64,000 nt of DNA. It comes from Candidatus Poribacteria bacterium. GTDB lineage: Bacteria > Poribacteria > WGA-4E > WGA-3G. The position numbers were made by a program, and so were the translations under genes. The stretch covers positions 2,368,001 to 2,432,000 of the forward strand of contig OZ243938.1 of the NCBI GenBank assembly GCA_965214095.1, written 5' to 3'. Under the pieces are notes generated by a model. The model did no database searches and was not told the DNA's origin. It saw nothing but the letters and a program-made list of their open reading frames with translations. Shown one piece after another: positions 1 to 64,000 of this stretch. Positions within the stretch are counted from its first letter, which is position 1, and each line of letters starts with the position of its first letter.

Positions 1-1
1 A

Positions 2-646
2 GATTATGCTTATGTTCAGATGCAGATGAAAAACCTTACATCAGCGAAGCAAACATATCTGCAAGTGCTTGAATTAGAACCTGTTTCAAGGCAAGCATTG
101 CTACATCTCGGTATGATAACAGCACAACTTGGGAAGCGAGGTGAAGCAGAATCTCACTTTCTTACACTTATTCAACACGATCCAGACTTCATGGATACGT
201 ACTCACAGCTTGCCAATCTCCGTGAAACGTCAAATAATCTCAGAGGTGCTGAAAATGCACTTACGATGGGAATTCAGCATCAACCTACATGGGCACCAGG
301 ATATTGGTGGCGTGGACAGATTTACCAAAAACTTGGTGACGCATCCAAGGCTGAGTCAGATTTTCGCCGTGCCATCCGACTCGCCCCTGACATCCCATTT
401 CCAAAAGATGCTTTAGCTGCACAACTCGCGAAAGAAAATAGATCGCTTGATGAAGCGCGAACACTTGCTGAAGCTGCTGTGACAAGTGATAACAGACCCA
501 CACATATCGCAACGTTGGCACTTGTCTATTACCGTCTCAAACGGATATCTGACGCGCAACGCGAAATAAAGAAGGCTCATTCACAAGATCCAAAGAACCC
601 TTATATTCTACAAATTCGTTCAGAAATTCTACAGATTGATAATTAG
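2..646 (+). CDS. TPR-repeat protein, 5'-partial
   Basis: Frame open from position 2; several TPR-like helical repeats (ALLHLG, GYWWRGQIY, TLALVYYRL). Confidence 0.85.
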   Translation, partial: DYAYVQMQMKNLTSAKQTYLQVLELEPVSRQALLHLGMITAQLGKRGEAESHFLTLIQHDPDFMDTYSQLANLRETSNNLRGAENALTMGIQHQPTWAPGYWWRGQIYQKLGDASKAESDFRRAIRLAPDIPFPKDALAAQLAKENRSLDEARTLAEAAVTSDNRPTHIATLALVYYRLKRISDAQREIKKAHSQDPKNPYILQIRSEILQIDN

Positions 647-680
647 TGCAAAAATACTAGTGGAGTGTCCATTCGGACAT

Positions 681-764
681 TGTAGGTCGGGTAGAGGCAC
701 GAAACCCGACTTTATTGATGATAGATGGCTGCATGTCGGGTTTCGTGCCTCTACCCGACATACA
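681..764. repeat. REPIN-like inverted pair of GTAG-type REP hairpins (family D)
   Basis: GTAGGTCGGGTAGAGGCACGAAACCCGAC at 682-710 and a near-perfect reverse complement at 735-763. Confidence 0.8.
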
Positions 765-893
765 AGATTAGTGTAGACAGAACAATAGATAGTGTTTACA
801 TCTGAAAAGTTTAACATTTACATAATATTTTAGTAGTCTGTATTCATGAAGGACATTAGTTAATAATCATATACCACACCGAAAGGAAAATCA

Positions 894-1616
894 ATGAATT
901 GCCTTGATTATGGACTTTCTTTCATCAACTCTGTTGGCAACGGAAACGCGCCTCGCTTTTGGGTCGAATCTCGATGTCGCATCATAGATAACACAGATGG
1001 AAGTTTTAGCGATTATTACCAATGTGGTTCGTGTAAGAGTGAACACACCTTTGCAGAGAAAAACCTCTTCACAAATCCAAACTATGACTTCCTCCCTGTT
1101 TTTGGTGAAGAACATATAGCGGTATTCAGAAGGCATGCATACTGTAACGATAACTATGTCGAGTATAGACCAGCACAAAATTATTGGGGAGGTCCCCTGT
1201 TTGATGTTCAAGAGGCATCGCAGGTCAGGGTCCTTGATAGCAACGCAGACATTTTAGAGGCGACACAAAAATGTCTACCCATCGTAACACACACAGAAAT
1301 ATGGGATACCAATACACGGCAGCGGGCAATTATTGAGTGTCCAGTTAAAACGATGAACATAGACGAAAACGCATGCCTGTACCAAGTTGATACAGGAATT
1401 GTTCTGTTTCCAGATCTGTCAAAGCGATACGATCGGCAGATAGAGACGTTCAGCCTCGCTTACGTTGCTTTCAACGCATCGCACTTCGCTGACTTCGTTA
1501 TTGAACGTCCCACTGCCATCATCAAAAATGGAGTGGAAGTTGCCCAAGTTTACCACTATTCCGAAGTTCGGAGTTTAGAAGCAAAGAATACCGTGTTCTG
1601 CATCGGTCAACTTTGA
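894..1616 (+). CDS. Hypothetical protein with CxxCKSEH motif
   Basis: 240-aa ORF preceded by AAGGA Shine-Dalgarno (SD); no family recognised. Confidence 0.8.
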   Translation: MNCLDYGLSFINSVGNGNAPRFWVESRCRIIDNTDGSFSDYYQCGSCKSEHTFAEKNLFTNPNYDFLPVFGEEHIAVFRRHAYCNDNYVEYRPAQNYWGGPLFDVQEASQVRVLDSNADILEATQKCLPIVTHTEIWDTNTRQRAIIECPVKTMNIDENACLYQVDTGIVLFPDLSKRYDRQIETFSLAYVAFNASHFADFVIERPTAIIKNGVEVAQVYHYSEVRSLEAKNTVFCIGQL

Positions 1617-1656
1617 CAGACACTCCATAAACGTCAATTTAGCATCCTTCCAAGTA

Positions 1657-1755
1657 CCGGTAGGTTCGGTTTCCTAACCGAACCAGCTTTGTGCCAAATA
1701 CCTTCATAGAGGTTCTCGCACAGGTTCCGTGCGGTTAGGAAACCGCACCTACCGG
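1657..1755. repeat. REPIN (family A, GTAG + GGTTCGGTT-TCCT-AACCGAACC hairpin, inverted pair)
   Basis: Hairpin at 1660-1684 and inverted partner ending CTAC at 1752; tail CCGGCCTGGG(G)AAAACGCCTA shared with the copy at about 25445. Confidence 0.8.
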
Positions 1756-2049
1756 CCTGGGGAAAACGCCTATGGTGAGCTTTGACATACACTCCCGCAG
1801 GATTCATTTCCCGACAATTTTGGTGATGAAATGTTAACTTAACGTAACAATTTAAACCAAATGTGCGTTGTATAAAATTAAATACTTGAAAAAAAAAGTG
1901 AATTATGTTAACATTATAATAGGTTGTGTAGTACATAAACTTGAAGAGTGACTAACATAAAACGACTTTTTACTATAAAGTCTCAATAATAGATACGTAA
2001 CTCTTCTTCAATTATTACTTTAGAATTCTATAGATAAGGAGCATTAATA

Positions 2050-2715
2050 ATGCTAAAATTTCAGATATCCCTTATTCTTATTTTAATAGGTTGTATGGCT
2101 ATTATGTCTTGCAGCCGGACACATGATGCATTAGAGGATGTCATGATGGATCCTGAACCAGAAATGATGGATGATTACAAGTCATGGGAACATGCTATGC
2201 TTGCTGGAGCAGTAATGGACTTTGGAGGCGAGGCTCACGATTTAGGGGCACGTATAATCTATTTTAACGAAGCCGCTGCTACAGCTAACAAGGATGGCAC
2301 AGATTACCCTGTTGGTTCTGTAATTGTCAAAGAATCCATGGATACAGCAAACACATTTATCTCACAGATTTCAACGATGACGAAAATCGATTCTGCAGAT
2401 AATGATGGTTGGGAATACGGTGTAAGTGGTCCTCCTGCTGCAACAGCAGAAGAGTTGATGATGACAAATCAACTTACTGCAGAAATGGGTATGCAAGCCT
2501 GCCATTTTTGCCATGCAAAAGCCCCCGATGGTAAATCTGTCTTCGTTTCGCTTAAAATGGATGAAGAAATGATGGAAGGCATGGGTGAAGGCACCGAAGG
2601 TATGGGTGAAGGCACCGAAGACAACGGCGATGGCAACGGTGGTACTAACGGCGATGGCAACGGTGGTACTAACGGCAATGGCAACGGTGGTAACGAAGAC
2701 CACGGCAGTGCCTAA
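2050..2715 (+). CDS. Cytochrome P460-like c-type cytochrome lipoprotein with low-complexity tail
   Basis: AGGAG SD, lipobox-like IMSC, YPVGSVIVKE...GWEY...CHFCH (late CxxCH), Met/Gly/Asn repeat tail. Confidence 0.7.
   Translation: MLKFQISLILILIGCMAIMSCSRTHDALEDVMMDPEPEMMDDYKSWEHAMLAGAVMDFGGEAHDLGARIIYFNEAAATANKDGTDYPVGSVIVKESMDTANTFISQISTMTKIDSADNDGWEYGVSGPPAATAEELMMTNQLTAEMGMQACHFCHAKAPDGKSVFVSLKMDEEMMEGMGEGTEGMGEGTEDNGDGNGGTNGDGNGGTNGNGNGGNEDHGSA
2575..2692 (+). repeat. Coding tandem repeats: 21 bp x2 (EGMGEGT) and 24 bp x3 (NGDGNGGT)
   Basis: Directly visible at 2575-2616 and 2623-2692. Confidence 0.9.
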
Positions 2716-2739
2716 AACATCTCACATTACATACAACAG

Positions 2740-2789
2740 AATCGGATTGGTAGAACATTGAGTTGTTCCCAATCCGATTTTTATTTTTT
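2740..2789 (+). terminator. Probable intrinsic terminator
   Basis: AATCGGATTGG...CCAATCCGATT stem followed by a T-rich tract, just after the cytochrome stop codon. Confidence 0.65.
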
Positions 2790-2876
2790 CAAATCTCAGT
2801 AGGTGTGGTTTCCTAACCAATTCAGAATACCAGAGGTGTATTCTGACATAAACATCAATTAAGTGAATTTCTTTTA

Positions 2877-2950
2877 TCTGAATCTCGGATTTGCACGGAT
2901 GACTCTTATCCTGCAAATCTACTAATCCTGAAAATCCTGGTTCAGACAAT
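2877..2950. repeat. AATCCTG/GGTTCAGACAA repeat (family C)
   Basis: ATCCTGCAAATCTACTAATCCTGAAAATCCTGGTTCAGACAAT at 2908-2950; related copies at 27564-27769, 31704-31763 and 44726-44759. Confidence 0.8.
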
Positions 2951-2983
2951 AAGGAATACAAACCAATAACAAGAAACGCGTTA

Positions 2984-3076
2984 GTAGTCGCGCAATTCAT
3001 TGCGCCTCTTACATTCGACAATTGAAGATAAAACTACAAATGCACAATGATACCTTATCTATTAGAAATGGTATAA
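2984..3076. repeat. Partial MITE: family B REP plus right terminal inverted repeat (TIR) TAGAAATGGTA
   Basis: Nearly colinear with 6576-6669; left TIR not found. Confidence 0.7.
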
Positions 3077-3092
3077 CTGCAAACATTCGGCG

Positions 3093-3121
3093 TTGCTTTG
3101 GAAGGTGTTATATGGTAAAAT
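3093..3121 (+). promoter_or_regulatory. Putative sigma70 promoter of ackA
   Basis: TTGCTT-17 bp-TAAAAT with TG extended -10. Confidence 0.45.
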
Positions 3122-3221
3122 ATTCCGTATATTGATTATCTCACTAATCCAATAAGCGGTGAATCTTCAGATTCGCTACAAATGATACACGTTACACATA
3201 AGAATTGAAACACAAACCACC

Positions 3222-4418
3222 ATGCATATACTCTGCGCCAACGTAGGAAGCACCTCGTTCAAATACCAAATCCTTGACATGAAAACGACGACCTCCCTCG
3301 TCAAAGGTGGGATAGACCGTATCGGCAATTCACCGTCTGCCTATACACACGCCGTACCGGGCAAACCAGCACGTGAGGGTGAAATTGATGCACCGTCTCA
3401 CATTGACGCAATTGCACATGCCATGCAACTCATCACTGATCCTGAAGTCGGTTGTCTAACTGACCTAAACGAATTGGATGGAGTTGGTTTCAAAACTATT
3501 CTCGCCAAAGGATATTGGCGTTCTGCACGGATTACTGAGGATGTTATCGACGCATTAGAAGCATCCACTCCGCTTGCCCCGATGCACAATCCATTCTATA
3601 TAGCCTCCATCCGTGCATTTCAAGAACTCCTCCCGACTACACCACTTGTTGCTGTTTTTGAGACGTGGTTTCATCAAACCATACCAGATTATGCCTACGA
3701 ATTCGGTGTGCCTCGTTTCTGGGTAGAAAAGCACGGTATTCGCAAATACGGGTTCCACGGCGCATCTCATCGTTACATCTCCGAACGCGTGCCGCAAATT
3801 CTCGGTCGTGAAAATGATGATGGACTTCGGATTATCTCCTGTCACCTCGGTGGGAGTTCCTCTATCTGCGCTATCAAAGACGGCAAATCTATTGACACGT
3901 CAATGGGAGCATCAACACAATACGGTATGATACAATCCACCCGTTGCGGTGATTTAGATGCTTTCGCTGTCCTATATCTGATGGACAAAGAAGGATTTTC
4001 TACCGATGAAATACGTCGACAACTGATAGATGAATCGGGGGTGAAAGGCATCTCTGGTACAAGTGGTGATATGCGCGATGTGGAATCGGAAATTCAAGAA
4101 GGTAACGACAGCGCACGTTTAGCATTAGATACTTATGTATATGGCGTAAAAAAGTATATCGGTGCGTATATCGCTGCACTCGGTGGGGTTGATGTAATTG
4201 CATTTGCTGGAGGTATCGGAGAAAAAAGTGCAATAACACGGTCAAAAATCTGTGATGGACTTGACTGGTGCGGTATCCATTTAGACTCTGAAAAGAATGA
4301 CAAATGCTCTGGAGAAGGTGACCTTTCAGCAGAAAACAGTCGGACTAAAATACTTGTTGTATCTACAAATGAGGAACTTATCGTATCGCGTGAAACAGCA
4401 CGTGTGTTGTCTGAGTAA
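3222..4418 (+). CDS. ackA: Acetate/propionate kinase
   Basis: NVGSTSFKY, YGFHGASH, CHLGG, STRCGD, FAGGIGE and TNEE motifs. Confidence 0.92.
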   Translation: MHILCANVGSTSFKYQILDMKTTTSLVKGGIDRIGNSPSAYTHAVPGKPAREGEIDAPSHIDAIAHAMQLITDPEVGCLTDLNELDGVGFKTILAKGYWRSARITEDVIDALEASTPLAPMHNPFYIASIRAFQELLPTTPLVAVFETWFHQTIPDYAYEFGVPRFWVEKHGIRKYGFHGASHRYISERVPQILGRENDDGLRIISCHLGGSSSICAIKDGKSIDTSMGASTQYGMIQSTRCGDLDAFAVLYLMDKEGFSTDEIRRQLIDESGVKGISGTSGDMRDVESEIQEGNDSARLALDTYVYGVKKYIGAYIAALGGVDVIAFAGGIGEKSAITRSKICDGLDWCGIHLDSEKNDKCSGEGDLSAENSRTKILVVSTNEELIVSRETARVLSE

Positions 4419-4451
4419 TCCTATCTGTGAACTATCAATAACACTGCTTTC

Positions 4452-5228
4452 CTACATCAAATATTCCCGTTCTTGAAAAATACGGATAGCAAGCCACATC
4501 ACACCAATCGTGAGCAAACCAACCACTAACGCAGCAACCCACACTGCAGGCGGCGTATCTCCTAATAGATTTTCAAGGATGTCCCCACCTAATCTATATT
4601 CTGGAAATAAAGTCATCAGGTAATGTTTATATGCCAACCTTTTGATACCAATTGGCATTCCAGGGATTGCTGTAACTATCTCCCACCCGAACACAAAGAG
4701 CAGCATCCAGATCACCGGTTGCTGAAACCGCGTGGATATTAGCACTGCTAACGTCCCATAAGCTAACAATCCTAACGATAACGAACCGGTGTACACGAAG
4801 CTCATGCCTATTACTAACAAACGCTTTCTGAGTTTGGGATGTGTCTCAATAATCCCCGTCAATAGTAGATGGGAAACCGTAATAAGGACAACAGTTCCGA
4901 TCAAGTATGCTGCAAATTTGGTTAGCAGTAGCAACGGTTTTTTGATGGGCCGCATCTGAAGATATGTCAACCCTCTGCCTTCCACCTCATCAGAAACGAT
5001 TGCTGTCCCGTAAAAGATCGCACATATATTGGTCAAAAACCCATATAAGTAAAAGGTAATGTTAGGAATAAAGGAGTTCACGGCTGATGCGCGGTCTACA
5101 TAAAACCGAAATATAATTGCGATGACAAGCGGCAGAATACATCCCGATAGGATCAGGAGTCCTCGCTTAGAGAAGAACAACTGACGGAGTGTTAGTTTGA
5201 AGATGGCAAAATATACAGGAAATGACAT
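4452..5228 (-). CDS. ABC-2 type transporter permease
   Basis: About 6 hydrophobic segments and a SDEVEGRGLTYLQMRP...TKF loop motif. Confidence 0.8.
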   Translation of the reverse strand: MSFPVYFAIFKLTLRQLFFSKRGLLILSGCILPLVIAIIFRFYVDRASAVNSFIPNITFYLYGFLTNICAIFYGTAIVSDEVEGRGLTYLQMRPIKKPLLLLTKFAAYLIGTVVLITVSHLLLTGIIETHPKLRKRLLVIGMSFVYTGSLSLGLLAYGTLAVLISTRFQQPVIWMLLFVFGWEIVTAIPGMPIGIKRLAYKHYLMTLFPEYRLGGDILENLLGDTPPAVWVAALVVGLLTIGVMWLAIRIFQEREYLM

Positions 5229-5330
5229 AAGTGAGTCTTTATGATGGTTTAGTGTCTTTACATGTTATAGTAACATATAAATACAGATTTTTGCAAACCT
5301 TTGTTGATAGATTATGTAGAGTTTTCGTAT

Positions 5331-5465
5331 TGTAGTAAAAATCATAATTATTTACACACGACGGTAGGTTCGGTTTCCTAACCGAACCGGTGTATGTTCA
5401 GTTACATAGATACGGTTAGGAAACCGCATCTACCGGGAATGTGCACATATTTTGATTTCACTATA
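5331..5465. mobile_element. MITE-like shell (TRTAGTRAAA TIRs) containing a family A REPIN
   Basis: Close reverse complement of 31366-31503; REP pair at 5364-5433. Confidence 0.7.
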
Positions 5466-5510
5466 ATATTATTTCTAAATGATAATTTGCCATTACCAAG
5501 ACACGCGTTT

Positions 5511-5577
5511 GTAGTCGTGCAATTCATTGCACCTCTTTTACTACTGAATGTCCGAAGCGCATGAATCGTGCGACTAC
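5511..5577. repeat. REPIN (family B inverted pair)
   Basis: GTAGTCGTGCAATTCATTGCAC at 5511-5532 and GCGCATGAATCGTGCGACTAC at 5557-5577. Confidence 0.75.
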
Positions 5578-5630
5578 GAACCTTCTATTTCTTGTCTGTA
5601 GTGATAGAGGTGGTAAATTTGAGAATATCT

Positions 5631-5658
5631 TTGACAAGAGACTTGCGTTTGGTATAAT
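5631..5658 (+). promoter_or_regulatory. Sigma70 promoter of the amidohydrolase gene
   Basis: TTGACA-16 bp-TATAAT with TG extension, 33 bp upstream of the ATG. Confidence 0.7.
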
Positions 5659-5691
5659 AACTACATAGTCTATGAATATGAAAGGATTCCC

Positions 5692-6531
5692 ATGCTTAAA
5701 ATAATTGACACACACCAGCACCTATGGGATACATCTCACTTACCATATCCGTGGTTAGATGGATTTGACTTACTCAAGCAGCAATATACACCACAAGATT
5801 ATCGTGACGCAATTGGAGATATTAACGTCGTCAAATCGGTGCACGTTGAAGGTGATCCTGCCGAAACACATGTCGTGCAAGAAGTGGAATGGCTAACGCA
5901 CATCGCAGAAACAGATGGTATGATAGGTGCAATTGCCGCTGCTGCGCCACTTGAAGAGCCAGACGTTGAATCTACACTTGAACAACTTGCAGGGTTTGAA
6001 CTTGTTGTCGGTGTTAGACGGATGGCATGGCACCGTCCAGACAATCAATTTTATGCTACTCCAGAACTGATTAATGGCGTGAAATTATTAGCAAAATACG
6101 ATCTCTCTTTTGAACTCTGTGCGAAACACGACCAACTTCCCGCTGCCCTTGACTTAGTAAAAGCCACGCCAGAGGTTAGACATGCTGTGAACCACTGCGG
6201 TGGCCCCAATATAAAAGACGGCGAGTTTGAACCGTGGGCAACCCACATGCGCAAACTCGCCGCCTTTGATAATGTCCTGTGCAAAGTGTCTGGAATTGTA
6301 ACAACTGCCAGTGAAAACTGGACATCCGATGAACTCAAACCTTACATCAGACATCTCGTTGATGCCTTTGGTTATGACCGTCTGATGTTTGGTAGCGATT
6401 GGCCTGTATGCACTTTAGCTGCCGAATATCAGATGTGGTTCAACACACTTCTCTCGGCTATTGACGATGCATCCGATTCGGAGAAAGACCTATTCTTCTA
6501 CCAAAACGCTTTAGAGTTCTATAAGATGTAA
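5692..6531 (+). CDS. Amidohydrolase_2 family protein (L-fuconolactonase-like)
   Basis: IIDTHQHLWD, VNHCGGP, LCKVSG, FGSDWPV. Confidence 0.88.
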   Translation: MLKIIDTHQHLWDTSHLPYPWLDGFDLLKQQYTPQDYRDAIGDINVVKSVHVEGDPAETHVVQEVEWLTHIAETDGMIGAIAAAAPLEEPDVESTLEQLAGFELVVGVRRMAWHRPDNQFYATPELINGVKLLAKYDLSFELCAKHDQLPAALDLVKATPEVRHAVNHCGGPNIKDGEFEPWATHMRKLAAFDNVLCKVSGIVTTASENWTSDELKPYIRHLVDAFGYDRLMFGSDWPVCTLAAEYQMWFNTLLSAIDDASDSEKDLFFYQNALEFYKM

Positions 6532-6666
6532 TACCACTTCTAAATAAAAACTACTCATTATCAAAACAGACGCTCGTAGTCGCGCAATTCATTGCGCCTC
6601 GGACATTCAGCAAATTGAGGATAAATCTACAAATGCCCAATGATACCTTATCTATTAGAAATGGTA
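6532..6666. mobile_element. 135-bp MITE carrying a family B REP, flanked by TAA/TAA
   Basis: TIRs TACCACTTCTA and TAGAAATGGTA; the left TAA (6529-6531) is the stop codon of the upstream gene. Confidence 0.8.
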
Positions 6667-6678
6667 TAAGTATTCACA

Positions 6679-8628
6679 CTACGGTGTAATCAATATAGGT
6701 TCAACACCTTGTGATTCCTGAATTTGTTGCTTCAGTGCTGATGCTTCAGACCTATCTGTAAATGTTCCGATTGTCACACGATGCATCGCTTGTCCGTTGA
6801 CCGTAACTGTGTAAATCTTTACTGTCTCATTCGGATATAGTCGTTGTAGATTTTCAGACAACATATTCGCATTACGCCTTTCACCGAAAGAACCAACCAT
6901 CAATGTTAATTTAGGTGTATCATTCACCGTCTGTGTTTCGCCACTTGTGCTTCCACTACCGAATTGCAGTTGTGTTTGCTGAGTACTCTGATTACCAGCA
7001 GCATCTTGAACATTTAATGTAAATTTATAGGTTGTCGTTGTCAATTGTGGGACCTTCGTTAGAACAATCGTTTCAGGTGGTGCACCTACACCTTCACTGT
7101 TTTCAACGAGGTTGTTATTTGTATCAAATATCTCAAGTTTCCAATTGGCAATTTGATTGATTTCCCACACTTTCACACCAACGCTTTTGACACCAGTTTT
7201 TGAAAGTTCAATTGTTGTTGGAATTAGGTCTACCGTGAGTTTTTTGCTGTTCCTGAGATGCACATTTCCTTGTGCATCAACAATATGCAATTGAAGGACG
7301 TAATCCCCATCCGGAACTAATTTTCCATCATTTCCCATACCGTTCCAATCAATATCCGCTTGCGGTGAACCGGTTCCAGTTTTTTCCCAAACCGCTTCTG
7401 TATAGGCATCGCGTAACGTCAATTTCCATGTTTCATTCGCTCTCGCTTTGAAACGGAATGTAGTGCTATCCTTAATTCCATCACTATTTGGAGAAATTGC
7501 AACTTCAGTGAGTTCCAATTCATCTGGAGACCCTACAGGTTTCGCATCAGGATTTAACGTTTTCGGCATGAGAATCGTAGATGCTGTTTGTGTATCGGCT
7601 GTATTTTGGGTTTTTATATCCACGGTCGCTTCAGTCGTATCGGGTTTAGTTGGAGCAGATTTGCGTCTATTTTCGCCCCATCGTAACGTTGCTGTAATCC
7701 AGTGTAGGCTTTGGTCTAACTCACCACCACTGACATGTGCATAATCCAACTGTCCGGATGCATTCCGAAAACTTATGCCCTGTGTCCACTGTCCAGCACT
7801 GAATCTATCGGATGCGGTTAGTGCTGTATATCCTACCCGTACCCCGAAGTGATTGTTGAATAGCCACCGTTCTGCACCAAAGTGTAACCGCAGACGTTCA
7901 CCCCATTCGGCATTGTTCTGTCCACGAATAGCAAAATCTGCAGATAACAAGGTTGCTCTGTCCGGACGATATGTAGTTCCGAAACGTGCTGCTAACGGAA
8001 GGCTTTCATTTACCGGTTCAATCAACTCACCATTACCATTCCGTATCCCGTTGCTTAATTCAGATAGATTCATACCGAAGGTAATAGAATCACCCAATTT
8101 TTCCAACGGATACGTGAATTGCATGCCAATATCCATGCTCCAGAGAAACTTGTTTATATCCGGTTCATTGTTCTGAAAGTAGCGTAGGTTTGCGCCTGCG
8201 GATGCCTGTGGTCCCAATGCTAATCCGTAACCTAAAAGCACAATCTGTGTCGACTCATTGTTGGTATTGCTCCAACCGTTGAACCAGGATGCAAGAGATA
8301 GACTTCCGACATTTTTATTTGTTAAACCCAATGTGTATGGACTCGCTGATAGCGAGAACGCCTGATCTGGTCCTGACGGTTCCCCAGAAAACGGAATCGC
8401 CCCCATATTTACTTCCAATCCATTCATAAATCCAAGTGAAGAGGGGTTCCATAGAAAGCCGTTATTTGTGGAGGGTCCCGCTGTGAATGCACTCCCCATG
8501 CCAACCGCACGAGCACTCGCACCGACAAAAATATCACGATGGTCTATTCCAGAAGAACCTTCTGTGACCATCACATTTCCTAACATAAATACTACAAAAC
8601 TGATCATAACAAGAGTTTTCAGTCTCAT
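6679..8628 (-). CDS. Outer-membrane PorV/FadL-like barrel + FlgD-like Ig domain + C-terminal SPOR domain
   Basis: Signal peptide, ARAVGMGSAF...WNPSSL barrel start, ISPNSDG...WNG...VPDGDY Ig motif, VGSF...NA...HRVTIGTF SPOR motif. Confidence 0.7.
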   Translation of the reverse strand: MRLKTLVMISFVVFMLGNVMVTEGSSGIDHRDIFVGASARAVGMGSAFTAGPSTNNGFLWNPSSLGFMNGLEVNMGAIPFSGEPSGPDQAFSLSASPYTLGLTNKNVGSLSLASWFNGWSNTNNESTQIVLLGYGLALGPQASAGANLRYFQNNEPDINKFLWSMDIGMQFTYPLEKLGDSITFGMNLSELSNGIRNGNGELIEPVNESLPLAARFGTTYRPDRATLLSADFAIRGQNNAEWGERLRLHFGAERWLFNNHFGVRVGYTALTASDRFSAGQWTQGISFRNASGQLDYAHVSGGELDQSLHWITATLRWGENRRKSAPTKPDTTEATVDIKTQNTADTQTASTILMPKTLNPDAKPVGSPDELELTEVAISPNSDGIKDSTTFRFKARANETWKLTLRDAYTEAVWEKTGTGSPQADIDWNGMGNDGKLVPDGDYVLQLHIVDAQGNVHLRNSKKLTVDLIPTTIELSKTGVKSVGVKVWEINQIANWKLEIFDTNNNLVENSEGVGAPPETIVLTKVPQLTTTTYKFTLNVQDAAGNQSTQQTQLQFGSGSTSGETQTVNDTPKLTLMVGSFGERRNANMLSENLQRLYPNETVKIYTVTVNGQAMHRVTIGTFTDRSEASALKQQIQESQGVEPILITP

Positions 8629-8742
8629 TTTATTAACTCCATCTATTTTTTCTTTTGTGCAATTTGAAGGTAAATTCCCTCTGTAATTTTAACGCCTAAG
8701 TAGTATAGTTGGGTACAAGTGATATTTTGGTGAGTGTGATTA

Positions 8743-8845
8743 TATAGTGAATTATAAATATAAGTTGACACTTTCGACCCACGGTAGGCGAGGTTTCCTA
8801 ACCTCGCCGATGCAGAGGGTTCAAGTAATTTCAAAATCTACTATA
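8743..8845. repeat. TATAGT...ACTATA-bounded element with a single family A REP
   Basis: GTAGGCGAGGTTTCCTAACCTCGCC at 8784-8808. Confidence 0.6.
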
Positions 8846-8933
8846 AAAAGGTTTTTACACACTTAATAATTCCCTTGCCTCAAGCCATTAAATATGAGAA
8901 AATAGACTAAACAATACATACAGGAGTGAAACA

Positions 8934-9230
8934 GTGGAAGAGATACGAGAACTTGCGACGTTATTAGAATCAGGGATTGCTGAATACGATGATCAGTTGA
9001 AAATCTTGCAATCAGAACGACTAAAATATATCCGACTGTCAATGACAAACGGGTTCGGTAAGGAAGATGGTGATTCCAAAGAGTCTTGGTTATTACATCT
9101 TAAGCAACTTGAAGATTCATTGTCCCTTCGCCTCAGAGCATTGAAGCAAGCGATCGTGGACTCCGCTTTATCTTTCCAACAATCCGAAGCAGCGAAACCA
9201 GAAGCAGAGAAACCAGAAGAAAAAAAATAA
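8934..9230 (+). CDS. Small coiled-coil hypothetical protein
   Basis: AGGAG SD and GTG start; ends 6 bp before the next gene. Confidence 0.75.
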   Translation: MEEIRELATLLESGIAEYDDQLKILQSERLKYIRLSMTNGFGKEDGDSKESWLLHLKQLEDSLSLRLRALKQAIVDSALSFQQSEAAKPEAEKPEEKK

Positions 9231-9236
9231 TCAACA

Positions 9237-12200
9237 ATGCTATCCCGTTCACCACATTCAATCACACATATAACATGTCTTATAATAGTGCTCTTTCATG
9301 GTGCTGTCCTTAGTGCAACTTCCCAAGAAACAGATATTGACAGGACTATCAAGGATGCGATTCATCACCAGAATTTGGGTTTAGCGTATCTTGAAGAATC
9401 GCAACCTACAAAAGCTACCACAGAATTTTCAACACTCGTTGAATTACTCCCTGATGAAGCGATAGGCTATGGTAATCTTGCTGTTGCGCATTTACGGTTG
9501 CAGCAGAACGACCTTGCTGAGGAATGGATTAAACGTGGTATTGCTGCCGTCCCAATGGATAGCCAATTGCATTTTATCTTGTCTGAAGTCTATCAGGTAA
9601 AAGGGGAGAGTGAGAAGGCGATAGATGCATTAAAAGAAGCAGTGCGTTTATCCCCAGATGAATTGGAATTTCGTTACAAACTTACACGATATTACCTTGG
9701 ACAGCGAAAGGTTCCAGATGCTCAACGTGAGGCAGTTCGCCACTTACAGGAATTATACGCGCGTTCTCCTGTTAACGTGGTTGTCTTAATGAAGTTAGCA
9801 CAAGCACTCATCGGACAGGAACGACTTGAAGATGCTGAAAAACACTGTCAGGAGTTGCTGATTTTGTTGGGAGACACAGATGCTGAAAAATTAGCTTTGC
9901 TTACAAAGGGAATAGAAGCCATAAAAGCAGGAAATCAAAATGATGCATCACGGAATATCCGTTTTTTTGAGAACGTGCATCGGGCAAGTCCGCGCTATCA
10001 ACAGGGTATCGGTGAATTAGTGACTGACATCCTCGGACACCCGATAGAGACATTTTGTCCAGGTTTCAAAGCGCGACTCACTGCAAGAAAGAGTCCGCCT
10101 ATCAAAGTGGAATTTGTTGATGTCACAGAAAAACTTGGTCTCGTCAGCCTTCAAAGAGATAGGATAGATCGCGCATCCATTTCACTACTTGATTACGACA
10201 ACGATGGCAACTTAGATATCTATTCAACATCAACTGGGTTACTCCGTAATGATGATGGAAAGTTCCTTCTCGCCCCATACTTTCAAGACTTCGTGGTTCA
10301 ACCCCCATTAAACCTGCCAATCCACACTTACACTGATCTGGATAAAGATGGCACACAAGAAATCCTATTGCAAACCCAAAGTGGTATAACATTGCTGCGC
10401 AGGGATTCAGAGGAAAAATGGGGTGCAGCTCCCATCATTTGGCATCAGCAGGAAACTGGCAATACCGGTGTTCTTCTCCCCATTGACTATGATCATGATG
10501 GAGACCTTGACCTCTTTTCTGGACGATCTGGTGTCCAAATGTATCGGTATAATGGGAATGAGACTTTTATTGATGTGAGTGATAAGACCTTTGTAACTGA
10601 AGATAAAGAGAATGAATCGAAGACGCAGCAATCCTTATCAGAGGCTTTCGCTGCAGATTTTGATGACGATGGTGATATTGATATATTTACAATACATTCC
10701 GAAATAGGGTGCACACTATATGATAACCTTCGTCAAGGCAAACTCCGTGCTATTACTGACAAAACGGGAATCTCACAAGAGGCACATTATACATCAGTTG
10801 CTATAGGGGACTATGACAACGATGGTGATATTGACCTGTTTTTGGCATCTACGAAAGGGACACATCTCTATCGCAATCGAGGTGATGCGACTTTTGTTGC
10901 TGATATGCGTTCAAAACAGACTTTTGAAAAACATAACGACCAATCAACTAAACTAAAAAGTCTTGATTACGATAATGATGGATTTCTTGATTTATGGATA
11001 ATTAGCAAGCAAGGGTTATTTCTCTATAGGAATGATGGAACAAGCATGTTCACCGAAGCAAGTTCTATCAAAAATACGACCATACCCATGGAAAAAGGCA
11101 TCGCCGGTGCTGTCGGGGATTATGACAATGATGGAGATTTAGACCTATTCTATATCAACGATAAAGGACAACTTCGCGCACTTCAAAACAACGGTGGAAA
11201 CCAACATAACTGGATTCAGGTGAAATTGGAAGGCATCACTACTGGGAATAACAAAGTAAATAGAGATGGCTTCGGTTCAAAACTTGAGGTGAAGGTAAGC
11301 GATTTATATCAACTGCAATATGCTTCACAGCAGACAGCACATTTCGGTTTGGGTACTTATGACGCAGCAGATGTTGTGCGTGTTGTGTGGACAAACGGAG
11401 TGCCGCAGAACGTCATCGAACCGAAGGCAAAGCAACGGATTTCGGAGAAACAGATATTAAAAGGGTCATGTCCTTTCCTGTATGTGTATGATGGGGAGAA
11501 ATACGAATTCGTTACAGATCTACTCTGGCGTGCTCCGTTGGGACTCATCACCTCTATGGGGTTTGTCGCACCTGACGAAACAAGGGATTTTATTAAAATA
11601 TCGTCTTCTCAAATCCAACCGAAATCTGGTAAGTATTCTATTCAGATTACAGAGGAATTGTGGGAAACTGCCTATTTTGATATGGTCAAGTTGATTGCAG
11701 TTGACCATCCTGCTGATACGGACATTTATGTAAACGAACAATACACTCCACCTCCATTTGCTGAATTCAAGATATACGGAGTTTCAGACAGATTATTTCC
11801 GATATCTGCCATAGACCATCTTGGTAATGATGTTTCTGATGCTCTAAAGAAATCCGATTATCGTTATGCAGTTGAACACGCGCCAGGTCCTTACCAAGGC
11901 GTTGTTGAACCACATGCAATCATCCTTGATCTCGGTGATGTAGCCGATGATGTTCCAGTTACACTCTATCTCAATGGTTGGATCTTCCCAACGGATACCA
12001 GCATCAATGTTGCCTTGTCTCAAAATCAAAGAATAAATCCCGGTTTTCCTTCGGTTGCTGTGAAGGACGAAAATGGTCAGTGGAAAACCGTGATTGATAT
12101 GATCGGTATTCCTGCAGGAAAAAATAAGACTATCACAGTTGATCTGACAGGTAAATTCTTGTCAAATGATCGGCATGTTCGGATTGAAACAGATATGCAG

Positions 12201-12743
12201 ATATACTGGGATGCAGCATTTTTCACAGTAGGTGCACAAAACGTTCCGATGATAACCACAGAATTGAATCCTGACAGTGCGGACCTACACTACAGAGGTT
12301 TTTCAGAAATGTATCGTCCAAACCCGCACGCACCGCATCTATTCGACTACCAAAAGGTCACAAAAGCCGCACAGTGGCGCGATCTTGAGGGGTTTTACAC
12401 TCGCTACGGTGACGTGAATCCACTATTGCAGGAAGTTGATGATATGTATGTTATCCTCAATGCAGGAGATGAAATTACAGTTGAATTTGACGCATCGCGT
12501 CTACCTGCTCTAAAAGACGGTTGGACACGGGATTTCATTTTATACAGTGATGGATGGGATAAAGACGGAGATATAAACACCCTAACATCGCAGACGGTTG
12601 AACCGTTACCGTTTCACGGCATGTCAAAATACCCATACCCAAATACTGAACATTATCCGAATGACGAAGCACATCAACGTTATCGTCTTGAATACAATAC
12701 ACGCCGCGTGACACACCGTTTGCCACTATTACCTCAAAAGTGA
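9237..12743 (+). CDS. Secreted TPR + FG-GAP/ASPIC-UnbV (CRTAC1-like) protein with extra C-terminal domain
   Basis: N-terminal TPRs, many DYDNDGDxD motifs, HFGLG UnbV motif, GSCPFLY...GWDKDGD domain. Confidence 0.85.
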   Translation: MLSRSPHSITHITCLIIVLFHGAVLSATSQETDIDRTIKDAIHHQNLGLAYLEESQPTKATTEFSTLVELLPDEAIGYGNLAVAHLRLQQNDLAEEWIKRGIAAVPMDSQLHFILSEVYQVKGESEKAIDALKEAVRLSPDELEFRYKLTRYYLGQRKVPDAQREAVRHLQELYARSPVNVVVLMKLAQALIGQERLEDAEKHCQELLILLGDTDAEKLALLTKGIEAIKAGNQNDASRNIRFFENVHRASPRYQQGIGELVTDILGHPIETFCPGFKARLTARKSPPIKVEFVDVTEKLGLVSLQRDRIDRASISLLDYDNDGNLDIYSTSTGLLRNDDGKFLLAPYFQDFVVQPPLNLPIHTYTDLDKDGTQEILLQTQSGITLLRRDSEEKWGAAPIIWHQQETGNTGVLLPIDYDHDGDLDLFSGRSGVQMYRYNGNETFIDVSDKTFVTEDKENESKTQQSLSEAFAADFDDDGDIDIFTIHSEIGCTLYDNLRQGKLRAITDKTGISQEAHYTSVAIGDYDNDGDIDLFLASTKGTHLYRNRGDATFVADMRSKQTFEKHNDQSTKLKSLDYDNDGFLDLWIISKQGLFLYRNDGTSMFTEASSIKNTTIPMEKGIAGAVGDYDNDGDLDLFYINDKGQLRALQNNGGNQHNWIQVKLEGITTGNNKVNRDGFGSKLEVKVSDLYQLQYASQQTAHFGLGTYDAADVVRVVWTNGVPQNVIEPKAKQRISEKQILKGSCPFLYVYDGEKYEFVTDLLWRAPLGLITSMGFVAPDETRDFIKISSSQIQPKSGKYSIQITEELWETAYFDMVKLIAVDHPADTDIYVNEQYTPPPFAEFKIYGVSDRLFPISAIDHLGNDVSDALKKSDYRYAVEHAPGPYQGVVEPHAIILDLGDVADDVPVTLYLNGWIFPTDTSINVALSQNQRINPGFPSVAVKDENGQWKTVIDMIGIPAGKNKTITVDLTGKFLSNDRHVRIETDMQIYWDAAFFTVGAQNVPMITTELNPDSADLHYRGFSEMYRPNPHAPHLFDYQKVTKAAQWRDLEGFYTRYGDVNPLLQEVDDMYVILNAGDEITVEFDASRLPALKDGWTRDFILYSDGWDKDGDINTLTSQTVEPLPFHGMSKYPYPNTEHYPNDEAHQRYRLEYNTRRVTHRLPLLPQK

Positions 12744-12754
12744 AATATTTTCAC

Positions 12755-13981
12755 CTACGAATTCGTTTCAACTCGCAGTAAAGGAACATATAAACAAACA
12801 GTGGCGATTATCAGAATCACAGCCAAAACGGCATAAGAATATGCATTATTACTATATAACCAACCGTTGAAGAACCCGTTAAAGAACGATTTGACGACTG
12901 TCGGATGTGTTGATTTTTCATACAACCAACCCCCAAGAAGTGGACCTAAGATTCGTCCTAAACTTAAAAACGCATCCATAATTCCAATCGCCGCACCTTG
13001 TCCAATCCGTGTCTGCTTAGAAATCCAAGATGTGTTCGTTGGACGTATGAGTTGGTTGCCGATGCCAGTAATTGTGAGATAAACTGTTAACGTAGCGAAG
13101 TTTATAGCGTATAGCAAAAGCACCATACCGAGAGCGTTAAGCAGTAAGCCTGCCATAATTATCCATCTTTCACCTATCCAGTTGATCAACCTTCCGAGCA
13201 ATCCACCTTGTATCGGAACGACAATCGCACCCATGATCATAAACATCCATCCCATCTCTCTCTGGTCATAACCCCATTTATCTTCAATGAATAGTGGAAA
13301 TGTCGTTTCCAAACCAGCGAAACTTAAGTTGGTAAAGAACGCTACAAGGAATAAAGGGATAAGCGGTGATTTCAATGTTGGCTTACGGAAAATCTCGTGT
13401 GGTGATATCCATTCGTGTCCTTCAGCAATGGCATCTTCCTGAAGCGACTCCGGGAGTATTGAAAGAACAAATAGAAAAGTCAAAAATGATAACCCACCAG
13501 CAACAAAGAAGGGCATATCATGGCTTCCCATCACGCCGCCAATGCCTGGACCAAGGATAAATCCAAGTCCCATTGCTGCACCCATCAGTCCCATGCCTTT
13601 ACCGCGTTCCTCTGATGTGGTTACATCAGCAACATAAGCCATTACACTCGGTAACACCGCAGCAGAAGCGATACCTGCTGCACTGCGTGCCATGAATAAC
13701 CAGATATACTCATTTGCTAATCCAAAAGCAGCTAACGCAACAGCGTTCCCAAGTAAACCGAACATAATTGCCGGTTTCCTGCCGTATTTGTCTGACAACC
13801 TACCCCAAATCGGCGCGAACAGCAGTTGCATTCCAGAATAGATAGATAATAATAATGCGATTTCGGTTGGGGTTGCTCCTATTTCCTTTGCGTAATAAGC
13901 AAGGTTTGGAATTATGATGCCAAACCCAAGCATTACAAAAAATAGGGTTAGAAACAGGAGAAGAAGTTTGGATTTTTGCAT
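12755..13981 (-). CDS. MFS transporter, TetA/DHA1-like
   Basis: GRLSDKYGRKP motif A and GLGFILGPGIGG antiporter motif. Confidence 0.9.
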   Translation of the reverse strand: MQKSKLLLLFLTLFFVMLGFGIIIPNLAYYAKEIGATPTEIALLLSIYSGMQLLFAPIWGRLSDKYGRKPAIMFGLLGNAVALAAFGLANEYIWLFMARSAAGIASAAVLPSVMAYVADVTTSEERGKGMGLMGAAMGLGFILGPGIGGVMGSHDMPFFVAGGLSFLTFLFVLSILPESLQEDAIAEGHEWISPHEIFRKPTLKSPLIPLFLVAFFTNLSFAGLETTFPLFIEDKWGYDQREMGWMFMIMGAIVVPIQGGLLGRLINWIGERWIIMAGLLLNALGMVLLLYAINFATLTVYLTITGIGNQLIRPTNTSWISKQTRIGQGAAIGIMDAFLSLGRILGPLLGGWLYEKSTHPTVVKSFFNGFFNGWLYSNNAYSYAVLAVILIIATVCLYVPLLRVETNS

Positions 13982-14043
13982 TCGTAGGTTCTATAGGTAG
14001 ATTCTGCACATTTAGGATTACCGCAAATTGTGCAGTATCAACT

Positions 14044-14072
14044 ATTATACATGTGCTTAAGGGGTATGTCAA
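14044..14072 (-). promoter_or_regulatory. Consensus sigma70 promoter of the MFS gene
   Basis: Minus strand TTGACA-17 bp-TATAAT with TG extension. Confidence 0.75.
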
Positions 14073-14110
14073 TATTAAACGAAAATCCGAAGAAGGAATT
14101 CAACCATGAT

Positions 14111-14139
14111 TTGCAATTTCAACCAATATATGATAGAAT
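14111..14139 (+). promoter_or_regulatory. Putative sigma70 promoter of the M50 peptidase gene
   Basis: TTGCAA-17 bp-TAGAAT with TG extension. Confidence 0.55.
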
Positions 14140-14176
14140 AGGTCTATAATCTAAACATCTTATTTTTTAGAAATAA

Positions 14177-14288
14177 TACCATTTCTAATAGAAAACGCCG
14201 CATTTGTGTAGCACAAACTGCCAGCTTGTGCAGTCGTTCAAGACATTCTTAACAAATGTTAATGGGATAAACATTTATAGAAATGGTA
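14177..14288. mobile_element. 112-bp MITE flanked by TAA/TAA
   Basis: Perfect 11-bp TIR TACCATTTCTA; near-identical copy at 30478-30589. Confidence 0.88.
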
Positions 14289-14306
14289 TAACAACAAGGT
14301 TAGCTC

Positions 14307-15014
14307 ATGACATTTTTCAAGAGATATATTGCCCTAATATTGATTTTTATCGTGATTTCGTTCTTGTGGGGAACTTTGGTGTTGTACCCGCTCAAGATAT
14401 TCGTTGTATTTATGCATGAGGTGAGTCACGGACTTGCTGCATACCTAACGGGAGGCAGTATCGTTGAGATTGAGATAAATCCGCAACAGGGTGGACACGC
14501 GCTAACGAAGGGTGGTAACAGATTTATGATACTGACTGCGGGTTATCTTGGTAGCCTGATATGGGGCGGTATTATCTTGCTAATGGCAGCAAGAACCCAT
14601 TTTGATAAAGCCATTAGTGTGTTAATTGGTATCGGTATGGTAGGGATTACTATCGGCTTTGGCTCGGATATGTTTACCTATCTTTTTGGTGTCGGTTTTG
14701 GCGTAGTGCTTATTGCTTTTGGTTTATTTCTGCCAGAGGTTGCAAATGATTGGATATTACGCGTGATCGGTATTACAAGTTGCCTCTATGCTATCCTTGA
14801 CATTAAGAGTGATATTCTGGATCGGTCACATTTACTTTCTGATGCGCGGATGCTTGCAGAACTGACAAAACTTCCAACACTGTTTTGGGGTATAGTGTGG
14901 ATTGTCATTGCTATCGGACTGACTATATGGTTCCTCTACATAGCAGGAAAATCGACCGATTCGCCTGAAGTAGAATCTGAAGAAGTAAGTTCAGTTACCG
15001 AGCGGCCTTTATAG
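14307..15014 (+). CDS. M50B-like membrane metallopeptidase
   Basis: HEVSH, AGYLG and SDA motifs; multiple TM segments. Confidence 0.85.
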   Translation: MTFFKRYIALILIFIVISFLWGTLVLYPLKIFVVFMHEVSHGLAAYLTGGSIVEIEINPQQGGHALTKGGNRFMILTAGYLGSLIWGGIILLMAARTHFDKAISVLIGIGMVGITIGFGSDMFTYLFGVGFGVVLIAFGLFLPEVANDWILRVIGITSCLYAILDIKSDILDRSHLLSDARMLAELTKLPTLFWGIVWIVIAIGLTIWFLYIAGKSTDSPEVESEEVSSVTERPL

Positions 15015-15125
15015 CGATCACAACTTGTATCAGTTCACGGGGTTATTGATATCCTGTTTACAAGAATGGGTCCAGAAACCCATCCTACAATGAATATAAG
15101 ACCAAGAATCAATGGCAAATAAATA

Positions 15126-15926
15126 CTAATATGACTTAATCACACCCCATCTGGTTGCTAATTTGTCCTGTGGATCAATGCCAAGGGCACTTTTTAATCC
15201 GACATTCCGAATGGAATTAATCTGCTGTAAACTCAAATCCACATTAAAGATAGCAACTTCATCCATTGAACCGTGCATAAAAGTGTGGTTAGCCAACCTT
15301 GCCCCTATATTGACTGCTTGGGTGTCAATATTGGTGTCCATCGCAAATTCGGTTCCCTCTTTTGCCTGAAGTTTACCATCTACATAGAGATCGTGGTCTT
15401 TCACTTGATCTGACCCTTTTGGAAATACCACAGCACAATGATGCCATTCACCATCACATACATTGTCTGTTCCGAAATTGTTACCACCGTTGACTTCAAC
15501 ACGCAAATTGCATGCATTACCTCGGACATGCGACCGGATGTAGTATTTTTGAGTAGAAACGTTCACTCCTCACTTAACCCAAGAATGGTCGCGAACTACA
15601 TCAGATTTAAACCAGAAGACCGTCGTTCTTGGGTCTGTACCACCAATGCCGTTATATCCTGTAACAATGAGATTATCATCGTTACCATCATATTCTAACG
15701 CTTTTCCGAACATACCATCAACCCTTTTCGCACCAGTGATTTCACCATGTCGTCCATTCCCAGAAATATCTTTAGCAACGTTACCATCATTTTCGTCTAA
15801 TAGGTAAGCCACCTCAACGGTACCCGCATCAATCGTTGCTGCAAAACTGATATAGGGAATTAACAGTGTAAAAACGATAGAACTCAGTAGGGTGATTTTC
15901 ATCGTATTCTGACTTCTGAATTTCAT
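15126..15926 (-). pseudogene. LamG/concanavalin-like secreted protein interrupted by an in-frame TGA at 15570-15572
   Basis: Two ORFs in the same frame (HSWVK*GVNV); GGAGG SD before the ATG at 15926; FGKALEYDG, WHH, DEVAIF motifs and C-terminal KLATRWG. Confidence 0.8.
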
Positions 15927-16107
15927 TTTCCCTCCAACGTTAATATTCAAGGATATAGTTTTTGTGATCAATAATTGTTGAAACTACTAACAAGGCAGTT
16001 TAGCAGAATAACTTTGAATAAACAATAGAAATATTGACAACAGTAGATTGACAAAACACTAAGGTAGCAATAAGACGCTGTTTCAAATTCTCAATTATCT
16101 GCTTCGC

Positions 16108-16329
16108 TTAATTCGATGCTTCAGCAAGAACTTTTTCATACTCATACGTCCAATCAACTACCTTATACCCACAGTTGCTATAGAAGAGCAGTGCGCGGTA
16201 ATTTTCCCAGTTAGTACTAATCGCTGCATGTTGATATCCAACATTATGCATCTCTTGAAGTGTGTAATTCAGTAGATAACGTCCTAATCCCTGTCCTTGA
16301 AACTCCTCTTCAATGCCTAACCATACAGT
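16108..16329 (-). pseudogene. C-terminal fragment of a GNAT acetyltransferase split by IS200/IS605
   Basis: Manual translation TVWLGIEEEFQGQGLGRYLL...ALLFYSNCGY...ASN* (acetyl-CoA motif A); rejoins 18151-18845 in frame. Confidence 0.88.
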
Positions 16330-16334
16330 TTCAA

Positions 16335-17597
16335 CTACCCAAGCCTAAAGGCCTTTGGATTGTTAAGAGGTTCAAACAGCGATAACTGAATGATTTTCTT
16401 CTCCATAGCCTTTGTTGCTTCGTTCTTGTTTCTCGTTTCATAGAGGGTGGTAACCCACCGCTCTCCACGACGGGCAGCAGCTGCCCGAAAAAGTATGTTT
16501 ACTGCAGCGTTGTGGTCTCGGTCAAGCGAGTGTCCACAATATCCGCAGTTGAATGTCCGCACCGATAGCGATAACTTTTTCGGTGCTTTCTGTCCGCAGC
16601 AAGAGCAAGTTTGCGAGGTGTTCTTCGGATCAACTTGGTGGAAATGGAAACCGTCTCTTTCGGCTATGTTCCCACACCACTCAAAGAAGTGTGCCCAAGA
16701 CGCATCGCTGATACTCTTGCTGAGGTGTTTGTTCTGAACCATATTGGCAGTATTTAGATTTTCGGTTACCAAGACATTATTTTTCTTATGATGGTAGAGT
16801 TTGTAAACAAGTTTACCGATAAAGTCTCTGCGTCTGTTTACAGTGCGCTCCTGATGTAAAGCGAGTTTGTGTTGTTGTTTCTTTCTACGGTGAGACCCTA
16901 ACTTTTTACGAGAAAGGTCTTTAGCGTGCTTGCGGAGTAATCCCTCCGCTTTGCGATACCAACGCGGGTTGTCAACTTTTTCACCCGCAGATGTCGTCAA
17001 ATAGTGGTTCGTGCCGACATCAACGGCAACAGCACGGGTCGGTTCCACTTTCGGCGTATCACCGATGTCGCAGGAGATATGTGCATACCACCCGGATGCT
17101 TTTTTCACGATAGTAACCTCTTTCGGATCACCTTGGATGGGACGGGACATTCGCATCTTGATTTCACCGAGTTTGGGCACAATCAGTCTATCTAAACGAT
17201 GCTTCGTTGGACGAATAGGATTTTGACGAATGCCTGCTTTGTTCTTACGTAGACTCCAGGTGAGAGAACGGATACGTTTGCGATAGCGTGGGAATCCCGG
17301 TTTTTCACCGCCTTGTTTGACACGACGGAAAAAGTTCGCAAAAGCTTTGTTCACACGTTGAAGTGCGTGTTTCTGAAACTCTTGCGGCACAATGTCGAAG
17401 TCTTCATACTTTGCACGTGCTTGTGTCAGAAGTCGACACTGTTCAGCATAACTTACAGAACGTTTCTCTTCTTCATACGCACGCATACGATTCAGTCGCG
17501 CTGAGTTGTGTAACTCACATAAATGCGAAAGATATTGATATAGCTCCGTTTCTTGCGTAGGTGTCGGATACAAGCGGTATTTGAACGTTAAAACCAT
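16335..17597 (-). CDS. tnpB: RNA-guided endonuclease TnpB
   Basis: FKYRLYP N-terminus; RuvC motifs VAVDVG, VTENL and DRDHNAA; CSCC...CGYC zinc finger. Confidence 0.95.
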   Translation of the reverse strand: MVLTFKYRLYPTPTQETELYQYLSHLCELHNSARLNRMRAYEEEKRSVSYAEQCRLLTQARAKYEDFDIVPQEFQKHALQRVNKAFANFFRRVKQGGEKPGFPRYRKRIRSLTWSLRKNKAGIRQNPIRPTKHRLDRLIVPKLGEIKMRMSRPIQGDPKEVTIVKKASGWYAHISCDIGDTPKVEPTRAVAVDVGTNHYLTTSAGEKVDNPRWYRKAEGLLRKHAKDLSRKKLGSHRRKKQQHKLALHQERTVNRRRDFIGKLVYKLYHHKKNNVLVTENLNTANMVQNKHLSKSISDASWAHFFEWCGNIAERDGFHFHQVDPKNTSQTCSCCGQKAPKKLSLSVRTFNCGYCGHSLDRDHNAAVNILFRAAAARRGERWVTTLYETRNKNEATKAMEKKIIQLSLFEPLNNPKAFRLG

Positions 17598-18013
17598 TAT
17601 TTACCTCGCTGGTTCTCTACATACTTGCGAAGCACTTCTAAAGTGATACCCCCTGTGGAGGCGATAAATTTAGAACGCGTCCAAAGCGAGGGAATACGAG
17701 ATTTCAGAGAGGGATACTCATCACGCAACACACGAGAAGTCCAACCTTTGATCCTGCCAACGACAGATGCAGGAGCGAGTTGGGGACTGCTACTCATCAG
17801 AATATGAACATAGTCATCCATCACTTCACAGGCGTGCACTTCATACCCATAAACCTCTTGTTGTTCATAGATCAGTGTTTTGAGCCGTTCAGCAATAGGA
17901 GAGACAAGCACAGGACGACGATATTTTGTGCACCAAATCACATGGTAATCACAACTATAGACTAAAGAATGAGTTGATTTATAGGTAGAGGGTTTTTCTT
18001 TAATTTCTAACAT
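17597..18013 (-). CDS. tnpA: IS200-type Y1 transposase, HUH motif altered to DYVH
   Basis: YHVIWCTKYR, KGWTSR, LWTRS and KYVENQ motifs. Confidence 0.92.
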   Translation of the reverse strand: MLEIKEKPSTYKSTHSLVYSCDYHVIWCTKYRRPVLVSPIAERLKTLIYEQQEVYGYEVHACEVMDDYVHILMSSSPQLAPASVVGRIKGWTSRVLRDEYPSLKSRIPSLWTRSKFIASTGGITLEVLRKYVENQRGK

Positions 18014-18150
18014 GTTATCTATTTATTTATTAGATATATGTTATATATAATAACATATATTTAGTTAATAGTCAAACATATTTGGGCTAAAGCAAAGAAA
18101 AGTCCTCATATCCCAAGTCTAAAGACTTGGGCTTCAAGGACTATGAGAGG

Positions 18151-18845
18151 TGAAGCCAATCTTGCGCATCGGGATGACTTGAAAACTCACCACACGAAAG
18201 CGTATCACACTCCCCAACCTTATTATTATCAAGGTAAACGTCAATATGTATGTTTGGACGTTGACCTTGTCCATCTTTCCATTCTACATTTAGTGTTATG
18301 GGAATTGGTGCTTTCATCGGCGTAACTTCATAGTTTTCCCAATCCAAAAACACCTCGCCATCAGACCTTCTGTAACCGTTATATCCTAACAATCCCTGAA
18401 CATGATCAAGCGCATCCGAAAGATATGCATGTTCAAAATGAAAGAATCGATATCGATCATTTTGTGAAAAAGCAAAGATACGAGATACATTACATGTCTT
18501 GAAGTATTCCTCAACCTTTTCAAGTACAGCTTGGCCAGCGTTTCTCTCACCACGTTCATAACCCAAGAACCGAATAAAACCGACATCCTCTTCCTCATTT
18601 TCTGCCTTTAGACTCAGAACGGTGTGAACATAGGCTTTAATTGTGTCGTTAGACCTCGCTATGAATACTCTTTCAACGTTATGTTCTTCTCCACCTCTAC
18701 GATATTCACCAGTGACAACACTGTTCATAGCAAGTGCAAATTCATCCTCCTTGACAGGATAACAGTGCGGTACATCAGATGTCAGTTCATTATAGAATTC
18801 CGTCAAGGAGGATAGCAAATCAGGTGTATATTCCAAAATTTCCAT
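18151..18845 (-). pseudogene. N-terminal part of GNAT acetyltransferase truncated by the IS
   Basis: ORF runs into the IS left end after QDWL; C-terminal part found at 16108-16329. Confidence 0.85.
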
Positions 18846-18864
18846 CTATTATTTCAATCCTCTC

Positions 18865-21090
18865 TTATTCAACATCCCACAACAGAATAGTACCATCATG
18901 ACTACCACTCGCAAGTGTCTTGCCATCAGGACTAAATGCAATTGAACTAATCCCATCTGAATGTCCAGTAAGTGTTTTGAGACGTTCTCCTGTGTTGGAA
19001 TTCCATATTATTGCAGTCGCATCCACACTACTTGCCGTAGCCATTTTCTGCCCATTATGGGAAAAACTCACATCACTGATAGTACCACCCCCACAAGATT
19101 CAAGACTTACATGTCCAGCTAAACTCTTTAAATGCTGTCTATTGAAAATATCAAATAAACTCACATAACTACTGTTTCCATCTACAATTGCAATTATCTT
19201 TCCATCGGGTGAAGAACTCACAGAACTTATAGCACCTGAGAAACTCAGGTCTTTAATATGCTGTCCAGACAATCCATCCCATAAAAATGCTCCATCCTCA
19301 TCACTTTCTTCATATATACTTGTGACAATTGTATTCGCATTCTTTGAAAAGTATGCCCCGTCAATCCGACCTGAAATTCCAGTGATGGTTCTGATAAGTT
19401 GTCCTGTGATAGGATCCCATAGTTGGGTAGTCATATCCGGGCTGCTACTTATGATAATTGAACCATCAATGGAATATTCTACTTGATGGAGTTCACCTCT
19501 TATATCAGCAATAGTATTGAGAAGTTGACCGGTGTTTGCATCCCATATCAAGATAATACTGTCATTACCTCTACCAGCAATTGTTTTTCCATCAGGTGAA
19601 ATGTGTACTTGCTTAATATAGTTCCAACGTTCCATCAATCTATTGATGAGTTCTCCTGTATCAATATCCCACAAATACACATTCATCTTAATGCTTTGGG
19701 TTATGAAAGTATTTCCATTAGGAGAAAAGTAAAGGGTGCGAACACGTCCATCAATTTCATTGAGTTTATGTTTTTCATTGAGTTTATGCTGTTTGTATAA
19801 CTTTCCAGTGTTGTAATCATGCAAACGTAATGTGTTGTCATAACTCCAACTTGCTATTGTATTTCCATCTGGGGTAATGGTTATATCGGATATGCCCTCG
19901 TTATACCCATCATATATCTTCAGGGGTTGTCCTGTAATAGCATTCCATAGATGAACTGTGTTATCTTCGTCTTTACTGAGTAAAGTCATTCCATCTGGAG
20001 AAAAATCAATTTTGTTTATTTGACTTGAATGTCCAGTAAGCGGCATCAGATGCATTCTCTGTTTAGCTGCCCATAGATGTATCGTTCCGTCAGATCCACC
20101 TGTAGCAATAATCCTGCCGTTATCAGAAAAACATAAAGTGCATATCTTACTACCGTGATTTCCGACAAGACTACTGATGTATTTTCCCGTGTTTGCATCC
20201 CATAAATCAACCCTAACATCAGTTTTATGTATGGTCGCAAGAGTATTCCCATCGGGTGAAAAGAACATACTGGAATGGCCCTTATCATTTGTTTTCTGTC
20301 TGGACCTTTTTAGTTGATTCCACTCCTCAGAGTTGATATTCCTAAAATACACATTCCCCACGCTCGGATGTCTACTACATAAGATGAAAAGGGTTCTACC
20401 GTTTGGAGAAAATTGAACATCTTCGATTTTGCCATCATGTTGAGATTCAGCGGGTGTGTTGATAGTTTTGAGATGCTGTGCTGTTGCAACATCCCACAAC
20501 TTTATTCTCCGATACTGCCAAGTTAGTAATGTCTTGTTATCTGGTGAAAAACATCGATTATAGAAACGGTTGGTAGATTCAGATATTGTGTTTATATGTT
20601 TTCCTGATTTGACATCATATAATCTAAGCGTTGTCTGAAAATATGTAAATTTTTCTGCACACTGTACTGCAATCATCCTTCCATTTGGAGAGAAGACTGG
20701 ATCATGAAGACCAAAAGCATCAGCAGAGAGTGTATGTATGTGATTACCTGTATTTGTATCCCATAATAAAATACTACCATTTGGATTCTCTGTGGCGAAA
20801 GTATTTCCATCAGCTGAAAAGTGGATTATGTCCACTCCATTTGTGTGATCAGTAAGTCTATATAACCTTTCACCAGTAATAGAGTCATAAATCCAAGTCC
20901 CGATTGAAGTTGCGATTGCAAACCGAGTGCCATCAGGAAAATATGCGATTTCACCCAATGTGCCTTGACCGATGCGGAGTTTCGCTCCTTCTGGTAAATT
21001 TGTATTTGCGGTTTCTTGTGCGTGGACATGATGTGTGACGAATAAAAATAGACATATTAAAGTAAGGATGAACAGATGTCTTGTTTTCAT
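18865..21090 (-). CDS. Secreted WD40 repeat protein
   Basis: Signal peptide, LPEGAKLRIGQG leader, many FSPDG...LWD repeats. Confidence 0.92.
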   Translation of the reverse strand: MKTRHLFILTLICLFLFVTHHVHAQETANTNLPEGAKLRIGQGTLGEIAYFPDGTRFAIATSIGTWIYDSITGERLYRLTDHTNGVDIIHFSADGNTFATENPNGSILLWDTNTGNHIHTLSADAFGLHDPVFSPNGRMIAVQCAEKFTYFQTTLRLYDVKSGKHINTISESTNRFYNRCFSPDNKTLLTWQYRRIKLWDVATAQHLKTINTPAESQHDGKIEDVQFSPNGRTLFILCSRHPSVGNVYFRNINSEEWNQLKRSRQKTNDKGHSSMFFSPDGNTLATIHKTDVRVDLWDANTGKYISSLVGNHGSKICTLCFSDNGRIIATGGSDGTIHLWAAKQRMHLMPLTGHSSQINKIDFSPDGMTLLSKDEDNTVHLWNAITGQPLKIYDGYNEGISDITITPDGNTIASWSYDNTLRLHDYNTGKLYKQHKLNEKHKLNEIDGRVRTLYFSPNGNTFITQSIKMNVYLWDIDTGELINRLMERWNYIKQVHISPDGKTIAGRGNDSIILIWDANTGQLLNTIADIRGELHQVEYSIDGSIIISSSPDMTTQLWDPITGQLIRTITGISGRIDGAYFSKNANTIVTSIYEESDEDGAFLWDGLSGQHIKDLSFSGAISSVSSSPDGKIIAIVDGNSSYVSLFDIFNRQHLKSLAGHVSLESCGGGTISDVSFSHNGQKMATASSVDATAIIWNSNTGERLKTLTGHSDGISSIAFSPDGKTLASGSHDGTILLWDVE

Positions 21091-21148
21091 ATTATCCCTT
21101 TCCTTCTATTATAGTCCTCAAATCTGGAAAATTTTAGATGAATTTGAC

Positions 21149-23227
21149 CTAATTACCCATTTCAGAATCTGTTACATCCCACAACAGAATTGTGCCATCG
21201 AGACTACCACTTGCAAGTGTCTTGCCATCAGGACTAAATGCAATTGAACTAATCCCATCTGAATGTCCAGTAAATGTTTTTAAGTGCTTTCCCTCTTCGG
21301 TTGACCAGAGACGAACAGTTTTGTCATCACTTCCGGATGCAATGGTATTTCCATCATTGGAAAAGCGTACTCCTTGAATAATACCTCCATCACGGTGTGA
21401 AAAACCCAAATGCCCAGAATAGGTATTGATAATGTCTCCGTTGTTGACATCCCGTAATTCTAAAGTTGAATTATAAGTATCAGATGTAACAAACATGTTG
21501 CCATTGGGCGAAAAACATTGAACTGAATGAACTGAAATCCCTCGTCCATAATATATCTCTCTAAGGAGTTGGCCAGAGTCAACGTTAGATAGAGACAAGA
21601 AACTATCGCCAATTCCGCCATCATCAACTTCTTCATGATACATATCAATTATAAGATCCCCATCAGGTGAAAGCAGATAGCCATTGATAGTTTTGAGGTG
21701 ATTACCAGTTTTAGCATCCCATAGATGCACTGTATTGTTATCACAATGACCAACAACTTTTTGTCCATTTGTCGTAAAGCAAACACTTCTAACAGAAGTT
21801 TTATGTCCTATAAGAGTTTTTTTGAGGTTGCCATTACTTGTATCCCATAGTCGTATAGTTTCATCTGAACTGCCGCTAGCAATAGTTTGTCCATTAGGTG
21901 AGAAACATACACTAAAGATTTCATCGGTATGTCCAGTAAGAGACTTCATAAGTTGACCTGTACTTGCATTCCACAGACGGACTTTGTTGTCCGAACTTCC
22001 ACTTGCAATTGTATTGCCATCTGGTGAAAATGAAACGGTTCTAACACCTTCCGTATAACCATCAAGTGTTTTGAGTAGTTCTCCTGAAAGCGCATCCCAG
22101 AGTCGCACCGTCCTATCCTCCCCCTTGCTCAGAAGTGTAATTCCATCTGGTGAAAAGAGGACAGAATCTACACTTCCCTCATGTCCAGAGAGTTTTACAA
22201 GTTCTGATCCTGTATTAGTAGACCATAGACATATCGTGCCATCAGCACCACCGGCTGCGATAATTATCCCATTTGGAGAAAAGCAGATGCTATACACACT
22301 GCCACCTGCATCCCTAATAAGAGTGTTAAGTTTATTTCCTGTGGTCACTTCCCATAGGTACACCTCTCTACTTGATATGTCTCCTGTAGCAATTATTTCT
22401 CCATCTGGTGAAAATCGGACGGTGGTTAATGAATTAATATCCTGATGGTCAAGAGTATTTAGGAGTTGTCCGGTCTTAGAATTCCATAAACGCACCGTAA
22501 AATCCTGACCACCTGTAGCAATTATTTTTCCATCTGGTGAAAACTGGACGGTGTTAACACTATCTTCATGTGCTGTGAAAGTTTTTACGAGTTGTCCAGT
22601 AACGACATTCCAAAGACTCACGTCCAATGAGCCTAATTTCCAGGTAGCTATACTTTTTCCATCTGGTGAAAAGCATTTGTTATAGAAAGAGAAAGCATTA
22701 TTTGATTCTGCAAGTGTGTTTAGTAGTTTACCTGTACTGACATCCCACAAATTTATTGTCTTGTTTGATCTGCCAGAAGGTGTTCCACTTGATGTAGCAA
22801 CTATTTCTCCATCTGGCGAAAATAACGCTCTATAGTGTCCTTTTCCATCGCGTTCAAGTTTTCTTGAGAGTTTTCCTGTGGAAGCATTCCATAACAACAC
22901 AGTTTCATCTGAAACTTCAGTAGCGATAGTTTTACCATTGGGTGAAATAGATACGTTTTTTATTCCATTTACCCGACTTTTATGGTCATAGAGTTGGTAT
23001 AACCTTTCACCAGTAATAGAGTCGTATATCCAAGTCCCGATTGAAGTTGCGATTGCAAACCGAGTGCCATCAGGAAAATATGCGATTTCACCTAATGTGC
23101 CTTGACCGATGCGGAGTTTCGCACCTTCAGGTAAATTCGCAATTGAAGATTTCTGCGCATATACATTCATTGAGAATAACGTTAAAAGTAAGCAGAAGCA
23201 TAAGATAGATCGGTTTATTATTTGCAT
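21149..23227 (-). CDS. Secreted WD40 repeat protein
   Basis: Same architecture as the neighbour, with near-identical leader and last repeat. Confidence 0.92.
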   Translation of the reverse strand: MQIINRSILCFCLLLTLFSMNVYAQKSSIANLPEGAKLRIGQGTLGEIAYFPDGTRFAIATSIGTWIYDSITGERLYQLYDHKSRVNGIKNVSISPNGKTIATEVSDETVLLWNASTGKLSRKLERDGKGHYRALFSPDGEIVATSSGTPSGRSNKTINLWDVSTGKLLNTLAESNNAFSFYNKCFSPDGKSIATWKLGSLDVSLWNVVTGQLVKTFTAHEDSVNTVQFSPDGKIIATGGQDFTVRLWNSKTGQLLNTLDHQDINSLTTVRFSPDGEIIATGDISSREVYLWEVTTGNKLNTLIRDAGGSVYSICFSPNGIIIAAGGADGTICLWSTNTGSELVKLSGHEGSVDSVLFSPDGITLLSKGEDRTVRLWDALSGELLKTLDGYTEGVRTVSFSPDGNTIASGSSDNKVRLWNASTGQLMKSLTGHTDEIFSVCFSPNGQTIASGSSDETIRLWDTSNGNLKKTLIGHKTSVRSVCFTTNGQKVVGHCDNNTVHLWDAKTGNHLKTINGYLLSPDGDLIIDMYHEEVDDGGIGDSFLSLSNVDSGQLLREIYYGRGISVHSVQCFSPNGNMFVTSDTYNSTLELRDVNNGDIINTYSGHLGFSHRDGGIIQGVRFSNDGNTIASGSDDKTVRLWSTEEGKHLKTFTGHSDGISSIAFSPDGKTLASGSLDGTILLWDVTDSEMGN

Positions 23228-23241
23228 AGCCGCGTGTCCTC

Positions 23242-25172
23242 CTATTTCTTTTTAGGAACATCCCACAACAGAATAGTACCATCAAGACTACCACTTGCAA
23301 GTGTCTTCCCATCAGGACTAAATGCTAAAGTTTCAACAGACCATTTATGTCCTGAAAAGGTATGCTGTTTCTTCCCAGTTTCTATATCCCATATATGTAT
23401 CATACTGCTTCTCCCTACTCCAGCAATAGTCTTTCCATCTGGAGAATATGCAAGATTCTCGATCATACTACCCATCATATCAAGGTGAAATTCCTGTAGA
23501 TCCCCGCATTTAATCTATCTTCAATATTAAATGGTAGTTCAAGTGTCTGAATACATTCTCCGCTGACTGTATGCCACAACTTAATTTGTGAACCTGATGT
23601 AGCAAGCAATACACCATTTGGTGAATAGGCAATAGACCACCCATTTCCTGTTTTGGGAAGTGTGAGTTTTTCCACTCCGGTTTTAACATCCCACAAACGC
23701 ACCATGCCGTTAAATCCACCACTTGCTAACGTCAGATTATCAGGAGAAAATGCAACCGAAAATGCCCGTCCCTTTTCTTCAACCAATGTATGTATTACTT
23801 CACCGTTTTCAGCATTCCATATACGCATTGTATGGTCATTTCCCGCACTTGCTAACATACTACCGTCTGAGGAAAACGCTATTGAACGGATTTCATCTGT
23901 ATGCCCTTTAAGGGTTATTATGTGCTCAGCAGTAGTATAATTCCATAAATTGATAATCCCTTTCCAATCCGCGCCAGCGACTGTGCGATTATCAGGAGAA
24001 AATGCTAAAGAAGCTATAGTTGCTGACACACTTTGTTGATGTCCTTTAATGGTTTCTTTATGTTTTCTGGTTTCTACATCCCACAATGAAATCCTTGATC
24101 CAAATGTGCTTGCTAAAGTTGTTCCATCTGTAGAGAACGCAAGTGCATACACATTTGTTGTATGACCTTTGATTGTCAAAATGTTTTTACCACTATCAAG
24201 GTTCCAAAAATATATTCTACCACCCCAGTCCATACCAACAAGAGTTTTCTTATCTGGAGAATATAGGAGTTCAGAAACGCCACCCTCTGGAATGTGAATT
24301 GTTTCTTCAACTATTCCTGTGGAAACATTCAATAACTCAATCTCGCTTTTGTGATAGACACTATACGCTAAAATGTTACCATCTGGACTATACGCAACAG
24401 TTCCATAACTATCTTCACGTTTAGTAAGAATCTTTTTCTGTTTTCCAGTGTTAGTATCCCACAAGCGAATTGTACCGTCACCACTTACACTTACAAGCGT
24501 TTTCCCATCTGGTGAAAATGCAAGCGTAAGAATCCAATCGGTATGTCCAACGAATTCATGCTTAATTTGTCCATCGTCAACATTCCATGACAGAACTGTG
24601 TTGTTTAACGCGGAACCCGCCACTGTTTTTCCATTTGGTGAAAACTCTACTGATGTAATTTGTTGTGAAAATCCTGAGAGAGTATGTTTACGTTCTCCAG
24701 TACTTACATCCCACAGTTTGATATTACCATCTTGATCTCCACTGACGAGTGTAAGACCATCTGGAGAAAACGCTAATGCACGAACATCCCTTTTATTTCC
24801 TGAAAGTACTATGTGCTCACCTGTCAGTGTATCCCATAGTCGAATTGATTTGTCATTTCCTAATCCACCGCTACTTGCAATTGTTATCCCATCTGGTGAG
24901 TATGCAACAGAACGCACGGCAGTTTTGTGTCCAGTAAAAAGCGTAATTGCATCACCGGTGTGTGTATCATATAACCAAATCCCAATCATACTTGCCACTG
25001 CTAGCTGTTTTCCACTTGGAGAAATCGCAATATCCTCTATAGAACCTTTTCCAAGTCGCGCTTTTGCTCCCTCAGGTAAACCCAACGGAGTAACATCTTG
25101 GGCAGAGGTGTTCAGCAGAAATAACGCACAAAGCAACAATATGGTTATTATGTATTGATGTATTGTTTTCAT
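23242..25172 (-). pseudogene. Secreted WD40 protein, frameshifted or split near the C-terminus
   Basis: Likely start MKTIHQY at 25172; ORFs 23475-25172 and 23242-23478 overlap at ATGA; one extra G in the G4 run at 23502-23505 joins them. Confidence 0.75.
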
Positions 25173-25350
25173 TTTACGCACTCCCTTGACGAATAGGTTA
25201 TACCATTTTAATAAAATAACGAGTTGTGCTAAATAACTAATTGTTAAATAGCGTGTCACATTAGCGGGTGGATTTGACCGGACTTCTTTTTCTTTGTACG
25301 ATCTTTAGTCCCGTATGAAGATTAATTGGGTAATTCTCATTTTCTCAAAC

Positions 25351-25490
25351 CCGGTAGGCGCGGTTTCCTAAACCAATGCAGAATACCACACGCGTATTCT
25401 GGCATAGGCAACAATTTGGTGGTTCGGTTAGGAAACCGTACCTACCGGCCTGGGAAAACGCCTAATGGACACTAAATTGATGCCTATGCC
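25351..25490. repeat. Mosaic of family A REP pair with nested inverted repeats
   Basis: GTAG at 25354, CTAC at 25442-25445; CAGAATAC...GTATTCTG hairpin (also at 2823-2845); GGCATAGGCA...TGCCTATGCC inverted repeat. Confidence 0.65.
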
Positions 25491-25530
25491 TTGTATTTCT
25501 CAAATCTGGACCGTAACAGTTCACATTGAC

Positions 25531-27501
25531 CTAATTTTCCGTTTCAGTATTTGTGACATCCCATAACAGAATTGTTCCGTTACTACTTCCACTTGCAAGT
25601 GTCTTGCCATCTGGTGAAAACGCTATTTGTCCAATTCGGTAAAAAACTGATTTATGTCCTGTATAGGTATGTATTGCTTTTTGAGTTTCAATGTCCCACA
25701 ATCGAATTAACCCATTTTCACGTAATACTGCGAGTGTATTTCCATCTGGAGAAAAGACTAACTTCTGTGCTTGATCCATCATATTTTCGTGAATTTCTAT
25801 CATTTTTTCTGGATCTCCCGCTGCTAATTGCATTTTCTCTCCCATGTTTTTCATCGGGTTGTGATCCAGGGTTAGGATATTTTCACCAGTCTTGGCATGC
25901 CACAATTGAATACTCCTCCCTGTTGTTGCAAGCAATATTCCATTCGGAGAATACGCAATTGAGAAACCGTTTCCAGTCTTTGGTATAGTCAATTTCTGTT
26001 CTCCGGTGGTAACATCCCATAAACGCACAACTCCTTTAGAATAACTACTTGCTAACGTCAGGTTATCAGGAGAAAATGCGACTGCATATACCTTTTCCGC
26101 TTCCTCTACAAGTGTATGTATCTGTTCACCGTTCGCTGTATTCCAAATATGGATTGTGTGGTCATTTCCGGCAACTGCTAACATACCGTCTGAGGAAAAT
26201 GCAATTGATTGGATCCACTCAGTAGGTACTTCCAGTTGATGTTTCTGTTCTCCAGTAATATAATCCAATATACTGATAACACCTTTCCCATGTGTACTTG
26301 CTATCGTCCTAAAATCAGGAGAAAATGCCAAAGAACCTATGGAAGCGAATGCATTCTGATTAACTTTAACTTTAAGAGTTTCCTTATGTGATAGGGTATC
26401 TACATCCCACAGATCAATCCCATATCCAGATGTACTCGCTAATGTTTTTCCATCTGAAGAATATGCAATGGTACGGACAGATGACTGATGTCCATCTATA
26501 CTCAATTTGTTTTTCTTTGTTTTAATGTCCCAAAAATATATCCTACCACCCCAACCCATACTAACAAGAGTATTCTTTTCTGGTGAATATAGAACTCTTG
26601 AAACACCACCTTTTGGTATTTGAATTGTTTGTTCAACTTTTCCTGTGGATACATTCAAGAACTCAATTTTCCTACCCAGTTGAATACCACATGCAAGGAG
26701 GCTGTCATCTGGACTAAAAGTCACCGTTTGAATTTCATTTCTTTGATTTGTAAGAATTATTTTCTGTTGTCCAGTGACAGTATCCCACAAGCGAATTGAA
26801 CCGTCTTGACTTCCACTTGCAAGAGTTGTACCATCTGGTGAAAACGCAAGAGTCAGCACCCAATCGGTATGTCCGTTATATTGGTGCTTAATCTCTCCAT
26901 CGTCAACATTCCATGACAGAATAGTACTGTCTAACGCGCCAGCTGCCACAGTTTTTCCATCTGGTGAAAACACTACTGACATAACTTGTGATGTATACCC
27001 AACAAGATTCTGTTTACGTTCTCCAGTGTTCATATCCCACAATATAACATTACCATCGTTATCTCCACTTACAAGTGTGTTGCCATCTGGAGAAAAGTCT
27101 AATGTCCGAAAATCTCCACTACCCCCTGAATATAGAACTCTGTTTTTACCTGTCTCTGTATCCCAAAGTCGTAATGATTTGACACGACCTAATCCACTAC
27201 CACTTGCAACAGTTTTTCCATCTGGTGAGAAGGCAACGGCACGTACGGTGGTCTTGTGCTCAGTAAAGAGTGCAATTTCATCACCAGTTTGCGTATCATA
27301 TAGCCAGACCCCAATTGCACTTGCGACTACCAACTGTTTTCCATCTGGAGAAATCGATATATCATGAATAGAGCTTTTCCCAATTCGCGCTTTGGCTCCT
27401 TCTGGCAAACCAAACTGTGTCGCATCTTTAGCAGATACGTTCAGCAAAAACAACGCACAAAGTAAGAATGTGGTTATTATGTATTGATGTATTGTTTTCA
27501 T
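25531..27501 (-). CDS. Secreted WD40 repeat protein
   Basis: Colinear paralog of 23242-25172. Confidence 0.92.
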   Translation of the reverse strand: MKTIHQYIITTFLLCALFLLNVSAKDATQFGLPEGAKARIGKSSIHDISISPDGKQLVVASAIGVWLYDTQTGDEIALFTEHKTTVRAVAFSPDGKTVASGSGLGRVKSLRLWDTETGKNRVLYSGGSGDFRTLDFSPDGNTLVSGDNDGNVILWDMNTGERKQNLVGYTSQVMSVVFSPDGKTVAAGALDSTILSWNVDDGEIKHQYNGHTDWVLTLAFSPDGTTLASGSQDGSIRLWDTVTGQQKIILTNQRNEIQTVTFSPDDSLLACGIQLGRKIEFLNVSTGKVEQTIQIPKGGVSRVLYSPEKNTLVSMGWGGRIYFWDIKTKKNKLSIDGHQSSVRTIAYSSDGKTLASTSGYGIDLWDVDTLSHKETLKVKVNQNAFASIGSLAFSPDFRTIASTHGKGVISILDYITGEQKHQLEVPTEWIQSIAFSSDGMLAVAGNDHTIHIWNTANGEQIHTLVEEAEKVYAVAFSPDNLTLASSYSKGVVRLWDVTTGEQKLTIPKTGNGFSIAYSPNGILLATTGRSIQLWHAKTGENILTLDHNPMKNMGEKMQLAAGDPEKMIEIHENMMDQAQKLVFSPDGNTLAVLRENGLIRLWDIETQKAIHTYTGHKSVFYRIGQIAFSPDGKTLASGSSNGTILLWDVTNTETEN

Positions 27502-27563
27502 TTTACACGTTCCTTGACGAATAGGTTGGATTAGGTGATCATAGGTAAACAGTATGGTTTATC

Positions 27564-27769
27564 GTCTGAACCAGGATCTTCCATATCAATGGTATGAATG
27601 CCTTCTTGGTATTCATTGGGATTTGCAGATAGCCAGGATTGTATCTATCAATGCCATTTTCTCAGTCTAACCGCATTAGACTTTTAGTAGTTTCGGATCA
27701 GTATATTCTTCAATGGAACTTTGATATTTCATTCTATAATCCTGGCCATCTGTCCATCCTAGTTCAGAC
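27564..27769. repeat. Family C element bounded by inverted GTCTGAACYAGGAT
   Basis: GTCTGAACCAGGAT at 27564-27577 and ATCCTAGTTCAGAC at 27756-27769. Confidence 0.6.
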
Positions 27770-27798
27770 AAAAGAGGAAGCCTTGATCCAACAAACAC

Positions 27799-30417
27799 CT
27801 AACGTTTCTCAACATTGAAGTTTGCTGTCAACGCCTTATCAACACGATCCTGCGATTCTTCAAGATGCGCAACACTGTACTCATCCAGTTTTGCCTTAGA
27901 ATTTTGCAGGACAGTCTTTAGACGATCATTGATTTGTGTTAGATGTAGACGTGCAAGAGATCTTGCATCTTCAGGTGTCCCACTATCTGCAGCCAATACT
28001 AACTTAATAAGCTGCTTCAAGTGTTCTCGTTGTAGTCCACGTCTGAAACTTGAGATAAATGCATCTGAATTGGTCCACTGATTAGCATCAGCATTCTTAT
28101 CAAGTTCAACCCAAACAGCATCTGTAATGCCGGTAAACAATTCTGGCATTGTGAAGGCATCTTCACCAGAGAACTTTAGTTCTGTGTCCTGAACGCGCGA
28201 AAGCACATTCGCATCAAGCAATCTTCTCAGGATTTGACCTTGGTTTCGCAGAATAACATCATGAATTGGGTAATCCAAACGAGAAGAGTTATTACTACTT
28301 GTTCCCCAATCACTCCAACGCGTGATGGCAATGCTGTTCAACAGTTCTGGTGGAAAATCAAAAACCTTATCAGAGAGAGCATGTTCCTTGATAAATGCAA
28401 GTGCCTCACGTTGCTTCTTCGCTGACACTGGCACATAAGGCAAACGACCATCTTTATCACCCTTGTGATCACGATGGTGGTATTGTCCACCGATAAAACG
28501 TGCAGCAAGATACATAGATGAAGTGTATTCACCAAGAAGTGATCTGAACGCGCGTCTCACACGTTGATACCCCATGCCATCTGTAGTAACTTTATCTGCA
28601 ATTTCGTCCCAGAGTCCGGCGACAATCTCACGACGTTGTTTCGCAAACTCAAGCGGATCCGCACCCATGTCCCAACGATTCACCAAGGGATCAAGGTCAC
28701 GGTTTTGGTATGCAGATGCATCACCATCTGTGCCGTACCTGAGTTCTGAAGCCGCTGCACGAGATGCAATTTTCTGTAATTCTGGTAATTCTGCTTCTGG
28801 TTTATTACCACTCACCGGCTTGTAGGCATATTCTACAACCCAATAGTCCCAGGGACCGATTGTTGGTGTATAATAATGCCCCTGTTTCTTACCTTCAGGC
28901 GCAATATTTACAGCATCATATTCCATAACAGATCCGACAAGTGGCTCGTCTTTTTGCTTGTTCACTTCATCAAGAGTATGGATAGTACTTGCTTTAAAAT
29001 TATGACGCAATCCTAATGTGTGTCCAACTTCATGCATAATCAATGCTTTGAGTGCTTGACCAATAAACTCTTCTGGGAGTTCTCCACCATCTTCCATCGC
29101 ACCGCGCGCCTGCATAACACTCGCCATGAAGCCAATCTGGCGGGCAAGGCCGGTCGCCATTTGGCAGTGAAACCTTGAATCGTGATCAATCGGATGTTCA
29201 CGTTCATGTTCTAATTCATCAAAGAATGTCGTCCACTCCCGCTGCCAATATCTAATCCAACTCTCACCCACAAGAATATCGGCATCCAGAATTTGTCCTG
29301 TCAACGGATTTACACGAGATGGTCCAATCGCAAAGGATGCACCCACTATCCAACGGATTGTGTTGTAACGTGCATCTTCAGGATCCCAATCTTCATGGTC
29401 TTGCTGAATCCGTGCTTCAATCGCATCAATAAAACCTGCTTTTTCAAATGCTTTATTCCATTCCAGAATTCCCTGACGTACATAAGGACGGAAGCGATGG
29501 GGGACGGTTTTTTCAATATAGAAGATAATCGGTTCTTTAGGAGGTGAAAGTTTCTTGTCTTTGTCTGCTTTCTCCAAATGCCAACGATTGACATAACGGA
29601 TGAAGGGTTCATCGCTTGTCTGTAGTGAATAATCTTTCACCGTCGTCATAAAATGTCCCATACGATCATCAGCAAAACGCGGTTGATAATCATTGTTTGG
29701 CAGTTGTGAAAGACTATAATGAACTGCTACCTGCATTCCACGACTGTCGGGAACAGCGGTTCTACTACCACCACCAGAATAAACAGCATTCACCCGCAGT
29801 TCTACGTTTTTTGGAAACGCTTTGATGGCACCCCAAGTACTACGAGCTTTATCGAATCGTGCCCCTCCTAAATTGCCTGCTAAAGGAAGCAAATCAGATA
29901 TAAACACTGGTGATATATTTACAAGCAGACTCTTGCTCTGTGGATGGACACTTTCAAGTTTGAGAGCAAAAAGCACAGAGTCACTATATCCTAAGTTGAC
30001 CGCCTCTGCAATGGGAGAACCTTTATCAGCACGAAAACGGACGTTCTTCCGGACAAGATGCACCTTATCGCCAACCCGTTTCCATTCAAGTAACCATTCG
30101 TCCATGGTCATACCAGACAGAATATATCCTGACCCTATCCCACGCGCAATGCTTGCCATGAGTAGAAACGGCTTCTCTAATTGGGATGGTTTGATTTCAC
30201 AATACAGATTCTCTTTTTTCTGGTAAAGTGTGAAGTAACCTTGATACTTTTTGCTATCTTCTGTGACTTTATTAAAATCTTCGTACTCTTTCTTCTTTTT
30301 TGCTGCAGTCTGTTGTGCTGCAGGTTTTGCCTCTGTTTTCGCTTCTTGAGCAATTGTTGGTAAACTTAAACTACCTATGAATACAAAACAGATAAGCAAA
30401 GTGATTATTCGTTTCAT
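27799..30417 (-). CDS. Secreted Met-zincin metalloprotease (DUF5117/DUF4953-like)
   Basis: HEVGHTLGLRHNF zinc motif, SVMEY Met-turn, signal peptide, AGGAG SD. Confidence 0.9.
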   Translation of the reverse strand: MKRIITLLICFVFIGSLSLPTIAQEAKTEAKPAAQQTAAKKKKEYEDFNKVTEDSKKYQGYFTLYQKKENLYCEIKPSQLEKPFLLMASIARGIGSGYILSGMTMDEWLLEWKRVGDKVHLVRKNVRFRADKGSPIAEAVNLGYSDSVLFALKLESVHPQSKSLLVNISPVFISDLLPLAGNLGGARFDKARSTWGAIKAFPKNVELRVNAVYSGGGSRTAVPDSRGMQVAVHYSLSQLPNNDYQPRFADDRMGHFMTTVKDYSLQTSDEPFIRYVNRWHLEKADKDKKLSPPKEPIIFYIEKTVPHRFRPYVRQGILEWNKAFEKAGFIDAIEARIQQDHEDWDPEDARYNTIRWIVGASFAIGPSRVNPLTGQILDADILVGESWIRYWQREWTTFFDELEHEREHPIDHDSRFHCQMATGLARQIGFMASVMQARGAMEDGGELPEEFIGQALKALIMHEVGHTLGLRHNFKASTIHTLDEVNKQKDEPLVGSVMEYDAVNIAPEGKKQGHYYTPTIGPWDYWVVEYAYKPVSGNKPEAELPELQKIASRAAASELRYGTDGDASAYQNRDLDPLVNRWDMGADPLEFAKQRREIVAGLWDEIADKVTTDGMGYQRVRRAFRSLLGEYTSSMYLAARFIGGQYHHRDHKGDKDGRLPYVPVSAKKQREALAFIKEHALSDKVFDFPPELLNSIAITRWSDWGTSSNNSSRLDYPIHDVILRNQGQILRRLLDANVLSRVQDTELKFSGEDAFTMPELFTGITDAVWVELDKNADANQWTNSDAFISSFRRGLQREHLKQLIKLVLAADSGTPEDARSLARLHLTQINDRLKTVLQNSKAKLDEYSVAHLEESQDRVDKALTANFNVEKR

Positions 30418-30477
30418 AATACTTTCTCCTTTTTATGTTTTAGAAGGTGATGGATTCACCTTATCAAACTCTTGTTA

Positions 30478-30589
30478 TACCATTTCTAATAGAAAACGCC
30501 GCATTTTTGTAGCATAAACTGCCAGTTTGTGCAGTCCTTCAAGACATTCTTAACAAATGTTAATGGGATAAACATTTATAGAAATGGTA
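30478..30589. mobile_element. 112-bp MITE flanked by TTA/TTA
   Basis: TIR TACCATTTCTA; the right TTA (30590-30592) is the TAA stop codon of the PhyH gene. Confidence 0.88.
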
Positions 30590-31357
30590 TTATATCTTAT
30601 TATAATGGATTCGCCGACTGCCATCAAAAGAGATGCGTGGCCAATCGCGTTCCCAATTCTCTGATTGATACGGGATGTAGTGACATGCCAATGCATGTCT
30701 ACGCGTACCGGGTTTTAGTACAGGAGCACCACCGTGTATCAGTTTTCCGTTAAACAGAACAACATCTCCTTGGTTCACAAGCACTTGAACTTTATCCGCA
30801 ACGTTCTCCTCAAATACTTGTTCTACCCTTGGAAAATATCGGTTGGACTGTTGCTGTTCGTAGGTTTCATCCGGTTGTAATATCATAGGCACATCTTGTT
30901 TTGTGATTAACCTACCTTTGTGCGAACCGGGTTGAACAACTAAAGGTCCATTGTCTTTATCAACATCTACCATAGCTATCCATGCTGACATACAATCAGG
31001 CAGATAGTATTGGTCTTGATGTAGTGGATGTTCCGAACCTTCATAAAAATGCATCGTTTGAATTGCCTCTGGTTCATCCCCGAAACAGTCTTTCAGTGGT
31101 TGGTGCAATCGTGCATCAATGAGAAATTCCAAAACATACGGATCATATAGATGTTGATTGAATGTGCGATAACCATACTTGTCTTGTTGGAAAAATCCTG
31201 TGAGTTCCTTACGACCGTTGTGAAGATCTTCCAGATGTTCAACAAAACCTTGGCATTCCTCCTTTGTGAAGACACTTTGAAGCACAAGATATCCGTATGT
31301 ATCATAATATGATTTCTGTTGATTGGTTAAACCTACCTGTTCTGATGCCATATTCAT
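30590..31357 (-). CDS. Phytanoyl-CoA dioxygenase (PhyH) family protein
   Basis: LHQD, NGPLVVQPGSH, GDVVLFNG, IHGG and R motifs. Confidence 0.9.
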   Translation of the reverse strand: MNMASEQVGLTNQQKSYYDTYGYLVLQSVFTKEECQGFVEHLEDLHNGRKELTGFFQQDKYGYRTFNQHLYDPYVLEFLIDARLHQPLKDCFGDEPEAIQTMHFYEGSEHPLHQDQYYLPDCMSAWIAMVDVDKDNGPLVVQPGSHKGRLITKQDVPMILQPDETYEQQQSNRYFPRVEQVFEENVADKVQVLVNQGDVVLFNGKLIHGGAPVLKPGTRRHALACHYIPYQSENWERDWPRISFDGSRRIHYNKI

Positions 31358-31365
31358 CTATCTAT

Positions 31366-31503
31366 TATAGTGAAATGTAAAAATACGTGCACACTCCCCG
31401 GTAGATGCGGTTTCCTAACCGCATCTATGAGACTGAACAAACACCGGTTCGGTTAGGAAACCGAACCTACCGTAGTGTGTAAATAATTATGGTTTTTACT
31501 ATA
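31366..31503. mobile_element. MITE-like shell containing a family A REPIN
   Basis: TATAGTGAAA...TTTTACTATA ends; REP pair at 31401-31470; inverted copy of 5331-5465. Confidence 0.7.
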
Positions 31504-31703
31504 GTAAGAAAAGTAGTTTTTTATTGCTGTTTCTCCATAAGAATCGCTTATGTTCTATTACATTGTATTTATGTTATTTTGAGAGGAAAAATCTGAATAT
31601 TGTATGACAGAAAACAGATTACACAAACGGCATTCTTGACACAAATAATAACACAATGTATTGCTCATGTCAAAGGAAAACAGGGATGTGTCAGGATTAC
31701 ATT

Positions 31704-31763
31704 ATCCTGTCCATCTACTAATCCTGCAAATCTACTAATCCTGCAAATCCTGGTTCAGACAAT
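31704..31763. repeat. Family C repeat with internal tandem duplication
   Basis: ATCTACTAATCCTGCAA x2 followed by ATCCTGGTTCAGACAAT. Confidence 0.8.
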
Positions 31764-31896
31764 ATAACAAAACATCATACACCCTTAAAACACTTGGATA
31801 TTTTCATAAGGTTGATGTAAAATTGTAACTAATCGGGTATAATATCAAATATCTTCATTAAGGTTGACAGCCTTTACTTTCCATAGGAGTTTCCCC

Positions 31897-33015
31897 TTGA
31901 AAATAGTTGATGTCAAAACATATATGATTGATGTACCGCCACCACATTGGGGTGGTAGACATTGGATCTTTGTCAAATTCGTTACGGATGAAGGAATTGA
32001 AGGGATTGGTGAGTGCACATATCACACCCGACTAAACCATGTTGTCATAGAACTTATCAAAGATTGGGGTGAACGTTTTCTCAAAGGAGCGGATCCCTTT
32101 CGTATAGAAAAAATCTGGTCAACACTCTACGAAGGACCTTGTGTTAGACATTCCGGTCCGCTTGTTACACCAGCAATGAGTGCAATAGAGATGGCGTGTT
32201 GGGATATTGTCGGGAAAGCAGTTAACCAACCGATTTACAACCTATTAGGCGGCATGTTCCATGAAAAATTACGAGCATATTCCTATCTCTTGGAATGGCG
32301 GAACGGCGATTCACCTGAAAAAACTGGTGAACTTGTCCTCTCTTACATAGAAAAAGGATTCACCGCTGTCAAATTTGACCCTGTACATCCACACACAGCA
32401 GACAGATTAGAAACCCTCAACTATGCTGAGAGTGTCATACGTGGAATTCGTGATGCTGTAGGAGATAAGTGTGATATACTCATCGGCACACACGGACAAT
32501 TCAATACCAATAGTGCAATCCGTTTCGCTAAACGCGTTGAACCGTATGACCCGTTATGGTTTGAGGAGCCAATCCCGCCTGAAAATATAAAAGAGATGGC
32601 ACGTGTTGCTCAATTTACCAGCATACCCATTGCAACAGGTGAGAGATTGCTAACAAAATTTGAGTTTGCGGACCTATTGGAACAACAAGCCGCATCTATC
32701 TTACAAATGGACTTGACCATTACCGGCGGCATTCTTGAAGCAAAGAAGATTGCCTCTATGGGTGAAGCACACTATGCACAAATTGCTCCACATCTCTATG
32801 GCGGTCCAATCGGCGGTGCAGCCAATATACAATTAGATGTATGCAGTCCAAATTTCCTTATTCAGGAAGGTATCCACATGTGGGACGGTTTCCACGCCGA
32901 TATACTCAAAGAACCTATCCAATGGGAAAACGGATATATAATTCCATCTACAAAACCCGGTCTCGGTATAGAACTGAACGAAGAAGTATTGCAAAAACAC
33001 AGCATAGAACTCTGA
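31897..33015 (+). CDS. Mandelate racemase/galactonate dehydratase-like enolase
   Basis: WDIVGK, KFD, WFEEP, ATGER and APH motifs; likely TTG start at 31897 after AGGAG. Confidence 0.88.
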   Translation: MKIVDVKTYMIDVPPPHWGGRHWIFVKFVTDEGIEGIGECTYHTRLNHVVIELIKDWGERFLKGADPFRIEKIWSTLYEGPCVRHSGPLVTPAMSAIEMACWDIVGKAVNQPIYNLLGGMFHEKLRAYSYLLEWRNGDSPEKTGELVLSYIEKGFTAVKFDPVHPHTADRLETLNYAESVIRGIRDAVGDKCDILIGTHGQFNTNSAIRFAKRVEPYDPLWFEEPIPPENIKEMARVAQFTSIPIATGERLLTKFEFADLLEQQAASILQMDLTITGGILEAKKIASMGEAHYAQIAPHLYGGPIGGAANIQLDVCSPNFLIQEGIHMWDGFHADILKEPIQWENGYIIPSTKPGLGIELNEEVLQKHSIEL

Positions 33016-33028
33016 GGAAAAGGTAGGC

Positions 33029-35350
33029 ATGTCAACAGCAGACACACCAACGGGTACGCTTGATGCGCTGCCCGAATCTATTGAGCAAACATTAAAGACA
33101 CTGGATATTCATTTTGAAGTGATAAGATTTGCCGTACGCGGTGATGTTAGTCATACAGGCACTTTTGGTGAAGAATGGTTTGTGTTGACAGATGCTGCTA
33201 TATTCACAGTAACTGGTGAAGGTGAGGTGCTTCACTATATACCTTATGAAAGTGTACTTGGTATTCGGGCAGAGTCCGTTGTTGATGCTGGACTCGTCGT
33301 GTTGGAAACACAAGAAGGCACGATAGACCTAATCCGTTACTCAAACAGTTGTGCCGCGAAGTTCGGATTTGTCGCGCGTTTTATTGGAGATGAGATTGAA
33401 TACCGTGACGGTAAACGCGATGAAGCACCAGTTTGGGACTATAAGGTTGAGGAACATTCATGCAAAACTTGTGGATTGCTACTTGCTGATGAGTTCTCCC
33501 CATGTCCTAAGTGTACTAAGAAACATAGGGTGATGCTTCGCATATTAGCATATCTGCGTCCGTACCGTAGCAAAGCAATGCTCTTTATTCTGTTCGTCAT
33601 CGTTGGAACAGTCCTTTTCTTAATTCCACCATATTTCTCGCGTATCCTAATTGATGATATTTTACTACTTAACGATGCCGCCGCACCGACGACAGATGAA
33701 AATATAACATGGTTGGGGAACATATTCAGATCGCTTCAACCTGTGGCATTGGCGTTGTCAGTCGCTATAGGTGGATTATTAACTACGCATCTCATCCGTG
33801 TTTTATTTACTGTGCTACAATCAAGATTGAGTGCTTGGTTGACGTTTCGGATCGCAGCAAATATACGTGCACATGTCTATGAACAGCTGCACAATCTATC
33901 TATCCGTTTTTTCGACAAAAGAACAACTGGCACTGTTATCTCTCATATCACCGAAGATAGTGAGCGATTACAAGACTTTCTGTTGGAAGGCTTATCATTC
34001 CTAAGTGTACAGTTGTTTCTGTTTTTCGGTATAGGTAGCATGCTGTTTCTGATGAATTGGAAATTGGCGTGTTTCATTCTAATCCCGATTCCAATCATAG
34101 TCCTAGGAGCTGGTTGGTTTTGGCGTAAAGTACGTAGCCTTTGGCATCGCGCTTGGCGCAGACGGTCAAAACTTTTTGATGTTGTCAACGATTCTGTTTC
34201 TGGTATACGAGTCGTTCGTGCATTCGGTCAACAGACAAGTGAAGTTAGTCGTTTCGGTGGGGCAAACATTGACGCACGTGACCATGAAACAGAGGCTGAA
34301 CTCATCTGGGCAACCTATTATCCACCACTGATGTTTGCTGTCCAATTCGGTTCGCTTATTATTTGGTATGTCGGGGGACTTGATGTACTCGCTGGAACAA
34401 TGACACTTGGAACACTTATGGCTTTTCACGCCTATCTCACTATGTTCTATGAACCGCTGAGATATGTCAGCCCTCTCATTAACTGGGCTTCTCGTTCTAT
34501 GACTGCAGCGGAAAGGTTATTTGAAGTCATAGACTCACAACCCGAACAGTTAGACGATGGAAATCTCAAAGCAATGCCTAATATTCTTGGTGAAGTCCAA
34601 TTCCACAACATGACTTTTGGATACGATTCCCATAAACCTGTACTCAAAGACATCAATCTGCATGTCAAACCCGGTGAGATGATAGGTCTCGTTGGGCATT
34701 CTGGGGCAGGGAAGTCTACTCTCATTAATCTCATTTGCCGGTTCTATACGCCAGATGGAGGTAAATTAGAAATCGATGGTGAAGACATAAAGCAGATTAA
34801 CCTCCGAGATTTACGTAGGCAGATTGGTGTGGTACTACAGGAACCGTATCTCTTCAGCGGGACCATAGGAGAGAATATCGCTTACGCAAATCCTGATGCA
34901 AGTATGGAGGATATAATCACCGCGGCAAAGGCTGCAAACGCACACGAATTCATCGTCAAGTTCCCTGATGGATATGATACGGAAGTCGGTGAACGTGGTG
35001 GTAGTCTATCCGGTGGAGAACGGCAACGGATCTCAATCGCAAGGGCAATTTTGCATAATCCACGTATTTTGATCCTTGATGAAGCTACCTCTTCGGTAGA
35101 TGTGGAAACTGAGAAGAAGATACAGCAAGCGATAGACAGGTTAGTTCAAAACCGAACTACATTTGCAATCGCACACCGCCTCTCCACACTCCGAAATGCA
35201 GATAGACTATTTGTGATTGAAAAAGGGAAAGGTGTTGAATGCGGATCCCACGCGGAACTTATGGAGAAAAAGGGTATCTATTACAAACTTGTAGAAACAC
35301 AGCGCGAAGCCGCGAATGTTCGTGCTGAAGCACAGATCGTGGAGAGGTAA
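33029..35350 (+). CDS. ABC exporter (TMD+NBD) with N-terminal extension and CxxC...CPxC ribbon
   Basis: GHSGAGKS, LSGGERQR and ILDEATS motifs. Confidence 0.92.
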   Translation: MSTADTPTGTLDALPESIEQTLKTLDIHFEVIRFAVRGDVSHTGTFGEEWFVLTDAAIFTVTGEGEVLHYIPYESVLGIRAESVVDAGLVVLETQEGTIDLIRYSNSCAAKFGFVARFIGDEIEYRDGKRDEAPVWDYKVEEHSCKTCGLLLADEFSPCPKCTKKHRVMLRILAYLRPYRSKAMLFILFVIVGTVLFLIPPYFSRILIDDILLLNDAAAPTTDENITWLGNIFRSLQPVALALSVAIGGLLTTHLIRVLFTVLQSRLSAWLTFRIAANIRAHVYEQLHNLSIRFFDKRTTGTVISHITEDSERLQDFLLEGLSFLSVQLFLFFGIGSMLFLMNWKLACFILIPIPIIVLGAGWFWRKVRSLWHRAWRRRSKLFDVVNDSVSGIRVVRAFGQQTSEVSRFGGANIDARDHETEAELIWATYYPPLMFAVQFGSLIIWYVGGLDVLAGTMTLGTLMAFHAYLTMFYEPLRYVSPLINWASRSMTAAERLFEVIDSQPEQLDDGNLKAMPNILGEVQFHNMTFGYDSHKPVLKDINLHVKPGEMIGLVGHSGAGKSTLINLICRFYTPDGGKLEIDGEDIKQINLRDLRRQIGVVLQEPYLFSGTIGENIAYANPDASMEDIITAAKAANAHEFIVKFPDGYDTEVGERGGSLSGGERQRISIARAILHNPRILILDEATSSVDVETEKKIQQAIDRLVQNRTTFAIAHRLSTLRNADRLFVIEKGKGVECGSHAELMEKKGIYYKLVETQREAANVRAEAQIVER

Positions 35351-35352
35351 AG

Positions 35353-35913
35353 ATGCAGGACAAAAATGTAGAAGAACAGAACAAAGATAAAACCAATTCA
35401 ACAAAAGAACCTGAACAAGATGACTTTACACAACGTTTTCTGGAGGCAAAAGAACTTACGTTCTCGCGTTCACCGGTAGGCACTGCAAGACTTGAAATCC
35501 ATAATCAAGTATGCCATCTACGGGTTATTGTGCGGAGACTCATGCCACTCAGCAATCCAGACCAATATATATCACTCGCAGCAGATGAGGATACTGAAAT
35601 CGGCATCCTTGTAAACCCATCTGAACTCACATCTGAAAGTCAAAATATACTAAACGAAGAATTAAACAAACGCTATTTCACACCAACTATAAAGAAAATA
35701 TATCGTGTCAAAGAACAATTCGGCATACATGAATGGGAGGTCGAAACGGAACGCGGTCGTGTGACATTCCAAGTACGCGGATTGAATCAAAATATAAAAC
35801 AGGCACTCCCAGCACGGCTTTTTGTGACAGATGTGCGAGGGAATCGATACGATATACCAGATTATCGGGAGTTAGATGCGAAGAGTTTCCATCAAATTCA
35901 ACGCCATCTATAA
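35353..35913 (+). CDS. DUF1854-like protein
   Basis: PLSNPDQYISL, RYFTP.I, WEVETERG and DVRGNRY motifs; coupled to the ABC gene. Confidence 0.75.
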   Translation: MQDKNVEEQNKDKTNSTKEPEQDDFTQRFLEAKELTFSRSPVGTARLEIHNQVCHLRVIVRRLMPLSNPDQYISLAADEDTEIGILVNPSELTSESQNILNEELNKRYFTPTIKKIYRVKEQFGIHEWEVETERGRVTFQVRGLNQNIKQALPARLFVTDVRGNRYDIPDYRELDAKSFHQIQRHL

Positions 35914-35920
35914 ATACACA

Positions 35921-37255
35921 ATGAAACAGAAACGGATCTATTCAGTCATCGCATCAGTGATTGTCCACATTATCCTTGTAGTCATCATCGGACTGCTTTT
36001 TACGGAACATTATTGGATGTTTGATGAAGACGCAATAGACGTAAACATTATCCCTGCCACATCGCAGAGAAACGTTGTATACCGAACACACAGAAGCATG
36101 TCCCTGCCAACTACACAGCAGACTGTCCGACCGCAGAATGTTGAGTTTACTACACGAGGCAACATCTCCCAGACAGTAACCTCAATTAATCGTCCGACAA
36201 CACATAATAAAGTTGACACAGATGTCCTGTATCCCAGTGATGTGTCTGTTCCTAATATGCGAGTAGATACAGACCTACCCGATGTAACGACTGCTCAAAA
36301 TTCCGCAGTTGCCGCCCCGTCTGTTCCTCCAACTGCAATGAAAACGAAAACGAATACAAATATGGTTATAAGTCCAAAGCCAATCAATCCTTCAGGTAGT
36401 GGTTTCGCTGAACTTCTTGATAGTCCTTTACCCGATGCCAACATAAATAATAAACTAAGCACTACCCTTCGAAATCCTGTTCTGCTGCCGCAAGGACAAT
36501 TGGGTGGCATCCTATCAGGAACAAAAGAAAATATACGCGGTCATATACGGATAATTCGTCTCAAACATTCGCTGTCGGATTGGTGGCAAGACCCGACTGC
36601 ACTCCCTGCTCTCATGAATTGGATGGATAAACACACTACAATCCGCGTAGATATGAGCGTTGCCGGTGGTGCATTACCTATTACAGACCCCCTCATTTTT
36701 GACGCACCGCTCATTGTAATGACAGGACATGACAGAGATATTACAGCCGGACGAGGACTTGCAAGAGATGGACCCCTGCAAGAACGGTTCACACCTGAAG
36801 AACATGCTGCCCTCAGAAAATATATCATTAATGAAGGGGGAATGCTCTTCTTTGATGACTGCGGGTTTCACGGGCTCTTTGCACATATCGTGGCTGAGGA
36901 GTTGCAACTGATTTTCCCTGAATATCCACTTGAAATCATACCCTATGAACATGAGATATATAGGATACACTACCACCTCACAAAACCACCGATAGGGGGA
37001 GATGTGTTCTGGGGAAATGAAAATAACGCACAACCCACGCAGTTCCGTTATCAGAAAGGGATTACGATAGACAATCGTTTAGCGGTTGTCTATAACAGGA
37101 AGGATTATATGTGTGCTATGGAAACTGCAGAAATTGAGAGTCGAACTATGTTACGGCTCCGACGTTCTCCTGATGTATATCGGTTTATGACAAACATGTT
37201 AGTATATGCGTTGAAATATGGTGGGAATACAGATCGATCGGACTATAAGGAGTAG
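35921..37255 (+). CDS. Membrane-anchored DUF4159-like protein
   Basis: N-terminal TM (SVIVH), Pro/Thr linker, MTGH...LRKYI..GGMLFFDDCG domain. Confidence 0.72.
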   Translation: MKQKRIYSVIASVIVHIILVVIIGLLFTEHYWMFDEDAIDVNIIPATSQRNVVYRTHRSMSLPTTQQTVRPQNVEFTTRGNISQTVTSINRPTTHNKVDTDVLYPSDVSVPNMRVDTDLPDVTTAQNSAVAAPSVPPTAMKTKTNTNMVISPKPINPSGSGFAELLDSPLPDANINNKLSTTLRNPVLLPQGQLGGILSGTKENIRGHIRIIRLKHSLSDWWQDPTALPALMNWMDKHTTIRVDMSVAGGALPITDPLIFDAPLIVMTGHDRDITAGRGLARDGPLQERFTPEEHAALRKYIINEGGMLFFDDCGFHGLFAHIVAEELQLIFPEYPLEIIPYEHEIYRIHYHLTKPPIGGDVFWGNENNAQPTQFRYQKGITIDNRLAVVYNRKDYMCAMETAEIESRTMLRLRRSPDVYRFMTNMLVYALKYGGNTDRSDYKE

Positions 37256-37279
37256 TCTTTTATCCTAATCCTAAATGTT

Positions 37280-37747
37280 CTAAGGTAAAACAGCAAGGGG
37301 AATGAATAGAACAAATATTAACTCTATCGCGTAGAACAGAATTAGAGTAACAGAAAAGATAGCAGAAGCATAATTACCTTTCGGTCTAACCTTATATATA
37401 CTGACATACATATTAAAGTCCGTGTCGTCTTGTTGTCGAACCGCATCATAATGGTGTCGAAACAACCGTTCCCCTTGAAGAAAATACGCATCCAGCAACC
37501 AAAAACCCAAGATGATGACACAGAGTACCGCACCCACTGCCAAGACGACAGGCATAGCGTCAGTTGCAGCTATATCATGATAAATAGTAAAAAAAACAAA
37601 AGTGACAAGTAGGACTTGAGAAGCTATGACAAGCAGCAGACTCCCACCTTTTGTCAACAAACTGTAAAATCCGTAGCGGATGATATATCGTTGTATCATC
37701 TCTAAATGTTTAACAACTTTTTCTGTGTTATTCATAGGATCCCTCAC
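37280..37747 (-). CDS. Small 3-TM hypothetical protein (KHLEMIQ...FWLLDAYFL..ERLFR)
   Basis: Overlaps the TPR gene stop codon; three hydrophobic segments. Confidence 0.75.
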   Translation of the reverse strand: MRDPMNNTEKVVKHLEMIQRYIIRYGFYSLLTKGGSLLLVIASQVLLVTFVFFTIYHDIAATDAMPVVLAVGAVLCVIILGFWLLDAYFLQGERLFRHHYDAVRQQDDTDFNMYVSIYKVRPKGNYASAIFSVTLILFYAIELIFVLFIPLAVLP

Positions 37748-38553
37748 CCATTCAGGTTACTTTGGTTTAGCAGGGTAACAATGTCATCTGGTAATTTGAC
37801 TTGATGCTTTTGCTCAAAGTCCTCAATGTCTTCATAATCCTTCCCAAAGTTCTCTATAACGATGTCTTCTTTCAGTTCTATCGCATCTGTTATATCTGTT
37901 TTTGCTTTCTCCCACTCTTTAAGGATTAACCACGTCATGCCACGATTATAGGATGCCACTGCTAATTCAGGATTGCGTTCTATTGCTACGGTATAATCTT
38001 TGATTGCCTGTTCATATTCACCTTTCTTCCTGTATATATTGCCACGGTTGTTGTAGGGATGAATAAGGTCAGGTCTCAATTCTAATGCCTTATTATATTC
38101 TTTCATGGCGCGATCAAACTCCTGTCTTTCATAATAAATTATGCCACGGTTATAATAAGCATAAGCAAAGTCAGGATCAAGGATTATAGCCGTTTTATAG
38201 TCTTCAATAGCTTGTTCTATTTCACCTTTGAGTTTATAAGCTATACCCCGATTGTTGTACGCAACAGGTAATTTTGGATCAAGTTTTATTGCAGTATTAC
38301 AATCTTCAATGGCACGATCATACTCACCTTTAATACGATATACCCCGCCACGGTTACTATAGGCTTCTGCATAGTTTTCTTTGAGTCGTATTGCTTTATT
38401 AAAATCTTGAATGGCTAAGTCAACCTCCCCAATATTTCCATAAGCAATTCCTCTGTGATTATATGCTTGGGGATAAGTTGGTAACTCCTTGATTGTATTG
38501 TTATAGTGCTGTATTGCCTTTTCGTAGAATTTCTGTACTGGTTGCATTTGCAT
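37744..38553 (-). CDS. TPR protein
   Basis: About 6 AYxNRG TPR repeats; GGAG SD. Confidence 0.9.
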   Translation of the reverse strand: MQMQPVQKFYEKAIQHYNNTIKELPTYPQAYNHRGIAYGNIGEVDLAIQDFNKAIRLKENYAEAYSNRGGVYRIKGEYDRAIEDCNTAIKLDPKLPVAYNNRGIAYKLKGEIEQAIEDYKTAIILDPDFAYAYYNRGIIYYERQEFDRAMKEYNKALELRPDLIHPYNNRGNIYRKKGEYEQAIKDYTVAIERNPELAVASYNRGMTWLILKEWEKAKTDITDAIELKEDIVIENFGKDYEDIEDFEQKHQVKLPDDIVTLLNQSNLNG

Positions 38554-38576
38554 GTTGTCTCCAATTGATCTTCAAG

Positions 38577-39266
38577 TCACGAACTTTCAATCTGTATTAG
38601 GTCTTCTTCCCTTTCAGTTAATACTTCATAATCTGTTATATATGCTTTCTTATGGATGCCTTGATTTCTAATAAATCCATGAAGGTCATTATAGACTGTT
38701 TGTGTTGAGATTCCGTGCTGATTCTGTAAATAATCAAGCATTGGTTCCTTAAGTGTTTGTGGTATATCAATTTCAGTGAATTGGTCAACATCAATGAATC
38801 CCTTCTGTGGTTCAACAAATATGCTCTTCTGTGCTATGATGCGGTTTTGCGGATTACGCGGAGATTTGATAGATACCAATGTTCCTACTGTTCTCTTCAA
38901 GAGGATTATTCTACCATCTTCGCTTGGAAATCCATCACATGCAAAAAAGAGTGCTATATGACTATCTGTTGTAAAATCGATTAGATTGGTATGTCCACCG
39001 AAATGTTGAAGTTCTGTCATTATTTCAAATTCATCTGTTTCGTGGGTATAATCTTTCGCAACTTCAATCATCTGTTCTTGAATCGCGACAATATTAAAAT
39101 CATCTTTTCCGATTTCCTCTCGGCATTCACGCCATAGATTTGAGGATACTTTCTCATAGTGTTCGGGTTCGCCGCGATAGATGAAATCACCACCAATTGA
39201 TTCTGTTGCTATCTCTCGTATTTTATCAAAGACTGTGTTTATTAACTGGTGTTCCTCTAAATTCAT
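38577..39266 (-). CDS. FRG domain protein
   Basis: IYRGE, LQHFGGHTNLIDFT, IALFFAC and NRIIAQKSIF motifs. Confidence 0.88.
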   Translation of the reverse strand: MNLEEHQLINTVFDKIREIATESIGGDFIYRGEPEHYEKVSSNLWRECREEIGKDDFNIVAIQEQMIEVAKDYTHETDEFEIMTELQHFGGHTNLIDFTTDSHIALFFACDGFPSEDGRIILLKRTVGTLVSIKSPRNPQNRIIAQKSIFVEPQKGFIDVDQFTEIDIPQTLKEPMLDYLQNQHGISTQTVYNDLHGFIRNQGIHKKAYITDYEVLTEREEDLIQIESS

Positions 39267-39308
39267 ACTTCTTCAAATTCGCAATTCTTCAAGGTTTAGT
39301 GTAAGAAA

Positions 39309-39338
39309 AGTATACCAAATTTTCAATTCTATTTTCAA
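39309..39338 (-). promoter_or_regulatory. Putative promoter of the FRG operon
   Basis: Minus strand TTGAAA-18 bp-TATACT with TG extension. Confidence 0.55.
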
Positions 39339-39380
39339 GAAGAAGTTCTGTTAGGGTGTGTAATCTTTATTATACCAATT

Positions 39381-40380
39381 GAACTCATAGCGAGTAACAT
39401 CTAAGCATCGTTGAAAGTTGCTCGAAAATTTATCATTGAATATGCTAAATTACGAAAACCTAAACGTGTTTCTTTGAGTTTATCATAACTTAGAACGAGT
39501 CTTCGGTAAGTATCTTGCCACCCGAAAGTTCGCTCTACTTTATACCGGTCTTTGTATATATCTTTTCTAAACCACCGGAACTTGCGAGCGATAGCGATAG
39601 GTTCTTTAGTGTTTCGTTTGTTAGGGTAGATCACTGGGATCAGTCCTTGTTCTTTAATAATCTTATGATTCACCTTGGAATCAAAACCAGAATCCAGCGT
39701 TAGCGCGGAACCATCAAGTGCCATGCCAATCCGATTGCTGAAGGAGATGAGTTCGGTCAATGCCTCGGGCAAAATCGTTGTATCATGTTGGTTCACTGGT
39801 TTGAGGGTTATTGGACCAATGATAAAACCTTTATTGTCGGTGATAGCCACCTCTTTTTCACCTTTTTGATGTTTATGACCTGAATACCCTATGGTGTCAC
39901 CCCTTTTTTTACAACAGTGTTTGAACCATCACCATGTAAACAAGAGGTGTCAAGTTGATCACTATCATGAAGATGTATGACAGATGCTTCAAAAAGTTTC
40001 TCATAAGAACCATCTTTTGACCAACGATTATGCCATTTATAGACGTTAGACCAATGGAGTTCATTACGCCGTGTGCGGAGTTGATCCCATTGAATACCGG
40101 TATGTAAAACATAGAGGATATAGTTGAATATCTTATAGAAAGACAGTTTCGGTTTGGGACCTTTTATGCGTTTCTTTAGATGAGGTTTGATATAACGATT
40201 AAAATCCTTACGTGAAACCTGCTTCGGAATACCATTGTATCTGAGGGGCTCTTGAACCTTGTCTGCCATAACAACACCTTTCAATAAGTTATAGATATAT
40301 GAAGTGAAAGAATAGGACATAAATAAACTCTTGTGTTTCCCTATTATATAGCATTATTATGTTTTACTCAATATGAGTTC
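39381..40380 (-). mobile_element. IS5 family insertion sequence, 1000 bp
   Basis: 17-bp TIRs GAACTCATAnnGAGTAA (15 of 17 matching); two-ORF transposase. Confidence 0.9.
39401..40269 (-). CDS. IS5 transposase expressed via -1 frameshift at A7G4 (39900-39910)
   Basis: OrfA ILYVLHTGIQW...HGDGS; OrfB LDSGFD...RYKVERTFGW (DDE triad). Confidence 0.85.
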
Positions 40381-40504
40381 TTTCTAAAAAATAACATACC
40401 CTTAAAAATAGATGGTTCGTAGTCGCGCAATTCATTGCGTCTCTTACATTCTAATTCAAAAGGGAAATTCATTAATAGAATTGGTATTAGATGTTGAAAC
40501 ACAA

Positions 40505-40537
40505 AAGCGGTCATGGCTTTATTTCCATGACCGCTTT
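40505..40537. terminator. Intrinsic terminator after korB
   Basis: AAAGCGGTCATGG-loop-CCATGACCGCTTT. Confidence 0.75.
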
Positions 40538-40559
40538 CGTAATTAAACTATGGTGTGTC

Positions 40560-41621
40560 TTACTCAACAACCCATGTATCGCCAGCATTGAGGAGCGCGT
40601 CAAGGTCACCTTCGCCTCTTTGCTGTTTTGCTGAGGCAATCTGGGCAGTCATCATATCCTCATAGCAAGGTTGCTGAACACTTCGGAAGATACCGATAGG
40701 ATGTGGCATTTCAGGCATATCACTCATACGGGCAAGGAAATTCGCTAAAGTCGTATTTTCAGCAAATTGATCATGCACAATCAAATCTTCTGTGCCATTT
40801 GTCACGGCAGTGATTTCTGGCTGAAAGTTCTTCAAACGAATGCCCATCTCATTCTCTTTACCAAAGAGAAGCGGTTCACCGTGTTCAAGCTTGACCGTAT
40901 TGTCTGCTTTCGTGGATTTATCCGTATAGAGTTCAAAAGCATCTTTATTGAAGATAAGACAGTCTTGATAGATTTCTATGAAAGATGTACCCTTATGTTC
41001 GAATGCGGCTTTAATCATAGATTGTAGATGCCTGGAATCTGTGTCAAGTGACCGCGCAACAAAGGTCGCACTCGAAGCTAAAGCAAGACTAATCGGGTTA
41101 AATGGTGTTTCCAGAGAACCGAAGGGAGTAGATTTCGTTTTCTTTCCCTGTTCCGATGTTGGTGAATATTGCCCTTTCGTGAGACCGTAAATACGGTTGT
41201 TAAACAGCAGAACATTGATGTCAAAGTTACGCCGTAGGAGGTGAATGAAATGGTTTCCACCGATGGAAAGTGCATCTCCATCGCCAGTGACAACCCACAC
41301 TGATAGGTCAGGATTTGCCATCTTCACACCCGATGCAATGGTCGGTGCTCTGCCGTGAATCGTGTGAAAACCGTAAGTGTTCATGTAGTATGGAAAACGA
41401 CTTGAACAGCCGATTCCAGAGATAAAGACGATGTCCTCTCGAGGGATTCCCAACTCAGGCATAATACGTCTTGTTTGCGCGAGAATTGAGTAATCACCAC
41501 AACCAGGACACCAGCGGACATCCTGATCGGACATAAAATCTTTCTGGGTTAGGGTCGGGGCACCACCGGGAATGCCTGAAGCTTTTTTGTTTCTCATGGC
41601 TATGCCTGCCTTTTTGTGCAT
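40560..41621 (-). CDS. korB: 2-oxoacid:ferredoxin oxidoreductase beta subunit
   Basis: WCPGCGD, SGIGCSS, GDGD...NN TPP motif, YGLTKGQ; start may be 41597. Confidence 0.93.
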   Translation of the reverse strand: MHKKAGIAMRNKKASGIPGGAPTLTQKDFMSDQDVRWCPGCGDYSILAQTRRIMPELGIPREDIVFISGIGCSSRFPYYMNTYGFHTIHGRAPTIASGVKMANPDLSVWVVTGDGDALSIGGNHFIHLLRRNFDINVLLFNNRIYGLTKGQYSPTSEQGKKTKSTPFGSLETPFNPISLALASSATFVARSLDTDSRHLQSMIKAAFEHKGTSFIEIYQDCLIFNKDAFELYTDKSTKADNTVKLEHGEPLLFGKENEMGIRLKNFQPEITAVTNGTEDLIVHDQFAENTTLANFLARMSDMPEMPHPIGIFRSVQQPCYEDMMTAQIASAKQQRGEGDLDALLNAGDTWVVE

Positions 41622-41685
41622 TATTAGAGATTATATAACGTACTACGTCCGTTTAGTTTCATGCATATTTCAACGAGTCTGTCTG

Positions 41686-43515
41686 TTATAAGAGAGTATC
41701 AATTTTGGATTCCACTTCATATACATGGAATGGTTGTCCTTGAATCTTGTTGAGTCCAATTGCGTCAATAAGATATTCGCTGCGTATTAATTGCCTAAGA
41801 TGACCCGTGTTTAATTCAGGGATTAACACGGTTTTGAATCTCTTGAGTATATCCTCTAAGTCATTGGGAAATGGGTTAAGATGACGCAAATGCACATGAC
41901 CTATTGCCTTCCCTTCATCAAGTTTATTTTCAACGACAGTGCGGATTGCACCAAATGTTCCACCCCATCCGAGCACAAGTAGATCCCCTTCTTCTGCTCC
42001 GAAGATTTCTGTTGCTGGTAAATCATTTGCAATGCGTTTAACTTTATCTGCACGTATCGTTACCATTCTTTCATGATTTTCAGCATCATAACTTACATTG
42101 CCGGTGATATCTGACTTTTCCAAACCACCGATACGATGCTCAAGTCCGGGTGTTCCAGGTTTTGCCCAAGGTCTTGCGAGCGACTCAGTATCTCTCAGGT
42201 AAGGTTCAAATCCATCTATATCAGTTCTAAAATTGGCTTCAATATTTGGAAGTTCAGAAACATCCGGTATCAGCCAAGGTTCCGCGCCGAGGGCAATATA
42301 TAGGTCAGAAAGAAAGATAACCGGTGTACGGTATTTCACTGCTATGCGGCATGCCTCATATACTGTCTCAAAGCAGTCATACGGACGACATGCAGCGAGT
42401 ATTGGCACAGGTGATTCACCATTTCTGCCGTAAAACATCTGTAATAGGTCTGCCTGTTCGGTTTTTGTTGGCATCCCAGTAGAGGGACCGGCTCTTTGTA
42501 TATTACAGACAACAAGTGGTAATTCAGCAATCATCGCAAGGTTGATGGCTTCAGATTTTAATGCTAGACCGGGACCACTACTCCCCGTTACACCAAGGGA
42601 ACCGCTAAATGAAGCACCTATAGCTACACCCACCGCAGCAATTTCATCTTCCATCTGCATTGTCACAATACCATAGTTTCTGTATTGTGCTAAACCGTGT
42701 AGAATATCACTTGCAGGTGTAATTGGATAACTACCATAGACTAACTGCAAACCGGACCTGTTTGATGCGGCAACAAGTCCAAGCACAGTCGACATATTGC
42801 CTTCAATATTTCTATATTTTCCCGGTTCAAATTGTGCCGCTTTTACCTCATAAGACGTGGCAAATTGTTCTGTCGCTTCACAGTAGATATTTCCCGCACG
42901 AAGGGCTGTTATATTTGGTTCAATGAAGTGTGTATTTCTTGTAGCAAACTTGGTCTTGATCCATCTCATCGTATAATCCATCGGACGGTTGTATAACCAT
43001 AAGATCATACCGAGAGCAAAGAAGTTTTTACATTTATCCTGATCACTATGTTCAAGTTCAGTGTGTTCCAGTGCTTTCCGAGTTAGACGGGTCATTTCTA
43101 CAGAAAAAACTTGATATTTCGTAAGAGAGTCATCTTCTAATGGGTTGTTTTCATATCCGGCAAGCCGCAAGTTCTTTCGAGCAAAATTATCACCATTTAC
43201 GATCAGTATGCCGTTGTCTTTAAGTTTGTGTAGGTTGACTTTTAACGCTGCGGGATTCATCGCTACAAGCACATCACAAGTATCACCGGGTGTATGGATA
43301 GTCTCACTTGAGAAGTGTAGTTGGAATCCTGAAACCCCTGCGAGTGAACCTGCGGGGGCTTTAATTTCAGCGGGGTAATCGGGCAATGTGGCAACATCGT
43401 TCCCGACTATAGCGGAAGTTTCTGTCATCTGTGTTCCAATTGTTTGGGAACCATCACCGGAGTCCCCAGCAAACAGAACTGTAGCCGCTTGAATATGCTC
43501 TACTTGCTTACGCAT
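41686..43515 (-). CDS. korA: 2-oxoacid:ferredoxin oxidoreductase alpha subunit
   Basis: FAGDSGDG, YPITPAS, EDEIAA, SGPG and QRAGPSTGMPT motifs. Confidence 0.93.
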   Translation of the reverse strand: MRKQVEHIQAATVLFAGDSGDGSQTIGTQMTETSAIVGNDVATLPDYPAEIKAPAGSLAGVSGFQLHFSSETIHTPGDTCDVLVAMNPAALKVNLHKLKDNGILIVNGDNFARKNLRLAGYENNPLEDDSLTKYQVFSVEMTRLTRKALEHTELEHSDQDKCKNFFALGMILWLYNRPMDYTMRWIKTKFATRNTHFIEPNITALRAGNIYCEATEQFATSYEVKAAQFEPGKYRNIEGNMSTVLGLVAASNRSGLQLVYGSYPITPASDILHGLAQYRNYGIVTMQMEDEIAAVGVAIGASFSGSLGVTGSSGPGLALKSEAINLAMIAELPLVVCNIQRAGPSTGMPTKTEQADLLQMFYGRNGESPVPILAACRPYDCFETVYEACRIAVKYRTPVIFLSDLYIALGAEPWLIPDVSELPNIEANFRTDIDGFEPYLRDTESLARPWAKPGTPGLEHRIGGLEKSDITGNVSYDAENHERMVTIRADKVKRIANDLPATEIFGAEEGDLLVLGWGGTFGAIRTVVENKLDEGKAIGHVHLRHLNPFPNDLEDILKRFKTVLIPELNTGHLRQLIRSEYLIDAIGLNKIQGQPFHVYEVESKIDTLL

Positions 43516-43592
43516 CAGTGTTCAGCCTTATTATATGCTATTTGGTAGGGGTGGCACCACAATGTCCACCGATAAAATATATCGTCCATGTG

Positions 43593-44132
43593 TTATGCTC
43601 CTTCTCGTGCTTTTAACGCATCTCGTATCGGATTCGGAGGCAGTGTTAATACCTCATGGGGGAAATAATCAACGAGATAAGAGATAACATCTCGTATAGA
43701 AACCATGCCTATTGGATGTTGGTTTTCGTCGACGATTGGCAAATGCCGAAATCTGCCTCGTGCCATATACAACACGGCTGTATCTAACATGTCGTCAGGT
43801 TTCGCTGTTTGTGGGTCCACTTTCATAAACTGTGTAACTGGTATTTGTGTTAGATCTCCGATATCTTTGTTAAAAATCTTGCGTAATACATCACGTTCTC
43901 CAAAAATACCACGTAGAATTCCATCTTCAACAACTGATGCTGCGCCGATATGATTCTTAATTAACAAATCAATCGCATCTTGTGTACTTGCCACTATGTC
44001 TATTGTCACACAATCCCGCATCAGTTGACGAAGTGGCACATAAATTTCACTTGCTTCCAGAACTCTTTTAGATGTCTCGGAGTCCTGGTCCATCTGTGCT
44101 AATTCTTCATCAATCGCACTGTCATATAACAT
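43593..44132 (-). CDS. CBS-pair protein
   Basis: GIFGERD, FRHLPIVD and GMVSIRD motifs. Confidence 0.88.
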   Translation of the reverse strand: MLYDSAIDEELAQMDQDSETSKRVLEASEIYVPLRQLMRDCVTIDIVASTQDAIDLLIKNHIGAASVVEDGILRGIFGERDVLRKIFNKDIGDLTQIPVTQFMKVDPQTAKPDDMLDTAVLYMARGRFRHLPIVDENQHPIGMVSIRDVISYLVDYFPHEVLTLPPNPIRDALKAREGA

Positions 44133-44134
44133 GG

Positions 44135-44572
44135 TTATGTGCCTCCTCCCTGACTTTCAATAAATATAGCCACGTGGTCTAATATATCACGAGTTGAAAT
44201 CAACCCTACAGGAAACTCTTGCTGTTGATCATCCCAAATACAGAGCGGAACATGTCTAAAATGTCCGAGATGCATTAAGTTCAGAGCGAAAGCAATTGGG
44301 TCACTGGCACGTAACGATTCGGGGTTTGCTGACATTATATCTTCAACGAGAACATCTTTTGGGTCTAACCGCTTTCCGCATACATGGACGAGTAGGTCGC
44401 GATCAGTGATAATCCCTGCTAACCTTTGTTCAGCATCAACGACAAGGATACAGCCAAAACCTTCTGCCTGCATGATGTCTATGACATCCGAGGCAGGAGA
44501 ACCAACTTGGACGGTGGCAGGTTGCTTGTAATCAAGCGTACTAATCGGTAAAGACAGTGTTCTCGCGTCCAT
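44135..44572 (-). CDS. CBS-pair protein
   Basis: GIITDRD, FRHVP and GLISTRD motifs. Confidence 0.88.
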   Translation of the reverse strand: MDARTLSLPISTLDYKQPATVQVGSPASDVIDIMQAEGFGCILVVDAEQRLAGIITDRDLLVHVCGKRLDPKDVLVEDIMSANPESLRASDPIAFALNLMHLGHFRHVPLCIWDDQQQEFPVGLISTRDILDHVAIFIESQGGGT

Positions 44573-44635
44573 CGTTTTCGTTCCTTGATATATACGTTGA
44601 AATATAGCGTTTGGTTTCTTTCTGTATCTTATTAA

Positions 44636-44664
44636 AGGATACCATATTTGGTATATATTTGCAA
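44636..44664 (-). promoter_or_regulatory. Putative promoter of the CBS-CBS-korAB operon
   Basis: Minus strand TTGCAA-17 bp-TATCCT with TG extension. Confidence 0.5.
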
Positions 44665-44725
44665 GTATAATTTGATATAATACGAGGTTATTTTCTTTTA
44701 GGATTTTTGTTCAATATTATTCATA

Positions 44726-44759
44726 ATCTACTAATCCTGAAAATCCTGGTTCAGACAAT
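44726..44759. repeat. Family C repeat
   Basis: AATCTACTAATCCTGAAAATCCTGGTTCAGACAAT, matching 2916-2950. Confidence 0.85.
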
Positions 44760-44773
44760 CAAATATGTTTCAT

Positions 44774-44802
44774 TTGACAACACAAACTCAGTTTGCTAAA
44801 CT
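44774..44802 (+). promoter_or_regulatory. Sigma70 promoter of the dehydratase gene
   Basis: TTGACA-17 bp-TAAACT with TG extension. Confidence 0.65.
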
Positions 44803-44850
44803 CTGGAATCAGAAATACTTTCAACATTTACCGAATAGGAGATTCCCATA

Positions 44851-46044
44851 GTGAAAATCACAAACGTCAAAACCATACTCACAGCACCCGATGGTATACG
44901 ATTAGTCGTCGTCAAAATAGAGACCAGCGAACCCGGCCTATACGGAGTAGGTTGTGCAACATTCACACAACGACCACTCGCAGTTGCAACCGCTGTAGAC
45001 GAATACCTAAAGCCATTCCTGATAGGAAAAGACCCAACCAACATTGAGGACATTTTCCAGACAAGTTTTGTCAGTTCATATTGGCGAAATGGTCCCGTTC
45101 TCAACAACGCACTTAGCGGCGTAGACATCGCACTCTGGGACATTATGGGAAAAAGAGCGAACATGCCTGTCTACCAACTGCTTGGAGGGAAATGCCGAGA
45201 TGCAGCAACACTCTATGCACACGCAGGCGGCGGAAACTTTGAACAAGTAGAAAACAACGTCAGACAATATATGGAACAAGGCTATCGTTATGTCCGAGCA
45301 CAAGTCGCAATTCCCGGATACACCACTTACGGCGCAGGTGGTGGAAAACGGAGTTCTCCTGCTTTTGAACCCACACCTTATGTCAACACAGTCATCAAAC
45401 TCTTCGATCATCTACGAACAAACTTAGGAGATGAAGTTGAACTGCTACACGATGTACACGAACGTATTCCACCGATTCAAGCAATCAATCTCGCAAAAGG
45501 ATTAGAACCATTTAATCTGTTTTTCCTTGAAGACCCATTCGCACCAGAAGATGTTGACTATTTCCAACTCATGCGTCAACAGACAAGCATCCCAATCGCA
45601 ATGGGAGAACTGTTCAACAATCCAAACGAATACATCAACCTAATCAAAGACCGACTCATAGATTTCATCCGTGTGCATATTTCACAAATCGGTGGCATCA
45701 GTCCTGCGCGGAAACTCGCTGCATTCTGTGAATTTTTTGGCATCCGAACAGCATGGCACGGACCGGGAGATGTTTCACCTGTCGGACACGCAGCAAATGT
45801 CGCATTAGATTTGGCATGCTACAACTTCGGAATTCAGGAACGGCATGTATTCGGAGAAAACACAAAAGAGGTGTTCCCAGGGTGTCCAGAAATTCGGGAC
45901 GGATGCTTTTGGGCACAAGAAGCACCAGGACTCGGCATCGATGTGAACGAAGAGCTCGCAGAACAATTCCCATTCCCAGAACATCCACTCAACGGAGGAT
46001 GGGCACCAGTCAGACGCATGGATGGCACAGTCATACGTCCATAG
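44851..46044 (+). CDS. RspA/mannonate dehydratase-like enolase
   Basis: YWRNGPV, LLHDVHER, FLED, AMGE and TAWHGP motifs. Confidence 0.9.
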   Translation: MKITNVKTILTAPDGIRLVVVKIETSEPGLYGVGCATFTQRPLAVATAVDEYLKPFLIGKDPTNIEDIFQTSFVSSYWRNGPVLNNALSGVDIALWDIMGKRANMPVYQLLGGKCRDAATLYAHAGGGNFEQVENNVRQYMEQGYRYVRAQVAIPGYTTYGAGGGKRSSPAFEPTPYVNTVIKLFDHLRTNLGDEVELLHDVHERIPPIQAINLAKGLEPFNLFFLEDPFAPEDVDYFQLMRQQTSIPIAMGELFNNPNEYINLIKDRLIDFIRVHISQIGGISPARKLAAFCEFFGIRTAWHGPGDVSPVGHAANVALDLACYNFGIQERHVFGENTKEVFPGCPEIRDGCFWAQEAPGLGIDVNEELAEQFPFPEHPLNGGWAPVRRMDGTVIRP

Positions 46045-46056
46045 GTTTCACAGAAA

Positions 46057-47706
46057 ATGAAAAGCATCGGTTTTGTCATCATAATACTGTGTGTAAGTCT
46101 TGCACATGCAGATATACAGTTCACACGCGTAACTGAAAAAGCAGAAATCCACTTCCAGCATTTTAACGGTGCTACAGGAGAGAAACATCTTGTTGAAACA
46201 ATGGGAGTCGGTGCCGCTTTCTTTGATTACAATAACGACGACTATTTGGACCTATATTTGGTAAACGGCGCACCTCTCACAGGAAACAAACCTGATGTAC
46301 TACCTACCAACCATCTCTATAAAAATAACGGGGACGGCACTTTTACCGATGCAACAATTAAAACAGGCACAGACGACACAGGATACGGAATCGGGTGTTG
46401 TGTAGCCGACTACGACAACGATGGTAACAAAGACCTTTTCATCACCAACTTCGGTCAGAATATCCTATACCACAACAACGGGGACGGCACTTTTGCTGAT
46501 GTATCAAAGCAATCAGGAATTGCAGACGAATCGCTCTTTTCCTCAGGTTGTGCCTTTGCAGACTACAACAACGATGGATGGCTTGATCTGATTGTGATAA
46601 ACTATGTGATACTCAATTTAGAGGACGCACCAGATTGCTCACAAAACGGAATTCAAGCTTACTGCCGTCCAGAAGATTTTGAACCCGCACCAGACCATCT
46701 CTACCGAAACAACGGGGACGGCACTTTCACAAATGTTACCCAAGATGCTGGAATAAACCTTCACGGCAGAGGACTCGGAGTCGTTTGGACAGATATTGAC
46801 AACGACGGGTGGCTTGACTTATACATCGCAAATGACCGACACGCCAACTTTTTATATCACAACAACGGGGATGCCACTTTCACTGAAATAGGTGAATTGC
46901 ACGGCATCGCAAGAAACGAACACGGTGATACTGAAAGTAGTATGGGTATTGATACTGCGGATTATGACAACGATGGTGACCTTGACGTAATTCTCACGCA
47001 TTACCAAGCTGAAACGAATACACTTTATCAAAATGATGGCAAAGGCGTTTTCTGGGACATCACTGCACAAAGTCGTTTGGGTGAACCCACGCTATTGCCG
47101 CTTGCATGGGGAACAAACTTCGTAGATTTTGACAATGACGGATGGCTTGACCTCTTCTTTGCAAACGGACACTTAGACGACAACATCGGAAAATTAGAAG
47201 AGGTCGGAGTCTACAAACAACCAAATCAACTTTTCTACAATCAAGGAAACGGATTATTCTCCGACATTTCTAGCAAATGTGGTAATGGTCTGCAAATTGA
47301 GAAATCCAGTAGAGGTTCAGTCTTTGGAGACTACGACAATGATGGTGATCTAGACATGCTAATCATGAACATCGCAGACACACCCGACCTGCTTCGCAAC
47401 GATACACCGCTAAAAAGCAATTGGCTTAGCATCAAACTCGTTGGTAAGAAATCAAATCGTGATGCAATTGGTGCAAAGGTGACGCTTCAGTTCGGTAATA
47501 AAACAAGACTTATTGAAGTGAAAAGCGGAGGGAGTTATCTATCTCAAAATCAGTTCCGACTACAAGTAGGATTAGGCACAGCAGAAAAGGTTAATCGGTT
47601 AGTTATCAAGTGGCAAAATGGTGTTCAAGAAATAATTGAAAATGTTAAGAGTAATCAATGGTTGACAATAGAGGAAGGCAATGGTATTATCTCGGTTAAA
47701 CAGTAA
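46057..47706 (+). CDS. CRTAC1/ASPIC-UnbV family secreted protein
   Basis: FG-GAP DYDNDG repeats; NRDAIGAKV...GGSYLSQ. Confidence 0.9.
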   Translation: MKSIGFVIIILCVSLAHADIQFTRVTEKAEIHFQHFNGATGEKHLVETMGVGAAFFDYNNDDYLDLYLVNGAPLTGNKPDVLPTNHLYKNNGDGTFTDATIKTGTDDTGYGIGCCVADYDNDGNKDLFITNFGQNILYHNNGDGTFADVSKQSGIADESLFSSGCAFADYNNDGWLDLIVINYVILNLEDAPDCSQNGIQAYCRPEDFEPAPDHLYRNNGDGTFTNVTQDAGINLHGRGLGVVWTDIDNDGWLDLYIANDRHANFLYHNNGDATFTEIGELHGIARNEHGDTESSMGIDTADYDNDGDLDVILTHYQAETNTLYQNDGKGVFWDITAQSRLGEPTLLPLAWGTNFVDFDNDGWLDLFFANGHLDDNIGKLEEVGVYKQPNQLFYNQGNGLFSDISSKCGNGLQIEKSSRGSVFGDYDNDGDLDMLIMNIADTPDLLRNDTPLKSNWLSIKLVGKKSNRDAIGAKVTLQFGNKTRLIEVKSGGSYLSQNQFRLQVGLGTAEKVNRLVIKWQNGVQEIIENVKSNQWLTIEEGNGIISVKQ

Positions 47707-47719
47707 GAGGAGGAATCAA

Positions 47720-48514
47720 ATGAATATAAGAATCTATTTGATAAGTATTGCAGCGATTCTCATACTCATCGCAAGTCAGTCCGCAATTGCAAAGATTGAC
47801 CCTGATACCGTCGCAGGAATGTGGCTGTTTGAAGAAGGGGGCGGCGATGTGGCAGTAGATAGTTCCGATGCAGGAAACGATGGCACTATCGTCGGTCCAA
47901 AGAAATGGCAAGATGGTAAATTCGGGAAAGCATTGGAATTTGATGGGAACGCTGTATATGTTGAGGTGCAAGCAAATGACAGCATCATTCTTGAAGAACT
48001 CACAATTGTAGCATGGGCAAATCTAAAACCATCGCAAGGTACCCGTTGGCAATCTATCATCATGCGTGGACAGAATCCCCGTAACTACCTATTGGTGGTA
48101 GATAGAGACACGCAAACACTGCAGCTGAGCATAACAAAGGCAGCAGATGGTGGCTTTACCGGCCCGATAGGTGGTCCAGTGATTACAGATGGCGATTGGC
48201 ATCATCTCGCAGGGGTTCTTGGTGAAAATGAAGGTTCAGTCATTTATACCGATGGCGAAGAAGTCGGTAAACAAGGGTACGCTCAACCCAGTCAGGATGC
48301 CAATCCATCGCGAATGCGGATTGGAGATGGATCTAACGGAGGACACCAGTGTGAAGGTTTGCTTGACGAAGTTGCGCTATTTGACGTGCCACTTTCTCAG
48401 GATGACATCAAAGCCATTATGAATGATGGACTTGAAAGAACAACTGGATTCCTCGCCGTTGAACCTGAAAGTAAGTTGACAACAATCTGGGGAAAACTGA
48501 AAGCGGGTATATAG
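47720..48514 (+). CDS. Secreted LamG-domain protein with C-terminal KLTTIWGKLK motif
   Basis: GAGGAGG SD, signal peptide, GKFGKALEFDG, WHHLAG and DEVALF motifs. Confidence 0.88.
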   Translation: MNIRIYLISIAAILILIASQSAIAKIDPDTVAGMWLFEEGGGDVAVDSSDAGNDGTIVGPKKWQDGKFGKALEFDGNAVYVEVQANDSIILEELTIVAWANLKPSQGTRWQSIIMRGQNPRNYLLVVDRDTQTLQLSITKAADGGFTGPIGGPVITDGDWHHLAGVLGENEGSVIYTDGEEVGKQGYAQPSQDANPSRMRIGDGSNGGHQCEGLLDEVALFDVPLSQDDIKAIMNDGLERTTGFLAVEPESKLTTIWGKLKAGI

Positions 48515-48529
48515 CCTATTTCCGTGTTT

Positions 48530-48600
48530 GTAGTCGCGCAATTCATTGCGCCTCTTACATTTTTCTCATGACGGAACCTTATATTTTAGAATTGGTATAA
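48530..48600. repeat. Partial MITE: family B REP plus right TIR
   Basis: GTAGTCGCGCAATTCATTGCGC at 48530-48551; TAGAATTGGTA-TAA at 48587-48600. Confidence 0.7.
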
Positions 48601-48601
48601 C

Positions 48602-50041
48602 CTATTTCCGTTGTTGTCGAATCTCCTTCAATCCTTCTTGATAGATCGGATTATCGGGAGCAATTTCAATCGCTTTCAAGGCAGCCGCCTCCGCTTCATT
48701 ATACTGTCCGTCTTTATAGCACAACCAAGACAGTGTGTTGTAATAAGGTGCTGCTTTAGGGGATAATTCTGTCGCTTTACGCGCCAACGCAATCGCTTTT
48801 TCCATATTCCGATTGTGTTGTCCGTATAGATATGCAAGTCCGTGATGTGCAGATGCCATCTCCGGTTTGAGTTCAATTGCACGGCGATAATGTTTTTCAG
48901 CATCTTTAAACTTACCGCCTGTTGTATAGAGTGTCCCTAACATCAGATGCGATTCAGGATGGTCAGCATTTAGAGCGAGGGCATGTTTAAACTGTTTCAT
49001 AGCATTTTGTGCATCCCGATTCTGCATATAGGCAATACCAAGATAATGGTAGGTTTCGGTTGTTTTCAAACCAAGTTGCACAGCACGTTTATAGTGTGTG
49101 ATCGCTTCTGACACATCTCCCTGTTCCAATGCGATCCTACCAAAACCAGCAGATATATGTGCCGTATCAATATCTGATGTGCCATATATTTGGATACGTT
49201 CAAATTCGCGTGCTGCTTCGTCATATCTTTCGTATTTGAGGTAGGTATTCGCAAGTTTGACTATTGCTGCCACTTTGTTATCGGTATCCGCAACAAAAAC
49301 TGCCTCAAGATGTTTTTGAATATCGGTGTCTATTTTCTTGAGAGAACGGAAACGTACCATTGATGCTTCGGCATTAGGCACATCTCCGATTTGACGATAG
49401 CATCTGGCAAGTTGATAGTGGACGTTGGACATCGTGGGGGATAATGCAAGGCTTTTTTGAAAGACAGTGATCGCCACTTGCCAATTCCGGTTACGACTAT
49501 GTAGCACACCGAGTTGATAGTGAGCATCAGCAAAATTGGGGTTTCTATTGATTGCTCGTTGTTGTGAGGTAATGGCTTTCGCTATTTCGCCGCGTCCTGC
49601 ATAGATTTTGCCAAGGGTATGCAGTGCTTTGGAAACACCTACAGTGTCTTGATCCACAACATTAGCGTAAAACTGAATTGCATCATCAAACTTTCCCTGT
49701 TGATATGTAATATAGCCTAATCCAATATTTGATTGTGCTTTGACAATGTGGGTTTGTTTGCCAAATGCGTCGCGTCTTGCTAAACGCAGTGCTTCCTGAT
49801 AAACATGCGTAGCTTCGGTATAACGACCCAGTTGGGAATAAGCGAAACCTAAACGGACCAGTGTCTTGCCTGTTGCAGGTGCGTTGTTGAGATAGTGAAT
49901 GGCTTGTTCATAATTACCGTATTGGAGTGCTTCTTCTGCCAACTCAAAAGCATTTTGAGAATGACCAAACTGAACACTCGCCAAATAGAGACATAGTGCC
50001 AAAACCATCCAAAGATGTTCTCTTTTCATGAGATAAACCAC
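48602..50041 (-). CDS. Secreted TPR protein
   Basis: Signal peptide and many TPRs; C-terminus resembles the gene at 2-646. Confidence 0.88.
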   Translation of the reverse strand: MVYLMKREHLWMVLALCLYLASVQFGHSQNAFELAEEALQYGNYEQAIHYLNNAPATGKTLVRLGFAYSQLGRYTEATHVYQEALRLARRDAFGKQTHIVKAQSNIGLGYITYQQGKFDDAIQFYANVVDQDTVGVSKALHTLGKIYAGRGEIAKAITSQQRAINRNPNFADAHYQLGVLHSRNRNWQVAITVFQKSLALSPTMSNVHYQLARCYRQIGDVPNAEASMVRFRSLKKIDTDIQKHLEAVFVADTDNKVAAIVKLANTYLKYERYDEAAREFERIQIYGTSDIDTAHISAGFGRIALEQGDVSEAITHYKRAVQLGLKTTETYHYLGIAYMQNRDAQNAMKQFKHALALNADHPESHLMLGTLYTTGGKFKDAEKHYRRAIELKPEMASAHHGLAYLYGQHNRNMEKAIALARKATELSPKAAPYYNTLSWLCYKDGQYNEAEAAALKAIEIAPDNPIYQEGLKEIRQQRK

Positions 50042-50069
50042 TCATAATCCACATATCCGCTAATTACCT

Positions 50070-51053
50070 CTAATCAAAACCTAAACGTTTTACTTCGGTT
50101 TGAAGGGAGATTCCTGTTTTTTCTTTCACATGTTTTTGGATATACGCGACTAAGTCTAAGACATCATTCGCAGTGGCGTTGTCAAGGTTGAGGATAAAGT
50201 TGCCGTGTATAGTTGACACCTCTGCTCCACCGATACGGTGTCCTTTCAAACCACTGATGTCTATGAGTCGTCCAGCAGAATCGTCAGGGGGATTTTTGAA
50301 CATACATCCCGCATTCTCTTCAACGAAGGGTTGCGTTTCTATTTTCTGTTTGAATAGGGTGTTCATCTTTGATGTGATTTCGTCAACATCACCGGGTTGT
50401 AGCTTGAGGGTCGCTGCGATAACACAGAAATATGCTTCTAAGCCGCTGTGTCTATATTCAAATTGTGCTTCGTCATGGGTTAGCGTTATCAGTTCACCTG
50501 TATCCTGCATGACTGTAACATCTGTGACGACATCCCCGAAACTGCTGCCCCATGCACCTGCGTTCATTATGAGCGCACCACCGACTGAACCCGGAATACC
50601 GAGCGCGAATTCAACACCACTTAATCCGTTCTTTGACATCAATTTGGAGAGACCTGGTAGTGATTGTCCCGCACCTACGGTGACTATTTCGCCATCTACA
50701 TCCAAATTTGCTAATTCACCGATTAACCGAATACATAATCCTTTGAAACCTTTATCGCTTACCAGCAAATTTGATCCTTTTCCGATAACTGCAACAGGCA
50801 CTTTCCATTCTCGGTGAAATTGCGCTAATGTAACTAAGTCGTCTATTGTGTTTACTTCTATGTATGCTGTTGCTTCTCCACCGATGCCGAAGTGTGTATG
50901 TTTTGCGAGCGGTTCTTGAAAACGGAGTCGTGTGTGTTGTTGGAAATCTATTCTTGATAATTCATCTTTCCAGGTGATACTCACTACGGAGACTAAAGCC
51001 GTGTGCTTCTTTGGCACACAACTCCCTATGTGATTCTTGTTTCCGTCTCTCAT
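50070..51053 (-). CDS. murB: UDP-N-acetylenolpyruvoylglucosamine reductase; first 27 codons derive from the IS right end
   Basis: HTHFGIGG, GKGSNLL, GIPGSVGGALIMNAGA, YRHS, AGCMFKNP, HGNFI and LQTEV motifs. Confidence 0.93.
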   Translation of the reverse strand: MRDGNKNHIGSCVPKKHTALVSVVSITWKDELSRIDFQQHTRLRFQEPLAKHTHFGIGGEATAYIEVNTIDDLVTLAQFHREWKVPVAVIGKGSNLLVSDKGFKGLCIRLIGELANLDVDGEIVTVGAGQSLPGLSKLMSKNGLSGVEFALGIPGSVGGALIMNAGAWGSSFGDVVTDVTVMQDTGELITLTHDEAQFEYRHSGLEAYFCVIAATLKLQPGDVDEITSKMNTLFKQKIETQPFVEENAGCMFKNPPDDSAGRLIDISGLKGHRIGGAEVSTIHGNFILNLDNATANDVLDLVAYIQKHVKEKTGISLQTEVKRLGFD

Positions 51054-51991
51054 GCCTTTTCCTGAACGGTGTTAGGTCTTATTTGGACTCCACAAGCGTA
51101 ACTTCCCGTCTATCCGACGGCAGTTGGTTTTAGATTTATAGCTGCGTTAACATCTCTATCTATAGTTATATCACATTTAGGACAGTGATATGTTCTATCT
51201 GATAATGCTTTTGCCAACTTTTTATTCTTTAGCATATTAGCAACTTTTAAGGTTTCTATGCCGATAGCACTTGCATTATGGACAATAATAAGTAGTAGCT
51301 TTGTGGTGTGCGTCATTTCTAATACAGGCAATCTTGTAATGTAAACGTGCTACGCTTTCTTTGGCTTTATACCAGTTTTTTGATTTATACACTTTTCTAC
51401 TCAAGGCACGATTTTGACGCTTCAACTTTTTTTCATCACGTCTCAATGGTCTTGGGTTTTCATATTTAGTGCCATCACTCAAAGTAGCAAGTGTGTTGAT
51501 ACCTACATCTATACCTATAACAGGGTGCGTTGAGTTGTCAACTGCTTCGGTGTCCTCTGTTTCTACAGTAATAGATATAAACCAACGATGTGCCGTTTTT
51601 GAAATTGTCACACTAATAATCTTTCCAATAAAACGCAACTCTTGAAACATCTGGACCCATCCAATCTTGGGTAATCGGACACGTTTGCCAAGATTGAAAA
51701 TTGTCTTTACATAAACCAACCTTAAAATCAGATAAGGCATGATTATATGCCAATCGGGCATAACCGCTTTGCTGTGAAAACCAATGCCTTTGTCTAAATG
51801 TAGGATCTAATGTTATTTTATGTGTCTTATACATGGCATCACTGCTTCTGTGCAGATTCTGTTTCCCCCTACTAAAGGTGTGGTAGATGTTAGTAGCATC
51901 TACCACTGAAACAGTCTAAATAGTATACCACAAAAAAATAGATTAATATACAAACTTTCTTGACCCAAGTCTAAAGACTTGGTATTGTTAA
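50974..51991 (-). mobile_element. Non-autonomous IS200/IS605 (tnpB-only) element inserted in the murB 5' end
   Basis: Left hairpin CCCAAGTCTAAAGACTTGG at 51964-51982 identical to the 18112 copy; right hairpin CACGGCTTTAGTCTCCGTAG followed by ...TCAC. Confidence 0.8.
51110..51834 (-). pseudogene. tnpB: tnpB pseudogene with two internal deletions and frameshifts
   Basis: MYKTHKITLDPT..., VIGIDVG, IGIETL and CPKC..IDRDVNAA distributed over three ORFs. Confidence 0.9.
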
Positions 51992-52014
51992 TGAAGTCCC
52001 TTCATATATTTCTC

Positions 52015-52830
52015 CTAATCGTGTGTCTGAAAACGATATACTTCTTGTGCGTTTTCGGATAGGTTTGTCCATATCTCTTCTGGAACACGTGCGTTGAATA
52101 TATTTGGTGCATCAGGTGCATGGTGAAATCTGCGAAAATAGACCAACGCGAACATGTGTCGGCGTGTTTGCGTGCGGTTCGGCATTGCACGATGCCAACA
52201 CCGCATATCCCGAACTACTATAGAACCTGCGGGCATGACTAACTGAAATGAAGGGAGTTGGGCAGCCCGTTCCTCTTCACATACGTTGTAGGGTGTATTT
52301 CGAACTGCTTCGTCATCAATGATGAGATGTGAGCCGGGCCACACTTCCGTTGCACCGTTTTCCACCGTAAAGTCAACCAGTGGAATGTTAACAACTATTG
52401 ATGTGACTGGCAGTGCAAACGGTAACTCAGGAAAGAGTTGACCGGAATCTCTATGGATCCATTGTATATCAGAACCCGGTGCAGTTGAGTTGCATCCGTA
52501 GGGCAAATATGCAAATATCTTTTCTCCCATGACCGCCTTCATTATCGGCAAGGCAAAAGAGTTGTCAATTATCCGGGCATCCATGAATGGCATCTTTAGC
52601 ATCGGGTGTATGCCGTTGTGGACTTCATCTCCGTTATCAAGAACTGACTGCATTGCTGTGTTGATCGTTTCTATCCAATCGCGAGGAAGAACACTTTCAA
52701 TGACAACTAATCCTGTTTCGCGTAGAAGGCGTGCGGCAGCATCTATGCTCTCTGATGTAGGTTTGTTTTCAGCACGTTCCTGTGCTGATATTTCTAACTT
52801 AGGTATGTTGATTGTTGTTCCTGAACTCAC
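52015..52830 (-). CDS. PhyH family dioxygenase
   Basis: IHRD, NGATEVWPGSH and WHRAMPN...R motifs. Confidence 0.9.
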   Translation of the reverse strand: MSSGTTINIPKLEISAQERAENKPTSESIDAAARLLRETGLVVIESVLPRDWIETINTAMQSVLDNGDEVHNGIHPMLKMPFMDARIIDNSFALPIMKAVMGEKIFAYLPYGCNSTAPGSDIQWIHRDSGQLFPELPFALPVTSIVVNIPLVDFTVENGATEVWPGSHLIIDDEAVRNTPYNVCEEERAAQLPSFQLVMPAGSIVVRDMRCWHRAMPNRTQTRRHMFALVYFRRFHHAPDAPNIFNARVPEEIWTNLSENAQEVYRFQTHD

Positions 52831-52838
52831 GGTCAGAC

Positions 52839-53591
52839 CTATCCTTCTGTTTGATTTGGTGGTAGTTTCAATGCTTCTCTCACTTCTTGACGAACTATGT
52901 TACAAGTTTTTACTACATGTTCAGCATTTCCCGAAGTAGCAGATTTACCGGGATAACGAAATTCCACAGCATAAGGAGCAATAGTAGAAAAATCTGTTTG
53001 CCAAATATTCCAATCTGGAATAGTAGGAAGAATCAGACCTAATAATGCTAACAAATCATGTGATCTTGGTAACGGAATGTTTGTCTCTTGTAACCATGCC
53101 TTTAAATACTTCTCTATACACTGTTGTGCGTGGAAACAGATATGATCATAATCTGGTGATGATGCCTGTTGATGCAATCCTATGGCATTATAATCTCTTT
53201 CGGCTTTCTGCACCCACTCAAGTGTTAATGGATTCATACCCTCCTCTTTCTTTTTGAAAGGTTTGCTGACAAAGCTAATATTTCCATAAAGCACTTTACC
53301 TCTTTCTGTGATCTCACGAAGAAACCAATCGTTGTGTGAGATTCTATAAGCGATCTCATCTGGTGTCCGCACGAGCAAATCCATGCTAAAGCGACGTGGG
53401 ATACGTTGCCATATCTCTGCAGCTTGCTTGGTTGTCTCCGATTCTGAGATATCCATCACAACCAACAAATCAACATCTGAGTCTTCTTTTGGCGTGCCGT
53501 AGGCGTGGGAACCAAATAGAATAACTTGAAGCGGTGAGAATTCACGAACAATATCGTCACAGGTTGCTTGAATGTCATCTTGCGTAATCAT
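52839..53591 (-). CDS. Fused minimal nucleotidyltransferase (MNT)-HEPN protein
   Basis: LFGSHAYG...SDVDLLV; FHAQQCIEKYLKA, RSHDL and FRYP; SD and ATG at 53591, second SD and ATG at 53237. Confidence 0.85.
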   Translation of the reverse strand: MITQDDIQATCDDIVREFSPLQVILFGSHAYGTPKEDSDVDLLVVMDISESETTKQAAEIWQRIPRRFSMDLLVRTPDEIAYRISHNDWFLREITERGKVLYGNISFVSKPFKKKEEGMNPLTLEWVQKAERDYNAIGLHQQASSPDYDHICFHAQQCIEKYLKAWLQETNIPLPRSHDLLALLGLILPTIPDWNIWQTDFSTIAPYAVEFRYPGKSATSGNAEHVVKTCNIVRQEVREALKLPPNQTEG

Positions 53592-53611
53592 GACCTTTCT
53601 CCTTATTGGCA

Positions 53612-53641
53612 AGTATAGCATGGAAGCATAACAGATGTCAA
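53612..53641 (-). promoter_or_regulatory. Promoter of MNT-HEPN
   Basis: Minus strand TTGACA-18 bp-TATACT with TG extension. Confidence 0.65.
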
Positions 53642-53738
53642 TATGGGTGTGAAATGGTTTGACATTCATATTGTATAGTTTACAAATCTATATGCTGCTA
53701 TAATACAATCAGTTCAATCCGATGGAGGAATAATTCCC

Positions 53739-56336
53739 ATGAAACATATATTCCCGATTCTTGTACTTCTCATCGTATTTGCCAGTTGTTCCCCACCAGA
53801 ACCCGTGGAGTTCCCCGACCCAAATTTAGCTGCTGCTGTACGCGAAGAATTAAGTTTATCCCCTGATGAACCTATTATGAATAATCAACTAAAAGAACTT
53901 ACAATTCTGATAGTTTCAGGGAAAAAGATAAAAGACCTAAAAGGTTTAGAAAAAGCAAAAGGATTGACACATTTGTATCTGAGTGGACATCAAATTTTGG
54001 ATCTCACACCACTTGAAAAATTAAACAAATTGGATTCCATAGATCTTTCATCCAATCCAATTACTGATTTCACTACTATCTCAAAATTCAAGAAACTTGA
54101 GAAATTAAGACTTAGTAATAACAACATAAGGGATATTTCATTTCTGAGCAACCTAAAAAAGTTAAATTTATTAGATCTTAACATGAATCGTATCACTGAT
54201 ATCACACCGCTTGCTAATCTGATTAATATGAAGACGTTATTTCTTGAGAACAATGAAATTACCGATACTGCACCACTGTATGATTTGACCCAACTCATGA
54301 CGTTACGTCTAAGGTATAATAAAATTTCGAACCTATCTGGACTTGAAAACAAGATAAATCTGAAGAACTTACTTTTATCCAACAATGAAATAACTGACAT
54401 TTTACCCCTTACGAACCAGACGGAACTCTCCGAATTACATCTGGACTATAACAAAATCAAAGATATTTCTCCTCTCACTAATTTATCAAAATTAAGGGAA
54501 TTGCACCTGACAAGCAATGAAATCAACAATATAACACCACTTGCTGATAAATCTAACATAACAAACTTAAGCCTGGCCCAAAATGAGATTAGTGATCTCG
54601 CTCCCATTAGCACCTTAACAAAGCTAAACTATCTACACTTAAATGACAATTACATCAAAGACGTAACCCCTCTTAAAAGATTGACTAATCTGACACGATT
54701 GCAATTAAGAGATAACGAAATCACAGATATAACACCGTTAAATGACTTACCCCAGTTGAGGGACTTAGAAGTAGGAGGTAATCCAGTTTATGATATGACA
54801 CTTGTTGAATCTATCAAACAGACTCAGAGACAAAAGTTCAGTGATAAACAGACAAGTTCGTCTTCGAAAGAAAAACCGATCCAAGAACCATCTCCTACTC
54901 CACAAACCACGATATTTCCCGATCCGAACTTAGCCGCTGCAGTCCGTAAAGCACTCGGTTTAAATCCAACAGACCCTATTACGCAAGAGAAACTCAACTC
55001 GTTAGGAGTTCTAGATTACGTAAGAGGTGTAACCGATCTAACAGGATTGGAAAAGGTAAACAATTTAGTGAAGTTAAGTATCGTTACGCATCAGATTAAA
55101 GATATTTCACCAATTAAAGAATTGACCAAACTCGAATTTCTATATTTGTCTAACGGAGAAATTAGCGATCTAACCCCACTCGCAGGTCTAACACAGTTGA
55201 AATTCTTATTTCTGGCAGGAAACCAAATTAGCGATCTAACCCCACTTGCGGGTCTAATAAATCTGAGAATATTATCACTCGGTGCTAATCAGATACGGGA
55301 CATCAGTCCACTTGTTGGGTTGAAGAATTTAGCAAGTTTGCGTTTCAGGGAAGTTCACGTTTTTGATGAAAGCATACATAACGATATCAGCGACATTACA
55401 CCGCTAAAAGAGTTGCCCCAACTTAATACCTTAGCACTTAGTCGTGGAACTCTTACAGACATAACCCCACTCGCAAGTATAAAGAGTTTAATGGAGTTAT
55501 TTATTGCAGAGAACCATATTAGTGATTTAACCCCTCTCTCAGAATTGAAATACCTAAGGAACTTAACCATTGAACAGAATAAAATTAGTGACCTTACACC
55601 TCTTTCAAAGTTGAAATTGTTGGAATCCCTTAGTATCAAAGATAATCCAATTAGCGACATAACTCCTCTCGGTGATTTAAAACACCTGACGAGTTTGTCA
55701 CTGTTTAATAATCAGATTGGCGACATCGCACCCCTTGCAGAATTGATACATCTGAATTCATTATATATTAGCGAGGCACAAGTTAGGGATATCACTTCAC
55801 TATCAGAGTTGAAGCATCTTACGGATTTATCAATTCGTGAGTGTCCGATTGAGGATCTAACAGCACTTGGACAATTATCACGACTAAGAAGTCTATCATT
55901 GTCAAATGGAGGGTTAGTAGATGAGCTAACACCTCTTGGCAGATTGACCAAACTAGAACGTTTATCTTTATCAAGCAATCAGATTAAGAGTATTACGCAA
56001 CTTGGCACAGTACTACCTAAAATGAGGCATCTAACCAATTTAGAGTTAAACGATAATCAAATACAAGATGTATCTCTACTGACAAAGATTACACAACTCA
56101 CAAGATTATCACTTGGTAAGAATCAAATCCGAGACATAACTCCCCTCGCTGGAATGACAAAACTAACATTGTTATATATGGCAAACAACCAAATCCGGGA
56201 TATCAGTACTGTTGAGAACTTTAAACAGTTAGATGTTCTACATATTAAAGGAAATCCAATTCAGAATCTTTCGCCGATTCGTAGGCTTCGCAAAGAATTG
56301 CCGGATTTGTACGTAGACATCAAAGTTGATCCGTAA
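53739..56336 (+). CDS. Internalin-like LRR lipoprotein with two capped LRR modules
   Basis: Lipobox FASC; FPDPNLAAAVR cap occurs twice; 22-aa LRRs. Confidence 0.92.
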   Translation: MKHIFPILVLLIVFASCSPPEPVEFPDPNLAAAVREELSLSPDEPIMNNQLKELTILIVSGKKIKDLKGLEKAKGLTHLYLSGHQILDLTPLEKLNKLDSIDLSSNPITDFTTISKFKKLEKLRLSNNNIRDISFLSNLKKLNLLDLNMNRITDITPLANLINMKTLFLENNEITDTAPLYDLTQLMTLRLRYNKISNLSGLENKINLKNLLLSNNEITDILPLTNQTELSELHLDYNKIKDISPLTNLSKLRELHLTSNEINNITPLADKSNITNLSLAQNEISDLAPISTLTKLNYLHLNDNYIKDVTPLKRLTNLTRLQLRDNEITDITPLNDLPQLRDLEVGGNPVYDMTLVESIKQTQRQKFSDKQTSSSSKEKPIQEPSPTPQTTIFPDPNLAAAVRKALGLNPTDPITQEKLNSLGVLDYVRGVTDLTGLEKVNNLVKLSIVTHQIKDISPIKELTKLEFLYLSNGEISDLTPLAGLTQLKFLFLAGNQISDLTPLAGLINLRILSLGANQIRDISPLVGLKNLASLRFREVHVFDESIHNDISDITPLKELPQLNTLALSRGTLTDITPLASIKSLMELFIAENHISDLTPLSELKYLRNLTIEQNKISDLTPLSKLKLLESLSIKDNPISDITPLGDLKHLTSLSLFNNQIGDIAPLAELIHLNSLYISEAQVRDITSLSELKHLTDLSIRECPIEDLTALGQLSRLRSLSLSNGGLVDELTPLGRLTKLERLSLSSNQIKSITQLGTVLPKMRHLTNLELNDNQIQDVSLLTKITQLTRLSLGKNQIRDITPLAGMTKLTLLYMANNQIRDISTVENFKQLDVLHIKGNPIQNLSPIRRLRKELPDLYVDIKVDP

Positions 56337-56363
56337 ACATCTCATTGAAAGGAATAGAGGACT

Positions 56364-58769
56364 ATGAAACATATATTCCCGATTCTTGTACTTCTCATCG
56401 TATTCGTCAGTTGTTCCCCACCAGAACCCGTGGAGTTCCCCGACCCGAATTTAGCCGCTGCCGTGCGGGAAGTGCTCAATTTGGATGAACGGACACCCTT
56501 CAAAGAAAAGGATCTGATGAAAATCGAAAGACTTAATGCAAGCAGCAGTCAAATAAGCGATTTAACTGGCATAGAAAAAATGAGAGGATTAACAGAGTTA
56601 TTGCTTAAAAACAATCAGATTGTGGATGTTACACCGCTACAAGGGTTAGAGAAACTGACATTTTTGCATCTCACTGGTAACAAGATTAGTAATATTATAC
56701 CGATTGCCGGATTGACAAATCTAACGCGCCTCACGCTTGGAAACAACCGAATTAATGACATCCAATCCTTAACAAATTTAGCGCAGCTGACAGACTTAAT
56801 CCTCTATTCTAATGATATAAACGACATCACACCGCTCAATGGATTAAGAAAGCTTGAGTCGTTAATGCTTGGCTTTAACCCAATCAAAGATCTTACTCCA
56901 CTTGCAGGTTTGACACAGCTTAAGGAATTAAGACTTGACTACATTCCGATCAAAGACCTTACACCCATTGAAGATTTGACGCAACTGACGAAATTATCAC
57001 TACTGAGTTGCGAAATCAGTGAAATCTCTGCTATCGCTGGATTAACACAACTCAAGGAATTAATGCTTTCATCTAATGAAATGAATGATATTGCTCCGCT
57101 AACAGCGTTAAAACAGTTAAATACCTTAAGCCTCTCCAATAATAAAATCAATGATTTGACTCTGTTGACAGGTCTAACACAATTGGTAGACTTATCCCTT
57201 GAAGCCAATTTAATCAGTGACCTAACACCTCTTGAGGGACTAACACAATTGAAGAGATTGGAATTAACGAGAAATAAAATTAGCGACTTTTCACCACTTG
57301 CAGGATTAACACAACTGACAAAATTATCGCTTGCACATAATAAAATCAGTAAGATAGAATTCATCGATGGTTTTGAACATCTTTCGCGATTAGATTTGGG
57401 ATATAATGAGATTCAAGATTTAACATCTATTGTTGCAATGCTTAAAAATTTGCCTGATCTTCAATCCTTTTCCCTTGCTCATAATAAAATAAACGACATT
57501 ACTCCTCTTGAAGAAATGACGCAGATTAGCAGATTAGACCTTAGATATAATGAGATAAGTGGTATTGACCCGCTTGCTAATTTGACACAACTTCATGATT
57601 TAGACTTATCAAACAATATGATAAGTGATGTTGTACCTCTAAGAGAATTAACACAACTCTATAGTTTAGCACTTTATGATAATCAAATTACAGACATCAC
57701 TTCATTTGGTGGATTTAAATTCCTTCAACTTCTTTTTCTACAAAACAACCAAATTAGTGATATTTCTCCGCTTGCTGAATTAAGTTCACTTAGAGCATTA
57801 TTAATCAGTAGAAATAAAATAACTGACATTAATCCGCTGGTAGAGAGAAAACGACTTTGGAGTTTATTTCTTGATGGAAATCTTATTACAGATATTTCAC
57901 CGCTCAAAGAACTCACAAATATTAAAAATCTCCAGTTACATAATAACGATATTGTTGACATCACACCACTTGCTGGATTAACAGAAATTACAGAATTAAA
58001 TCTAAGTTCCAATCAAATTACAGACATCACTGCCCTTGAAGGGTTAACACAAATTACCAATTTGGAAATTAATGACAATCAAATTGATGATATTATACCA
58101 CTTAAGGAATTAACACAAATTACAAACCTATCACTTAACAACAATCAAATCATCGACATTTCCCCACTGAATGGAAAAACAAAACTGATACGTCTTTCAC
58201 TATCAAAAAACAAAATTGTTGATCTTACTCCGTTAGGAGGATTGAATCAACTGGAAGGTTTATTTTTGGATAGCAATAAAATTAGTGATTTGACATTAGT
58301 TAAGAAGTTTACGAAACTTTCATATTTATCACTTGTGAACAACAATATTGACGACTTCACACCACTTACAGAATTAACGAACCTCACGGAAATAATAGTT
58401 GGCGGAAGCAATTTTAGAGACCTTACACAACTCACTTCAGTTTTGACTAAATTGCCGCGTTTTGTCTTCTTAACAGTCAAAGAAAGCGATATTACTGATA
58501 TAACGCCACTAGCACAGTTAACAGAATTAAAACAATTAAGACTTGTTCAGACCAAAATCAGTGATATTACCCCTATTTCGCAATTGTCTAAGTTATATGG
58601 CTTATGGTTGAATGACAATCAAATTTCTGACATCACTCCACTAAAAGGATTAACACAACTGCGGTTTTTAAATCTTAAAAACAACCCAATTCGTGATATT
58701 TCCCCGATTCAGCGACTACGTAAAAATAATCCGAATTTAGAGGTAAATATTGATGGTACAGACCCATAA
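56364..58769 (+). CDS. Internalin-like LRR lipoprotein
   Basis: Lipobox FVSC, FPDPNLAAAVR cap, 22-aa LRRs. Confidence 0.92.
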   Translation: MKHIFPILVLLIVFVSCSPPEPVEFPDPNLAAAVREVLNLDERTPFKEKDLMKIERLNASSSQISDLTGIEKMRGLTELLLKNNQIVDVTPLQGLEKLTFLHLTGNKISNIIPIAGLTNLTRLTLGNNRINDIQSLTNLAQLTDLILYSNDINDITPLNGLRKLESLMLGFNPIKDLTPLAGLTQLKELRLDYIPIKDLTPIEDLTQLTKLSLLSCEISEISAIAGLTQLKELMLSSNEMNDIAPLTALKQLNTLSLSNNKINDLTLLTGLTQLVDLSLEANLISDLTPLEGLTQLKRLELTRNKISDFSPLAGLTQLTKLSLAHNKISKIEFIDGFEHLSRLDLGYNEIQDLTSIVAMLKNLPDLQSFSLAHNKINDITPLEEMTQISRLDLRYNEISGIDPLANLTQLHDLDLSNNMISDVVPLRELTQLYSLALYDNQITDITSFGGFKFLQLLFLQNNQISDISPLAELSSLRALLISRNKITDINPLVERKRLWSLFLDGNLITDISPLKELTNIKNLQLHNNDIVDITPLAGLTEITELNLSSNQITDITALEGLTQITNLEINDNQIDDIIPLKELTQITNLSLNNNQIIDISPLNGKTKLIRLSLSKNKIVDLTPLGGLNQLEGLFLDSNKISDLTLVKKFTKLSYLSLVNNNIDDFTPLTELTNLTEIIVGGSNFRDLTQLTSVLTKLPRFVFLTVKESDITDITPLAQLTELKQLRLVQTKISDITPISQLSKLYGLWLNDNQISDITPLKGLTQLRFLNLKNNPIRDISPIQRLRKNNPNLEVNIDGTDP

Positions 58770-58779
58770 AGAAAAAATC

Positions 58780-60180
58780 ATGATGAAACATACTTGCCTA
58801 ATTTTTGCACTTCTTTCACTATTTCTCAGTTGCTCGCTTTTCAAGCAAGAAATTATACCCGATGAGAACTTAGCTGCTGCAATTCGATCAGAACTAAAAT
58901 TAGCACCAAACGATCCTATTTCAAAAGAAGATCTGCAAGAGTTAGAGATGCTATTAGCCGTGAAGAGAGGAATAAAGAATCTAAATGGTTTGGAAAAAGC
59001 TGTAAATTTAAGTATTTTGACGCTTGATATGAACGAAATTAGAAACATCACTCCCCTATCAAAACTAAAACAACTTACCTCATTATCTCTTGGTGACAAT
59101 AAAATCCGAAATATCAGACCACTTGCTAAATTGACTGGACTCGAGACGTTAAGCCTTACTAACAACGAAATTGATGACATTACACCCATAGCAAAGTTAA
59201 AGCAACTTACAGAGTTAGAACTTCAAAGGCATCATATCAATGACCCGAAACACCTCTTTGGTGTGCTTACGGAATTGCCTCAACTTACCGATCTCAATCT
59301 TGAACTAAACGAAATAAGCGACATTACGCCAATCTCAAAATTGACGCAGCTTACAAAATTATCACTTGATGGCAGTCAAATTACGGATATTACACCGATT
59401 ACTAAACTGACGCAACTGGCAGATTTAACGCTCTATAAATGCTTAATCACAGACATAAAGCCGATTGCCGAACTGACGCAACTTACAAACTTAACACTTG
59501 ATGGTAGCCAAATTGTAGACTTTGACCCATTAACTGAGATGACACAACTCACGCGGTTGTCACTTCAAAATTGTCACATATCGGATATCACACCTTTCAC
59601 TAAAATGACAGAACTCACAGCTTTCTCATTATATAAATGTCAAACTACAGACTTCACACCGATTACAGAAATGAACAATTTGAAATTCTTAGGACTCGGC
59701 GGTACACCAATCAAAGACATAACATTTCTTGCTAAATTAAAGCAGTTAGACTCCCTATCACTCCCAGACTGTCATATCAGTGACATCCATCCACTAAGTG
59801 AACTAAAACAACTCAGTATGTTGATTCTCAACAGTAATGAAATTAGGGATGTTTCACCGCTTGTTGTTTTAGATGAACTTCAATTTTTAGCCCTTAGAAA
59901 TAATCAAATAAGCAATATCTCAACACTTGCTGAATTGTCTGAACTTCAGTCTCTGATGCTTGATGATAATCAAATAAGCGATATTTCAACACTTAACACA
60001 TTGACAAACCTTGAGATTTTATCACTGGCGAAAAACGAAATTACAGACATCAGCAACCTTGAAAACTTGGAAAATCTCAAATGGTTAGTTATACAGGAGA
60101 ACCCAATTCAAGATAAGACAGCAATTCGCAGACTCCGGAAACAGATTCCACATTTGCAAATTTTAGAAACTAATCACTAA
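58780..60180 (+). CDS. Internalin-like LRR lipoprotein
   Basis: MMKHT... start, FLSC lipobox, IPDENLAAAIR cap. Confidence 0.9.
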   Translation: MMKHTCLIFALLSLFLSCSLFKQEIIPDENLAAAIRSELKLAPNDPISKEDLQELEMLLAVKRGIKNLNGLEKAVNLSILTLDMNEIRNITPLSKLKQLTSLSLGDNKIRNIRPLAKLTGLETLSLTNNEIDDITPIAKLKQLTELELQRHHINDPKHLFGVLTELPQLTDLNLELNEISDITPISKLTQLTKLSLDGSQITDITPITKLTQLADLTLYKCLITDIKPIAELTQLTNLTLDGSQIVDFDPLTEMTQLTRLSLQNCHISDITPFTKMTELTAFSLYKCQTTDFTPITEMNNLKFLGLGGTPIKDITFLAKLKQLDSLSLPDCHISDIHPLSELKQLSMLILNSNEIRDVSPLVVLDELQFLALRNNQISNISTLAELSELQSLMLDDNQISDISTLNTLTNLEILSLAKNEITDISNLENLENLKWLVIQENPIQDKTAIRRLRKQIPHLQILETNH

Positions 60181-60206
60181 TCAAGGTGGTAACGAGGAAC
60201 TATAAT

Positions 60207-61484
60207 ATGAAACATTATTGTTTGATTCTTACACTTCTCATTGTAATTGTCAGTCTTTCTCCAAAACCTGTTGTGAAATCCGATTCGGACTCAGCCATAA
60301 TATCGGACCAAAACTTGGCTGAAGTTGTGAAAAAGGCTGTTGGTTTAAGTCCAAACGATCCCATTTCAAAAGAAAAATTAAAGAAAATCAAGAAATTAGA
60401 TGCAGTCAACATCGGTATAAAAACATTGTCCGGGATAGAAAACTTAACAGGTCTAACTTCTCTCCGCCTCGGCGGAAACCAAATTAGAGATATAGCACCA
60501 CTCGCTGAATTAAAACATATTGAGACATTAGAACTTGGTAGAAACCAAATTAGAGATATTACACCACTCATTGAATTGACACAACTTGAATGGTTATATC
60601 TCTACGATAATCAAATTAAAGACATTAAACCACTTTCGGAACTAAAAGAACTTAGGCATTTACTTATCTGGCGTAATGAATTCAACGATATCTCACCACT
60701 CGCTGGATTGACGAAACTTATGGAGTTGGGCATATCAGACACGCAAACTACTGACCTGATAGCACTTACAAAATTGACACAACTTACACGTTTAGTCTTC
60801 TCGAATAGTCAACTAAGGGATATAACTCCGCTCAAAGGGATGTCGCATCTGAGGTCCATTGATCTACGTAACAATCAGATTGAAGATATTACACCATTAG
60901 CGGAATTATCAGAACTTACAAATTTGTGGATTGATGGAAATCAAATCAACGACATTAAACCACTCGTAAATTTGACTAAATTAGACTGGCTCCTGTTAGG
61001 TAATAATAAAATTAAAGACATTGCACCACTGGCAGGATTAACAAAATTGACATTTTTGAGACTAAGCGGTAATCAAATTATTGATCTTAAACACCTATCC
61101 GGATTGACACAACTCACACAACTACAATTGGGTGGAGACCATATCAGTGACATTACCGATCTGGTTCAGTTACTTGCAGGATTACCACGTCTTGATACTT
61201 TATACCTTGCAAATAGTCAAATTAACGATCTTACACCGCTTGCTAAATTAAAAGGGTTGAAACGTCTATTCCTGCGTAATAACCACATTAAGGATATTAC
61301 ACCACTCACAGAATTAACACAGCTCACAAGATTATGGTTAGATAGTAATCAAATAAGTGATTTCAGTGGTATTGAAAACTTGAAAAATCTACAAGTTTTG
61401 AGTATTAGGGATAACCCACTTCAAGATATGACACCGGTCAATAAACTTAAAGAACAGTTTCCAAGTATGAAAGTATTTCGCTAA
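60207..61484 (+). CDS. Internalin-like LRR secreted protein
   Basis: GAGG SD, MKHY signal, ISDQNLAEVVK cap; no lipobox Cys. Confidence 0.9.
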   Translation: MKHYCLILTLLIVIVSLSPKPVVKSDSDSAIISDQNLAEVVKKAVGLSPNDPISKEKLKKIKKLDAVNIGIKTLSGIENLTGLTSLRLGGNQIRDIAPLAELKHIETLELGRNQIRDITPLIELTQLEWLYLYDNQIKDIKPLSELKELRHLLIWRNEFNDISPLAGLTKLMELGISDTQTTDLIALTKLTQLTRLVFSNSQLRDITPLKGMSHLRSIDLRNNQIEDITPLAELSELTNLWIDGNQINDIKPLVNLTKLDWLLLGNNKIKDIAPLAGLTKLTFLRLSGNQIIDLKHLSGLTQLTQLQLGGDHISDITDLVQLLAGLPRLDTLYLANSQINDLTPLAKLKGLKRLFLRNNHIKDITPLTELTQLTRLWLDSNQISDFSGIENLKNLQVLSIRDNPLQDMTPVNKLKEQFPSMKVFR

Positions 61485-61528
61485 TCAAAACTATCTATGC
61501 GTTGAAGCATAAAGTGGAGGTATGACAC

Positions 61529-62719
61529 ATGACAAAGTTAGCAATAAATGGTGGTGAGCCAGTTGCCAAGCAAGGTTTAGGCAAAGGTTGGCCCATTCAT
61601 GATGAAACAGAAGAGAATGCGTTGTTAGAAGTTATACGAAGCGGTGCTTGGAACAGGCGTGAAAAGGTTGATGAAGTCGCTGAAAAATTTGCCGCATATC
61701 ACGATGCAAAATACGGCATTCCACTTGCGAATGGGACTGTAGCGTTACAGTGCGCGTTAAAGGCTGCTGGTATAACTGCTGGCGATGAAGTCATCGTTCC
61801 GGCACTCACATTCGTAGCGACAGGAACATCAGCTGTATGCGTCAATGCAGTGCCAGTTATCGTTGACATAGACCCACTCACCTACAACATCGCACCCGAT
61901 GCAATTGAGGCAGCGATTACCCCACGCACACGCGCAGTCATCCCAGTACATAATGGCGGTTACCCGGCAGATATGGACGCTATTATGGAGATTGCTGAAA
62001 AACATAATCTAAAGGTGATTGAGGATTGCGCGCATGCACACGGTTCACAATGGCGTGGCAAAGGTGTCGGTTCAATCGGACATCTCGGCACATTCAGTTT
62101 TCAGATAGGTAAAACGTTAACGTGCGGTGAAGGCGGGATGGTACTGACGAATGACGAAGATCTTGCAAACAGGGCAGGTCAAATCGCAAATCTAAACATG
62201 CGTATGACAAACTTGCAAGCTGCACTTCTGTTGTCGCAACTCGAACGGTTAGATGAACAGGTAGAGACGCGCGAACGAAATATGGCGTATCTTGTGAAGG
62301 GCATGGAGCAAATAGAGGGAATCCATCCGATACCGCGCGATGAACGCGTCACCAGATGGTGTTTCTACTATTGGGATTTTCGTTTCGTATCTGATGAATT
62401 CGGTGGCATTTCACGCGGACGATTTATGGAAGCACTCAGTGCGGAAGGTGTTCCCTGCGGTGTCGGTGCTCATGGACAACCCATATATAATGAAGGTCCT
62501 TTTGCTGATGCTGATTTGTTTGACCGACTTGGATTGCCACGAGAATACCTCGGCGACCGAGCGATTGATTACAGCAAAGTTCACTGTCCGGAAGCAGAAC
62601 GTGTATATCACGAAGAAGTATGCAGTTTTGGACATGCCATGTTTTTAGGCGACACAGACGATATGCAACTGATTTTAGATGCATTCCAAAAGATTAGAAA
62701 ACACGTAGATGAATTGTAA
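61529..62719 (+). CDS. DegT/DnrJ/EryC1/StrS PLP-dependent aminotransferase
   Basis: NGTVAL, GDEVIVPALTF, IEDCAHAHG and FSFQIGKTLTCGEGG motifs. Confidence 0.92.
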   Translation: MTKLAINGGEPVAKQGLGKGWPIHDETEENALLEVIRSGAWNRREKVDEVAEKFAAYHDAKYGIPLANGTVALQCALKAAGITAGDEVIVPALTFVATGTSAVCVNAVPVIVDIDPLTYNIAPDAIEAAITPRTRAVIPVHNGGYPADMDAIMEIAEKHNLKVIEDCAHAHGSQWRGKGVGSIGHLGTFSFQIGKTLTCGEGGMVLTNDEDLANRAGQIANLNMRMTNLQAALLLSQLERLDEQVETRERNMAYLVKGMEQIEGIHPIPRDERVTRWCFYYWDFRFVSDEFGGISRGRFMEALSAEGVPCGVGAHGQPIYNEGPFADADLFDRLGLPREYLGDRAIDYSKVHCPEAERVYHEEVCSFGHAMFLGDTDDMQLILDAFQKIRKHVDEL

Positions 62720-62736
62720 CCTATAATTTGGTATAT

Positions 62737-64000
62737 CTACTGCAACTTCAACGGAACATCTAACGTCTGCGGGAACGAACACTCTGTTTCATTACAAGGT
62801 TGGTAGTCAAGTTTTAGTATAATCGGAACGGTTTTCTTAAGAACGGTATTCGGTTTCTGCGTTAATTTCATGGGAATCGTAAACGTCCCTTCATACACAT
62901 TCACGGCTTCAGGACTGAACTCAAATACCACCGATTTACCTTCAGGATATTGCACTTGAGATATTTTAACTAGTGCATCTTCCGCCACAGTTATTGTTGT
63001 TGGGATAAGATTATCTTGACCTGCAGGATTTGCATTGATATGCCAACCTTTTGCTATTTTTACTTGCACCTCAACGTCAATATGGTTACCTTTAGCAGGT
63101 GTTTTTATCTTAGCCGTTGCGGTTACAAGGGATTGATTTGAATCGCCAAGTCCCAATTCTCCAAGTGGTGTTTGCGGTAGGACTGAAACGTCAGGGGTAG
63201 ATTCTTTTTCATTTGATATGTCATCTGAGTTCAAGTATCCATTGAGTGCATAGAGCATGTGCATGAAAGACGATGGAGATTCTTCCATTGACCTTGCGAA
63301 GCTGCGTAGCGTCTTTTCAATATAGTCGCTATAACTTGTACCAAGCATTAAGAGGTTATTAACTGCTACAGCATTGCCCGACGGAATAGCAGAATCATGC
63401 GGTTTTTTGGTGCGAACAATCAGTTGCTTTGCATCTGCCTTTGTGTAAAAGAAACCACCATTCTGGTTATCCCAAAAGAGTTCAATCATCTTGTCAGTAA
63501 GTGTTTTCGCAGTTTGAAACCAACGGTCTTCTCCAGTTGCCTTGGCCAAACCTATTAATCCTCGCACTAAAAATGCGTAATCATCCAAATAGGCATCGTA
63601 ATTTGCAACATCCACAGTATATGTATGCCATAATTCACCGTTGGGTTTTGTCATGTTATCCAAAATAAACTGTGATGCATTTGATGCAGCGGCAAGATAC
63701 TTTTCATCACCTAATACTTCATAGCCATAAGCAAGTGCGTCTATCATCAGACCGTTCCAACTCACAATAACCTTTGTATCAAGCAATGGATACTCACGTT
63801 CAGTTCGGGCTGTCAAGAGTGTATCCCGCGCAGATTGTAAGTATTCTAACGATACTTCCGATTCTTCCCTTTTGGGAACATATAGGACACTTTTCCCTTC
63901 AAAGTTAGCACCCTCATCCACACCGTAAATAGAGGAGAACTTTTTGAGATCTTTTTTCGGTATAACGTTCTCTATTTCGTCTTTAGTCCAAACATAGTAT
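62737..64000 (-). CDS. YyaL/DUF255-like protein with C-terminal DsbD-N-like domain, 5'-partial
   Basis: DTKVIVSWNGLMI, YLDDYAF, GGFFYT, DSAIPSGN, GWHINAN and YQPCNETECSFP motifs. Confidence 0.85.
   Translation of the reverse strand, partial: YYVWTKDEIENVIPKKDLKKFSSIYGVDEGANFEGKSVLYVPKREESEVSLEYLQSARDTLLTARTEREYPLLDTKVIVSWNGLMIDALAYGYEVLGDEKYLAAASNASQFILDNMTKPNGELWHTYTVDVANYDAYLDDYAFLVRGLIGLAKATGEDRWFQTAKTLTDKMIELFWDNQNGGFFYTKADAKQLIVRTKKPHDSAIPSGNAVAVNNLLMLGTSYSDYIEKTLRSFARSMEESPSSFMHMLYALNGYLNSDDISNEKESTPDVSVLPQTPLGELGLGDSNQSLVTATAKIKTPAKGNHIDVEVQVKIAKGWHINANPAGQDNLIPTTITVAEDALVKISQVQYPEGKSVVFEFSPEAVNVYEGTFTIPMKLTQKPNTVLKKTVPIILKLDYQPCNETECSFPQTLDVPLKLQ

Follow-up and report, generated by a model that had tools for sequence, protein, structure and literature searches.

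The murB locus and the inserted element

The window, i.e., the 64,000-nt stretch analyzed here (contig OZ243938.1, positions 2,368,001 to 2,432,000, Candidatus Poribacteria bacterium), carries on its minus strand a PhyH-family dioxygenase gene (52015..52830), followed by a decayed, non-autonomous TnpB-only element of the IS200/IS605 type (50974..52000, 1027 nt) and by murB, whose 5′ end the element interrupts. The native part of murB, which begins with the last base of codon 2 and runs to the stop codon (50070..50973), was delimited by the orthologue in the genome of the closest relative, G021, and by its domains, FAD_binding_4 (PF01565, E 1.6e-23) and then MurB_C (PF02873, E 2.3e-33). The gene is single-copy: the 94%-complete, four-contig genome contains one murB and one MurB_C match, and a second murB, which would have spoken against an earlier reading based on the letters of the window (the sequence-only reading), was not found.

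The element is defined by empty sites, by a twin copy elsewhere in the genome, and by a right terminus common to its family. Comparison with G021 and with contigs of run X16, whose source is a relative of ~95% identity, places the break points exactly at 52001|52000 and 50974|50973. An X16 contig of 2383 nt spans murB exactly to 50973 and holds beyond this position an RBS-like stretch, then ATGAA; a second X16 contig spans PhyH as far as 52001 and passes from there into the body of another gene, here called gene X. Within murB, the element entered behind ATGAA, separating base 5 of the ORF from base 6 (ATG AA|C), and a target duplication is absent from both sites at which occupied and empty states were compared (ATGAA|C TGG in murB, ATGAA|ACG in gene X). 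The empty sites bear out the sequence-only reading insofar as a decayed tnpB element interrupts the murB 5′ end, and the letters are as it described them: the PhyH stop (52017-52015) is followed by GGAG and by an ATG at 52005, which continues as AAG GGA CTT CAT TAA. However, the left end had been set at 51991 (element 50974-51991), nine bases off, and the predicted junction of CTTCA with murB is replaced by ATGAA|C TGG. The nine bases GGGACTTCA (52000-51992) are the first of the element and not host DNA; they are also found at the left end of the twin, and related copies have GGGAATT... there. What remains of host DNA in the ATG stretch is only ATGAA (52001..52005), the target motif (TGAA plus A), which the G021 empty site identifies as the start codon of gene X plus two bases.

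The right end closes with GTGAGTATCAC at 50974, and murB resumes at 50973 as C TGG AAA GAT GAA. As is typical of the IS200/IS605 family, terminal inverted repeats are lacking and subterminal hairpins are present at both ends. The left hairpin (CCAAGTC-TTTA-GACTTGG, 51965..51982) is identical to that of IS200-like tnpA elements in the same genome. The right hairpin is located just before the last 12 nt, and changes in its stem are paired (GGC/GCC, GAC/GTC, GGA/TCC, GCC/GGC); this small stem is absent from the RNAalifold consensus prediction.

Inside the element, the tnpB remnant (51110..51906) is broken into three frame pieces (51613-51906, 51276-51761, and 51110-51331), which match OrfB_IS605 (PF01385, E 3.7e-25) and the Cas12f1-like TNB domain (PF07282, E 2.7e-8). 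Compared to the intact 358-aa TnpB of related copies, one of which is encoded in the same genome and contains PF01385, PF07282, and PF12323, the remnant has suffered deletions of ~206 and ~144 nt plus frameshifts. A tnpA gene is absent from the element; four intact and one partial Y1_Tnp genes are located elsewhere in the genome, in elements that share the left-end hairpin with the murB element and differ from it in the flanking ends.

Native murB start and ownership of the upstream ATG

A murB match was found in 38 of 41 genomes. Among the relatives with a match, all 37 orthologous genes encode an N-terminus of the form M-[N/D/E/G]-W-K and start as ATG-(A/G)A(C/T)-TGG-AAA. The G021 gene, 96% identical to the window copy, begins with ATGAAC TGG AAA GAC. 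The native start is M-N-W-K-D, and the proposed original start MKGLH(WKDE) has to be abandoned, since orthologues that do not begin MKGLH-like are precisely what the sequence-only reading had named as evidence against itself. Nor does the ATG at 52005 belong to murB: in G021, the order is PhyH stop, RBS, ATGAA, and directly thereafter the body of gene X, i.e., the ATG and the GGAG behind PhyH lead into gene X. The GGAG at 52015-52012 is the ribosome-binding site of gene X, of which the PhyH gene is the ancestral upstream neighbor. The body of gene X is found in this genome (G000) at C1:2731529, behind the twin element and 310 kb away from murB. Accordingly, the G021 PhyH-gene X comparison sequence splits in blastn into two parts, with its positions 681-2327 matching G000 2421647-2420001 on the minus strand and positions 2322-3236 matching 2731523-2732437 on the plus strand.

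The twin element and the exchange of flanks

The twin (G000:C1:2730509-2731528) is inverted relative to the murB copy and 98% identical over its full length. Since the body of gene X lies behind this inverted twin 310 kb away, recombination between the twins has swapped their left flanks. The placement of the murB start in two relatives agrees with this: the sequence in front of murB in G021 is colinear with G000 from 2715425 down to 2696079, and that in G005 from 2737219 down to 2735149, both beside the twin. By the reciprocal logic of the exchange and by this kilobase-scale colinearity, the left flank of the twin is probably the old upstream region of murB. At the nucleotide level, it aligns with the G021 murB leader over 23 nt (91%, E 0.14, blastn), and a blastn search of 1.5 kb of flank against the murB loci of relatives gave no match for it. 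Both G021 and G005 show many further rearrangements relative to G000, and the history may be more complex than a single inversion.

Contigs from runs X3 and X4 carry both present junctions. The contig on the PhyH side reaches 124 nt into the element and that on the murB side 30 nt, one nt short of the bridging criterion of 31 nt. Run X5, which covers 39% of the sampled words at a depth of 2-5, contains the twin junctions and no contig across the murB junction; run X23 contains next to none of the sampled words.

The two large deletions and the frameshifts in tnpB are common to the murB copy and the twin. The earlier suggestion that tnpB decayed after the insertion into murB is at odds with these shared deletions, which imply that the element was dead before at least one of the two insertions, unless gene conversion homogenized the copies.

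Candidate starts within the right end

As noted in the sequence-only reading, a single frame is open from the ATG at 51053; it leads to the murB stop at 50070 (327 aa). The stretch of the right end that reads in frame into murB (50974..51053) is part of the predicted omega-RNA scaffold and offers three in-frame starts: ATG 51053-51051 with AGGA 6 nt upstream, GTG 51017-51015 with GGGAG 4 nt upstream, and GTG 50984-50982 without a Shine-Dalgarno-like motif. The next canonical in-frame start, GTG 50801, is located 58 codons into the native protein and inside the FAD-binding domain, which leaves the right end as the only place where murB can start, in agreement with the earlier reading. Translation of murB from one of the right-end starts is therefore presumed here, and both the choice among them and the origin of the transcript can be given in terms of candidates. 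The one RNA run that was compared derives from a relative in which the sites are empty. GTG 50984 lies within a predicted conserved stem, directly 3′ of the hairpin, and has a counterpart in 86 of 87 family copies examined (ATG instead in copy L092). In the family-consensus right end, this terminal GTG is the sole start. Copies on start codons show no enrichment of ATG in the right-end frame (7/34 vs. 6/53 in other copies); the idea that ATG 51053 arose by selection of ACG to ATG on start codons was dropped on account of these unconvincing numbers.

Seven promoter-like sites were counted in the region compared to 4.9 expected, which is not significant, and the promoter and terminator scan found no promoter-like site above background on the minus strand near the right end, so that no promoter claim is possible. 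The left-end site behind the promoter proposal of the sequence-only reading (51945..51973; TAGACT, 17-nt spacer, TATATT; 9/12 matches) is only a weak consensus match. An Rfam search of 50800-52100 by E-value returned neither an omega-RNA nor an intron family, only a chance snoRNA match (E 0.64). Conservation of the right end is strong; 22 base pairs are predicted in it, and four of these show a compensatory change. The remark that the predicted guide is murB itself holds for any TnpB element and is thus uninformative.

Recurrence of the family on start codons

The census comprises 87 copies across the genus, among ~197 right-end matches. All 87 share the right-end terminus, with single-base variants in three. 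In 34 copies, the right-end frame continues for 100 codons or more beyond the element, compared to two copies for each of the other two sense frames. By this measure, 39% of the examined copies occupy a start codon, in sense orientation and with an in-frame right end. Left ends could be placed in 43 copies (three more left-end matches were excluded as misaligned), and 42 of these are flanked by NTGAA: 30 by ATGAA, six by TTGAA, three by CTGAA, and three by GTGAA; the remaining one has ATGGA. For 30 start-codon sites elsewhere, a homologue exists in G000, and in 23 of them ATG, GTG, or TTG lies exactly two codons before the first residue behind the element; a start is found within a codon or after an indel in five more, and two are without one.

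A third gene in this genome, a 552-codon frame at G000:C1:868363, retains only a 131-nt right-end fossil (at 868364). Its orthologues begin with TTGAAC or ATGAAC; here, the left end and the native start are gone and the frame is intact. The family also includes miniature copies of 264-433 nt, which have family-like left and right ends and are too short for tnpB. Of the ten recent, near-identical 275-nt miniatures, only one is located on a start codon.

Proposed mechanism and alternatives

The explanation we favor as a whole, with a probability of roughly 0.8, is that a dead TnpB element landed on the murB start, that a start in its right end is in use, and that an inversion between twins exchanged the flanks. 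A transposase-less, nuclease-dead element of 1027 nt inserted 3′ of TGAA within the first two codons of murB. Because the right end finishes with GTG AGT ATC AC, a gene hit after a start-codon NTGAA is automatically in frame with this GTG, and it would also be in frame with the open right-end frame upstream of the terminal GTG. Having lost its own ATG and ribosome-binding site, murB would be translated from ATG 51053, GTG 51017, or GTG 50984, which would add 25, 13, or 2 residues to the length of native MurB, and transcripts might enter from the left end of the element or from the PhyH operon. The twin would have landed in the same manner, in opposite orientation, on the ATG of gene X, the gene behind PhyH. 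Recombination between the two homologous copies would then have inverted ~310 kb, and through the exchange of left flanks, the ATGAA and the ribosome-binding site of gene X now precede the murB copy.

The sequence-only version, in which the element spans 50974-51991, MKGLH is original, and murB owns the ATG at 52005, might appear attractive, since deletion of 50974-51991 leaves an open frame and the ATG is preceded by a good GGAG. However, the same 14 nt lie to the left of the twin copy, GGGA(A/C)TT is the conserved opening of the left end in placed copies, the orthologues uniformly start otherwise, and both G021 and the X16 contigs join ATGAA to gene X; the empty sites refute this version, which retains practically no chance. 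An exchange of flanks that is merely an assembly error across a 1-kb repeat is only marginally more credible. Short-read contigs do collapse both copies (depth ~2x that of the flanks) and leave left and right ends unphased, but the 5.2-Mb contig and the four-contig assembly suggest reads that span 1-kb repeats, and both G021 and G005 put the murB start beside the 2.72-2.74 Mb region, so that the exchange is real relative to these relatives; even with unswapped flanks, murB would carry the element. It is also unlikely, if somewhat less so, that the occupied murB is unexpressed, either as a fresh pseudogene or because a Y1 transposase acting in trans on rare occasions excises the element precisely and so rebuilds ATGAA|CTGG behind the gene X RBS. 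Removal of 50974-52000 yields a perfect M-N-W-K ORF with an RBS, four intact Y1_Tnp genes are available, and the IS200-like elements have the same left-end hairpin. Yet an essential single-copy gene cannot be sustained by something that happens rarely and in only a minority of the population, and neither an empty-site joint nor a loose end appears in the X3 and X4 contigs (depth 169-219), with the reservation that rare variants are lost from contigs. Moreover, murB retains an intact ORF, 96% identical to that of G021, and the fossil at 868364 is beyond restoring by excision while its 552-codon frame persists.

The clustering on start codons poses a separate question, for which survivorship has about an even chance of being the whole answer: elements would insert randomly at TGAA, intragenic copies would be purged, and some start would happen to remain. 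The low share of start codons among recent miniatures favors this, and start-codon TGAA may account for about one in seven non-disruptive sites (a rough, uncomputed estimate), so that the observed 39% is a moderate excess. On the other hand, start-codon sites exceed the expectation from intergenic neutrality alone, the A at position -5 is over-represented (ATGAA in 30/43 left flanks), and survivorship still requires working translation from the right end. A more far-reaching view, tentative and somewhat less probable than survivorship, is that the family is adapted to start codons, with an NTGAA target, a GTG AGT ATC AC terminus that restores the start, right ends that fossilize, and TnpB that modulates leaders. 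If true, NTGAA would be made up of a start codon and of AA, a common beginning of the second codon (Lys or Asn), and the host would pay only with M-S-I-x in place of M-K/N, in a translational analog of IStron splicing. A dependent gene could not lose the right end, which would remain for good as the 5′ end of host genes, among them essential genes like murB, and intact TnpB made elsewhere could bind such leaders and modulate the genes.

Relation to known elements

IS200/IS605 and TnpB elements are intensely studied, both because Cas12 descends from them and as tools for genome editing; IS608 and ISDra2 are paradigms of the family. The murB element resembles the TnpB-only members (stand-alone tnpB, or IS1341 group) in its OrfB_IS605 and zinc-ribbon/TNB domains, in insertion 3′ of a fixed 4-5-nt motif that abuts the left end, in the guide-RNA scaffold predicted at the right end, and in the existence of gene-less miniature derivatives. 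It differs in that the target is TGAA, mostly ATGAA, that 39% of the copies sit on start codons, and that the murB copy is dead and non-autonomous. The literature searched contained no IS605/TnpB elements on start codons and no TGAA target motif, and supplementary motif tables may hold some.

The limiting of host cost by such elements is known mainly from self-splicing IStrons, which combine a group I intron with an IS605 or IS607 element with TnpB. IStrons are reported to occur in sense orientation in genes, even essential ones, with a device that spares the host gene and thereby lowers their own cost (10.1101/2023.11.20.567912). The murB element is similar in these respects, but no intron was found in 50800-52100 by Rfam, and only ~130 nt separate the left end from tnpB. 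Here, the rescue would be translational, by a replacement start, and the protein does not regain its first two residues but receives others in their place. An essential single-copy gene has lost its start codon and ribosome-binding site to an element and kept its ORF intact, and recurrence at 34/87 copies together with a non-excisable fossil suggests that insertion can be made harmless in a second way, through translation, by which guide-RNA scaffolds may become leaders and N-termini of host genes.

Miniature IS200/IS605 derivatives have been described as palindrome-associated transposable elements (PATEs), and the 264-433-nt family copies would likewise need mobilizing in trans (10.1101/2023.03.14.532601). 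The murB copy differs from PATEs by its tnpB remnants. The literature searched contained no report that connects PATEs with start codons. Some insertion sequences activate neighboring genes via outward promoters, and Rickettsia has in-frame palindromic elements. These systems are alike in that mobile DNA joins host expression signals or coding sequence. However, they contribute promoters, or internal peptide segments at varied positions, whereas here the same 11-nt terminus would provide a start at a fixed phase in many genes.

The locus also offers a clean example of an IS-mediated 310-kb inversion with its breakpoints on two start codons. For genome annotation, it holds a warning: the ATG with a good RBS beside the element is not that of murB, and start calls near such elements will often be wrong.

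Boundaries of the Element and the Native Start of murB

The decayed tnpB element at the 5' end of murB occupies window positions 50974-52000 (minus strand, 1027 nt) and interrupts the open reading frame between bases 5 and 6, directly behind ATGAA. These boundaries follow from empty sites that break at the same bases in the closest relative, G021, and in contigs of a related population (sequencing run X16). On the minus strand, the preceding PhyH-family gene (52830-52015, Pfam PhyH) ends with TAG and is followed by GGAG and ATG AAG GGA CTT CAT TAA. In the ~1 kb beyond lies tnpB, split into three frame pieces, the two scanned of which match Pfam OrfB_IS605 and a Cas12f1-like TNB domain. From ATG 51053, the murB frame runs uninterrupted to the stop at 50070 (minus strand, 327 aa) and encodes FAD_binding_4 (residues 62-191) and MurB_C (residues 225-323). 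All letters described in an earlier, sequence-only reading are present, and the observation is real and above chance; the left end, which that reading had placed 9 nt too far in, is set at 52000 by the empty sites.

A second copy (the "twin") lies in opposite orientation ~310 kb away in the same genome (G000:C1:2730518-2731528), with 98% identity across the full 1018 nt delimited earlier. The same 14 nt, ATGAAGGGACTTCA, precede the earlier left end in both copies and are therefore not all host DNA; two intact relatives of the element in this genome start ATGAA|GGGAATTG.... Of the seven own copies that extend to the right terminus, six end in GTGAGTATCAC, with flanks diverging beyond, and the seventh in GTGAGTATCAA. 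The murB site and that of the gene adjoining the twin (gene X) are both empty in G021: its murB (96% identical) reads ATGAAC TGG AAA GAC, and its PhyH stop is followed by a ribosome-binding site, ATGAA, and directly by the body of gene X. One X16 contig follows murB as far as 50973 and continues into a leader ending in ATGAA, while a second follows PhyH down to 52001 and continues into gene X, the same breaks as in G021. Comparison of occupied and empty sites reveals no target duplication.

In 37 of 37 relatives with a match, murB starts with ATG-(A/G)A(C/T)-TGG-AAA, i.e., M-[N/D/E/G]-W-K. The earlier proposal that MKGLH was the original N-terminus is not borne out by these orthologues, a kind of evidence that the proposal itself had named as speaking against it. 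Nor is the ATG at 52005 the own start of murB, as had been assumed; it is the start codon of gene X. By blastn, the left part of the G021 PhyH-gene X locus corresponds to G000 2421647-2420001 (minus), and the right part to 2731523-2732437 (plus), directly behind the right end of the twin.

Exchange of Flanks by a Probable Inversion

The simplest history is that of two insertions followed by an inverting recombination. Two copies of the element, oppositely oriented, would have landed on start codons ~310 kb from each other; recombination between the copies would then have inverted the segment and exchanged their left flanks. The DNA upstream of murB in G021 is colinear with G000 from 2715425 down to 2696079, and that upstream of murB in another relative, G005, with 2737219 down to 2735149; both stretches adjoin the twin and run in the direction that an inversion predicts. 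The left flank of the twin carries a stretch resembling a ribosome-binding site and ATGAA, but its likeness to the G021 murB leader is no more than weak (23 nt, 91%, E 0.14). Both present junctions are contained in short-read contigs from runs X3 and X4, which enter the element by 30 nt from murB and by 124 nt from PhyH and leave the repeat unphased. The history may comprise more steps than one inversion, because many further rearrangements separate G000 from G021 and G005.

Start Codons Across the Genus

With the 140-nt right end as query, copies of the family are matched in 26 of 40 genomes of the genus (150 matches listed and a further 47 beyond the listing). The census comprises 87 copies, namely the best 80 terminus-reaching matches among those listed and the seven own copies. 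The terminus is conserved in all 87 except for single-base variants in three (L087, L092, and own copy c4). Full copies measure ~1377 nt and miniatures 264-433 nt. Left ends were recognized in 46 copies, of which 43 could be placed cleanly and three were dropped as misaligned; 42 of the 43 are flanked on the left by TGAA (30 ATGAA, 6 TTGAA, 3 CTGAA, 3 GTGAA) and one by ATGGA.

In 34 of the 87 copies, the frame that the terminus dictates (GTG AGT ATC AC|N) continues downstream for 100 codons or more without a stop, compared to two copies for each of the other two sense frames; the 34 include two orthologous repeats of another site. Of 31 such sites in other genomes, 30 have a G000 homologue, and 23 of those homologues show an ATG, GTG, or TTG exactly two codons before the first post-element residue, with AA next in 19. 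A further five show a G000 start codon within one codon or after an indel, and the remaining two, which are paralogue-level matches, have none there. These elements thus occupy start codons in a single phase and in the sense direction. This genus-wide habit, like the 310-kb flank-swapping inversion, goes beyond the sequence-only reading. Single sites include L092 (G016:C35), where the element follows GTGAA as judged from the orthologous empty site in G000, and L093 (G021:C1:1102832-1105232), where it follows TTGAA. The genomes G003 and G020 show a burst of near-identical 275-nt miniatures with both ends, no gene, and varied contexts (for example, L059, L070-L073, L080-L083, L091).

From the census, we cannot say whether start codons are preferred at insertion or whether copies are merely retained there. 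Near-identical 275-nt miniatures are presumably recent, and no more than one in ten of them occupies a start codon (1 of 10), in favor of retention; the over-representation of A ahead of TGAA (30 of 43), on the other hand, favors some preference.

A third case in G000 shows how far the process can go: a solo 131-nt right-end fossil (G000:C1:868364-868494; L010, L135) directly precedes a 552-codon frame and follows the stop codon of the gene upstream. The locus has no left end, no native TTGAA/ATGAA start, and no ribosome-binding site. In 13 relatives, the orthologues start with TTGAAC (nine) or ATGAAC (one), behind a ribosome-binding site; the others read TTGGAC and ATGCAT, and one has no start codon there.

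Probable Translation of murB From the Right End

In G000 (94% complete, four contigs), murB is single, with one protein match and one MurB_C match; the proposed check for a second copy thus found none. Three canonical in-frame starts lie in the right end (minus strand): ATG 51053 with AGGA 6 nt upstream, GTG 51017 with GGGAG 4 nt upstream, and GTG 50984 without a Shine-Dalgarno-like motif, for which the predicted MurB would exceed the native protein by 25, 13, or 2 residues. Since the next in-frame start, GTG 50801, falls 58 codons into the native protein, within the FAD-binding domain, murB must, judging by its frame, start in the right end. The core of the earlier reading, i.e., the dependence of murB on this end, is upheld by the usable starts and the single copy. 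Which start is used, and from which promoter, we can only infer: a promoter scan gave no signal above background, and a scan of the minus strand between PhyH and murB found no terminator-like site.

Every copy has 11 or more open codons in the right-end frame, and the only start that nearly all share is the terminal GTG, which is an ATG in L092. Seven start-codon copies have a stop 11-12 codons upstream and no other canonical start, except for an ACG-to-ATG change in L103. However, this GTG lies inside a conserved stem predicted by RNAalifold, unlike what a good start should be. Start-codon copies are not enriched for an ATG in the right-end frame (7 of 34, compared to 6 of 53 among the others); ATG 51053 can therefore not be called an adaptation, and this idea was dropped.

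Decay, Mobilization, and Known Relatives

Relative to the intact 358-aa TnpB found in related copies, identical segments of ~206 and ~144 nt are missing from the two twins, which also have frameshifts in common. Scattered substitutions and two small indels, all in the left two thirds, distinguish the twins from each other, and their last 140 nt are identical. The common deletions and frameshifts imply either that the element was already dead at the time of at least one insertion or that the copies were later homogenized by gene conversion; they do not support the earlier view that tnpB decayed after insertion. Two intact 1377-nt relatives, each with a 358-aa TnpB, lie at G000:C1:1017709-1019085 (L007) and 481585-482961. 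One occupies the start codon of a small, putatively DUF433-type gene; the other is found ~30 nt ahead of a gapA-like gene, and its terminus is ...ATCAA, not ...ATCAC.

G000 has four intact genes for Y1 (IS200-type) transposases of 141 aa (window 17609-17962, minus; G000:C1:81623; 2170036; 4230081) and a partial one. The left-end hairpin sequence of the murB element recurs in the Y1 elements at 81623, at 2170036, and in the window, the three compared, and the outer ends differ. These transposases are plausible candidate mobilizers of the murB element in trans.

With its TnpB domains, lack of target duplication, fixed 4-nt target, and subterminal hairpins, the element fits the TnpB-only group of the IS200/IS605 family. 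An IStron was rejected, as an Rfam search of 50800-52100 found no intron. IStrons are nevertheless the nearest functional parallel: they reduce the cost of sitting in genes by splicing, whereas rescue at murB would be by a replacement start codon. In the main texts searched, as distinct from supplements that perhaps hold motif tables, we found no description of IS605/TnpB elements on start codons and none naming TGAA as a target motif.

Neighboring Observations

The spacing between murB and the TPR gene is ~1.4 kb in G021 (L016, G021:C1:1555589-1559491) compared to ~45 nt in G000. Just upstream of PhyH, window 52839-53669 (minus) holds a 276-aa ORF which, by its translation, resembles a nucleotidyltransferase joined to a HEPN-like C-terminal half, and would be a toxin-antitoxin-type pair in one frame.
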